From assembly GCA_965112155.1 (NCBI GenBank), contig OZ218113.1: a stretch of 64,000 nt of DNA, one strand, 5' to 3'. The translations under genes and the position numbers were made by a program. The notes below the pieces were generated by a model. That model was not told the origin of the DNA and did no database searches. It saw only the letters and a list, made by a program, of their open reading frames with translations. Below, piece after piece: positions 1 through 64,000 of the stretch (positions are counted from its first letter, which is position 1; every line of letters starts with the position of its first letter). Origin of the DNA: Podarcis liolepis. Taxonomy: Eukaryota.

Positions 1-3000
1 AGTAGACGGACGAAAGCAAAAACAAAAAGCCTCCAAATTTTCTTAAAAACACGCATCTTAAAAAGAAGCGGACAAAAACGTCCAGAATGGTATGACGATG
101 TGCTCTCTCTCTCTCTCTCCTGATTTTAACAAGATATCGGTTTTTAAAGATAAAAGACGGAAGAAACCCACAGCAATTTCCCAACCATTATAATTCCACA
201 CCCACAGTAAAATAAAAAAAATATGAAAAGGCGATTTTGATCAATTTTTATTCCAGAATGGTGCAGCAGCAATGATAATAATAATAATCCCGAATTTCAT
301 GCATTTTCAAGTGTTTCTCCTGAAATTTATGCTTCCTGGGTGCTTCTTCTTTTTAAATTTAATTTTATCAATGAATTTAACGACAATTAAGTATCAAGAG
401 CTGTATCCAGTACTAGTCCTGTTCAGAGTAGACCCAGCGAAATTGATGAATTTAAGTTAGTATTTTCCCAATAACTTTAGTGGATCTTTTCTGCGTAGGA
501 CTAGCATTGGATAAAATCCTAAGGATCAACTTACCAAACTAAATATTTAACAAAAAGAAAGGAAAAGGTCCCCAAATCCAACAATATCCATAGATGATAA
601 TGGCGAGAGAAGCATCAGATTAGGAGATTACGTTTTTTGCAATTAATATAATTTTCTTGAGAAAATCCACACACACCCTTTATTTCAGGTCTCTACGGTG
701 GCAAAATCCCTCCTCCCTCTGCCTCCATCATTCCTAGTAAGTTGGCAAACGGTGGATAAACTTCAGAGGAACATACGAACCTTTACTAGGTTGCCTTTGC
801 CCAACCCTTCTGGTTTATAAATCAAAACAAACTGATAAACACCATTGTATTGACAAACTTGCATACTGAGGGATTCTAGGAAGAGTAATTTTGCCAGGAA
901 GTTTGAATTTATCTCCTTTGAAGAGACCTCTCCACATCCCATTCTGTGCAGTGGTGGCACCATTTTTTTTTAAAAATGCACAGAAAGAGCAAAGTATATT
1001 TCTAGGTGAGTGAGTGGTATTCCACATGTAAAGATCTCTGGGAAAAATAATAACAGTGGATGCTAATGACGGGAGTCCAGCAATGGGGGGCAAGTGGGGA
1101 GAGAGAGAGCTTTTGGTTTTTTCAGGGGTGCTTGCCCCCTTCTGGTACCACCCAGTCTTCTGCGATTGTTCCATTGCTAAGTTTGCGCTGCCTTGAGGTC
1201 CACTTTTCCAGAACAAACACACATCATTCCTGAAAAGAAACCCCACAACGTGGAGTGTTTTATCAAAGCCCCCTAGAGCAGCAGGCAGAGAGATAGATGG
1301 GTGAGAGAGACAGGAGAGCAGACTGTGAGAAACTTCACATGAGCTCTGTCCAAGTCCTGGAAGTAAAGGCTGAGACAACAGCAGCGCTTGGTCGTTTGAA
1401 ACTCCAGGACCTATGGAGAAATTCAGACGGGGAAGAATTTCGCCTGCACCCCCTAGCAGTTCCTCCGCTTTAGCCGTGACAGTTAAACAGCCCGCTGAAT
1501 TGTGCAGGCAAGACGTGTCCCAGTTCGCTGTGGTGGGTATCAGTTCCCAATCTATTGTCAGAAAGGCATAATAGCTCAGCTCAATCACAGCAGATTTTCG
1601 TCTGGGGCTCCCACCCCCCCACCCTGTCCCATTTCCTCACCCTCACAACCCCTGGTATGTGGGGCAAAGGCAATAGGCATATACTGCCCATAAAACAGGC
1701 AGGTTTAGTGGAGATGGGTAAAATATGCTGAGCACTGCAGCATATCTGAACGACTCCCTTGTCCCCTTTCTAAGCTGATGGGATTCCTTGCAATAACGCA
1801 GAGCCTCCAGTGCCGATGAATTGACCAATGGCTTCTTTGTGACAGATCGGAAGCAGTCTATCTTGCGCTCGATTCCTTTTGTTCTAGATTATTTTACGCT
1901 GAGCATAAATCACCGGCCTCATAATTTCCGTTGCAAAGCTGTTAGGAGGTTGTTGTTGTTTTGAAGGAACAAATTATCGACTTGCAAAGGGCTAAGTACA
2001 TAAGAACATTGGAAGAGCCTGCTGGATCAGGCCAATGGCCCATCTAGCCCAGCCTCCTGCTCTCACAGTGGCCAACCTGATGCCTGTGGGAATCCAGCAA
2101 GCAGGTCAGGAGTATAAGAGCTCTCTCTCCGCCTGTGGTTTCCAGCAACTGGTGTTCAGAAGCATTCCTGCCTCCAACTCCAGAGGCAGAGCCGAGCCAT
2201 CATGGCTAGTAGACATTGGTATCCTTCTCCTCCACAAATTAGTCCAATCCTCTTTTAAAGCCTTATTCAGAAAGCCTTACGGAAGGGATGTAAAATGGGA
2301 TATAACCTCAGGCCCAAAGATCAAATGTGGCCCTCCAGGTCTCTCTGTTTGGCCCTGGGGACTCTCTCCAGGCCATTCCCCTCTCCAGACTTGGTTCACA
2401 CCCTTATTGAGTGTGCCCCCCCCCGGAAGTGAGACCTTGAACTCTGATCATGCCTCTTGCCTTTCTGGGTGGAGGGTAGAGAGGGCGGGGGGTGATGACT
2501 GTAGAAACTAGCCTGCTAAGTTCAAAGGTAAAGTTCCCATTGGTTGCTCCACCCATTGGTGGCTGCCATGTGGCTTCCGCACAAGAGAATGCAGCTCTGC
2601 ATCTTTTACCTTTTTAACTGTGCATTTTGAAACATCCTCACAGCAACTAATAGATCTGGCACCTTAAATTGCTTGTAGCTTTATTGCACGTGACGTCTGC
2701 TGGTGATTGTTGCTTGTTTGGGTACTTTTTATTTAATGCTGTCATCCGTGTGTGGCTGTTTCTTCTACCCTAATAAATTGTTAGGAACTGAGTGTTGATT
2801 ATTTAGGACTGTAATTCTACACTCCCTATACATTTAGCCCCCTTGAAGATAGTTGTGCTCAAGTCCTGCTTCTGGGCATCCCATTGGCGCATCTGGTTGG
2901 ACTAGATGGGCCCCTTTGGTTCTTCTTATATTCTTACGTTAAACCAGCTGTGGCCAGCCAGATATCTCTGGGTGTTCACAAGCTGAGCCTAAGGTACTGC

Positions 3001-3006
3001 ACAGTC

Positions 3007-3470
3007 ATAAGAATATAAGAAGAGCCTGCTGGATCAGGCCAGTGGCCCATGTAGTCCAGCATCGTATTCTTACAGTGGCCAACCAAGCACAAAAGCCCTC
3101 TCTTCTCCTGTGGTTTCCAGCAAGTGGTATTCAGAAAGAGTGCAGCCATCATGCCTAGTAGCCATTGAAAGCCTTATCATCCATCAATTTGTCCAATCCT
3201 CTTTTAAAGGTGCCTCTTGTGGGAGCGATTTCCACATCTCACACTGTGTGGATACTTTCTGTATCTTCCAATATTTAGCTTCATTGGATGTTCTTGAGTT
3301 CTAGTGTTATGAGAGATGGAGAAAAACTTTCCTCTATCCACTTTCTCCACACTGTGCATACTGTAATTTTGTAAGCTTCTATCATGTCGCCTCTTACTCA
3401 CCTTTTCTCTAAACAAAAAAGTCCCAAATGCTACAAACTTTTCTCATAAGGGAGTCACTCCATCATTTTA
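3007..3470 (-). mobile_element. older CR1-family 3' end (further copies at ~2000, 12812, 13332, 15024, 28505, 35012, 42958, 49709, 52352, 52620; opposite strand at ~7400, 33000, 42330)
   Basis: Recurrent taagaacataagaagagcctgctggatcaggcc...ctagtccagcatcctg motif, a reverse-complemented (TTCTTATG)n-tailed 3' end. Confidence 0.7.
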
Positions 3471-3737
3471 GTCTCCCTGTGTCCCCAACATCTGGAATCC
3501 AGAGAGTTATTGCCACCTGGTTTTTTGCTGGGCTGTTGTGGCTAACAAGAGAATGGTGTCCAAGCTTCGCCCAAAATTGCACAGAAAAATAAATCCATGC
3601 AGCCTTGGGTCATCTCTACTGAGATCCAGATTTCCTCCTTGTTTGCTCTCATCTGTAAAACATTTTTTGAAAAGTTTTCTTCCAGCAAAGCTGGGTTGCG
3701 CGGGAAACTTCAGTGCTGGTGAGAGGGATCCACATTT

Positions 3738-3741
<4 letters not shown>

Positions 3742-3788
<47 letters not shown>
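3742..3788. repeat. (CA)n microsatellite
   Basis: Direct reading. Confidence 0.95.
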
Positions 3789-3791
<3 letters not shown>

Positions 3792-4679
3792 CCCACCCTT
3801 TATCCAGCACCTCAGGGTGAGTAAAACAAATTCAACAGGGAGTTCCATCGTCAACCACAGATTGTGCCAACCAGGGCCTTATTGGTAATGGCTCCCTAAT
3901 TGGGAAATTCCCTCCTGGTGGAGATCTGTACATTCCTGTTCATACCGAGCGGGGTGAGGAACCTTAACCTGCAGGCCACATTAATTCTACATTTGGCCCA
4001 CCAAGCTATTTTGGCTAGACACACCCAACCGCCAGTCACCTGACATCATATATAACATGAGGTATTGACAAATAAAAAGTTGGCCAGGATGGGCCAAAAG
4101 GGCTGAGCACAAGCTGAATACCAATCTTAGTTGGAAGTGCCACATACCTGGTTGCTTCTGAACCACTGATGATCAGCTTAATCAGTTGCATGGGAAGCAA
4201 AAAGATGGGTCTTGATATCTGCATGGCCTGGCAGCCTTCCCACTTACACAGTGGAGAAACTGAGTAGGTGTGGTCCCATGTAAGATCACACGGTGTCCCT
4301 CAGACTTGCAAGTGTTGCAAGCTGACATCTACTGAGCCTCTCTTGAAGTCTCCAGAAGCTCCCAACTGGGCACCTGTACATGGACATCCTATTTAGCCAT
4401 CATGGCATCAGAGGATGGAGCCAGGCCTTTCCCAAACCACCCTCCTATCCTCTGCCTGATCAGCTGAAGGGAATCCAGACTGCAGTTCTCAGGCGTTTAC
4501 CAGGCGTTTACCAGCAGAGGCTCTCAAAGCTGACGGATTTTGCTGGCTGTTCTCCTCTTCCACCTTGCTTTTCCTTTCCACAGTCTTAAAGTGTCTTGCT
4601 GCCTACCAGGTTGTGAACCGAGCATTCCACAGCAGCAACCATCAGAGCCATGGAGCAGCCACGAAGAAAGCCCTCTTTC

Positions 4680-4905
4680 TTATCCCCTAAAGATGTCAGC
4701 GCCTGAGGGTGTTTGTATGAGGGAATATGATCCTTCAGATACCCTGGGCCTAAGCCACATAGGGCTTTATGGGCTATAACCAGCACTTTGAATTGTGCCC
4801 ATAAACACACTGGTAGCCAGGGGTGCTGTTGTAACAAGGGAGTCATAGGCTCCCTATAACTAGCCACAATCAACCGTCTGGCTGAGGCTCTTTGGTCCAG
4901 TCCTG
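4680..4905 (-). mobile_element. degraded L2 fragment
   Basis: Peptide LLQQHPWLPV..AQFKVLVIAHKALCGLGPGYL resembles the L2 ORF2 motif LHWLPV..RI.FK..L...KAL.GL.P.YL. Confidence 0.65.
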
Positions 4906-4995
4906 AATGGCTTCTAGTAGGCAACTGGCTCACCCCTGTGAGAATGAGGATGCTGGGCTAGATAGGCCTCTGGCTCTTCTGATGGTCTGTTGAGA

Positions 4996-5670
4996 CAGTG
5001 GCGTAGCGTGAGTTGCCGGTGCCTGGGGCAGGCAAGCCACCACTGGAGCAACCCCTCACTGGACTGTGCTACGCCACCTGCCCACCCATGAAGCGGGGAG
5101 CCTGGCCAACCAACATGGCCCTTGGGGCGTGAATCCCTCTGATGCCCATAGAGACGAACGCTGAGTGGGGTTGGGGTGGGGTTGCCCCTTGCCCACCTCC
5201 CTCTGTCTGCATCCGCTCACTGTGTGACTGTGCTGCTCCCACTGCTGTCCAGGGAGCACAGAGTGCCGAGCAAGGAGTGAGCGGGGGCCAGCCCTGGTCC
5301 GGCCCAGCCTGGAGACCGAAGGGCAGTCTGGCTTTAGGAATGTGCCCTTGGAGGTGTAAGGAAGATGGACAGTGTCCTCCTCCCAGCCTGCACAGAGCCT
5401 TTGTGGTTGTTGACCTCTGCCAGAGATATGGCGGCGAGGCCAGGCAGGGCTCCATGGCCCAAAGATCCCTGATGGCAGGCAGGCAAGCAGAGAAGGATGG
5501 GGAGCTGGGGAAAGGGCCTCCCAGGATGGATCTGGGTGGTGGCTCTGCCACCTTTGCTGGGGCAGGGATCTCCACAGAAACCGGCACCTGCGTGGAGGGA
5601 CCTGGTGGCACCCCCTCATAAGTTTGTGCCTGGGGTTATGGCCCCCCTGGCCCCCCACACTATGCCACTG
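4996..5670. mobile_element. hAT (Tip100-like) non-autonomous element (related copy ~25593-25855)
   Basis: Termini cagtggcgtagcgtg / cacactatgccactg and a GC-rich interior; the TSD is degenerate. Confidence 0.6.
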
Positions 5671-5846
5671 CTTTGAGGTTCATGGTGGCAGAGCAGGCTT
5701 TGGAACTAAGGTTTCCCAGGCATGAGACACGTCAGCCATGCCAACTCTGAGCCTCGTCCCATGAAATGAGCTGCGTCTGTGTGCATCTTCACACTGATGC
5801 CTGACAAGGTGGTCGGGGTGAGAGAGGGCTTTCCCCATTTGAAATA

Positions 5847-6062
5847 CAGTGGTACCTCGGGTTCGTTCTGGAGGTCCGTTCTTAACCTGAAACTGTTCTT
5901 AACCTGAAGCACCACTTTAGCTAATGGGGCCTCCTGCTGCTGCGCGATTTCTGTTCTCATCCTGAAGCAAAGTTCTTAACCCAGGGTACTATTTATGGCT
6001 TAGTGGAGTCTGTAACCTGAAGCCTCTGAAACCTGAAGTATCTGTAACCTGAGGTACCACTG
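5847..6062. mobile_element. Tc1/mariner (Tigger-like) MITE
   Basis: TIR CAGTGGTACCTC with TA TSD. Confidence 0.88.
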
Positions 6063-6371
6063 TACTAGATTCTTCAGGGACAGAGCAACCCCCAGGCTCT
6101 GAATATTAGCCCCACCACCACCACCAAAGAAAGATATTTTAGTTGTCCTTAGACCATGGCTGGTTTTTCAATATTAAGACAAAGCAGAGGGGTTGGTGTG
6201 GGGACGGGACAGGAGAATGGTGAAGGGGTGTCAGTAGATCTGATGAAAAAAATACATAGAAATGTATGTCTCAAAGGGGGTGGGCAGTTTTGTGGGGTAG
6301 GGGAGGCAAATAAAAAGAGAACCCAAATCATAAAGCAGTTGCAGGGAGTGAGAGAGCAGGGGACTTATTTG

Positions 6372-6373
<2 letters not shown>

Positions 6374-6407
<34 letters not shown>
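6374..6407. repeat. (GT)n microsatellite
   Basis: Direct reading. Confidence 0.95.
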
Positions 6408-6408
<1 letters not shown>

Positions 6409-7028
6409 CCTGTCCAAAGGAGGGGAATACCAGGCAACAGATTCATCTTGCCAGCAGCAGACACCCTTGATGTTTTTCCCCCCCCTCTCTCTCCCGCTAA
6501 ACAGGGTTTCTATGGTAGCAGAGGGAACAGCCAATCCTGGGAGATGGCTTCTCCATGCCCACCTCATGTTGGCATTTGCATCAGGGGGCATCTGTGCCAG
6601 ACGGACAATGGGACAAACCCACTAATCAAGCAGACAACAGGCTGGGGGCAAAAGGACCCCCAAACCAAGTTAATTAAGAGGGTTTGGCTAGGGTGCTCCA
6701 TGAAAGAAGGAGACGTCCTCTTGCCTTTTGCATTCTCCAGATCAGAATTTCCCCAGGGTAGGCGACCAAGAGCCCCAGCCATTGTAAAGTAGAGAAATTT
6801 ATTTAAAAACAAAACCTAAAAAGATAAAGATACCCTTAAAAACAAGGGGGTGATAATCACCTCAGATTTATTTTATATTTTACTTGGATATGTTTTATCT
6901 AATGCTCTCAGGGGAGTTTTAAAGGTTGCTCTTAAGCTTTTGTGCCGCATGTGGTTAAACGATGGAACTCCCTCCGGAAGAGGCAGGGATGGCCATTAAC
7001 TGGAATGGCTTTAAAAGAGGATTGGACA

Positions 7029-7390
7029 TCCGAGACCAGGGAGAAGAGTCGGTGAAAGAAGACTGGAAGAAATTTAAAGACTATTTAAAGAAATATTATA
7101 AAATTAATGAATGTTAGAAAGATGTTGGATAGAAACTAAGTGGTTTCCAGCTGTAATGCTTTAAAAAGGAGTATAAAATGGGTAAAAGTTTAATGGTAAG
7201 GATTTGCTGAACTAACAAACTGAACTGGAATACAAAGAAGGGAAGTATGAGGAGGTCGGAGGAAATAAGGGTATGGAAGTTATGTTATTGAAAATTAATG
7301 TGTGTTTTTAATTGTTTATTATTTTGTATGTTTATTTTTTTATTATATTCAAAAAATTTCTCAATAAATATCTTATTAAAAAATAAAAAA
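7029..7390 (+). mobile_element. L1-like LINE 3' fragment inserted into a CR1 3' end
   Basis: AATAAA plus an A-rich tail. The 17-bp TSD TAAAAGAGGATTGGACA (7012-7028 / 7391-7407) sits at a TT/AAAA site. Confidence 0.8.
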
Positions 7391-8148
7391 TAAAAGAGGA
7401 TTGGACAAATTCATGGGGGAGAAGGCTACAAGCCACAGTCAGAAGCAGCGATGCTTCTGAATCCCAGTTGCTGGAGGGGAGAGGCCTCTTGTGCTTGCAG
7501 GCTTCCCTTTGGGGCATCTGGTTGGCCACTGTGAGAACAGGATGTGGGACTAGATGGGCCATTGGCCTGATCCAGCAGGCTCATGTTATATTCTTCAACT
7601 GGATACAACTTATTGACAAAGAGTAAATACATACAAAATAATAAAATCAAAGGTATACAATATATTATAGGGACAAGTCTGTCAATGTCAGTTTCTCATT
7701 TTTCCAAACTTAAGGTCAGTTCTCCACATTTGCACACATAAGTCCTCATGAAAACCCATCAGCATATTAGTGTGAATTTCTCTAATATATACATGCTTCA
7801 ATGTATATGCAAATTTCTCCTAATATATACATGCTTGAATGTCCCTGTGTTCTAATGTTATGGGGAGGGGGGACATTTCTCTGTCCACTTTCTGAACCTT
7901 TTCTAGCTCCACAATATTCTAGAACCTCATCTTTTGTGAATGATGCCAAGTGGATCTCAGTGAAGATAGTGATCCACAAAAAGGAAGCCACAACTGAAAA
8001 GGCCCTCTTCCTTGCCATCACCCTCTAAACCTCCCTCAGAGGGGGAACCTGGAGGACCCAGATGAAGATCTAAGAGTCCAGCTTCAAAAATGGGGGCTAC
8101 ACTCTGGAACTCCCTACCTATTGACATCAGGCATGCAGCTTCACTGTA

Positions 8149-8363
8149 CAGTGGTACCTCGGGTTAATAACTTAATTCGTTCTGGAGGTCCGTTCTTAAC
8201 CTGAAACTGTTCTTAACCTGAGGTACCACTTTAGCTAATGGGGTCTCCCGCCACTGCCGTGCGATTTCTGTTCTCATCCTGAAGCAAAGTTCTTAATCCG
8301 AGGTACTATTTCTGCGTTAGTGGAATCTGTAACCTGAAGCCTCTGTAAGCTGAGGTACCACTG
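8149..8363. mobile_element. Tigger-like MITE, same family
   Basis: TIR CAGTGGTACCTC with TA TSD; inserted in an L2-like tail. Confidence 0.88.
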
Positions 8364-9261
8364 TACTCTTTTTGGTGCCTGCTATTACATTTTTGTTTAG
8401 ACATTTTCTTCAGACATATAGAATGTTGATGTATGTTTTAATCTTTTCTTTAGTTTATTGTTGGTTTTATCTTTTGAATGTTTTGGGATGTTTTTCTGTT
8501 TTTACTGATATTTCTGTTCATTTATTCTCTTTGTAAACCACTTTGAGGTTTTTTTAAACAATCAAGTAGTACATAGATTTTATGAAATCAATATTTGAAG
8601 AGGTATCCCAGTACTTCCAGCACTGTTCTCAAAGCACTTAGAAACCCCATGCCAAATTTGAGTCCCAGAATATTATCATTTGACCTGCTGGCCAAGGAAA
8701 CCCTCCTCCAGCTCTTCCTCCTTCACTTCATGCCAGCTGTGCATCACCTAAAACTCTTGTCTTACCTTCAGCAACATCACAAAGTAATTGCAGTCAAGGA
8801 TTCCCCTATCACTATGATCCAAATGATGTACCTGTATTCAGTAAGTGGGATCCAAGACCCAGTTTTCAAACATTCAGGAGCTCCTCCCCATCTCTCACCT
8901 GAGATGCTGCAAACTCTCCCACCTGGGTCTCACCCAGAGGGACATTATGCTCGTCATTCTTGTGGGCTCTCACACCATGGAGTAGCTAATAAACATATGT
9001 CCACAATCATCATATAAGGTTGTCCCCAAGGTTGCCTGGCCTCCTTCAGGGGGGAACACTTAAATCTCCAGGTGGGCAAGAACACCTTCCTCTTAGCTGG
9101 TAACCTGAGATGTGTCAACACCTAAACCCAAATGCTGGAGCAGTGCGCTCTCTCTCTCTCTCTCTCTCTCTCTGTATGGGGGGTGTTTTTCAAATTTTGG
9201 TAACAAACTGCTCTTTTTATGAGGGAAATAGAAACTAAAGTCCCAGGTACAACTTCTATGT

Positions 9262-9616
9262 GGGACGTGGGTGGCGCTGTTGGTTAAACCACAGAGCCTA
9301 GGACTTGCCGATCAGAAGGTTGGCGGTTCGAATCCCCGCGACGGGGTGAGCTCCCGTTGCTTGGTCCCTGCTCCTGCCAACCTAGCAGTTCGAAAGCACA
9401 TCAAAGTGCAAGTAGATAAATAGATACCGCTCTGGTGGGAAGGTAAACGGCGTTTCCGTGCGCTGCTCTGGTTCGCCAGAAGTGGCTTAGTCATGCTGGC
9501 CACATGACCCGGAAGCTGTACGCCGGCTCCCTCAGCCAATAAAGCGAAATGAGCGCCGCAACCCCAGAGTCGGCCACAACTGGACCTAATGGTCGGGGGT
9601 CCCTTTACCTTTACCT
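9262..9616 (+). mobile_element. Sauria SINE (Squam1), full length
   Basis: tRNA-like head, (ACCTTT)n tail and 14-bp TSD TACAACTTCTATGT (9248-9261 / 9617-9630). Confidence 0.92.
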
Positions 9617-11824
9617 TACAACTTCTATGTCATAGGCAAAGGCCAAAGAAGAACAAAAATGGAGGCTGGACTGAGTGACGGTCTGCAAAGCCCTTTCCCA
9701 ATCTATGATTCCATGGACTCTGAGAAGTGGATTCTTCTGTCAGTCAAAAGGTGGGAAAGGGAGGGTGGTGGGGACCCTTCTTCAGTTAATTCCACTTGAG
9801 GCAGGGAAGAAAAACCTGAGTTTCCTTTAGACAGAGGACTTGGTGTATGTGTGGTGGGGGGTGGCTGAGGGGGTGCCCCATTTTCTCAGCAGCTGGGCCT
9901 AGAGGAAACAAAAGAGCAGTTTACTGACTCCCAAACGACCTCTTGATTTAACAACCATTCAGTAGATTCCTCCTTCCTGGGATAATCTCCCCCTTGCAAG
10001 AGCATCATGTGAGGCCAATGTGACCAGGAGTCTAAGACCTCTTTACGAAAGGAAGGAATGAGGGAATGTGAGAACGGGAGAAAGGTGCCATTCATATTTC
10101 TGGTCTCTTTCGACAGCCTCCTTCAGTCACCCCCTACCTCTCCCCCCACCCCATATTTCGAATTCCCAGGACAAAGGCTTTTTAAGATGCACCAACCATT
10201 CCATTCCTGGAGCAAACGTCCTCTCTGCAAGCCACCTAATCCCAGCTTTCTTTAAAAAAAAACAAAAACATAAATGAGGAGGGAAAATACCCTCAAATGT
10301 CAGCCCTCCTGCTGAGTTTGAAAGTGAAATCATGAAGGCAGGATTTGGAAATGGCTCCGAAGCTCCAGGACCAACTTTCTGTTCCCCAAACTGCTAATAA
10401 AGTTTGATATCAAAGCCGTGAACCTCTAACTGTGCCCATCTTCCCTTCATTGCTGCCATATTCCATGCGCAGGATTTTGCATTTGTTCTTTAGCCAGGGT
10501 GAGTGCATGTTCCATAATTTGGTTTCCCGAAAGTTCAGTGCCTGGTACTTAGTGCAAAAACTCTGTATCCTGACTTATTCCATTCCTCTTTGGGTAAACA
10601 AGTTTCTAGACCTTAAGGCTAGCAGCTGGTGGTATATCTCAGAAGCAAGCAGAGGGCCTCCTCGGGTTTCCTAGCAGTCTGGGCTTTTGCAGTAGTGCGC
10701 TTGCTCTCAGCCAATTTACATCACAAAAAGTTTCAGGCCTTGTGAACGTGGAGAACCTCCTGACCTCTTCCATCTTGGAGAGTAATTGGCTATAGTCTGT
10801 GAGCCTCCATCATGTCATTTTGATTAGCCAGTGAATAAACTTTCAATCTGGGAGGGGCAAGGCTGCCCACCCACCTTCCTACCTCCCCCCCCATCCCACC
10901 CATTATGGGGCTAATTTATTTAACACCTGCGGTAATACGTTTCACCTCTCATTGTTGTGAGCCAAAGCTAAGGAGATTCTGCCTCCCCCCCCCCATTGGG
11001 ATCTCAAGAACTGGGAAGAAGAGAAACACTTGTCCTCTGGGGATGGCGACCCACTTGCCTCCAACCCCACGTCCCCAGCTCTCCATCCGGGACACAGCCA
11101 AATCCGTTTAATCCAGTTTCATGCCTCTTCTGTGTCAAAAGCTTTCCCCCACCCCTTCCCAGCTCATTGTTCATTCTTCCTCTTCCATCCTCTCTGAAGT
11201 TAGGTTTCAGATTTTATTTATTTATTTATTTAAAAGCTTGAAAGCAAGCGAATATTTTCACCCCCTGCCCCTCAGTCACACATGTCTGTATTTCAGAATT
11301 CACATATGTCAAGCCAAATTAAGACAAGCCAGCCCTAAAGAGAAGATCAGGCAAGATGGCTGACAGGGTTTGGAAACCCAACAGGCCCCAGGCCTAACTC
11401 TATGCCTCACTTCAGTCCGGACAGGCAGAGATCTGCCAACTCTCCCAATGATTTCCCTCCTGGTTTGACATTAATACATATAATTTAATGTACTGAACAT
11501 ACTTGAGATGGCAAACAATGGGTTCTTTCCAACGTTATTCGGAGTAAACCTGTTGAAAAGAAAGGATGCAACCGACTCGGGTTCATTTATTTCAGTGAGC
11601 TGACCCTGAGTATAATTCAGCTGGATACAACTCAATATGATTGATCTAATATGTTGATTTTGTTGTATTAATATTTCTGTGCAAGATCCCACATTTGAGG
11701 AAAGGTGGGATAAAAAAAAGAGATTTAAATAAATAATTAAACTGATCAGAACAACTTTGTGAAATATTTGTTGAATTGTGAATTCAACTCAGATCCAAAC
11801 TCTTTAGACATTGGTATAATTTAG

Positions 11825-11972
11825 NNNNNNNNNNNNNNNNNNNNNNNNNNNNNNNNNNNNNNNNNNNNNNNNNNNNNNNNNNNNNNNNNNNNNNNNNNNN
11901 NNNNNNNNNNNNNNNNNNNNNNNNNNNNNNNNNNNNNNNNNNNNNNNNNNNNNNNNNNNNNNNNNNNNNNNN
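11825..11972. other. assembly gap (N run)
   Basis: 148 N bases. Confidence 1.
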
Positions 11973-12558
11973 CCCTCTGAACTCAACTTTCTGAAACACC
12001 TCAAATTTCACTTTTTGAAGAATGATTTGAAACAAGTATGCAAAGCGATGCAAAATCTTAAGTCTCATTAAGTAACTTGGATGTAATAATTGAGCAAAAT
12101 CGATCATTCAGAAGCTTGGGGGGGGGGAATGAATTAAGGAGAAAATACATTCATACCATCTTTCTACCAACCAATTGAAGTTGCCAGAATTAATTTGAGA
12201 AATGATCCTTTTGCTGAAGTGAAACAAGCCATTTATTTGACTGAAACCATTTTTGGTCTGAAGCAGACGCTAAAGCTTACAGGATAAAACAGCGCAAAAT
12301 GCAATAGGTAAGATTTACAAGATGCAGAAACTAAGATTTACTGAAAATGCTAAATGCTCTGAATTCTCTCCACTCTCAGGATCTTAAAAACTGCAGATGC
12401 CAGCAAGCCCCATTTCATTTGCTTTCGGCCTCCATGCCCACACGGACCCTTTAACCAGGACTGGGGGGTGGGGAACACCGATTTCTGCCCAGCCTCCACA
12501 GACTTGGCACAGAGACCGACTCTGATACCAACCCTTTATCTGAGCCACACTGACTGGG

Positions 12559-12572
12559 GTTGCCATAGCAAC
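12559..12572. promoter_or_regulatory. RFX X-box
   Basis: GTTGCCATAGCAAC, a near-perfect palindromic X-box in unique sequence. Confidence 0.5.
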
Positions 12573-12989
12573 AAACATGACAGAAGGTGACAGAAGGCAG
12601 GAGAGATATCAAAAAAGGACATATGAAAGGGAGCTGGGCTGGGCTGGCAAGAGGGGTGTGTGTCTCGGTAACGGAAAGCAATTAGAAGAGAGGAACCACT
12701 TTTAATTTCCCTATAATTAAAGGGATAATCAAGGAAAAGGTATCGCATCAGGAGGGGATGCTAAATTTATTGTGATCTGTTCAGAAATGGCTGGTTCCTT
12801 TGTGAGGTAAGAACACTAGAAGAGCCTGCTGCTGGATCAGACCAAGGAGCTGTCTCATCCAGTATCCTTTTCCCCACAAGGTCCGCGAGATTCCCCTGGG
12901 AAGCCCACAGGCAGGACCTGAGGGAAACAGCCTTCTCTCACAGATGGCCCCCAGTGACTGGTAATTGGTGGTATATAACCGGACATAGT

Positions 12990-13322
12990 GGGACGCGGGT
13001 GGCGCTGTGGGTTAAACCACAGAGTCTAGGACTTGCCGATCAGAAGGTCGGCGGTTCAAAGCCCCGCAACGGGGTGAGCTCCCATTGCTTGGTCCCTGCT
13101 CCTGCCAACCTAACAGTTTGAAAGCACGTCAAAGTGCAAGTAGATAAATAGGTACCACTCTGGCGGGAAGGTAAACGGCATTTCTGTGCACTGCTCTGGT
13201 TCGCCAGAAGTGGCTTAGTCACTGTACGCCGGCTCCCTTGGCCAATAAAGCGAGATGAGCGTCGCAACCCCAGAGTCGGCCACGACTGGACCTAATGGTC
13301 AGGGGTCCGTTTACTTTACCTT
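12990..13322 (+). mobile_element. Sauria SINE (Squam1)
   Basis: Same family as 9262. TSD TAACCGGACATA (12976-12987 / 13323-13334). Confidence 0.9.
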
Positions 13323-13380
13323 TAACCGGACATAAGAAATTAAGAAGAGCCTGCTGGATCAGGCCAATGGCCCATCTAGT

Positions 13381-13800
13381 CGCCTCTGTTCCATTTATTG
13401 TCTCTCTTCGAAGACCTAAATGCTGTTATAAAGAATAAGGACTTACTGACTATTCTTTTAGTGATCACTCGGCTATCCAGAGCTCAAACCTGGGAGACCT
13501 TACAAGGACTATCCCTGGACTTAAAATGCCTGGTGTTTGGCTAAAACTGAGAAAATAACTCATAACTTAAAAGCAATAAAGGAAACGAAAAGACCGAAAA
13601 AATGGTATGCAATAAGGTAGTCATTTATTCAACATCCAAACAAAACTAGTCTTAAAAGATAAACCCTCCAAAGTGTCTTTGCTATCCTGAACAAGATGAC
13701 TTGAAGTGTCTTCTTCCCTGGGAACAATTGTCTGTGATGCTGTAATGTGTATGTGATGTTATATATTTGTTGTTATACAGTATATAAAAAGCCTATCAAA
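13381..13800 (+). mobile_element. probable degraded L1-clade 3' fragment
   Basis: A-rich sequence resembling a decayed ORF2 C-terminus, abruptly truncating a CR1 fragment. Confidence 0.4.
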
Positions 13801-14463
13801 CTAATTTGGGTGAGGGACGCATGCAAACAAAGCTGCCTAGTTTCTTTCTAGATATCACATTATTTCACTTCTTTCCTCTCATATAATTCTTCCTGACTTT
13901 AAACATACTGCAGAATCTTTATTTCTTCGCCACATTTTGATCTATAAAATACCTCTTTAAAAAGTACTAAGGTTGAGGGGGGGTGTATCCTCCCTATTAT
14001 TGAAATAGAAAAATGCAAGGAGGCGGGGTGGAAATTTGGAGGAGGAGTGGGGGTCAGATTAGCATGGTGACAAATTAGCAGCTAGGCCAGGGCCTGTGCA
14101 TGGGAAGTTAATGACCTTTTGTCTCTACCATCTATAGGCGAGCTCATTTGCAAGTATGCAGTTGGAATAATTTAGGCCCAAGTTCCAACGTGTGGAGTAG
14201 CATTCCTTTGGCTCTTTCGCTCCCATGGCGAGGCTCATGAGAGCTCTAAAGAACTTGCAAAAAGTGAAATGGGCACATCATTGCAGAAGGAAGTCAACTG
14301 GAGTTACGGGGGGGGGGGGTGGGAGGTCATGGCGGCTTGACAGCTTTGATAGCCAAAATCTCGCAGAGGAATAGAACCAGTGGTAAATGTTAGTGGAGCT
14401 AATATTTAGGCCAAAGCCACATTTCTAGTAATCTGCAGTGGTCACCTCCACAGATGTCAAGTA

Positions 14464-14686
14464 CTGTACCTCGGGTTACATACGCTTCAGGTTACAGACT
14501 CTGCTAACCCAGAAATAGTGCTTCAGGTTAAGAACTTTGCTTCAGGATGAGAACAGAAATCGTGCTCAGGCAGTGCGGCAGCAGCAGGAGGCCCCATTAG
14601 CTAAAGTGGTGCTTCAGGTTAAGAACAGTTTCAGGTTAAGGACGGACGTCCAGAACGAATTAAGTACTTAACCCAAGGTACCACTG
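14464..14686. mobile_element. Tigger-like MITE, same family (reverse orientation)
   Basis: Same internal sequence; the left TIR is damaged. Confidence 0.85.
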
Positions 14687-15209
14687 TATACCTCTAAACC
14701 CCAGAGGGGCTACAGGATCTGGGGGCAGTTTTGGGAAGGAGCAAGGCAAGCAAGCTTAAAGTTCATCACGATAAGACGGAGGTGCTGTGATTTGGGGATA
14801 AATTGGAGGTGCCTCTTTTGCAGCAGTGTCCTGGTGCGGTGTTATGTACTAAGCTTGGATCCTAGAACAATAGGCAAGTAGGATCCTAGAATGCAACAAC
14901 GGATTGGCAGGTGTCCTTCCTCATGAAATCCTAATCAGTGAGCAATAAAGGATGGAAAACCACGTCTATCAGTGTCCAGGAGATCTCTGGAATGCTTTAC
15001 CTGGCGGCCGTGTGGCAAAGGTTAAGAACGTAAGGAGAACCTGCTGGATCAGGCCAAAAGGGGCACATTGAGTCCAGCTTCCTGATCTCACATTGGCCAA
15101 CCAGATGCCCATTATGTGAAATCCAGAAGCAGAATTCGAGCACAAGAGCATTCTCCCCTCCTGCGGCTTCCAGAGGCATTATTGCCTCCGACTGTGGAGG
15201 CAGAGAATA

Positions 15210-16170
15210 CCGTATTTTTCGCCCCATAAGACGCACCGGCCCATAAGACGCACCTAGATTTTTGGGGGGGAAATAAAGGAAAAAAAATTTATTTCCCCCC
15301 CAGGTGCGCTGTGCTACACCAGGAGCTTGGGGCGTGCGGAGCTCAGCGCGCCCCAAGCTTCTGCGTGCAGGCAAGGTCTCCGCTAGCGTGGGAGAGCCGG
15401 GCGCCTCTCCCAGGGCTAGCGGACTCCTGCGCTAATCCAGAAGCTTGGGGCAAGCTGAGGTCAGCGCGCCCCAAGCTTCTGCGTGCCGGCAAGCAGTCCG
15501 CTAGCCCTGGGAGAGCCGCGGGGCTCTCCCAGGGCTAGCGGATCGCTGCGCTATACCAGGAGCTTGGGGCGTGCTGAGCTCAGTGCGCCCCAAGCTTCTA
15601 GGTGCGCGCAAGCAGTCCGCTGCCGCCCCAAGCCTGGCGCACCCGGCAGGAGGTCCCACCGGGTGCGCGAGGCTTGGGGCGGCAGCGGACTGCTTGCGCG
15701 CACCTAGAAGCTAGCAGTCCGCTGCCGCCCCAAGCCTGGCGCACCCGGTGGGACCTCCTGCCGGGTGCGCCAGGCTTGGGGCGGCAGCGGACTGCTTGCG
15801 CGCACCTAGAAGCTAGAAGTCCGCTGCCGCCCCAAGCCTGGCGCACCCGGTGGGACCTCCTGCCGGGTGCGCCAGGCTTGGGGCGGCAGCGGACTGCTTG
15901 CGCGCACCTAGAAGCTAGAAGTCCGCTGCCGCCCCAAGCCTGGCGCACCCGGTGGGACCTCCTGCCGGGTGCGCCAGGCTTGGGGCGGCAGCGGACTGCT
16001 AGCTTCTAGGTGCGCGCAAGCAGTCCGCTGCCGCCCCAAGCCTCGCGCACCCGGTGGGACCTCCTGCCGAGGGCGCAAGGCTTGCAGGCATTCGCCCCAT
16101 AAGACGCACCCCCGATTTCCTCTTCATTTTTGGAGAGGAAAAAGTGCGTCTTATGGGGCGAAAAATACGG
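15210..16170. mobile_element. young Tc1/mariner (CCGTATTT-type) non-autonomous element with an internal GC-rich palindrome array
   Basis: Perfect 27-bp TIR ccgtatttttcgccccataagacgcac with TA TSD; inserted into a CR1 3' fragment. Confidence 0.9.
15590..16070. repeat. 102-bp tandem units, each a ~35-bp-arm inverted repeat
   Basis: cacctagaagctag recurs at ~15701, 15803 and 15905. The arm gcagtccgctgccgccccaagcctggcgcacccgg and its reverse complement occur in each unit. Confidence 0.9.
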
Positions 16171-16802
16171 TAGTCATTATGGCTAGTAGCCATTGATAGC
16201 CTACTCTGCCATGATCATAGAATAGGAGCCGCTTAACCTAGAATTGCCGTATGTCCGGAATTTCCCAGACATTGCTGGGATTTGGCTGTTGGAAACAGTG
16301 CCCGGGAGGAAATCGCTTCAATGTGCGGGAAAATTTGGATGTATGGCAACCCATACGTATGGAGAATTTCCTAAAAAATAGCTCACAAACGTCTCTCTTT
16401 TTTTGAGATCTTGCTCAACAGCTTTGGCAAAAAATAAAAAGAAAAAAGCTCAACAACTGTCTGGATCTTGACTTTTCACCCTTCTTAACTACCCATTTAG
16501 TAGACCTTGCCTTAGCTTGATGAAGGGTTAAGCCGCTCCAACAGCTGCCAAGGTTGGCAGATCCCACTCCAGCCAAAGGAACCAACAAAATGACCCGTTT
16601 CTGTATCCCTTATCCATCTAATCTACAATGTGATGCATCTGGAGGCCATCACACAATGGATCACCATCACTATTGTCACCCCCGCATATAACAGAGGCCA
16701 AATGCGGCTCCTAGGCCTCTCTATATGGCCCTAGCTCTAGGGTACACTCCCTTATCAGGTGATGCCCTTCTGCCCAGCCATATCCCCCATCACCCATGGT
16801 CT

Positions 16803-16804
<2 letters not shown>

Positions 16805-16846
<42 letters not shown>
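16805..16846. repeat. (GT)n microsatellite
   Basis: Direct reading. Confidence 0.95.
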
Positions 16847-16847
<1 letters not shown>

Positions 16848-19800
16848 TATGTGTCAAACCTTCTGGTTCTAGTGTGGTAAACATGGTTGGCTGTCGATAA
16901 GTGTCACATCCCTTGCCCTGCCCATGTCTCCCATGCGGCACTTGAGAGATTGTCCATGAGGGAGTGTGGCCTTTGACTGGAAAACTTTCCTTGCCCCTGC
17001 TCTGAAGTGCCATCAACATGCATGGCATTTTCATGCCCAGTGAGGACAGGTCCCTGCCCTAAGACATTTGCAATAAGAAAGGCAGTGGGGGGGGGGGGGA
17101 GGAAGGAGGGAGGCAAGAGAAGAAGGAACAAAAGAAATCTGTTACATTGAAAACTGTACAAGAAGCATGAAGCATTACAGCAGTATCAATAGGACAATAA
17201 ATAAAATCTGAAAAACTCCCCCCCCCCAAAAAAAAACAGTGAGCATCTCAACAGGCAGAGTTAGAAGTTTCTACAATTGTGATCTGAATTTCTTTCTGGA
17301 TTTTGGAATTCTGAATCCTGTTTCTGATTCTGTTTGCGATACTCAGCAAATCTTCCATGCCCCATTTTTCTTTTCTGAAATATTGTAGAGATCTGTGTAT
17401 ATGCAATGTTTGACTAATATGTGTCTTACACCCTCTTCTATGTTACCAGTGCTCATCTGTGCACACTCATGATAAATTAATTTTATGTTTAAAAAATTTA
17501 GAAACTGACATGGAAATTGTACATCTCTACTGGCAACCAATGACTCTGTTATGAGATCAGCATTATATGATCTGATCAGCTGGCTCAAGCCTGATCTCTG
17601 GCATCCTAATTTGAACTGACCAGAGCTGGCCTTTCTTCAAGGGCAGCACCACATGAAGAGCATTGCAGTAGTCTAACCTGGATGTGATTGACTGAGACTT
17701 CTCCAGGAAGGGGCACTGCTGGACTGGCACATAAGATCAAGCTGGGAGAATACATTCTTTGCCACCACTGCCACCTAACCATCCGGAAGCAGGGTTGGAT
17801 CCAGGAGCAGTAGAGAAAATGGATAGAGAAAAGTCCCCCTCTTCATAGAATTGTAGAAATTGTGAACACACCATGAAGCACAATGTTGGAAGATTCAGGA
17901 CAGATCATAGTTAAACCACAGGATTAGTTTCCATCAAGAGACAGTGATCAACATCAACTAGGACAGCTTTAAAAGAGGATGGCACAAATTTATAAAGGCT
18001 ATGGCTATCAATGGCCACCAGCCATTGTATGTTCTGTTTCCAGTACTGCATCATCTACACTGATGGTTTAATAGAAATGCTAAGTTATTATTATTGATGT
18101 ACAGTATTGATCACCTTCTAAACCACTGACTGAAGGCCATTTACTTATAAGATAATTAAAAACACAAAAACAACAAAAGCATTTAAAGCAAGACTAAGAC
18201 CCTCACAAGGCAGACACTCATGGTAAAGACCCCTTTAACCAACTGGGAAAGCCTGACAGAACAAAAATGTGATTGCGGGAAGTGCAGGTAGTGGATGCCT
18301 GTCGTATCTCCACAGGACTGCCATTCCACAGAAGAAGGGCAGCCACTCTAAAAGCCCTGCTCTGAGATACTATGGAACAGGCTTCTGAGATCACAAAAAC
18401 ACACTGTGGTTAAGATTCAGTCCCTCTGTATCTTCCAAAGGAAGTGCTTATATGATAAACATGCTAACTAGTGGACACGTGTATGTAATTTCTACTCCTT
18501 TGTTGTTATCACATTCTTATTACATTTTATCCTCTCTCTTTTCTCCAAGGAGCTCAAGGTGGCTCACATGTCTCTTCTCGTCCTTTTAATCCTCACAACC
18601 ACCCTGTGAGGTAGGTGAGGCTGAAAAATGTGGCTGGTCCAACGTCACCCAGTGAGCTTTGTAACTGAGTGGGGATTTGAACCCTGGGCTCCCACGTCCT
18701 AGTCTGACTCTAACCACTGCTCCACCACTGGCTCACTAGTCAGAAATCTGTGGCATGTTTCCTCAAAATTTCACTTCAAAAACTCAGCTTTCCATTTCTA
18801 AGGCCCCTTTGCTGATGCCATGGTTCCTTCACAGGAGTTAAGCAGGGGATTCATGCTAATCAGGGGATTCACGCCAAGATTGTTTCCACCTCAGCCATCA
18901 ACAACAACAACAGCAAAGGACCAGACAATGTAAAGTCCCCCCCCCCTTTTACAGTCTTTAATGGTCCTCCTCATCATATTAGGCTCTGGGAAGGCTCGCT
19001 TTGAGGTAGACACCCGGCCTCACACCAGACGAACTGCCAATCTGGCCAGGATTCTCAAAGGCATGATTGTTTGAGGACAAAAACAAAGGGGAGCGGGCAG
19101 GGGGCTTAGGGAAGTGGATGGTGGGGCGGAGTGGTTGGTGGTGAGCTATTGGGGGGGGGTGTTGGTGGAGGCCGACAAGCCACCTTAACATTCTGATGGG
19201 GAACGTGCAGGCCGGACTATAGAGTCTAGACGTCCATTCATGGAGCCGGTCTCAGTTGCTCTATTGTCTTAATTAACCATTTGAAGCTGTAATGGAATGA
19301 GACAAAAAATAAAAAAGCTTCAACACCCCCTTCCCCTGATTTCTCATGCCTGCTCATGTGGAAAAGCATGCACCCGAGTCAAGTACCTTGATTAATTAAA
19401 GAGAGAGAGAGAGAGAGAGAGCCCCCCCCACTCCTTTGGACCCCCTCCCCTAATATCTACACACCCCAGGAACCTTTGGTGAGTTTCCTGAGAAAACGAA
19501 CCAGATTGAACAGCGAATGTGGGATGGCAGATAGTGTATTAATTTTTTTTAATGGGCATTATCACAATGCAAATTCTGTTCTAATGCCTCTTTCTTTCAT
19601 TGAATTTCTGCCAGACTTTTAAGAAGAGCAAATGAGCAAGAGAGCTGTACTTTTGGAATTCTGCATAGTTTAGGTATATGTATATGTGATCTCCTTCAAA
19701 GTAAGGACTGTAGCAAAGTGGTGGAATTCTGCTTTGGATGCAAAATGTCCTGGGTTTGATTCCCAGCATCTCCCAATAGGGCTGGGAGAGATTTTTGCCT

Positions 19801-20207
19801 GAAACCCTGGAAAGTCACTGTCAGTCAGTGTTGGCAATTCTGAGCTAGATGGACCGGGGGTCTGACTCAATGTATGTAACTTCCTATGCTCCTAAGACAA
19901 GATTTCTGGATTAAAAAAGAATAATTCCTTCTGGCTGTGGCTGAGATCTTTGGCCACCTGATCCAAAACAGGACTGCTTTATCAAATTGCTGAGAATCAG
20001 ACTGTCATTCACACAGTGGCCTCTTCCCCTACAAGCTGCTTTTGAAAATTGGCAGAATTCAAAACCATTGCCTATCCTAACCTGCTACCTTCCAGATATT
20101 TTGGGTTACACCTCCCAACAGTCCCAACCACCATAGTTGTGTGATGGGAGTCATCATCCCAAATAGCCCTGCTGGCCAGTGGGAGTGGCTGTCTGAAACA
20201 TCTGGAG

Positions 20208-20457
20208 CAGGGGTCAGCACACTTTTTCAGCAGAGGGCCGGTCCCCTGTCCCTCAGACCTTGTGGGGGGCCGGACTATATTTTTTTAAAAATAATGAACG
20301 AATTTCTATGCCCCACAAATAACCCAGAGATGCATTTTAAATAAAGGGACACATTCTACTCATGTAAAAACACGCTGATTCCCGGACCATTTGCGGGCCG
20401 GATTTAGAAGGCGATTGGGCCGGATTTGGCCCCCAGGCCTTAGTTTGCCTACCCATG
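20208..20457. mobile_element. hAT MITE
   Basis: caggggtcagcac...tttgcctacccatg with 8-bp TSD ATCTGGAG. Confidence 0.88.
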
Positions 20458-20624
20458 ATCTGGAGGGTACTGTGTTGAGAAAGACCGATCCATGGGAACT
20501 TTCTCTATTTTTGATCATAGCTATTAAAGTGACGTCAACCATGGTTCATTCTAGATACAGCTAAGCACTTTGGCACCACCTGATAAACCTTTGCTTCGTC
20601 TGAGCTTGGGGACATCACCATAGC

Positions 20625-20948
20625 CATCTTCACATACCTGAAGGGCTGTCACATGGGAGATGGAGCAAGCTTGTTTTCTGCTGCTCCAGGGGCAGGACCT
20701 GAACCAATGGGTTCAAATGACAAGAAAGGAGGTTCCAACCAAGCATTAGGGACAATTTTCTGTCGGTAGGAGCTGTTTGACGGTGGAGTGGACTCTCTTG
20801 GAATGTGATAGACTCTTCTTTGTTTGAGGTTTTTTAACAGCGTTTGGATGGCCATCTGTCAGGGATTCTTTAGCTGTGATTTGTGCATTCTAGTGGGTTG
20901 GACTAGATGACCTCGGGGTTCCTTTCGACTCTACAGTTCTACAGTTCT
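20625..20948 (+). mobile_element. CR1 3' fragment
   Basis: Homologous to the 3' end of the 37610 copy, with a degenerate tail. Confidence 0.8.
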
Positions 20949-21109
20949 TTGATATCTTGTGACACTGAGTCCCACAAGTCAATGATGTGTTCAGTGAAGG
21001 AGGCACATCTTTTCACCTGTCCTGAATAGATCACCACTCAATTTCAATGGACAGCTCCAATTTCTGGTGATGTGAAGAAGGGAGAGAAAAAAGTTTTTTT
21101 ATTCACTCT

Positions 21110-21416
21110 GAACTTATTCACACTTAACTTCTGCCTTACACTTTCCAAGCACAGATTTGCGCTTTAAAGCTCTGTGTCTGAGAACTCTTTTTTTCACACC
21201 CTGGAGCTTTCTCTGCGAAAACCTGGTCCATAAGTTGAAATGGCAATTCGAGTTTTCCATGAATTACTGTTTGCTCCAATTCAGTGGTAAAGAGTGAGTT
21301 TTTGCAGGGAAAGCTCCAGGGTGTGTGTGTGTGTGTGCGCGCGCGCTCAGGCACAGAGCTTTAAAGTGTGGGTTGTGCCTGGAAAGCGCAAACAAAAGTT
21401 ACATGTGGATAAGTCC
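21110..21416. mobile_element. PIF/Harbinger-type fold-back MITE
   Basis: Imperfect ~300-bp palindrome (for example ctttaaagctctgtgtctgag / ctcaggcacagagctttaaag), with termini related to 33290. Confidence 0.7.
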
Positions 21417-23246
21417 TTAGAGTGTGCTACAGGTGAACGGAACAGCCTGTTTCCACTTTGTGTCATGTTCACATGCGCTCCCTCATCTCATCCTCTCTTT
21501 TTCTGGATTAAAAAAGAATTTATCAAACTGTTGCACTTAATTTGTACCCATTTTTCACACATTTCCCCCTGCAAACACATGTCTTTTCTAAGCTTCCCCC
21601 TCCTTCTTGTTCTTCCACCAGCAGGTGAAGACTGTTTTATTCCAACAGACCTTTGGGAACTGACGGGTGCTTTTTAGGAAACAGGTCTGAATAGAGCTGT
21701 GATGTTTCTGAATCTTGCAAATGCAGTTCTCCAGCCAAGAAAATGTGAGCAAAACTATGTGCATTAGGGGGAAATGTGCATAGATATGCATATATTTGTG
21801 AAAATAGCTTACGAACATTTATTATTATCATCATTATTATTATTATTATTATTATTATTACAATTTATTATCTGCCCTTCAGGGGTAACAGGCGGGCTAC
21901 AACAATGAAAACACAACATAAATATTAAAACACAATATTAATAACAGTTTAAAACAACTTAATGTTAGTGGGGGTTTCTTGCAAAAATGTGTATGATTGG
22001 CAAAACTGTGTACAGAAATGCATAGATCAGGAGAAATGTAAGCTACCATTTGCCAGAGGACCATAACAAAAATCGCAAACTGATGTAGAAAAGCGGTTTT
22101 TCAGAGGGAACTGCTTTGCGTGCAGAAGGTCTCATGTTCAATCCTTGGTATCTCCAGGTCAGAACAGCCACTGCTTGAAACCTTGGAGAGCCAGACTGGG
22201 TAATACAGATGTGACCCAATATAAGGCCACTCCCTGTATTCCTAGGACTGGAAAAAATGAGAAACTGCAATGGACACATGAGCCTGTCCTGGGACTGGGG
22301 AGGGGAGACCCCTCTTGGCCTCAGGCCCTGTTCTGGGCCAGAGGAACCACTGCCCTCCATGTTCAAAGAGAAAGCAGGTTCATAGGGTTTATGTGGGTCA
22401 TCAAGATGCCTCTTCCCAACTGTGGCTGACCCGATCCCATGCACTTGCAGGGATGGTGCCCGCCTCCATCAGCTGCGTCCGCCTCCCCAGGCGCTGGCTT
22501 CACGATGGCAGATGGTGCAATAGCAATAACCCAGACGTCTGAAAGACCTTTACATCAAAACAAAAAAACAAACAGAGCCCAACGCCAGCCCATGACAACC
22601 CCCCTTTCCTTGCCCACCGTGGGAAAAGATTAATGCAGTAAAGTTGAGAACAAAGACCCCTTTGCCCCCCAGTTATCTCCACTGGCTGGGCACCGCCAAT
22701 CTGGTGCCAACTGAAGCTGTCCCATTCTGACCGAGGGATGGGCAGATCTGTCCGTTTGGGTTTATCATTCTCCAACCTTAAACTCAGCTTGCCCATTTCC
22801 ACATCAGTTTGCAGTATGAGAAAAGGAAAGGGGGGAAACCCCCTCTCAAATATTTGTCAGCCTTTTAGTATGCATTTTCCCCATTTTTGTATGCTGTGTT
22901 GTCTAATATACATATTTTTGCAAGCAATTTGTCCTCACATAGTGATTTTTTTGTACATTGTATATTGTGCATTGTTATTGTTAATACAATACACACTCTT
23001 TATTTTTAACACATTTCTTGGTGGTGAAAGCTGCATTGCAAAATTCAGAAAAATACCAAAGTGGAAGGATGGGTGTAAGTCCATTCGCTGCTGTTCCAGG
23101 AAGCAGGAATTGGGCAGGTTTGTGTTAGCTGGGGAACTGGACTTAATTTCTTCCCTGTCACAGCCTACTTGAAAGAGAGCTCTCTGGTATTTCTTTGTTT
23201 ATTTGGTTCCTTTCTAGCCCACACTTCTTCCAATGAGGACTGTTTA

Positions 23247-23488
23247 CAGTGGTACCTCGGGTTAAGAACTTAATTCATTCTTGAGGTCTGTTCTTAACCT
23301 GAAACTGTTCTTAACCTGAAGCACCACTTTAGCTAATGGGGCCTCCTGCTGCTGCTGCGCCACCAGAGCACAATTTCTGTTCTCATCCTGAAGCAAAGTT
23401 CTTAACCCAAGGTACTATTTCTGGGTTAGTGGAGTCTGTAACCTGAAGCGTCTGTAACCTGAAGCGTATGTAACCCGAGGTACCACTG
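23247..23488. mobile_element. Tigger-like MITE, same family
   Basis: TIR CAGTGGTACCTCGGGTTA with TA TSD. Confidence 0.9.
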
Positions 23489-23692
23489 TATTTATGTATT
23501 GCTTCTATATCTCTCTCCCCCCCCCCCCCACTTTTCCTCCAAGGAGCTCAAGGTAGTTCTCACTATTCTTTCCCACAACAGCCCTACAAGGTAGGTTAGG
23601 CTGAGGGGCAGCGACTGACCCCAGGTCACCCAGCGAGCTTCATGGATTTGTAGGGATTTGAACCCTGGTCTCTCAGGTCCCAGTCTGACAAT

Positions 23693-23852
23693 CAGAGGCA
23701 GAGCAAGGGGGTGCAGTGGGGGTGGTCCGCCCCGGGTGCCATCCTGAGGAGGAGTGACATTGCTGGGATGCTAGCCCCGCCCCTGCAGACTGCTAGCCCT
23801 GCCCCTGGGTGCACACCCACTCCGAGTGCTGGAGCATGTAGCTCCGCCTCTG
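23693..23852. mobile_element. hAT (Tip100-like) MITE
   Basis: TIR cagaggc(a/g)gagc with TSD CTGACAAT; inserted in a SINE. Confidence 0.82.
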
Positions 23853-24256
23853 CTGACAATCTCACCAACTACACCACACTCGTTCTAGATTGTTAACAAT
23901 ATAACTCAGTCTTGCTGACAATGGCTGGCTGTAGTTCTCCAAGGTTTCAGTCTCTCTAAACCTTATGGGGCGATGCCAGGAACTGAACCAAGAGCTTTCT
24001 CCATGGAAGGCTGCTGCTTTATTAATTATTAAATTGATTTCTCGCAGTTCCCAGGACAGGTTTCAACAATTTAAAACCCAGAATGAAAAGCAGTTAAAAC
24101 CTTTACAGGAATAGGGTGGGCCCTGAAAATACACTTTTCAAGTGTCCAAGGCCAGTGTAAAGAAATGTGTCTTCAGAATTTGTTGGAAGCTGTACAGTGA
24201 AGGTGCCAGGTGCACTTCTGAGGGGAAGGAGTTCCACAACTCAGGGGCTGCCACAG

Positions 24257-24504
24257 AGTGTGGTGTAGTGGTTAAGAGCGGTAGTCACGTAATCTGGGGA
24301 ACCGGGTTCGTGTCTCCGCTCTTCCACATGCAGCTCCTGGGTGACCTTGGGCCAGTCACACTTCTGTGAAGTCTCTCAGCCCCACTCACCTCACAGAGTG
24401 TTTGTTGTGGGGGAGGAAGGGAAAGGAGAATGTGAGCCGCTTTGAGACTCCTGAAGGGGAGTGAAAGGCGGGATATCAAATCCAAACTCTTCTTCTTCTT
24501 CTTC
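24257..24504 (+). mobile_element. tRNA-derived SINE, Squam3-type with (CTT)n tail
   Basis: A/B-box head and (ttc)n tail; high identity to the 34175 copy. It interrupts an L2 fragment. Confidence 0.85.
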
Positions 24505-25131
24505 TCTCCCCAGCTACTACCATACTTCTGAGTATGGTAGTAGCTGGGGAGATTTCACCCCCCACCCGCCAATGTTCAGCTCCACTCCCTGGCTCCTTGT
24601 GACGTCACGCAATGTCAAGATGTCACATCGGAGCCCCTCAATCAACTTGGAAAGATGGCGCCTCTGCTTCTGCGGGAGGTGAAATTAGCAGGAGGCACCC
24701 CTCTGCCAATCTTAACACGCAGGATGGGCTACAGGGAAGGAGGTGGCCTTTCGAATATTTGAGGTCTGAGTCGTTTAGGGCTTCAGACACTCACATGAGC
24801 ACCTTGAAGAATGGAGCCTGGAAACAAACTGGCAGTCAGTGTGGCTGTTTTAGTACAAGGGTTCTATGATTTCTAAAGGGAAACCCAGCCAATACTCTAC
24901 CCACTGCATCTGGGGCCAGTTGAAGTTCCCAAGTAATCTTCAAGGGCAGCTCCATGTGGAGCTAAGGCCCTTCTGTGGGCCATGCAGGCCTTTCCCCTTG
25001 GGCTCATCCACACCATCGCAGTTGCTCTTTCTGGTCCAGTTCTTGCCTCTGGAAAGCCTACAAGCAATTCAATATAAGAATCGCTTCTTGGCCTTTTGGC
25101 TAAGACCAAGTCTGAGAATAATAGCCTAGAC

Positions 25132-25453
25132 CAGGGGTCTGCAAACCGCGGCTCCGGAGCCGCATGTGGCTCTTTTACACCTTTACCGCGGCTCCGGGGC
25201 GGATACTAGCGAGGGGAGGAGGCGCATTGTGCGCCCCGACACTCCCCACTGTGGCAGGCGCTGTACTGGCTGTGACGTTGCATGGGAGCGGTGCGTGCGT
25301 TAGTCCCGACGTCACCTTCCCGCCGGCTGTCAGATCGCGGCTCTGGAGATATATTTGTTTTAAATGTCGCAATGGTTTTGCGGCTCCCAGGTTTTTTCCC
25401 CTTCGGAAACGGGTCCAAGTGGCTCTTTTCGTCTTAAAGGTTGCAGACCCCTG
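25132..25453. mobile_element. hAT MITE (young, CpG-rich)
   Basis: TIR caggggtctgcaa with 8-bp TSD GCCTAGAC. Confidence 0.9.
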
Positions 25454-26249
25454 GCCTAGACCTATCTCACACCATACATCAAAGGCATTATGATACCACC
25501 TCATGCTTTAATCGTATGGTGCAAATGTGGCCACACTGTTGTTCCTAGTGTTTGGCATTTAGAGGTATGGTGCCTCTGTTTTCATTGGCAGGGAGTGGCG
25601 TAGCGTGGGTTGCCAGTGCCCAGGGTGGGTCGGAAGCTCATGTCAGGGAGTGTGTGCGAAGCCCACAAGGCACATGGCTGCCAGCGCTACTGCTGCTGGT
25701 GGCAGTGACCACACGCCTTCTTGGCTTGGCCGCTCCACCACCTCCCAGCTCAGCCAGCCCAAGGGCATTGTGTGGGCATTGCACCTTGTTGTGCCCCTCT
25801 CACATTTTGTACCTGAGGCGACCTCCCCTCTCCCCCCCCCCATGCTATGTCACTGGCGGCAGGATGCAGCAGTCATGACTGGTAACTACTGACAGCCTTA
25901 TTCCCCATGAATTTGTCCAACCTCCTTTTAAAATCACCTATATTGGTGGCCATTATTTAACTGCAGGTGATTTAGCTATTTCCTTTTTGTCTGTCCTGAA
26001 TCTCCCAACCAGATTTAATAAAATAATTAGAAGGAGTTGAATGTGTGGATGGTTGGTACATCTATTATTGCATTTAGCTTACAGTTACTTGTTTATATTT
26101 ATTGGTTGTAGAGTTCCCTCAGGGAACAGGTAAAATTAGAACATCTGTATATGGCTGGAGAGGCAGCAAATTGCACCTGCTGAGTTGCTAGCTTCCTTCT
26201 TCAAAATGCACCCGTTGAATTGCTCGCTTTCTTCTTCAGTCGTTTGGAT

Positions 26250-26469
26250 CAGGGGTCAGCAAACTTTTTCACTCAGACCTTGGGGGGGTGGACTATATGG
26301 GGGGGGTGAACGAATTCCTATGCCCCACAAATAACCCAGAGATGCATTTTAAATAAAAGCACACATTCTACTCATGTGAAAACACGCTGATTCCCGGACT
26401 GTCCGCAGGCTGGATTTAGAAAGCGATTGGGCCAGATCTGACCCCTGGGCCTTAGTTTGCCTACTCATG
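26250..26469. mobile_element. hAT MITE, same family as 20208
   Basis: 8-bp TSD GTTTGGAT. Confidence 0.88.
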
Positions 26470-27749
26470 GTTTGGATAAACCCTTATGGCAATTTATGCT
26501 GGCATAGGAGTCTTCCTTATATACAAATCTAGACCTTTTTGCTGAGGTCTCAGAGATAGAAGACAGAAGATAAGAGTGGTGGGGATGGTTGGATAAATGG
26601 GGTTTTGCAGATATCCAGTAAATAGGCTAAATTTGATTGAGACTAGCTCAATGGACTTTAAGAGAAACAGAGGGCAAAGGCGTTATGTGGCAAGTCAATT
26701 CTCTGTCAGTGTTTTGACAGGGTGTGGGGGTGTGGAGTTGCAGGAAACTGAGGCAAGAGCGAGGCAATGTTGGGAGTCGCATCCCTTATGTAAGAAAGTC
26801 ACACCCCTTATGTAACCCAGGGGTCACTGTGCTTTGCAGGAGCACCGTGTGATATAGGAATTGGTCACCTCCCCTTTGGAACTCCCTCCCACTAGACATT
26901 TAGACAGGCAGCGGCTCTGTATGCCTTTTCAATGTTAGGAAGACAGGAAGCTGTCTCATACCGAGTCAGACTATTGGTCTAGCTTGCTCCGTATTGTCTT
27001 CACCGCAGGAGTATTTCCCAGCCCTACCAGGAGATGCCTTTGAGGACTGAACTAGGGACCGAAGCAGATGCGCTGCCACTGAGCCACAGGTCTTCCTCTT
27101 TCAACAATCCCTTTAAGTGTCTTTATTCCGCATCTGTGCTGAAATCATTTTAAACTGTGCTTATATGCAGAGTTGTTTCTAAAGACTTGTACAGCACTAA
27201 CTTGCTGCCTGATTGAGGTTGAAAAACCATGTGTGCTGCCTTGAGCTCCTAGAGGATAGGTGGACTATAAATGCAAATGAGTCAATAAATAAAGTTGAAT
27301 TTTAGTACATTTCCTTTTCAAAAACCAAGGGAAATACAGTAAGAAAAAGCTGCTGCTTTCAGACTGGAGTTAAGGCTATCTCTGCAAAGCTGATAAAATT
27401 AGAAGCTAAGGCTGATGCTTAAACTACCAGAGGTGCCCCATGATTAGTTATGGATGTGGTACAATGTCACATATTGGGCTTTCATGTAACTTGTGCTCCA
27501 TGTGCCCCCACTGACCCCACTTCCTTGGTCTTTCAGGCCTTAATCTGGATAGAGAGGATGGGGTGCTTGGCTGAGACCAGGACGCCCTCACACAAACACA
27601 TTGTTTTGGTCTTCTATTTCCTCAGGAAACACCTGAGCCTTCCATATTTGCCCAAAGAACCCTCCTGTGAGCTGACTCCATCAACTTGCCAGCTTTGCCT
27701 TGTTCTTTCAGTAAAGTCATGACAAACATTTCCAGTCATTTGAGTTGCA

Positions 27750-27755
27750 TTTATT
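27750..27755 (-). terminator. polyadenylation signal AATAAA
   Basis: Plus-strand tttatt, about 280 nt into the predicted terminal exon. Confidence 0.45.
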
Positions 27756-28008
27756 ATTCATATAAAAATAATTCGGTACATTCCCCCCTTTTAAACCACA
27801 CACCCCGCCTACAACGAAGGCAAGGTCTACAAAAATAATGACACTCATAAGCCTCTTTGCTTCAATAGCGCTGCATTTCTGAAGTCGTCATAGTCCTGGT
27901 CCAATTAAAAAGGACAAAAAGAAACAGGCTTGGCCATCATGAAGCACATGCAAGAACATCACAGGAATCGTTTTCAGCAGTTGTGCTGCAAGAATCTGCT
28001 GCAGAATC

Positions 28009-28033
28009 GCTTTGGTCATTCTATACTGCATCT
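28009..28033 (-). promoter_or_regulatory. extended miR-9-5p target site (seed plus 3' pairing)
   Basis: RNA 5'-AGAUGCAGUAUAGAAUGACCAAAGC-3' pairs miR-9-5p nt 2-21 with 17 Watson-Crick pairs, 3 G:U pairs and two single-A bulges. Confidence 0.6.
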
Positions 28034-30587
28034 ACCTGAGGGAGACAAGGAGGAAGGGGGGGAGGCAAGAGAAAGAGATTTAAAAACAAATTTATGTAAC
28101 AGACTGTTCATTTCGGTTTGGTGCCCCTGCCACCAAATTCAAAGCCACCTCTAGGCCATACCACTTTTGTTTCAGATAACAACACTGAGGGAGGTTAAGC
28201 CCTTACTCCGCTCGTGTGTGTATCATGCTGGATGCAGCCAGTGGACCATTTATCGAAAAGGGTTGGGAGCTTCCAGGACTCTCAGTTTGGCACTTGTGAC
28301 ACGTCCAAGCCCCACACACCCTTTCCCCAGGCCACTAGTCTTGCTTCAAACTCTCCTTCAAAGTTTTCCCCTGTTCATTCATCTTCCTTCAAAGATTTTG
28401 CCTGTGAACTCTGATAATGCAACTTGCTAGTCTGGATGGGAGGACAGAGAGGGATGTGTGAGTGAGTTTAGAAGCTACCGTTACCAAGGTAACATTTCCG
28501 TGAGAACTTAGGGAGAGCCTGCTGGCTATCAGGCCAATGGCCCATTTAGTCCAGCATCCTGTTCTCACAATGGTCAACGAGATGTCTGTGGGAAACCTGC
28601 AAACAGGATTTGAGCACCAGAGCCCTCTCCCCTTCTATGGCTTCCCAAGAACTGGTATTCAAGAATCCATGGCAAGAATCAATTTTAGAATTTCTCCAAG
28701 TTAATATGGAATCCCAGGGGGGTAGGATGCAGACGAGAAGATACATATTGGAACAACGAAGTTAGATGAATGGGTGAAACCATTTCAGTCCTTGTATGAA
28801 GGCCTCCAGGCTTGAATCATAAGTATCTGGCAGGCCACAAATGATCCAGATGGTACTTTGATCCCATCTAGACTTTCCACAATTGCACACCTGTATCCCA
28901 CACTAAAATCCTAGCCCAGCTGTAAACATCTACTATTGATATTTCTATCTAGAGGAAAGCAGAATGGCAAAGACTGACCTATGTCTTTGCCATCCTGGTG
29001 TCCTCCAGACGGTTTTAGACCACAACTCCCATCAGCCCAGCCAGCACGGCTTTAGGATGCAGGGTCTTATGGGAGCTGAAGTCCAAAACATCTGGAGGAT
29101 GCTGAGGTGGCAAAGGGTATGGTCGGCAGTGACAGAACTGTGTCCTCTCAGGAGCAAATGCATTTGCACCTAACTAGCCACATCCTAGCCTTATTTATTA
29201 CTTTTTTCAAATTAAATGACATTATTTTCTTATTTAAAAAACAAACAAACAGGGGAGAACACACACACACACGTCCCATGCCTCCCTTATAAAATTGCCA
29301 AGGTTTTTACCAAAAGGCACACGGAGTTGGAAGCAGGTGGTACAAACCAGTCGAGATCCCCAAAGCAGAAGCATGTGGTCAGATTAAAAAGCTCAATCCC
29401 CCCACCCAGCCTTTGATGGAGGGCAAATCCGAACAATTATAATGAAGGGGCTTATTTCTCAGACTCTTTCTGGCTGCAGTCATTGGAACGAGCAACACTT
29501 AATAATTCCCTTTCATGGACAACCTGCATATAATTGTGATGTCTTGTTTCTCTATCAGCTGGTGATGAGCCTGTCTTTACGGGGAGGGAAGTGCCTGCAA
29601 AGTGGGGTGGCCACCGAGATACTGTTGGGCTAAAACTGCCTCTGTTCCTGCCCACAGACAAAGCTGGTTGGGGCTGGAGGGTGTAAGGAGTTCAAGAGCA
29701 GCTGGAGGACCATAGATTCTCCACCTCTGTAGGTTTGCAAAGGCACAGCAGGAAAGGAAGTGTCCACAGAGGCATGTTCCTGTTGGTTGAGGTCATATTC
29801 TGCCCCCACTACATGGCAACGCTTTCCTTCCCAGGAGTTAAGGAGATGCTACTGATACAGGAAGAGTACACCAGGGTTCCTCAAGGTTTCTAAACTTGCC
29901 TTTGGTTTCCAGGACAAAGAGCAGGTTTTGCCCACTTTTGCCCAGTTCTCCCAGATTGCAGTCTTGGTCCCTCACTACTGAATGGGGAGCCATCAACCAC
30001 TGGGCAAAATCCTACCTTCATCAGAACAGGACATATGAATTGAAATCCTTCTTCACACAGCATATAATTTAAACTATGGAACTTGCTCCCACGGGAAGCA
30101 GTGGTGGCCATCAACTTGGCTGGCTTTAAAAGAGGATTAGACAAATTCATGCAGAAGAAGGGTGTCAGTGGCTGCTAGCCCTCTCGACCTAACCGACTTC
30201 ACAGGATTGTTGTGAGGTTAAAATGGAGAAGGGGAAGAACTGTATAGGCCACCTTGAGCTCTTTGGGAAAAGGGTGGGGGTATGTGTATTAATTAAATGC
30301 TTGATGAACATGGTTCTGACCATTTTTCATGCGTGCCTGTCTCGACGCTTTAGATTAATGTGGACTTAATGTGGACTTTCTTAAAAAGTCACCACCAAAA
30401 TTCATCAGCAGTGGAGATTCCTCCTAATACACACACACAAGTGCAAAGCAATTCCCCCAAATATAATGCATCTTTGTACGTTACAACAGGAGCAACTGAA
30501 GAGCAGGTAAACCCTTGAACCATCTTCCTGGTTGGCTTCTGCTGCTACTCTCCCTGAATTGGAAGGGACTTCAAGGGTCCTCTAGTC

Positions 30588-30725
30588 CAGCGGTTCTCAA
30601 CCTGTGGGTCCCCAGATGTTGTTGGACTACAACTCCCATCATCACTGAGCTCTGGCCTTGCTAGCTAGGGGTGATGGGAGTTGTAGTTCAACAACATCTG
30701 GGGACCCACAGGTTGAGAAAGGCTG
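30588..30725. mobile_element. hAT fold-back MITE with SPIN-like termini
   Basis: cagcggttctcaacctgtgggtc... with TSD CTCTAGTC; inserted in a CR1 tail. Confidence 0.88.
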
Positions 30726-33289
30726 CTCTAGTCCAAGCCCCTGCAGATGCAGGAACCACAACTAACAAATCCCTGATAAAAGGCCACCCAACCTCTGTTG
30801 TAAAACCTCCAATTCCACTGAAAGGAGAGATGCCAGACAATCCCTGGAAGACCCACCCACCACCGATTTACAGCAGCTGGCCTTGACACTGGACTTCTGG
30901 GTTGTTTGGGGAGATGAGAAGGGGGAGATGGGTTAATGTGAATGGTCTGGGGGTTGATCCTTAGATGTTATGTTTCTCTGCTGGTAAGTAGGTGGGAGCA
31001 TTGCTGTGTTTATTGTTGCTAATATTTTCTATTACTTTTTTGGGAGGGGGCTGGTATTTTGTTTCTGTTTTCCGAATACGTTGCATGCAATGTGATACTT
31101 CCCTTTTTATTGTTTTAGATCTTATGCACTGTAAATCACTTGGAGACCCTTGCGTGACAATAAACAAATAAGTTGAGTTAATAAACAAAACAACAAATTA
31201 CCATACTTGGGATGGAGGGCTTCGTTGCAAAATTCATAGAAGTGCGAATTTGGGTGGGGGATGGCTGCATTTCTGGTTTTTATGCATTCGTTCAGAAAGT
31301 GCAAATTTTGTAGGATTGCCTTTGAATGTAAACTGAACTTAGTTTCTCCTCCCACCCCTGAGCAGAAGAGGGAGTCCCAAAGGGTGGAAGGAGGCAGGAG
31401 GAGCCCCAGCTGAAATCTTGCCCTTCTGGTTGCGGAAGAAAATCCATGATGTTCAACTGATCAGTCAAATGCCTATAATTCTTCATTCCAGTGTATCGTG
31501 TGGTATTAAATGCTAGGAATTGGGTGCATGGAGTCAAAATGAAAAAAGGAAACAATTCCCCAATCCTTTAAAACCCCAGCCTTTGCCAGGCGTTATCTGG
31601 AGAGGTGGCGAATCAGGCTGAGGAGGAGTGGATAGGGAGAAGGTCCCCACTGGCAACATTGCCATTTATACAACCAAGGTCTCAATGAGGCTTTCATAAT
31701 AAACAGGCCTCGGTGAAAACAGCCCCAAGTGCTTGCAAGGGCTGCCATTATATTATCTCCTGCAGTTTGTACACAGTGGTCATTACAGATTCATTTGCTT
31801 TCCCAAGGCGGCAGGCGCAGAAGTCTCCCTCTCTTTGTCCCTTCTCCGTTTTCTCCCCACCTCGCAAGCCCTCCGTGCTAACCAACTCCCTCTCTCTCTC
31901 TCTCTCTCTCCCCCTTATTTATTTTTATATTAGCATCTTATTTACAGTTTGACAGAGTTAACAGTATCCCTTGCAAACCATTCTGTTGGCTTTAATCGGG
32001 GGAATAATAGGCGCTGTCTGGAGATGAATAGAGTTTAGGGGGCCAATTGTTCCGCAAAATGGAAGCAGTGGGGGTAATTTATTTATGTGGGCACATGTCG
32101 GGAGGAGAATAGGCCGGGGGGATCAGTATGCAGGCGAGGATACGGACGGAATTGAGGGGGGGAGGGGGGAAAACCCAGAAAACCCTGAGCAGAACAGCCA
32201 ACAATCCACTCTTCACCCCTCCTCACCCACCCTTGAGAACCAAAGGCCTCCGGTGGCCATGAACTTGAGGGGAATCTAAATGTCCCATTCCCAGGCCCTC
32301 TGTACTTCTTGGGGCCACGATCAGTCCCGCCTGTGGGGATGTAGGCCTCAGGCTCCAGATGGGCCCACTGAAGGCCGTCCCCACCTCCCCGCATAGTGAT
32401 AGACAACATGACATGTCCCTTAGCAACCGTACAGTAGCCAGGGCGCAGCAGGGGTCTGGGAAGAGAGGCAGAGCCCTCACGAAAATACAGGAGGGACCCA
32501 GACAATGGCGCAAACCCCTGTCATAAATTACACGGCAGCTACAACAGCCGAGCCATCTCCTCCAACATCTTGGGCAAAGATGTTCTGGCCATTCATGCAC
32601 TAGTGGCATGGGTGTTTTTTACAGGAGAGCCTCAACGCTCTTTCCTCTTCACTTTCTCTCCCCTTCTCTTGTAATGCTAAAACCCAACGGGGACATCCAA
32701 ATGAAGCTGGATGTGGGAAGGTTCAGGACCAAAAAAACCAGGAAGAGCTTCTACAGTTAATCTGTGGGATTCAGTGACACAGGATGTAGTTGTAAAGCAA
32801 CTCAAGACAGCTTTACAAGGGGATTAGACAAATGGGTGGAGGGTGATTCTGCCAAGGGTTCTTTAGCTGTGATTTCTGCATTGCAGGGGGTTCGGCTAGA
32901 TGACCCTTTGGATCCCTTCCAACTCTACAATTCTGAGTTTATCTATAAGGCTATCCATGGCTACTAGCCATGATGGCTGTGCACTACCTCCATGGCTACC
33001 TCCAGAGACAAGTTGTTGAGAATCACAAGTGGAGAGGGCGCTGCTGTTGCAATCAGGTCCTGCCTATGGGCTTGCCATGGACATCTGGTTGGCCAGTGTG
33101 GGAAGCTGGATGCTGGACTAGATGAGCCTTTGGGCCAGTAGCCAGGTCTTCCTATGTTCTCATTTCCCAGCCCCACGAGGACTTACAGAATGATGTCACA
33201 TCGATTTGGTGGGCAGCGGAAGCCATGACACTTACACCACTTTGAAATCATCCCAAATATGCAATGCGGATGCAGCATTCCAAATCTTA

Positions 33290-33512
33290 GGGCTTATCCA
33301 CACTTCCTCTTCTCCTGCTGCTTTCCCCCCAGGGAAAACTGCTCTTTAACGCACAGTTGGAACAAACAGCAATTCGCCTTTCCCCTCCATTGTCAGTTGT
33401 TCCGATCTATTGCTAAAGAGCAGGTTTTCCCTTGGAAAGGAAGGGGGCAAGAGGAAAACTGCTTGGACCCATGCTTCCTTGGCAACGCACAAGCAAAAGT
33501 GTAGATGAGCCC
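33290..33512. mobile_element. PIF/Harbinger-type fold-back MITE
   Basis: TIR gggcttatccacactt / aagtgtagatgagccc with 3-bp TTA TSD. Confidence 0.75.
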
Positions 33513-34174
33513 TTAGATGTGCTGTTTCAGTGGACACACAACTTTCCCATAACACCACCAAGCTGGATCTGCTCTAACAGAATGGAGCCAAAATCTTTTG
33601 CGTTACTTTTATGCCACATGCAATGGGACTTGTTCTGAAGGGAAGGGGGCCATAACTTTAGTGACCTAGTGTATGCTTCTCTTACAATTCCTAGCATCTC
33701 TTCAGCTCGCAGTGCCTGACTCAGTACAAGGCCCCGTGAACATATGCAGGGGTAGGGAAAGACAGAGAAAATTTGAAGTGGTAGACTAGGCTGGCACCAG
33801 TGCAAGCCAAGGTGCCATTTCCCCCGTACAAAATCCCTGCAAGTAGAGTACTAGCACACCAGGGAGAGAGAACCTAGCCTGCTTCCTGCTGAGCAGGTTT
33901 TCCTCTTACGGGAACACTGAAAACTATGCTCTTTCATACGTCAGTATGTGTAGACCAGGTCAAAGGCATCATCGTATGTCAGAACCCATAGTTCAGTGGG
34001 AAGTCCCAGGCTGTATCTCTGAAGTCTCCTGTCAGGGCCAGCCCAGGAAATTTTCCTGTTAGAGGCAAAGCAAAAAATGCTAGGCTGGGGCACCTCCATA
34101 AAGGAAGAATAGGCCGACAAGCGTAAGAGGCAGATCTGCTGCTCTCCCAACTGTGTGGAGCATGCTGTTCTGAG

Positions 34175-34435
34175 GAGAGCCAGTGTGGTGTAGTGGTTAA
34201 GAGCAGTGGACTCGTAATCTGGTGAAACAGGTTCGATTCCCCAGTCCTCCATATGCAGCTGCTGAGTGACCTTGGGCTAGTCACACTTCTTTGAAGTCTC
34301 TCAGCCCCACTCACCTCACAGAGTGTTTGTTGTGGGGGAGGAAGGGAAAGGAGAATGTTAGCCGCTTTGAGACTCCTTAGGGTAGTGATAAAGCGGGATA
34401 TAAAATCCAAGCTCTTCTTCTTCTTCTTCTTCTTC
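34175..34435 (+). mobile_element. tRNA-derived SINE, Squam3-type with (CTT)n tail
   Basis: gagagccagtgtggtgtagtgg head, (ttc)n tail and probable TSD TTCTGAGG. Confidence 0.88.
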
Positions 34436-36078
34436 TGAGGCCACTGCCTCACGAGTGGTCCGGCCCTGTCTCCAGTTAAAGTGACTGGGTAAGAGTTTTT
34501 TCCCCTCTCTCTCTCTCTTCCTCAAAGCAGCTGCCAACTGCCTGACTCAGAACATGTCAGCTTCATGGATCAGTCCACAGAGCACATGCTGAAGGCTTTC
34601 CAAGGTTCAATCCCCAGTGGATCAAGTTGGATGGTGGCTCTTTTTAAGAGTTCAGCCAGGCCTGCTATCAGCGAGGGGAAGCAATGCTAAACTAGCCAGT
34701 GGAGATTAGGAGCTTCATCAGTCATCCAGTGTAAAGAGAGGGATGGAATATGAGCCTTAGGGTCATTAGGCTGTAGCAACAAATATTAAGAGACACGCTT
34801 GGAACTGTCCAGCTTGCAAAGCCTCTCTGCAGTCTCCCAGAAGCCAAATAAATCTATGCAAAATAACAGAAAATAAAATTCACTCTCATAACGGCATTCT
34901 GCACACAGTTTGGCTCTCCGCCATGCCATATTTGGATCCTTCTTTGAGGACAAAATGCACACATATATTCACAGATCTCTAGCATAAAGTTCTTTTTAAA
35001 ATAGGGTTAAGGACATAAGAAGAGCTTGCTGGATCAGGCCAATGGCCCATCTAGTCCAGCATCCTGTTCTCACAGTGGCTGCCCAGATGCCTGTGGCTGC
35101 CCTCTGCCCTCCTGCAGTTTCCAGCAAATGGGATTCGGAAGCACTGCTTCCTCTAACTGCAAAGTCAGAGCATAGCCTTCTTTTAAAGCTATCCAGTTTG
35201 CTGGCCATCACTCCCTCAAGTGGCTGAGAGTTCCATAGTTCAACTAAGTCCCGTGTGAAGAAGATGAATCTGCATTCAACTTGCTGGTGCCTTCCAGGTG
35301 TGCTGGACTACAGTTTCCATCATCCCCAGGTAAACGACTGCAGAACCATATAAATGATTAGACTGGACCATGGCAGAACCCACAGAGGCACATTGTGGCT
35401 CCAACTCCATAAGCTACATGAGGTCAAGTAAAGCAGTTGGCTGTTGTTGGGGAGGAAAATACAAGCGCAGCCAAGTTGTAGGAAAGGGAAATAAAATTCC
35501 ACAGCCTCCCAGGAATACAATGATGCTCTATTCCATAGATCTCAGAGGCTAATCCTCTTCCTTATTAATTGGCATTTGGGCTAAGCTGATTTAAACCTCT
35601 TCACCCTGTTGGGAGACGTCCCCCCCCCCCCAGGCAAGAGTTTTCTTTCTTCACTCTCTCTCTCTCTGGCCCAAAAAACAACGCTGTCATCACCACGACA
35701 CACAATGGCATCTTTGTATGAGGAGTTGGGGGGAGAAGGAATACTGAACCAACTCTGGAACAATTAAGAGTTTTGTGAATTAAGCAGGTCGTTGGCAATG
35801 GAACTGCTTTGGTGGGGCTTCGTTAATCAATGTGCCGTCTACACCGCAGCCCGGTCCTTTCACAATTCCTCCCCCCACCCCAGCCCCGCAATTCCCTTCA
35901 CCCAGCAACCCTTTGGCCTCCACTCAGCTAACTAACCTTTTGCTCAGGTCAGCCTTTGACAAGCCTACCAGCACCACAGAGGGGGGGAAATACCTCTTGT
36001 TGGGAAGGGGGTCTGAGCGTGAGCACACACAGGGGGCTTGCTGAGGGAGTGAAGAAGAATACAGAAAGCAGGACTCAC

Positions 36079-36122
36079 TTCATCGACTCTGCTATGGTAG
36101 GCCAACCCCATCAGGGTTGCCT
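36079..36122 (-). other. predicted 44-nt internal exon
   Basis: Acceptor ctgcttcccatctctcccacag| and donor GAA|GTGAGT on the minus strand. Confidence 0.5.
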
Positions 36123-37261
36123 CTGTGGGAGAGATGGGAAGCAGAGGGGTCCTTCCATCAGCTTTCTGAAAGCCCAGCTCCATCAGGCACTTCCTAGACC
36201 AGCTGGTCATTTCTGGAACAGCCATTTAGAAATGGATGCCCAAGTTGTGATTCTGATCTTCCTCTTCCCTCCTTGTCCCTTTTCCCTTGTGTGTCATGTC
36301 TTTTAATTGTAGGGATGGTCTTGTTTTGTTCGTATGTAAAAAGCTGTGGGAGCCTTTTTGGCTGAAGAGTGAGCTGCAAATGCTCCGACTAAAATAAATA
36401 TCTCTCTTGTGTGAAGGTGCTATGGACACAAATGGACCCAGATGTCTCCTGAAGCTGCTCCAGAAGGTCCCATCAGAGGTCCTTCTTTCCTGCTCATGCC
36501 CTGCACTGACTGGCAGCAGCTCTCCATGATTTCAGGCAGGAACCTCTCACAGCCCTACCTGGAGATTCCAGGGACTGAATTTGGGGACTTCTGCATTCAA
36601 GGCAGATGCTCTGCCACTGAGCTAAGCCTCCCCCCCCACCTCCCTGTTTCAGAACATTTGGAAGGGCATAGTTATTTTATTTGATAAAGAGAAATGGATT
36701 TTAAAAAATAAAGAACAAATTGATAGCCTTCCTTCTCTCCCTCCCTCCCCCCCTCTCTCTCTGTGTGTGTTAGGGATGGGCAAATCTGTCACTGCTGGTT
36801 TCTTTCAGTTCCCCATTTTGCCATTCTTAAATTCAGTTCTCAGTTCCACATCTGCTTGATATATATGTGTGTGTGCCTCCATCCTGGCTGGTGGGGGCTT
36901 ATTTTGAATAGATTTGCATAGGACTGGCAATTCAAGTCTGAGTAAGCTATAATGAAAAGTGAAGCAGGTGATCTTTATTCCAGATTAGTTAATCCAGAAT
37001 TCTTCTGCTCCTGGCTCGTGGCCTTCAACTAGATAATCCTGGAGAGAATGAACCCCTCAAGAGAAAAAGGGTTGCCTAGCCCTGCTCCAGAAGATGCCAC
37101 CATGGCCAACACAGTCTTCTGAGGAAAAGGGCATCACACCAGCACAGCTGAAGCAGTAAATAGCTTCCAGCCTAGATAATGTTTAGATTAAGGTCTCAGC
37201 TGCAACATTTCCCGTTCACCTGTAGTAATGGAGGAAGGCCTTCTAACAGCAAACACACTGA

Positions 37262-37490
37262 ATGCTGGTGTGGTATAGTGGTTAGTGTGTCAGACCAGGC
37301 CTGAGAGACTAGGGTTCAAATCCCCACTCAGCCATGGAGCTCACTAAGTGACCTTGGGCCAGTCACCCCCTCTTAGCCTAACCTACCTCACAGGGTTGTT
37401 GTGGGGGTTAATTTAGGAGGGGGAGCACCATGTATGTCACCTTGATCTTGGAGAAAATGGAGGGATATGAAATGCATTAAATAAAATAGC
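37262..37490 (+). mobile_element. older Squam3-like SINE (related copies ~18520-18733 -, 23530-23880 -, 47410-47767 -, 61800-61995 -, 62583-62790 +)
   Basis: Shared tRNA head and cctacctcacagggttgttgtg core, with an AT-rich tail. Confidence 0.7.
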
Positions 37491-37609
37491 ATGTGAATAA
37501 CTGAGAGATCTGACTTTCACTAAAGTGTCTAATGCTATAAAACCTGATCCAACAATGCTTCTTCCATGGTCTCTTTTGCTCTGCAGCTTGCTGTTTCATG
37601 AGTCAAGTT

Positions 37610-38293
37610 GTGAATGTGAAAAGGATCTAGGAGTCTTGGTTGACCACAAACTTGACATGAGCCAACAGTGTAATGCAGCAGCTAAAAAAGCCAATGCAAT
37701 TCTAGGCTGCATCAATAGGAGTATAGCATCTAGATCAAGGGAAGTAATAGTGCCACTGTATTCTGCTCTGGTCAGACCTCCCCTGGAGTACTGTGTCCAG
37801 TTCTGGGCACCACAGTTCAAGAAGGACACTGACAAACTGGAACGTGTCCAGAGGAGGGCAACCAAAATGGTCAAAGGCCTGGAAACGATGCCTTATGAGG
37901 AACGGCTAAGGGAGCTGGGCATGTTTAGCCTGGAGAAGAGGAGGTTAAGGGGTGATATGATAGCCATGTTCAAATATATAAAAGGATGTCACATAGAGGA
38001 GGGAGAAAGGTTGTTTTCTGCTGCTCCAGAGAAGTGGACACGGAGCAATGGATCCAAACTACAAGAAAGAAAATTCCACCTAAACATTAGGAAGAACTTC
38101 CTGACAGTAAGAGCTGTTCGACAGTGGAATTTGCTGCCAGGGAGTGTGGTGGAGTCTCCTACTTTGGAGGTCTTTAAGCAGAGGCTTGACAACCATATGT
38201 CAGGAGTGCTCTGATGGTGTTTCCTGCTTGGCAGGGGGTTGGACTCGATGGCCCTTGTGGTCTCTTCCAACTCTATGATTCTATGATTCTATG
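37610..38293 (+). mobile_element. CR1 LINE, 5'-truncated young copy with intact ORF2 C-terminus
   Basis: [18 protein letters not shown]...[19 protein letters not shown]... is typical CR1 ORF2, and the copy ends in an (ATTCTATG)n tail. Confidence 0.95.
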
Positions 38294-39644
38294 AATTCTG
38301 TCTCCCTCAGAGAGACCCTGAGTGCTCCCGTGGTTCATCAGTCAGACTCACATTAGTGTGTGGAAAAAATCAACTAATGACAGAAGTTTTAGTTAACGAC
38401 AGACATTTAGGTAATGACTGAAGTTAAGAGTCAGGCAACTCTTCTAGGGTAGCTTTGTAAGTGGCTGGTTCTTGCCTTTACTGTACTAGTCACAAGAGTT
38501 GAATGGAACCACCAGTTTACAGCTGCTGGGAAGAAAGAAGAGGAAGTCATGTTCATGACTTGTTTGTGGGCTTCCCAGATGGATCTGGCTGGCTACTGCC
38601 AGAACCAGAATGGCTGCAGAGATGCATCACTGACCTGATTCAACAGGACAGTTCTCAGGTGAATTGCTGAATTTGGAAGCTTATGGACATCCTAGGCTGG
38701 CTTGTTTCTTCACTTGATCTCAAGGAGTGATAGCTTCCCTGAAGTCCTAAACTTTTCAAAATTTTGCTGTTGTTTGGCTTTATGGTGGTCCATTGGTTTG
38801 TCATTGTCAGATTATATAGGTCAGGGGTTGGGGGGGGGAGAGAGAAAAAGAATAGAAGAGCTCTGGAGATAGTCAACCTCATCACCCAAAAGTCTTTCAC
38901 ATCAACCACATGATACATGGTGCTACTGTGTCATTAAAACTAGGAACAACATGCTGAGAAGGATGAAGACATAATTCCCTAAATAATTATGTAGGAAAAT
39001 GAATTTTAGGAGGCACAACATCTCATTCTTGGAGCACTATGACAATGATGATAAGATGTGCTAATAATAATAATAAATAATGCATTTAAATAACTCAGAA
39101 CAGACGCACTGAAATCAAGGACCATAACTACCTTAAGCCCATCCATTTTAGTCGGTCTGTTCTGAGTGGGACTTAGTTGCATAAGACCCAAAACTTTTTC
39201 AAGGGAGAAGAAATGTTACCACACCCATCACTAGAAATTTCATAGCCATTGCTTTTCAACCATTCCCCCTGTGTGAGTTAGGGGTGAAGGAGAGAGCACA
39301 TGCCCTCTTCTACTCAGAAACTAATTGTTGTTTTTTGTCTGTAGGAAGACTCCATTATACCCCATAACAAAATACTGTTTTTCAGAAACACCTGGGGGAA
39401 AACCAGGGCTCATTGGTAGAACATCTACTTTGCCCGCTGAAGGTCCCAGAGTCAATCCCTAGCACCTCCAGGCAGATCCAAAGAGAGCCACTGCCAGTCA
39501 GTGTCAAGTTGTACTGAGGGATATGGACCAAAGGTCCATGAGGCAACTTCAAACGCTCCTCTGGTGAGCAACAACTGAGCACTACTTCCCCTAGAACTAC
39601 TCTGCTTTTGAAAGAGGTGCAACGTACAGACTAACATCAAAAAA

Positions 39645-39646
<2 letters not shown>

Positions 39647-39695
<49 letters not shown>

Positions 39696-39715
39696 GTATA
39701 TATATATATATATAT
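39647..39715. repeat. interrupted (AT)n microsatellite
   Basis: Direct reading. Confidence 0.95.
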
Positions 39716-40095
39716 GTAGCAAATAGACAAGAATGCTCAGGTTAGTAGCTTGTGTCACTTTGCCTGGTAATCACACAATCGGATGTGCCTGTGTCATTTT
39801 GTGAAACCGTCCAGCCACAACAACCCACACCAAAATAATCTTCTTTTTAAAAGCAGATTGAGTTGGTGCATGTAGTGTTGCTCGTATGCGGGCCCACACT
39901 GGACATTTCATGAGGTAAGTTCTGAACTGTGCAAATCCACCAAAATCTGAGACACATCACCAGTCATGTTGCTCAAGACCTGTGTGAGGGATCCGCCATT
40001 TTATAGATGCCAGCTACCTAAAATGGTGGTTCGTTCGCTCTCTTTCTCTCTTTCTTTCCCTTTCTTTCTCTCTCACACAGTTTGTTGTCTCTCAC

Positions 40096-40380
40096 CTCAC
40101 ACCCTCAGAAGGAACCAAAAGGAAGGGGGAAAGAGCTCAGGAGGAGATGAAGGATTGCAGGAAGTGGTTGGGGGAGACAGTAACAAATGCTAGGATACAC
40201 ACTGATCCTGACAGGCCTCTCTGTCTTCCACAAAGAGGCAGGGGGGAACTGGTTGTGTGTTAAATTCTTCACTGTTTGGGGGGGGGGAGCAAGCGAAGGG
40301 GGGTAACTGAAATCTTCCCTTTTGTCTTTGCTGAAATCCCTCTCCCCAGATCGCCCGCTTTGACTTTTCCCACAGAGGTA
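40096..40380 (-). other. possible alternative first exon from an internal promoter
   Basis: Minus-strand donor GAG|GTGAGA at 40095, lying downstream of the octamer cluster, an NRF1-like motif (40775-40786) and a CCAAT box (40846-40850). Confidence 0.35.
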
Positions 40381-40395
40381 GCCAACAAACCGGGA

Positions 40396-40431
40396 ATGCA
40401 AATGATGTTCATTATGCAAATGCATGCAAAT
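40396..40431 (+). promoter_or_regulatory. cluster of three POU octamers ATGCAAAT
   Basis: Exact octamers at 40396, 40414 and 40424 in unique sequence. Confidence 0.65.
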
Positions 40432-41267
40432 CAGGTTTAACTATTAAAAGAAAAGGAGAAGAGATGGGCTTGGAATGCCTAATGAGAGGGGGGGTTAATG
40501 CCTTTGCTCTCCACCATGATCGTGGTGAAAGGAGCTTGTGTCTGCCTTTGGCGTGAGTTCTGCTGCTGCTGCTCTTGTGATGAATTATCTAATCCCCCCC
40601 AAATCCTGAGCAGACCATTCCCACCACCGCTTGCCTCTCACAAGGTACCCTCCCTTCCTCCTGCCACTCCCAATCTGGAACAGACTGGTCATTAGGAAGG
40701 CGCACCAGGCAGGCGGTAGCGCCTCTTTCTCTACCCCCCTCCCCACCGCAGTCTGCTTTGCCAAGGGAGACTCATGCGCAAGCGCATAGGTGGAACATGA
40801 TAACGGACCCGGGCAGTGGCAAGGAAAACAAAATGATGGCCTGGGATTGGCTAGTTCTGTAATTAAAATGCGTCTGCAGAGAGAAAGAGAGAGAGAGAGA
40901 GACAAAGCAAAATTAAGCCTCGAATTCAAATGGTAGCCACAACCAAAAGAAGACAGGACGGCTTGGCGGTCAAACATTGACCGCGTCAGTTTAACCGTGA
41001 AAATCTGTACACAAACCAAACAATCGTGATGGGAGGCCTAATTGGTCCTGTCTAAACTAAGCTAGAGTCTCAGGGCCTCCAACATCTCTGCAGATGGAAA
41101 TCAGGATCTGTTTGGAACACTCCAGTGTTCAGACCAGATTCCTTCCATCCTCGACGCCCCCAATTCTTTCTGTGCCTCCCTGCCTGATTTCATGGGTTCT
41201 GCAGTTGCTTGCCCGCCATTGATTTAAAACCCAAGATGTCAATGGTCCTCAAAAAAGCAGCCAAACG

Positions 41268-41563
41268 ACTGTCACATGGAAGATGGAGAAAACTTGTTTT
41301 CAGAACCTGAAACCGATGGATTCCAGTGATAAAAAAGAGGCTCTGATTATATATTAGGAAGAACTTTCTGAGGGCAAGAGCTGTTTGACAGTGGAATGGA
41401 TGACCTCAGAAAGTGGGGGAGTCTCCTTCACTGGAGGTTTTTCAGCAGAGGTTGGATGGACATCTGTCAGGGCTTCCTTAGCTGTGATTCTTTAACTGTG
41501 CAGGGACGGGTTGGACTTGTTGACCCATGGGATCCCTTTCCAACTCTACAATTCTATGATTCT
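41268..41563 (+). mobile_element. CR1 3' fragment
   Basis: Ends ccaactctacaattctatgattcta. Confidence 0.8.
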
Positions 41564-41932
41564 ACATAGAGCAAGACTATTTTGTTACCGTACTTCTCCT
41601 ACATTTTTTCCCCTCCTCTTCGGGATCTGAGCCTGACAATCTTTTCGGAAGCAATATGATTTTTCTTTGGAATGATGAAGGGTCTGGCACGACAACCTCT
41701 AGGCTAATTCACAAGGCATCAGGGATAAGGTGGACCAGGAACCTAGCCATCTCTTGAGATGCCCTTGCTTTAGCCAACCTGCTTCCTCTTCCAGGTGTTT
41801 TGGACTACAACTCAACATCAGCACCAGGATCCAGCCTGACATGAACTAGTTGTTGCTGTAGATGGGAGGCATTGCCCATCCTCTCAAACACAAAAGGAAT
41901 GCTTCTTGAGATGGCATTCAAGAATACAAATA

Positions 41933-42166
41933 CAGTGGTACCTCTGGTTAAGTACTTAATTCGTTCCGGAGGTCCGTTCTTAACCTGAAACTGTTCTTAA
42001 CCTGAAGCACCATTTTAGCTAATGGGGCCTCCCGCTGCCACCGGAGCATGATTTCTGTTCTCATCCTGAAGCATAGTTCTTAACCTGAGGTACTATTTCT
42101 GGGTTAGCGGAGTCTGTAACCTGAAGTGGATGTAACCTGAAGCATATGTAACCCGAGGTACCACTG
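41933..42166. mobile_element. Tigger-like MITE, same family
   Basis: TIRs and TA TSD. Confidence 0.9.
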
Positions 42167-43234
42167 TAGCTGCATTAAAAAACAACTCTAAAATCTGCTG
42201 CCCAGTTCTCTGCGGCCACCTTTTCATTTGATCAAAATCTTTTTAAACAGATTAGACAGTTTAGGGTGTGTTCACATGACAGCTTATTCCACACCCAGTG
42301 TGCTCCCACCACTGGTTTTCCCTTGGGGGCCCCTGGTTGGCCACTGTGAGAACAGAAGGCTGGATTAGACGGGCCCTTGGCTTGATCCAGCGGCCTCTTC
42401 TCATGTTCATATAAAGCACCCTGTTTATACCCTGTACATCTTGTGCAATTTCATCTTGGCTTTAGCCACCGCTCTTCATCTCAAGGCTGGCATCCACATT
42501 TGGTAGAGACAGGCAGCTGCCCAGGACCCATGGAGGGCTCAAGAGCCCGGCAGGATGAAGCCTTGGACGGAACGCCATCGCTAATCCGTTATCCCTGCCA
42601 GTCACCTGCTGGATTAAGGATTCCAGAAACGGCCTGAGCAGCACTGCCTGGATTAATGGTGCACTGGGTGGATTTAAAGACCGTGCAAGTGAATGAGTGA
42701 TGTGCTCTTGCTGGGGAACTGGCGGCTGCTTCGCATTGCCACCTGGAGGGGATTTCAAGCCTCTTCCAATTGCGGGGATAGGGGGGGCATAGTCTCTCAT
42801 CCTCCTCACCAGGAGGACAAAAATAACTAATAACCCATCCACAGTTCTTTACGTCAAATAAAGAATCCCCTTGAACAGAGGGTAGGGTGGCAAACATAGC
42901 CACAAATGTTTCTGCCCATAAGGAAAGGCAAGTATATCTTGTTCCCACTCCAGGATAATAAGAACGTAAGAAGAGCTTGCTGGATCAGGCCAAAGGGGAC
43001 TCATCTAGTCCAGCATCCTGTTCTCACAGGGGCCAACCAGATGCCCCAATGGGAAACCCACAAGCAGGCCCTGAACCCTCTCCCCGTCTGTGACTTCTAG
43101 CAGCTAGCATTGCTACTTCCAGCCATGGAGGCAGAGCACAACCATCAAGAGGAGTAGCTGTTGATAGCACACTCCTCCATGAATTTGTCTGTATTTCCCA
43201 AGGCCTTGATAATAATAATAAAAAAATTAATAAT

Positions 43235-43545
43235 GTATTATTTACACCCCACCCATCTGGCTGGGTTTCCCCAGCCACTGGGTGGCTTCCAACCGAATAT
43301 TAAAAACAACACAGTGTCAGACATTAAAAACTTCCCTAAACAGTTGTCTTTTAAAAGTAAAATGGCTGTTTATTGCCTTGACATCTGCAGGGAGGGCATT
43401 CCACAGGGCAGGTGCCACTACTGAGAAGGCCCGCTGCCTGGTTCCCTGTAACCTCACTTCTTGCAGCGAGGGAACCGCCAGAAGGCCTTCGGCGCTGGAC
43501 CTCAGTGTCTGGGCTGGATGATGGGGGTGGAGACGCTCCTTTAGG
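43235..43545 (-). mobile_element. L2 LINE 3' fragment
   Basis: Near-identical to 57130-57390 and includes the 3' tail. Confidence 0.8.
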
Positions 43546-45840
43546 TATTAACAAATTGACAAATGAGTGCCCTCATTCTTGCAGGTTCCCAAGCTCCCTT
43601 GCTCTCTCTCTCCCCACTTCTGCTCTTTACATCATTTCTCCAGCCTCTTTAGGGGCACTGAGATGAAAACTGCAAGAGCCATATATCAGAATGGTGACCA
43701 TCACTGCCTCCCTGTGGGACGAGCTTTTGAGTTTAACAATAGCCCTTTGCTGCAGGTTTACCTGAAGTGCTTGAAATTACAGCTGGTTCTTCCAATGTCC
43801 ATTTTGCACCTAGCTATTGATGATTTGAATGTGAGTCCTGCCATGACAAAGAGATGTTCAGCAGGAAATTGGCAAAGGCAACCACCACCAAGTGGAAATG
43901 GTCGACTAGCGTTTTTTGGACCAACCTTTGTCAGTGGGCAAACCAAATTGCTTAAAAGCTGCTCCAAAATCCTACGACCAAAGGCTCATCTAGTCCAGCT
44001 TTCTAAGGGCAACAGTTGGTAGTATTACAAGGGGGGGGGGACTATGGCTGCTCCCATATTGTGGGGTTCCTTCTTTGTTATCCTTCTGTTGGCAGACCAG
44101 TGCCTTTTCATTCATGAAGGCCTTTGGAAACCAAGGGGCAAAAGATGCTGTCCACTGGGCTGCTGCCAGGGCAAACTCTCTTTTAATTGCTTGTTCTAAA
44201 TGTGTTTTGATTTTTTAACTGTTTTTTCCAACTAGTTTCATTTTATTAATTTGTATATTTGTTTGCTTGCTTGTTCATTTAATGTATTTATATCCCACCT
44301 TTCTCCCAAGTTGGGATTCCTACATTTAAAAACGTCATTATAAAATACAAACAAACATGTCACCCTCTTATTCTGGGGGTAGTAAGCACAGCCACTGCAG
44401 CTAAGAGTCATTGGTAGCCTTATCCTCTAGGAATTTGTCTGAACCCCCTCTAAACTATTCCAAATTGGTGTCTCCCTCTACATCCAAAGGAAGCAAATTC
44501 CATAGTTTAACTATGTGCTGTGCTTAAAATGTTCTTTGTTTTGTCTACCCCGAATCTCCCAATATTCAGTTCATTGGGTGATCCTGCTGGATTACGATAA
44601 TATGAGGAGGGATGAGAGAGAAAGTTAATTTGGTTCACATTTAAAGGCGAACCCACGTAATTCATGCTTTCCTAAATGATAAAGAGAAACAGAAAACAGC
44701 CATCCTTCGAAATTTGCACTTCTCTGAATTTTATATAGTGCAGTTCTCCAGTACAAAAACACACTTACTGGGGTAAGCTGTGCATAAAAATGCATATGTT
44801 GGTGTAAACAACACACATTATAACATATCATGCATTATATTGAGGGAAACGTCTTTACAAAACTGTGTGTGCACAGGGCAAAACTGCACACAAACTTGTG
44901 TCTCTTAGAAGAAATTCACACAAAAACGCTCATGAATTTTCAATATGACTTAAAAAAAAAAAATTCACAAACTGATGCGGAAATGTGAAGAGCTGAAATT
45001 CTGATTAGAAAACAGGGAAAACCCAAAATGGCAGATTCAAAGCCCCCCCCCCCACTATGAGAGATGGTGGGGAACATTTTTACACCCCACTGTCATGTGA
45101 TTCACCTTTCTTCCCCCTAATCGAATAAGCTGCAGGTGTTGTCATCTTTCCTCATAGGAGTCACTCCATCCCCTTGATCAATTTGGTTGCCCTTTTCTGA
45201 ACCTTTCCCAGCTCAGCAATACCAAAACTGTAGTCCAACTGGGGCTGCGCAACACAGACAACCATTGTCAGAAAGTAACAGTAAAGACCTAACTATTTGC
45301 AAGAGATGCCAGCATGCTACTCCTACAGAGGTGGTGGCTCAAATGGCTTTTTATTTTTATTTTTGTTTACTGCAATTTAAACTATTTGCAGCTTTTTCAA
45401 CCTGCTCTTTTAATTGCAGTTGTCGGCTTTAAAACTGTTGCAACCCCCACCCTGAAATCTTAGGATGGAGCTCAAGCTAAAAGTATCCCCAATAAATTGC
45501 AATCCCTCTTTGAAATGTTTATTTCCCCCCTCCTGTTTTTGGCAACGACTTCTGCAAATAAGATTGTGCAGGTCTACGCAGCCAATCTGATGCCACATAG
45601 AAAGTTGGGTCACGTGCCTATGAACATGGACTTGGGAGTAAGCCCCATCAAATACAGTGGAACATACATCTGAATACCCACAAACAGGGTTCCACTGTGA
45701 GACAGTGATGGTTTCATAATGCCTTCAGGCGTAAGGGAACGAAACCAGCCAATCAGACTCCACTCTGTACATTCCCCTACATGTTTCCACTCAACCACTT
45801 TGATCTGTGAAACTGGCACCGCTACAGGTGCCACATAATA

Positions 45841-46055
45841 CAGTGGTACCTTGGGTTACAGACGCTTCAGGTTACAGACTCCGCTAACCCGGAAGTAGTA
45901 CCTCGGGTTAAGTACTTTACCTCAGGATGAGAACAGAAATTGCGCGGCAGCAGCGGGAGGCCCCATTAGCTAAAGTGGTACCTCAGGTTAAGAACAGTTT
46001 CAGGTTAAGAACGGACCTCCAGAACGAATTAAGTCCTTAACCCGAGATACCACTG
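45841..46055. mobile_element. Tigger-like MITE, same family (reverse orientation)
   Basis: TIRs and TA TSD. Confidence 0.88.
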
Positions 46056-47453
46056 TACTCATTCCGCATTGGTAAGACCTTTGGGTATAGGGCGGTATAG
46101 AATTTAAATAAATAAATAAATACGAACTCAGTCGTTTAGTGTGGCAGTGCCTAAATTTGAAACTCCCTGCCTTTTGAGATCAAGCTGGCACCCTTCACTG
46201 TACTCTTTTCAGGACCTGCTAAAAATATTCCTGTTTAGGCACCCCTTCACCTCTCCCCTCTTGACATAGAAGCCAACTCCTAGGGGCCAAGGGATCTTTG
46301 CCCCCCTCCCATAAAATATTTGATGGTGGGCCCACCCCACAAAAAAGCTGATGAGCATTGTTATTCAAATTTTGCGCGTGTTCCACACCATGTGATCGAT
46401 TATGCAGGGTGGGGCTTACCTGCCCCCTCCCACAATATTTTATTCAAGTTGGCACCCCTGCCTCTTGATAAGCAGCAGCGCCTTGTGGTTTTGGAAGACA
46501 GAAGAGAATTGGAGCCCCGACCCCCATGCTGCCCCCCCCCAGGCAGAGGGGGTGGCTTGGCAGGCTCTTGCTGGCTGGAGGCCTCTAAGCTGAGGCTGAG
46601 TGGGGTGTCTCTTGAGAAAGTGGAGTTTGGACTAGTTGTCCTTCAAGGTTAACTAGTCGAAGTCTGTGACTCTCCAGCGGTGCTTGCCTGTTGTCATTTT
46701 GGTGGCAAGGACTTTTAATAGTTTTATTCCATGCATGTTATGGTTTTCATTGTTCTGCTGCATGGCTGCTCCTTTTGCCCTTTTGTTGTTTCTAAAGTTT
46801 GCTCTTCATATTATGCACGCTTTTCAATAAACACAGGGCATTTTACAACAAAGAAATGGTGTTTCCCCGGAGCTTTAAAATTTCTAAGACATGTGGAAAA
46901 GAAGAGTTCACTTCTCAATTAATACACTAGCCTGGTTGTTGTTGTTGTTGTCGCTGCTGTTTTAAAATTTAACTTCTGCAGAAATCAGTCTGCAGAGTTA
47001 CACCAAGAAAGAGAAGAAAAAGAAAAGAAACGGAATGTTTAAATCGCCCTCTTGGAAAGCAAGGGAGGGAGAGCGGGAAGACAATAACATTCCCGAAGGC
47101 AGAATGCTGAGATGGAGGAGAGTCGCAGCGTTTACCCAAGACCCACGCTCCTTAGCAAAGCGCAATCCACACATCTTTCTCCAAACCCTGCAGTTTCAAC
47201 AAAAGCGTCTTTCAAGGTTTTCCAGATGCAAGTGCTTCAGCTCAATGAGCCAAGCACACCCACACACTTCCGAGAGAGGCCGGCGGCTAGCAGGATAAGA
47301 CAAGGGGAAGAAGGGGGCCTTTCTGTCAACCCCTCGCTGATATCACCGCAAGCAGGAAGACCTTTCACTGTGGGCATTACTGGAGATAAAAGCAATGATA
47401 ACAATAACTCTTATGCTCCACTTTTCCTCCAAGGAGCCTGAGATGATGTACAA

Positions 47454-47589
47454 CAGGCATAGGCAAACTCAACCCTCCAGATGTTTTGGGACTACAACTC
47501 CCATCATCCCTAGCTAGCAGGACCAGTGGTCAGGGACGATGGGAATTGTAGTCTCAAAACATCTAGAGGGCCGAGTTTGCCTATGCCTG
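47454..47589. mobile_element. hAT fold-back MITE
   Basis: TIR caggcataggcaaactc with TSD ATGTACAA; inserted in a SINE. Confidence 0.9.
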
Positions 47590-48309
47590 ATGTACAAAGT
47601 TTTCTCCCCAGCTCCACTGTATCCTCACAATGACCCCATGAGGGTATATTAGGCTGAGAGGCTGTGGCCGGCCCAAGGTCACCCTGTGAGCTTCATGGCC
47701 AAGTGGGGATTTGAACCCTCATCTCCCAGGTCCTAGTCTGACACTCTATCCACTGCACCACACTGGCTCTGGAGGGGGCAGAAGACCATCTCCCAGAATT
47801 CACCCAGCCTGGGGGCTGTAAGGGTTAATAGGATGTGTGGCGGCAGCATCCCCAGATATTTGGGGACCCAACTGGTCCATCTGGCAAGACAGCTGTGCAA
47901 GGAAAGGCATGAGCAGCCTCTCCTAGCTCCTCCATCCTTTCCTGTCCATGGGAAGCCTGGATATTGTGTGCATGTATGACAGGAATGTATTATTGAACCA
48001 AAATTCTGGATCCGTGTTTTCATGGTTATTTCTATTGCCCCTAAGCAATCCTTGCAGCCTAACCCAAAACTTGCATTCCCCGCCCTGGACTTTAGCTCAA
48101 GTAGTGCTAAGGGTCATAAAGAACTATGTGGTACTTCTGTTTAAGAACAGCCCTGTTTAATGTTGTCTGGGATGTGGCCTTATCAGAAAGTTTCACCTGC
48201 CACAGAAGGGTTCTACAAGGAACTTCCAAAAGAGACAAATTTGACATGGTGTAGCATCCATTAATATCTTATGTCATTGACTATGAAAGCGAGTTCCCAT
48301 TGCCCACTA

Positions 48310-48834
48310 CAGTGGTGCCTCGCAAGACGAAATTACCGTATTTTTCGCTCTATAACACGCACCCGACCATAACACACACGTAGTTTTTAGAGGAGGAAAA
48401 TCCGTAGGCATGCCACCCGTAGGCATTTCCTCCATAACACGCACAGACATTTCCCCTTACTTTCTAGGAGGAAAAAAGTGAGTGTTATGGTGCAAAAAAT
48501 ACAGTAATTCGTTCTGCGAGTTTTTTCGTTTAGCGAATTTTTCGTCTTGCGAAGCACGGTGTCGGAAAAGTTTTGGAAAAGCTTCAAAAATCGCCAAAAA
48601 CCTCAAAAAAGGCTACCACACCGCGTTCTATGAGTTGCTCCTCGAAGTCAAGTCGCAACTGTATTAAGGGTGTTAAGAAAAAGGAAACAAACTTGCAAAA
48701 AACGCAAGACATTTTCGTCTTGCGAAGCAAGCCCATAGGGAAATTCGTCTTGCGAAGCAGCTCAAAAACCGCAAAACCCTTTCGTCTAGCGAGTTTTTCA
48801 TCTTGGGAGGCATTCGTCTTGCGGGGCACCACTG
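48310..48834. mobile_element. Tigger-like MITE, third family, with a nested insertion
   Basis: TIR cagtggtgcctcgcaagacg / cgtcttgcggggcaccactg with TA TSD. Confidence 0.85.
48336..48504. mobile_element. nested Tc1/mariner MITE with CCGTATTT termini
   Basis: Flanked by TA duplicates. Removing it restores the host sequence aaattaattcgttc. Confidence 0.8.
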
Positions 48835-51800
48835 TACTCAGAAAAATATTTGGAAAGGTTATTTAAGTAACTGATTTGTCCAAAGCCCAAATAAGGGCAC
48901 TCTTGTATTGTTTAGGTAACACAAGTTATGATACTGGACAACAATTAATGCTTTTTTGTGAAAAATCAATGAAATAAGCTGGGGGGGGGACTGTTTGAAA
49001 CGCCCCCCCCCCGGAACCATTTGGTGAAGGTTGGGATATAAAAGTAATAATAATAAATTATACAAATATCTGACCTGTCTTATCCTGCTGCCCTCAGGAT
49101 CTCACTAAACTTAACATAAAATCCAATATATCATATTCTTTATCACTCCAGAAGTACTTCAGACTATAGATAAGGCTATATTATGCATTATTCTACATGT
49201 AATTTCAAATGTGTTTTTGTATGACAGAGAAAAATTAAGCTTGAGGTTCATAGAAATCTCTGGATTTAGAGGCCAGCAACTGATTTAACGTTCCTTCCCC
49301 TCCTCCCCAAATTCCAATGGAATAGTTGCTTACACAAGCCACCTTATTTCCTACCCCTCTGCAAACAAATATCGTTTGCAACTGCTTGCTTTACAAGCTG
49401 AACAAATGCAGTTTTGTGGGTGATCTGGGGATGCTGCTGAGTCATGGTTTCTGGACAGGCTACAACTTGAATTTTCATCACCAGGAGGATCCCGGCAGGC
49501 TTAAGGCCCCCAGAAAACACCCCCAGGCCAGGTGCTCTGCCAACATCACATCTAATAACAGCCAGGGCGTAATCAGGGTGACATGTCTGGCAGCAGAACT
49601 GTATCTCTAAGATCGCCCAAAGCCACAATATTTGCCACTTCAGGCTGAGACGGCCATAATGAATCAGGATGATGCCTCAGGCAGGTCACAAGGTCGAATT
49701 TGAGTGTAGGAACATCAGAAGAGCCTGGCTACTGGATCAGGCCAAAGGGGACCCAGTATCCTGCTCTCACAGTGGCCAGCCAGCTGCCCCAATGGGGAGC
49801 CCCCAAGCAGGACCTGAGCTTAAGAGCCTGCTCCCCACTTGTGCTTCCTCCCTGAAGTTGGGGGTGGTAAGCCTCTGAATATCAGCAGCTGAGGGAGCAT
49901 ATAGCCATCATAGCATCCCTCCATGGGTTTGTCTAACCTGCTTGCAAAGCCATCTAAATTGGTGGCCTTCTCTACCTCTTCCGGGAATAAATCTCACACA
50001 TGTCCGTCTGGGGCCTTGAATGTGTGAAAACAACTGAACTGTAGTAGACTCCATTTGCAGCCATGCCACTACACCAGTCTTTCCTAATCTGGTTCCTCCC
50101 AGATATTTTGCACCACAATTCCCATCAGCCCAAGCCACCAAGATGCCCAGGTTGTTGAGAGCACAGCCCCTGGGGCTGATGGGAGTAGAAGTTCAAAACA
50201 TCTGGAAGGGAAAAGGTTGCGGAAGACTGCTTCATCTCTTCTTAACTGCACATGTGTGATTTAACTGATGTAGGATCCACAATGAATCATCTTTGCTGAT
50301 GATTTGCAGAGGCACATGAATTCAGGCAGCTGGCTGCTCAGATTTTTATTTTCCCCTCTCACACTACTGGAGCCAAAAGGAGAAGAGGGGAAAAACTAGT
50401 TTCAGATAAATAAATATACCTGCTCTTAACTCACACCGCGCACACAAAACATCCCCCACCCCTCAAATGTTGATAAAAGCATTTCCATTCAATGCCATGC
50501 AGATCCCAGAATGCCCTGTCCTTGGAGCTTGCTCCAATACAAGCTAGTAATTCTGACCTAGTTTCTGAAAAATTGACTCAAATAATCAATAATCTCAAAT
50601 AATCAACTAAAACTATAGTTGATTACATTTCTCAGCTCCGTGTCCATCAAAAGCTAACCCTAAATCCACAGAGGGTGGGCTGGCCAAGGGCCTCTTCTCC
50701 ACTCGGCACGTCATCCTGAAGCACATCACAGCAACCTTTGGCCAACTTGGAAAGTCACAATGACTATGTCCTACCCTCCCCTGTTGGAAACAGGACACCT
50801 TGAAATATCAGGTGCTGGGAGTTGCTCACACATCCAACTGGTGGTCTTTCACATAACATCCAAAGCTGCTCCGTTGCCCTTGTGTGCTGGGGCTGATCTC
50901 ATGGGCTTAAAATTTAAAGAGAGGCTGCAGATCCAGAAGAATTTGAGTTGACGGGTCTAAGGAATGCAGGAATGCCCAAAGCCAGTGCTTAGACCACTAA
51001 GCCACCATTGCACCAGGTGATTCAGTGCCTTAATTCCCCTCAGCTCTGAAACTGGGGTCACATTGTTCTCCTCCCACCCCTTCTCTGCACAGGCAGGTCA
51101 AATATAACTAGAGCAGAGCTTACTGTGCAACACAGGAGGTGGAGGTTGCCTAGCCTCAGTGATCCATGCGCTGGTTGGTAACCCTCACAGCTGGACTACT
51201 GCAATGTGTCTCTGCTTGAAAATGGCCCAGAGGTTGCAGTGAGTGCAGAATGCAACTGCTGATCAGGGCAATGAAATGGGATCGTGCGCCAGCAATCCTG
51301 AAATCCCTGCATTGCCTGCAAGCACTCCCCTCTTCTAAGCTATGTTTGTGCCTCATACTGGCACACGTGCAAACACGCAAACACACACACAAGCTTGTTT
51401 GTCCAAGGATTTCTTCAAGGTACTTAAGAGTCCAAAAACAATTGGAGGGCTTAACCTCAAGTCCAGTCAGTGCCTTCAGAACATGCAGTTGCTTCCTGTG
51501 TTTCATTGTGGGAATACACTGCATTTTCCTAGTGTGAAAAATCAGATCACTTGAGCTTTCTGAAGATGCAGCTTGCCCAGCAACAGATGAAAGATTGGTG
51601 TTTGGGTACCCCAAACTAACTCCACAAGGCCTGTACGTTTTCAACACTGCCTGCTAGAGTCATGATGAATAACTCCAAAGTGGATAGTGCTGAGCTCTGG
51701 CTATTGGAATGCTCAAACCAGCTCCCAATGCCAACACAGTCCTGATCAAAACATCAATTATTTCCACGTGTGCCACATTCGCTCTCTTGAAACTTGGAGG

Positions 51801-52797
51801 CAACTCTCAAGTTTCCCTCTTGAAGACCTGAGCATGGTCTCCAAGTCAAAGCCCAGACCTGGAAAATCTAAATATATGTTGACTCCCACAGATTCTTTAT
51901 GAGGCGCAGCATATGAATCATCAACTCATGCGACATAAGACAAGAAGTGAAAACTACATTATCCACACCTTGTGCAGAGAAAGGGCCTCTCCTTCTAAGG
52001 CTACAGAAGTCTTTTGAAGACAAACCATCTCATGCTTTGTCTGGGACTGTCTCTATATATTTTCCCCCTTGCAAAGTGGGCTTCTGAGCCAACTTTTCAT
52101 CACCAAACTGACCTACTTTGCAGCTGAAGCTGGGTGGGGGAGTTGTCTGCCTCTCTTCCAAATCCCCATGCTTGTATTTCCCCCCAAATCATTTGAAAAC
52201 CTGGATCTGGGAAGCAGAATAAACTCTGCATGATTTTGCTCGCCTTGCTTCATTCCTCTAATTGAACAGCTTTGGGGTCCCTGACTCAGAATTTGGGGGA
52301 GAAGCACTGCCAATGTTTACAAAACAAATGCACTCTTCTGATAGCTTATCAGGATATAAGAGCCAGGCTGCTGGATCAGACGAGAAGCCCATCTAGCACA
52401 GCATCCTATTCTTACAGTGGCCAATCAGATTTCTCCAGGAAGCCCATAGGCAGGGCATGGAAGCAAGGGCCCTCTCTCACTGTTACTGACAGGAATAATA
52501 GAATCATAGAAGACAGAGTTGGAAAGGACCCCGTGAGTCATCTAGTGCAACCCTCTGCAAGGTAGGAATCTCAGCTACAGCATACATGACAGATGGCCAT
52601 CCAACTGCTGCTTTAAAAGCCCTGCTGGATCAGGCCAAAGGGCGTCAATCTAGTGCAGCATCCTGTTTCTACAGTCGCCAACCAGCTGCCCCAATGGGAG
52701 GCCTGCAGGGAGGACCTGAGAGCAATGATGTTGTCCCCACTTGTGGATCCCACTAACCAGCATTCAGTGGCATATTACCGTACTTTAAGGAAATAGA

Positions 52798-52818
52798 TTC
52801 AGCACCGAGGACAGAGAG
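52798..52818 (+). promoter_or_regulatory. REST/NRSF RE1 element
   Basis: TTCAGCACCGAGGACAGAGAG versus consensus TTCAGCACCnnGGACAGnGCC. Both half-site cores are intact with the canonical 2-nt spacer. Confidence 0.8.
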
Positions 52819-54356
52819 CTAACACCAAACTTCCCTGTTCTTTGCCTTTGCTCCCTGTTATTTCGGAATCCCTCCACTGCAAAACTCCTCCCCACCGCCA
52901 GCATTTCACAGATGGAACTGGAAACACTGTCCTTGCGCAAGGAATGCTACCCACCCCCTATTTCACTTCCCACTTGAACATGGTACTAGTAAGCTTAACT
53001 ATAATTGCACTCTTAAAAGGAAGCTTTAGAATTGGTTTGTCTTGCCACAGCAACAGAGGGTCTTGTGGCACCTTGGAGACTGACAAATTTACTACAGCAT
53101 CAGCTTCCGAGTACGACTGGTCACTTTTCTTTTGCATTGTCTCAAGAGATTAAGATGGTTGCTTTTCTGGAACCGCTCTTGCAATGCATCTTGAAGGCGG
53201 TCATTCTACAGCAGCTGCAAGTTGAAAATACGCAGCAACATTTACTATCTAGATAGGTGTATGTGCGTGTGTGTGTGTCCCCCCCCCCTTTTAGAGAGGA
53301 GGGGTGATGGGCTGAACCTCAAGAACAGCAACTCCTAATGAAAGGTACTTTCCAGTCCCAAATCTCCCCAAAGGGCCAAACTGAGACATGACTGGGGCAC
53401 TGATTTACCAGGGGCAGGGACCACAGAAGAGGAACTGCCTCAGGTTAGCAGGGACAGTTGGGGCATATGCCAGCAGTGCAGCCCCAAGTTGGGCACCTGG
53501 TCATCTTGCCACTGCTTGCTGAATCTAGGAGCAGCACGGGCTCTGGAACAGGAGGAGCAATGGCAGGGAGGACTCAAATTATTCTGCCGCCCAAGGGAGA
53601 AATTATTCACATCTCCTTTTCAGGGGAGATTTTGTGCTTCCTCTTTGAAGGTTTCCCCCCACTGCTGCCCTTCCCCCTCCTATTCCCTGAACAGTTGAAG
53701 TTGCTCTCCTGTTCAGATCTCCAAAGTATGGGGAATCTCTGACTCTAGGGAGGAGAAAGTGTGGCGCAGCAGTACTTGGAGGAAAACACCTTCATGGAGG
53801 AGGGGCATTTAAAAGAGGCACAAGGGCTCACAATCCACATTAAGCCAAGATGTGGACAGCCCTTAGTTTTCATTGCATGAAGCACCATCAGGGAAACCTG
53901 AGAGAGACTCATCTCATTGCTCAGACCCTGATGTCCCAAGTGTGCATGTGAGTGGGGTGGGGGAAGCCAGGCTTCATTTAGAATAGGGGTTGGGGAACCC
54001 CTGGTCCTTTGCAGGCAACCTTCTAGAAGCAAACATGGGCAGAGCAAGAGATGAGATTCTTGTCTTTTGTGCAGAAGGCTCCATCCCAGTCATGCAAAAA
54101 CCAGAGGTTTCTACACACACTCCTCTACTGTCCATTCAGGCAAGCAAACAACATCACAGCTCGGAAACACATTCCAGCCAGGCAGAAGCACCCAAAAATT
54201 GTATGCAATGGGAACAGCAAGGAGTGTGGTCTAGGGAGAGTTCCAGGGGCCAGACGGAGAGGCCTGGAGGGCCACATTCAGACCCTGTTCCCCACCCCTG
54301 TCTTGGGAGCTTTTCCTGATGATCCTGGAAATTTTGCCCCTCGAATTTTGCTGAGA

Positions 54357-54694
54357 GGTGGTGCTGTGGTCTAAACCACAGAGCCTAGGACTTGCCGATC
54401 AGAAGGTCGGCAGTTTGAATCCCCACGACGGGGTGAGCTCCTGTTGTTTGGTCCCAGCTCCTGCCAACCTAGCAGTTCGAAAGCACATCAAAGTGCAAGT
54501 AGATAAATAGGTACTGCTCCAGCGGGAAGGTAAACGGTGTTTCCGTGTGCTGCACTGGTTCGCCAGAAGCAGCTTAGTCATGCTGGCCACATGACCTGGA
54601 AAAACTGTCTGCGGACCTATAGAGCGAGATGAGCGCGCAACCCCAGAGTCATCCATGACTGGATCTAATGGTCAGGGGTACCTTCACCTTTACC
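54357..54694 (+). mobile_element. Sauria SINE (Squam1)
   Basis: Near-identical to the other two copies, with an accttt tail. Confidence 0.88.
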
Positions 54695-55724
54695 CCGGCC
54701 TGCACTGCCTCTTCGGTTGGGGTTCAGCTGGGGTCTTTAGCATAAAGAGCTCCTCCCATCCGAAGCAAAGGCACTTCGACCTGTGACTCTTGAGCATCAG
54801 CAAACTGTGGACTGTGTTATGAATCATGCAACAGCCTCTGATGTGCAACCCCAGATCGACTCCTGCATTGGATTTACTACACCCACCACCGCTACCCACT
54901 CCAATCCTAGCTAAATGTCCACTGCAAGTACCCCACTGTTTTCAGTAGTGTTTTTCCCCTTCCTAAAACATGCTTGGGACAACAGTTTTAGAAAGAGATA
55001 CAAGGCCTTTTTGCAGGAGGCGGGAGAGGAAAGACCACTTGTTGCAGCCTCTGATCCTGGCGTGATTCCCCGCCCCCAAGTCCTGAGGATGGAGTTTATC
55101 ATCTAAAATTTCACTTCTGTGTGCCTACATCCACTAGCTTAGCCTTCTCCCCACAACCTGTGCTCTCCAGATGCTTTGGACTGCAGCTCCCATCAGCCTC
55201 TTGCAGCACAGCCATGTTGCTCCATGGGGTTGATGGGAGTTGGCTGGGGGTTGATGGGAGTTGTGGTCCAAAATCTCTGGAGGGGGAAAAGCTGATCCGA
55301 ACAGATTTTGGTGGCACCTCAAAGCAGTTCACAAAAAGAATAAGACAATAAAATTAACAGTAAAAACAGTTAAAGACAACTATTTAAACCGTCTAAAAAA
55401 TTAAAAACACTGATAAACTAAAAACAGATTCAAGCATCCTATATTATCTGGGTGGGCTTGTCGAAACAAAACTGTTCTTACAAATGTGGAATTGGTCATC
55501 TGTATCACTGCCAGTTCTGGAGATTGAAGCCGTTGAATGGGCATATAATGGGGAAGGAATTTAGGAATTTGGAATCTAAATCAAGGGGAAGGAGGGACAG
55601 CATTCAAATCCCTGCACTACAAAATATTCTAGGATTTCTTAGTTTTTAATGTGTTCATTATTGTAAGGAAGAACTAACAGTAATTCTAAGATTAAATAAT
55701 TAATTCCACACACGTATTTTTGCG

Positions 55725-55727
<3 letters not shown>

Positions 55728-55759
<32 letters not shown>
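55728..55759. repeat. (CA)n microsatellite
   Basis: Direct reading. Confidence 0.95.
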
Positions 55760-55761
<2 letters not shown>

Positions 55762-56750
55762 ACACCATGGAGAATCATTCCCTCTTCTGCCTATTTTGTG
55801 TGAACTGCTACTCAGTTTAATATTTCTTTTAAAATTAAGAAAACTCACTCCTCTGTTGTATAAGGGTGGCAAGATTCACTGTAAAAGTGCACCATTAATA
55901 ATTATTATTCTTTCCCAGTTCTACTCCACCAAAGCTAAACAATATATTTCCAAATGACTGGGGAAACCAAACTGACCATAATTCCAGGGAATGCAGACGA
56001 CAGCTGGAAGTCCAATATTTCCTTGTAGAAGAGAGTCGGAAGAATGCAGAGGTGATACGAGGTTCCCCATAGGAGCAACTTCTTGGAATAATCCAGGTCA
56101 GCGAGAAAGAAAAGACCAAGGGAGAATTAGAAGAACCTCATAAAAAATTTAGGGACATAGGGAATGGCCTTATACATAGGTCTGACCATCTAGCTTAGTA
56201 TTGTCTACACTGACAGGCAGCACCTGCCTTTTGCATACAAAGCACTGAGCTATGGCCCTTCCTCCACTCTGCTGGCAGGTGCCCAACAGTGCCTTCGTCT
56301 GACGCCAGCCCTGACCGCATGCCTTCCCCTTGCTGACTGGTTCCTCCAGGATCTCCTTGTCTTCTCTTCCTGACATACTTCAACTGTCCCTGAAAAGCAG
56401 AAGCTCCTTCCTTCAGGCTGGTGAAAAGCTGGCAGGAAGGAAGGCTGAGGGTAACTTCTTCCCCTGGTGATGGTTCCAGATGCCACCTCCAAGCAGGTAT
56501 TAGGCTGGGATCATACACCAAGCTAAATGGACCAATGGACCATTTGTCTAAAAAGCATCATCATCATCCACCCATCTGACTGAGTTGCCCCAGCCACTGG
56601 GAGGCTTCCAGCAAAAGATTAATGCATAATAAAGCATCAAATATTTAAAACATCCCTAGACAGGGCTGCCTTCAGGTGTCTTTTAAAAGCTGGCAGATGG
56701 GAGGCTCTTCCTCTCTGCATGTAGATAAATGACAGGATATATATGATATA

Positions 56751-57000
56751 CAGTGGTACCTCGGATGTCGAATGGAATCCGTTCCAGAACTCCGTTCAAC
56801 TTCCAAAACAATTGGAGACCAAGGCGTGGCTTCCGATTGGCTGCAGAAAGCTCCTGCAGCCAATCGGAAGCCACGGAAGCCTCACCGGATGGTCAGGTTC
56901 CAAAGAACGTTCGCAAACCAGAACACTCACTTCCGGGTTTGCGTCATTCGGGAGCCAAAACATTCAACTCGCAAGGCATTCAGGATCCAAGGTACGACTG
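56751..57000. mobile_element. Tigger-like MITE, second family
   Basis: cagtggtacctcggat...atccaaggtacgactg with TA TSD and an internal palindrome ggcttccgattggctgcag/ctgcagccaatcggaagcc. Confidence 0.8.
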
Positions 57001-57129
57001 TATGGTAAAGGGACATATAGATATTCCCCCCTTTTTTCTCTCTCTCCTTACTTTTCTCTCTCTCTTTTTTAATATTCTTGTTCTGTAGAATAATTTGATT
57101 CTTATTGTATTTTATGTATTTTTTAAAAA

Positions 57130-57390
57130 ATCATTTATTTATTTTTTAAAAACTTCCCAATACAGGGGTGCCTTCAGATGTCTTCTAAAGTTGTATAATC
57201 TATCTCCTTGACATCTGATGGGAGGGTGTTCCACAGGGCAGGCGCCACTACTGAGAAGGCCCTCTGCCTGGTTCCCTGTAATTTCACTTCTCGCAGGGAG
57301 GGAACCGCCAGGAGGCCCTCGGAGCTGGACTTCAGTGTCTGGGCTGAACGATGGGTGTGGAAACGCTCCTTCAGGCATACGGGGCCAAGC
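57130..57390 (-). mobile_element. L2 LINE 3' fragment
   Basis: Peptide GTRQRAFSVVAPALWNTLPSDVK is typical of the L2 ORF2 C-terminus. Confidence 0.8.
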
Positions 57391-58371
57391 TGCCTATGAC
57401 AGAAGCACTTTCCCCAATGGGATCTCTGGTCAAAGCCGACTAATGGAGGCAAATCAAGCTAGCTCATTTCTCAACTCCAAAACCTATGGGAGAGAACTGT
57501 GCCGCTGTGGCAATGATCACTAACAGGCCTGCTACCAGAAATGTGCTTCTTGTTGTGGTAGCTAAGGAGAAGAGCCTGAAAAGCAAATACATACTAAACC
57601 CATCATGTTCTATGTTTTAGCATTTACTTACAGTGCAGTCTCATAGAACTGTAGAGTCTAGTTTAACCCCCTGCAATGGAGAAATCACAGCTAAATAATC
57701 TCACACATGTCTATAATGATATTAGATAGGCATGTGCACTGCAAAGTGTTTGGCACTTACTTAAGACTTGGTTCACACAGGCTTTCCATGATGCCTCTCT
57801 CATCACGCATTCGAGTCAATGCGTTATGATGTTTTATTGGCATTTTGTGGATTTTATTCCATGCACCACTTTGGAATTCTCCATGATATGTGGAATCCTA
57901 GTAATTGCTATGCTGTGCTCCCTACAGATGTCCCACCCATTACACCTTTGCAATGTAGCTTCCATGGAACATGAAAAGTCAGCAAAAGGGGTCTGTCAGT
58001 GGGGGAGGAAGCCAGGGAGCTCCCTCCCAGCCCCCGGCCACAGCAGTCTGAAAAGCAACGGCAAAGCAAGATCCAGCCACACAACAGCATCAAACATCAG
58101 GCCTCGTGCGGCCGTTACTCCACAGCTGCATCTAAGCACAGCTACTCCAAGAATGAAAATGAAATGGGTTTGGGAATTCAGAATGCTTACCTCCAGCTTC
58201 TAGCATCCAGAAATGAGACTTTCTCTTTCTTTCTGTTTCCACGTCTTCTATTCACTGCATGAGCATGAAGAGGGCTTTTGTTTCGGTCTCTGTTTTCTTA
58301 GAGATCTTCCCTTTTGCTTTTCTAAAAGTCTTCTCTCTTCTCCTCCTCAGGCGTGTAATGGGGTTATTTTT

Positions 58372-58393
58372 ACTTTCGGTTATCTAGCTTTAT
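58372..58393 (-). ncRNA. miR-9-3p: mature miR-9-3p AUAAAGCUAGAUAACCGAAAGU
   Basis: Plus-strand actttcggttatctagctttat is the exact reverse complement. Confidence 0.97.
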
Positions 58394-58409
58394 GAAGACT
58401 TGACCCCAC

Positions 58410-58432
58410 TCATACAGCTAGATAACCAAAGA
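58410..58432 (-). ncRNA. miR-9-5p: mature miR-9-5p UCUUUGGUUAUCUAGCUGUAUGA
   Basis: Plus-strand tcatacagctagataaccaaaga is the exact reverse complement. Confidence 0.98.
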
Positions 58433-58608
58433 TAACAACCAACCCCGGCTATCTACTTCACCAGCAAGGGCAGCAGCACCAGGAGGAGGAACAGACCTTC
58501 CTTTCTCCTCCAGGTCTTTCTTTCTGGGGTCTCTTGGTTGGGGGAAAAAAAGGAAGGGGATAAATGTATTAACACATAAACCCATCCATTTGCCACCATT
58601 TCATTTTT

Positions 58609-58630
58609 CTCAACCCCAAAGGACAGCGCC
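58609..58630 (+). promoter_or_regulatory. possible non-canonical RE1 (perfect right half-site)
   Basis: ctcaacccc-aaa-GGACAGCGCC, about 160 bp from the hairpin. The left half is degenerate and the spacer is 3 nt. Confidence 0.35.
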
Positions 58631-60203
58631 TCAGAAAATATGAACTACTGTGAGGATGTGTGCTGGATTTTGTCTACAAGGCTGAGGGTTTCTTCTCTTT
58701 CTTTTTTAGCTGAAGTGCTGTGGCCCCGTAAAGATGAACACATTTATTACGGCAAAACCTTTGTAAAACACTGTCCATTGTCAGACGCAAGAAGGGTTCT
58801 CTTGGGTTATATGCAAACATATACCTACATGGTTGGGAGAGGGCATATAAAAAGTGAAGTAGGGGGAAATGAAATGCAAAAAAGATATATAGCTAAATAA
58901 AAATACAATTTAAATAAAATAAAAACTTCAGCACATTAATGCGCTAAAGTTTCCCTCCCAGGAAAATTTAAATTGAGGATCTCATTTAAACTTCTCATTT
59001 AAACTTCTACATTATTTCATGCAGGTTGTATTATAAACACCACGGTTTGGCCTCCTTTCCCCCATTTAAATGTACATCACACATAAGAACACATAGGAAG
59101 GAAGTGCCAAAGGAAATAAAATTAACAGCGCAAACCTAACCATGCCAATGCAGAGGGAAATCCTATTGAATGTACACCCAGGTAAGTGGTGATAGGACTG
59201 CAGTCTGAAGGCATGATCCTACACGTTTCTACTCATGAGTATATTTGCTTTACAACTGTAATGGTTTTGCATGTTTTTACATCTGTATGCTGCAATGTGC
59301 CCTAGAACGTTATGGCAAAGGGTACGAAATCTTCTAGATAAATGAAGTCCCAAGGAGGCCAATGGGATTTGCACCTAGGTCAGTGTGCACAGGATTGCAG
59401 CCTATTTAGCCAAAATGAAAATCGGAGGCGTGTGGATTCTGCTGGTGAAGAACGCGTAGGATCTCATTTTACCCAGCGTAGCCACAAACGTGCAGCATCA
59501 AACATGCCAACAGAATCCAGAGGTTATCTAGCCTAACTACTTTAGCTTTGCAAGATCCATCAACACATCCCCACGGCTACATTTACAAACCCAAAGATCA
59601 TGCCCCATCTTTGACTCTGCCACTGCACAGAGGGGGAAAAGAGCCCAGCAAAAAGAAAAAAGAAAAAAAAGGGGCGAGGGTTGTTTTTTGTTCAATTTGC
59701 TGGCTGCTTTTGCAAAACAACTCTGTGGCTGGTCACACCACTCAGGAAAACGGTTAGGTTAAAAAACAAACAAATCTAGAACTACTCCTCCCTCCAGATG
59801 TATATACCACCCAAATCTCAGCTTTTCAAAATGTTGCCAGGGCTTCAGTCACAATTCCCCCCTCCCAAATAGAAAACCTCCATCTATGAAGCCCCACAGA
59901 AAAGGGTCGGGCCCAAGAGGAAGAAGGTTGTCTCCTTGCCAATATTCCATTTTATCCCCCCCCCGGGTCATTTTACATCCTTCAGATACCAAACAAGTTC
60001 AGTCTTTATCGGGGTGCTTGCTTTTTTTAAAGTGGGAAATTCCCCTCTCTTTAAATTTTAAAAACACTTCTGCTAAGCCGTGCTGCTACTTCCCCGGTTT
60101 CTCAGAGGCACGCACCACTTGCGTTTACTTTTAAAAGGAAGGATGGTGGGGGAAACTTAAATAGCATTGTTGTATACTTGCGTGTTCCACACGGAAGGGC
60201 CGA

Positions 60204-60400
60204 GGGGCCGTAGCTCAGAGGAAGAGCATCTACTTGTATGCAGAAGGTGTCAGGGTCAGGCCAGCCCCCACCCCGCATCTCCAGGTAGGTCTGGGGAAAG
60301 ACACCCCCCGCGCGCCTGAAACCCCTGAGAGCCGCTGCCAGTCAGTGAAGACGGCGCTGAAATGGATGGACCAACGGGATGAGGCAGCAGCTTCCTATCT
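60204..60400 (+). mobile_element. old tRNA-derived SINE (related copies ~19705-19892, 22108-22245, 26940-27090 -, 36500-36625 -, 39405-39560)
   Basis: ggggccgtagctcag head and shared gagagccgctgccagtcagtg...gatggacc...gcagcttcctat body. Confidence 0.65.
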
Positions 60401-61162
60401 CTCTTAAGCTATCCCTCTGTAGGAGACAGTCCCCGTTTCCTGGGGTCCCTATCTCGGGGTGCATGTCTTCAGCCAGCTAGTCTTTACCTACTTCCTGCGG
60501 TTTCTAGAAGCTAAAATCGCAGACCCAGCAGCCTTGATCCTCCTTTCTCAGCGCTGCCTATCCAGGTACGGGAAAGCTCTGCCAGCTCTTTTGAACCAAG
60601 GACCCACAGACCCGGGACTAGAGGAATCCATCGGTTAAATCACGAACCTTGCGCAGGATTCAGGCTAACTCTTGGGAGGAGCGGGATGAAGGCAGAGAAG
60701 CCTTTTCCCGAGCGCGCAAGGGCGGCCCTCTTTTCGCCTGTGAGAGTGCAATCTAATTTATAGTTATATTTATACCATATATTCTCAAGCCCCTCTCCAT
60801 CCTTTGCGGACCCCAGGACGGCGGGGAGGGGAGGCATGAACCATAGCAAAAAGAAATTTTGTTTTTTTTTAATCGTGCAAAAATAGATTTCCAAACAATT
60901 AATAGAGCCTCTGTCAAAACGTTGCAGAGTGTGAAGATCTGGGCAGGAGGGAAGCTCCCTCTTCCTGGCGCTGCAACGGGATCCTCGCCATGCCTGCTCC
61001 CAAGTAAACCGTATCAAATTCAGCGGGGCTATAGGATCACTTTCGCGGCCCAAACGGAGGCAGCCTTAGCTAGAAAATTCGCAGATCCGCCACCGCAAAG
61101 AAATGAAACGAAACGAAACCCGCCACCCGGGTCCCAGCAAGAAACTCGCTTCTTGAACTTAC

Positions 61163-61490
61163 GCGGACGGAGGGAAAGCCGCGCGCAGCCTTCGCTCCGG
61201 TGAAGATGGGCGTCGGATCCCGCTGCGCATGGGGGTCCCAGGCACCACGACCCCCACCCAGACCCCCGCCCTCCTTTTCCTTTCTCCTCCTCCGCCCAGA
61301 AAGGCACGATCCCCCGAAGAGCAAGGCTGGCTGCGGCCGAGCGAGAGCGCGGATTCTGCGCGCCCTGCGGAGCGGGAGAGGGACCCGCGCAGCTCCGGCC
61401 TCTCTGGTGAGCACTTTCCCTGCTGCCCGCAGCTCCTCCGTTGAGAGAAAAAGGCAGGAGGCGGAGGAGCGAACGACCCATTCATTCTTT
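61163..61490 (-). other. predicted non-coding exon 1 (TSS approximate)
   Basis: Minus-strand donor CGC|GTAAGT at 61162, downstream of the CCAAT/CRE. Confidence 0.55.
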
Positions 61491-61519
61491 CACACTCGCG
61501 CCCCACTCGCCCGCTGCCG

Positions 61520-61543
61520 ATTGGCTCCCTGAGGCTGACGTCA
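61520..61543 (-). promoter_or_regulatory. CCAAT box (61520-61524) and full CRE TGACGTCA (61536-61543)
   Basis: ccgATTGGctccctgaggcTGACGTCAccc inside the CpG island, just upstream of the predicted first exon. Confidence 0.7.
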
Positions 61544-62790
61544 CCCGTCCTGATTCTCTCGCCTTCCTCCTCCCCCCCCCGCTCCGCAATCTCTCGCGCT
61601 CTCTCCCTCCGCAGCTGCCCCTCCAGTTCCTCAATGGAGCGAGAGAGGGCCGTAAATATTAGAGTAGAGCGCAGCATCCGAAAGGAAGCGCATTGTCGAG
61701 CGTCTAGGAAAAGAGGAGTCCATTCTTATATACCGTGTCAGACCACAGGGACACCTCGGCTCGGGACTGTGTGTGGACAGCACAGCGAGGCTTTCCTTTG
61801 CTTATTGCATTTCTGTATCGCTTCGTTTTCTCCAACGAGCTCAAGGTAGCACACCTGGTTCTGCCCCACCTCCTCATTTGATCCCCACAACAACCCTGCG
61901 ATGTAGGTTAGGCTGAGAGGGAGTGATTGGCCCAAGGGGCGAGGGTTTGGACCCTAGTCTCCCAGGTCCTAACACTAATCCTAAACACTCTGCCACAAGC
62001 AGCCTTCAGAAAAACCCTTTGCCATCACTGGCTGCCCATTGGCTAGGTTCAATGTGCTGGTTTGGGCGCACAACGCCATATACGGTTTGGGACCCCAGGA
62101 TGCCCGAGAGATCGCCTCACCCCTTCTATACTCTCCTGATCACTGCTCTCCGCCGGTGAGGGCCTCTTGCAGAATCCATCTCACCTAGAGATCTGCTCTC
62201 TGCACGATGTAGGAACCGGGCCTTGGTGGTGGTGGCTTCCTAACCCTTTGAAACTATATTAGACAGGCGCCATCTCCGTTGTATTTCCAGCGCCTCCTGA
62301 AAACTTTCCTCTTTCAACAAGCCGTTTAAATCTAGAGCTTTCTCAATCAGCACTGGAAATTGTTTGGAATATAATGTTGCTTTCCGCCGCCCTGGGCTCC
62401 TAGCGGAGAAAAGGCGGGGTACAGATTCAATGAATTACTTTGAATTGGAGGTCGGACCTGGGGACTTTTCCAGGCAAAGCAGGCGCTCTAGTCCATATGT
62501 TTCTAACCAAAAAGCAAATTTAAATAGGAATCTGCCCTATTCTGCGTCAGACTGTTGGTCCACCTAACGACATTCCTCGTGATGAGAGCCAGCGTGGTGT
62601 AATGCCGGGTTGCTAGGACCTAGCAGACCAGGGTTCAAATCCCCACATGGCCATGAAACCCCTGGGTTTGACCTTTGGCTAGCCCCAGTCTCTCAGCCTA
62701 GCCTACCTCACAGGGATGCTGTGGGGATTAAAGAGAGCGGGGGAACCATGTACTCCACTCCTTGGGACAAAAAGGTGGGGTATAAATGTA

Positions 62791-63217
62791 TGGAAGTGAG
62801 AGCTGGACCATAAAGAAGGCTGATCGCCGAAGAATTGATGCTTTTGAATTATGGTGCTGGAGGAGACTCTTGACTGCAAGACTCTTGACTCATGGACTGC
62901 AAGAAGATCAAACCTCTCCATTCTGAAGGAAATCAGCCCTGAGTGCTCACTGGAAGGACAGATCGTGAAGATGAGGCTCCAATACTTTGGCCATCTCATG
63001 AGAAGACTCCCTGGAAAAGACCCTGATGCTGGGAAAGATGGAGGGCACAAGGAGAAGGGGACGACAGAGGACGAGGTGGTTGGACAGTGTTCTCGAAGCT
63101 ACAAACATGAGCCTGACCAAACTGCGGGAGGCAGTGGAAGACAGGAGTGCCTGGCGTGCTCTGGTCCATGGGGTCACGAAGAGTCGGACACGACTAAACG
63201 ACTACACAACAACAACA
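62791..63217 (+). mobile_element. Bov-B (RTE) LINE 3' fragment
   Basis: Peptides WTARRSNLSILKEISPECSLEG / LGKMEGTRRRGRQRTRWLD, a (CAA)n tail and TSD ATAAATGTA (62782-62790 / 63218-63226). The ORF is frameshifted. Confidence 0.93.
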
Positions 63218-63292
63218 ATAAATGTAAGTAATAAATAAAAGCCCTGCTGTGCCTAAAGGTGGCATATAAATTTAACAAATATATACTTAGCA

Positions 63293-63436
63293 AATCACAG
63301 AATTGTACAGTTGGCAGGGACCACGAGGGTCATCTAATTCCATCCCATGCAATGCAGGACTCTTTTTGCCCAACGTGGGGCTCGAACCAACCACCCTGAG
63401 ATTAAAAGTCTCATACTCTACCGACTGAGCTGCTCC
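63293..63436 (-). mobile_element. tRNA-Lys-derived SINE with CR1-like tail (Squam2-type)
   Basis: Minus-strand agctcagtcggtagagtatgagacttttaatctcaggg...gagccccacgttgggc is fused directly to a CR1 3' end. Confidence 0.75.
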
Positions 63437-64000
63437 ATCATAAATGCGGGGATTGAACCTGGGACCTTTGCAGGCAAATCGCAGGTTGGGCCACCGAGCT
63501 GCTGCCCTTCCTACTTCCTCAACAAGGATACAGAAAACGGGGGTAGGGACACCTCCCCCTGGTGCCGGGCAGCCTCTGCTTCCTGTTGTTGCCCGTCGAA
63601 AATGAAAGAGAAGAGAAAGGAGGAGAAGAGCTTTTAGCTTGCACCTCTACGCGCCTTTACCTGGGAGAAAACTCACTGAATTCAGCCAGGAAAGCACGCA
63701 TAGGTTCGGCTGCGCAGGCGCGAACACAAGCCACCCCCTTCCCTTTTAATTCCAGTAAATACTCTTGAGTAAATGCCGTGGCCTTGAGTCTGCTCCGGCG
63801 AGGCAACAGCGAGGAGCCTCGTGGAATCCGGCGGACACAGGCAGCAGCCCTGGTGCGTCCTTAGTGTAAGGAATGGCGCAGAAACTGGAGGAGCGGTGGG
63901 GAGACTCGCTTCTGAAAAGCCACGGCCTCCTGGCCCCATAGCTAACACGCACATCCATCCCAAAGGGGCTGCGTTGCCCAGGACTCGCGCTGCCTTCTGG

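Follow-up and report, generated by a model that had tools for sequence, protein, structure and literature searches.

The mir-9 locus

A search of 64,000 nt of the Podarcis liolepis genome (assembly GCA_965112155.1, contig OZ218113.1; this whole stretch is referred to below as the window) against Rfam identified a full-length mir-9 precursor, scoring above the gathering threshold of its family, on the minus strand. Both mature arms could be read off the hairpin (Table 1). The plus strand of the same segment also exceeded the mir-9 gathering score (62.0 versus 58.6 bits), because the precursor is near-palindromic. The sequences flanking the hairpin appear to resemble those of the mir-9-1 paralogue in miRBase. 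In mammals, miR-9-1 is intronic and lies in MIR9-1HG (formerly C1orf61), a host gene that now carries a non-coding gene name.

A CpG island present upstream of the hairpin is plausible as the promoter of the host gene, and is listed in Table 1 as a candidate. Further CpG islands were found at 15001-16200 and 25001-25400; the latter lies about 2.3 kb past the polyadenylation site of the terminal exon described below and could be part of an adjacent gene. The ten longest open reading frames of the window gave no match in a Pfam search, apart from one below threshold. Two tRNA-like matches on the minus strand (36560-36631, 47.9 bits; 63375-63431, 33.9 bits) contain several non-canonical pairs, and are probably the heads of tRNA-derived SINEs rather than functional tRNA genes. 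Positions 11825-11972 consist of 148 N, corresponding either to an assembly gap or to masked sequence.

Table 1. Features associated with the mir-9 locus and the miR-9-5p complementary site (window coordinates)
Feature	Coordinates	Strand	Basis or remarks
mir-9 precursor hairpin	58364-58441	-	Rfam RF00237, 80.8 bits versus a gathering score of 58.6
miR-9-5p	58410-58432	-	mature arm read off the hairpin
miR-9-3p	58372-58393	-	mature arm read off the hairpin
CpG island, candidate host promoter	61001-61800	.	GC 0.60-0.67, CpG observed/expected 0.84-1.05; ~2.6 kb upstream of the hairpin
Splice acceptor and pyrimidine tract	28036-28080	-	AG at 28037-28036; both RNA-like contigs break at 28036
Terminal exon, ~300 nt	27736-28035	-	RNA-like contigs of two species
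miR-9-5p complementary site	28009-28033 (paired part 28010-28031)	-	RNAduplex
Seed match to miR-9-5p nt 2-8 (7mer-m8)	28010-28016	-	perfect pairing
AATAAA polyadenylation signal	27750-27755	-	14 nt upstream of the X3 contig end at 27736

A spliced, polyadenylated terminal exon downstream of the hairpin

Two small sequencing runs (X1 and X3) behave like RNA, while a further one (X8) is a DNA run. In X3, positions 27736-28036 are covered by a contig of 306 nt with a depth of 187, which no other non-repeat contig of this run reaches in the stretch examined. The X3 contigs upstream of the exon (28007-33100) have depths of 5-24, at least 5 kb being covered at this low, intron-like level, and coverage is zero below 27594, that is, downstream of the polyadenylation site. 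The unspliced X3 contig shares exactly 30 nt (28007-28036) with the exon contig, the overlap expected of a k=31 assembly graph that branches into spliced and unspliced forms at the junction. The X1 contig (487 nt) follows the window over 27784-28036; beyond this, 229 nt of it have no match in 27200-33100, which points to an upstream exon located farther off, outside that interval. On the genomic side, a pyrimidine tract of about 40 nt precedes the acceptor AG. Since the contigs break at 28036, and the X3 contig ends shortly after an AATAAA signal, the segment is a real terminal exon, spliced and polyadenylated. The original prediction had placed a strong acceptor 4 nt before a miR-9-5p complementary site and had named the junction at 28035 as one to look for in brain RNA-seq. 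The acceptor was borne out: the exon starts at 28035, and the RNA-like contigs of the two species show the splice break at the adjoining position.

The depth of the X8 DNA run over the exon is about 40, and the exon is therefore single-copy and lies outside repeats. Each of the three frames is closed by a stop codon in the 20 nt that open the exon, ahead of the seed match for miR-9-5p, which thus lies outside any reading frame. The minus-strand RNA that contains the exon is apparently non-coding, and is most probably the miR-9-1 host transcript, in which case the exon and the hairpin would belong to one transcription unit. An ORF of 47 codons starting with ATG (27888-28031, minus strand) begins within the miR-9 site, directly after an in-frame TAG. 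Its product would be rather hydrophobic and had no homologue in the protein collection searched; the ORF is probably fortuitous.

The intronic depth in X3 climbs towards the terminal exon, from ~5-7 at 31.4-33.1 kb to 24 at 28.0-28.3 kb. This slope is opposite to that usually left by co-transcriptional splicing. It might reflect an internal start or an isoform that retains the intron, per-contig depth being a poor measure. Very high-copy interspersed repeats occur in the intron upstream of the exon, at 28382-28578, 28973-29169, 29958-30154, 30549-30745 and 32716-33100. In a DNA run from a relative, the summed contig depth reached up to ~1.15 million for the copy at 30549-30745, and the copies are linked by numerous joints of the 'opposite strand' and 'skip' types. 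The repeats have the look of SINE-like elements present in both orientations.

The exon was compared among three relatives that are 1-7% diverged. In X3 (about 7% diverged), 13 listed substitutions and four indels fall in the exon, all within 27774-27984; the X3 exon record totals 18 substitutions, the other five lying near contig ends at positions that are not listed. The adjacent intron contig of X3 shows 20 substitutions in 302 nt, so that, overall, the exon and the neighbouring intron change at the same pace (about 7% each). No change is listed for 27985-28081 in any of the three relatives, although the part around 28018-28025 is at most 20 nt from the ends of both X3 contigs, where changes may be unobservable. 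The seed match is unchanged in all three, these being only 1-7% diverged, and at the divergence of X3 only one or two changes would be expected within the whole site. Conservation is therefore uninformative here, because the change-free block straddles the acceptor, where splicing signals can account for it, and because the relatives are too close. The X1 contig, although it bears the organism label of the best-matching DNA runs, differs from the window at seven positions, plus five gap letters, in 253 nt (27784-28036). The differences at 27810, 27879 and 27955 are common to one or both of the other relatives; either the window contains lineage-specific alleles or X1 derives from a distinct population or species.

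Pairing of the exon with miR-9-5p

The original prediction had described an extended site for miR-9-5p at the start of the exon, and both its sequence and its pairing were confirmed in every detail. According to RNAduplex, the minus-strand RNA pairs with nt 2-21 of miR-9-5p through 17 Watson-Crick and three G:U pairs, the latter at miRNA nt 9, 15 and 19. Two single target nucleotides are bulged (A at 28020, after nt 11, and A at 28024, after nt 14), and nt 1, 22 and 23 of the miRNA are unpaired. The energy of the duplex is -22.1 kcal/mol, compared with -36.7 kcal/mol for the perfect complement. Nt 1 of miR-9-5p is faced by C rather than A, which makes the seed match a 7mer-m8 and not an 8mer; it is flanked on its 3′ side by CG and is predicted to be open, with an unpaired probability of 0.70 in the folded exon. 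Watson-Crick pairs in the 3′ part of the miRNA form runs of at most 3 bp (nt 12-14 and nt 16-18), or 7 bp (nt 15-21) when two G:U pairs are counted, and nt 11-23 form a duplex of -10.8 kcal/mol (ViennaRNA duplexfold). The site and the hairpin share a strand, with the site 30.3 kb farther downstream. The three internal substitutions had been read as wobble-preserving, of the type that selection on pairing would leave. This argument was set aside as largely circular: such an alignment is recognised only where pairing persists, so that its selection is biased from the start.

When synthetic 7mer-m8 sites were placed in contexts drawn from the window, 0.7% of them reached -22.1 kcal/mol or lower, and the 3′ part of the site (nt 11-23) paired better than 99.3% of random 17-mers. 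The window contains six seed matches on the minus strand and seven on the plus strand (one of these being the hairpin's own antisense), and the site in the exon is the best non-self miR-9-5p site in it. An equally strong site was found somewhere in the window for 5.4% of permuted miRNAs if either strand was allowed, and for 2.9% if only the minus strand was considered (n=1500). A 7mer-m8 inside the 300-nt exon was obtained with 2.5% of 1500 permuted miRNAs. The combination of a 7mer-m8 in the exon with equally strong pairing was obtained with none of the 1500, a post hoc figure, as the hypothesis was framed after the site had been seen; the analytic expectation for this joint event, likewise post hoc, is about 1-2 in 10,000. 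The pairing alone is thus unremarkable for 64 kb (3-5% of permutations), and what is improbable is its sense-strand position in a verified terminal exon.

These figures bear directly on the possibility that a chance seed match and chance additional pairing happen to lie in the last exon, neither selected nor effective, for instance if the RNA stays in the nucleus, is scarce or is absent where miR-9 is expressed. This is a close rival of the interpretation favoured below, if a somewhat less likely one. The look-elsewhere effect is real, and such a site is found in the window by 3-5% of permuted miRNAs; random seed sites can pair equally well, albeit seldom, and the exon evolves at the rate of its intron. 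An occasional chance case is also expected given that a genome contains some hundreds of miRNA loci. However, the joint event was absent from all the permutations and is rare analytically, the seed region is predicted to be accessible, and in X3 no non-repeat contig is deeper than that of the exon.

The remaining minus-strand seed matches (2920, 4896, 19480, 29906 and 35813) fall outside the exon. The exon itself includes a single 7mer or 6mer site, and the sponge (ceRNA) function that had been suggested for it was rejected on this ground.

Cleavage had also been suggested. A site sliced by AGO2 opposite nt 10-11 (around 28018/28019), or else a decayed relic of the 3p arm of a duplicated mir-9, would account for some of the features of the duplex: nt 10-11 form Watson-Crick pairs, pairing spans nt 2-21, and the RNA of any such site is necessarily similar to the 3p arm. 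Nevertheless, pairing across nt 9-12 is interrupted by the G:U at nt 9 and by the bulged A between nt 11 and 12, beside the scissile phosphate, which makes the site a poor substrate for slicing. As for a relic, an Rfam scan of 27600-28400 at E ≤10 returned a spurious SmY match only, and no mir-9 similarity. Moreover, neither strand of the site region forms a hairpin or folds better than shuffled sequences (z = +0.8 and +0.4), and a relic of a second mir-9 hairpin was rejected on both counts. Taken together, we consider slicing or a relic to be the least probable of the explanations discussed.

Possible roles of the site

The site had been proposed to be a trigger of target-directed miRNA degradation (TDMD) encoded by the miRNA's own locus. 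The spliced host RNA would bind AGO-miR-9-5p, recruit ZSWIM8 and bring about the destruction of miR-9-5p, thereby coupling production to decay. The great abundance of miR-9 and its origin from three loci count against such a role. In validated TDMD triggers, the seed is paired, mostly as an 8mer; a central unpaired loop of 3-11 nt disrupts nt 9-10; at least six contiguous 3′ base pairs are present in 12 of 13 cases; the 3′ duplex energy ranges from -9.6 to -17.1 kcal/mol; and the site lies in non-coding sequence (PMC10899785). The Podarcis site shares with them its location in the non-coding part of an expressed RNA and its perfect pairing over nt 2-8, though as a 7mer-m8. Its 3′ energy falls within their range, at the weak end, the published values having been obtained with a different program (PMC10899785) from the ViennaRNA calculation used here, and its 3′ pairing surpasses that of nearly all random 17-mers. 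In contrast, the central loop is absent from the RNAduplex structure, as nt 9 (G:U), 10 and 11 are all paired. The 3′ helix contains no more than three consecutive Watson-Crick pairs, and its stretch of seven depends on two G:U pairs, whereas triggers have at least six contiguous pairs in all but one case. The unpaired nt 22-23, and the CG that follows the 7mer-m8, also depart from the trigger architecture. Of the features of the duplex that would distinguish a trigger, therefore, only the 3′ energy is in the trigger range, and the proposal was not supported.

In its favour, the trigger rules rest on few cases, and centrally paired targets can sometimes induce TDMD (Buhagiar and Kleaveland 2024, PMC10899785). 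In two mouse surveys of Zswim8 knockouts, miR-9 is absent from the sensitive miRNAs named in the main text, and one TDMD study includes miR-9-5p as a control that is not affected, although these mammalian data leave room for a lineage-specific case. No paper that ties miR-9-5p of vertebrates to ZSWIM8 sensitivity, or that places a miR-9-5p site in the host RNA, turned up in the literature searched. On balance, a self-encoded TDMD trigger is improbable.

'Seed plus supplementary pairing' fits the geometry of the duplex better than either TDMD or slicing. The interpretation that we tentatively prefer, at somewhat less than an even chance, is that of an ordinary high-affinity miR-9 site, through which the spliced host RNA would be targeted by its own miRNA. 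In cells rich in miR-9, and provided that the host RNA is co-expressed there, AGO-miR-9 would bind the mature host RNA via the seed, aided by the pairing of nt 12-21, and would promote its deadenylation and decay. An intronic miRNA would thereby exert first-order negative feedback on its own host RNA, with a lower level of the spliced host RNA and an unchanged level of miR-9. Several observations favour this interpretation: the sense-strand terminal exon is real in two species, the 5 kb upstream of it have intron-like coverage, the seed match is predicted to be open, it lies outside a reading frame, and no permuted miRNA (n=1500) has an equally strong site in the exon. A documented class of intronic miRNAs targets the host transcript itself (about 20% by prediction, few by experiment), with validated cases in miR-26b/ctdsp2 and miR-338-3p/AATK, although CLASH-type data contain few such events (2 of 193, 2 of 121 and 17 of 188). 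Against ordinary targeting, the exon changes at the rate of the adjacent intron, the host RNA may be confined to the nucleus, beyond the reach of AGO, and the extended 3′ pairing (p ~0.007) is left unexplained, as it would have to be a coincidence. The more novel interpretations are therefore kept alive by the extended pairing.

Among these, the host lncRNA might hold AGO-miR-9 without its being destroyed, acting as a decoy or as a stabiliser. There is a precedent in MIR200CHG, which is reported to bind and stabilise its own intronic miR-200c (Nat Commun 2023, PMC10709323), and extended pairing raises affinity (PMC10899785). However, the exon offers a single site, and one site per RNA is an unfavourable stoichiometry against a highly abundant brain miRNA; in addition, the contact reported for MIR200CHG is in a non-seed region, while here the seed is fully engaged. 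Protective or titrating binding is, accordingly, very unlikely.

A broader proposal is that of a lineage-specific arrangement in which selection maintains, in the spliced miR-9-1 host RNA, an extended site governing how stable miR-9-5p is, be it as a ZSWIM8 trigger of atypical, centrally paired geometry or through protective binding. We give this little credence, and the present evidence does not favour a regulator of miR-9 over an ordinary target. If true, every time the host is transcribed, the miRNA would be supplied together with its regulator. In vertebrate neurogenesis, miR-9 acts as a master regulator whose dose and timing matter, and a site in the host RNA would provide it with a built-in loop. 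No TDMD trigger is known to lie within a miRNA's own host RNA; a site acting on miR-9 itself would be the first trigger in a miRNA's own transcription unit, and its central pairing would put the TDMD rules to the test. An ordinary site would merely tune a non-coding host RNA and would be of modest importance.

With respect to known systems, the arrangement recalls that of MIR9-1HG, in that flanks presumably of the mir-9-1 type are combined with a spliced terminal exon downstream on the same strand, an apparent likeness of layout. As in miR-26b/ctdsp2, miR-338-3p/AATK and miR-93-3p/MCM7, the hairpin and the seed site are on the same strand and the site is in a downstream, non-coding terminal exon. 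Unlike the hosts of those intronic miRNAs, the host here is apparently a non-coding RNA, with no protein output to be tuned; the pairing is also far more extensive than in usual sites, and the site only presumably shares its transcription unit with the hairpin. The site resembles TDMD triggers such as Cyrano/miR-7, NREP/miR-29b, Serpine1/miR-30 and BCL2L11/miR-221/222 in being a single, non-coding site with the seed and most of the 3′ half paired, but differs from them in having no central loop and in a 3′ helix that one bulge and two G:U pairs interrupt. The claim that such a configuration had not been described holds in part: no paper was found on a miR-9 site in its host RNA, whereas host-targeting miRNAs are known and MIR200CHG/miR-200c has been published (PMC10709323). 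The latter is a host lncRNA with a site for the miRNA of its own intron, the stability of which it is claimed to affect, and in the first of these respects it is the counterpart of the Podarcis exon; it differs in that its contact is reported to be non-seed and protective, while the seed is fully paired here, and in the miRNA, the locus and the taxon concerned (PMC10709323).
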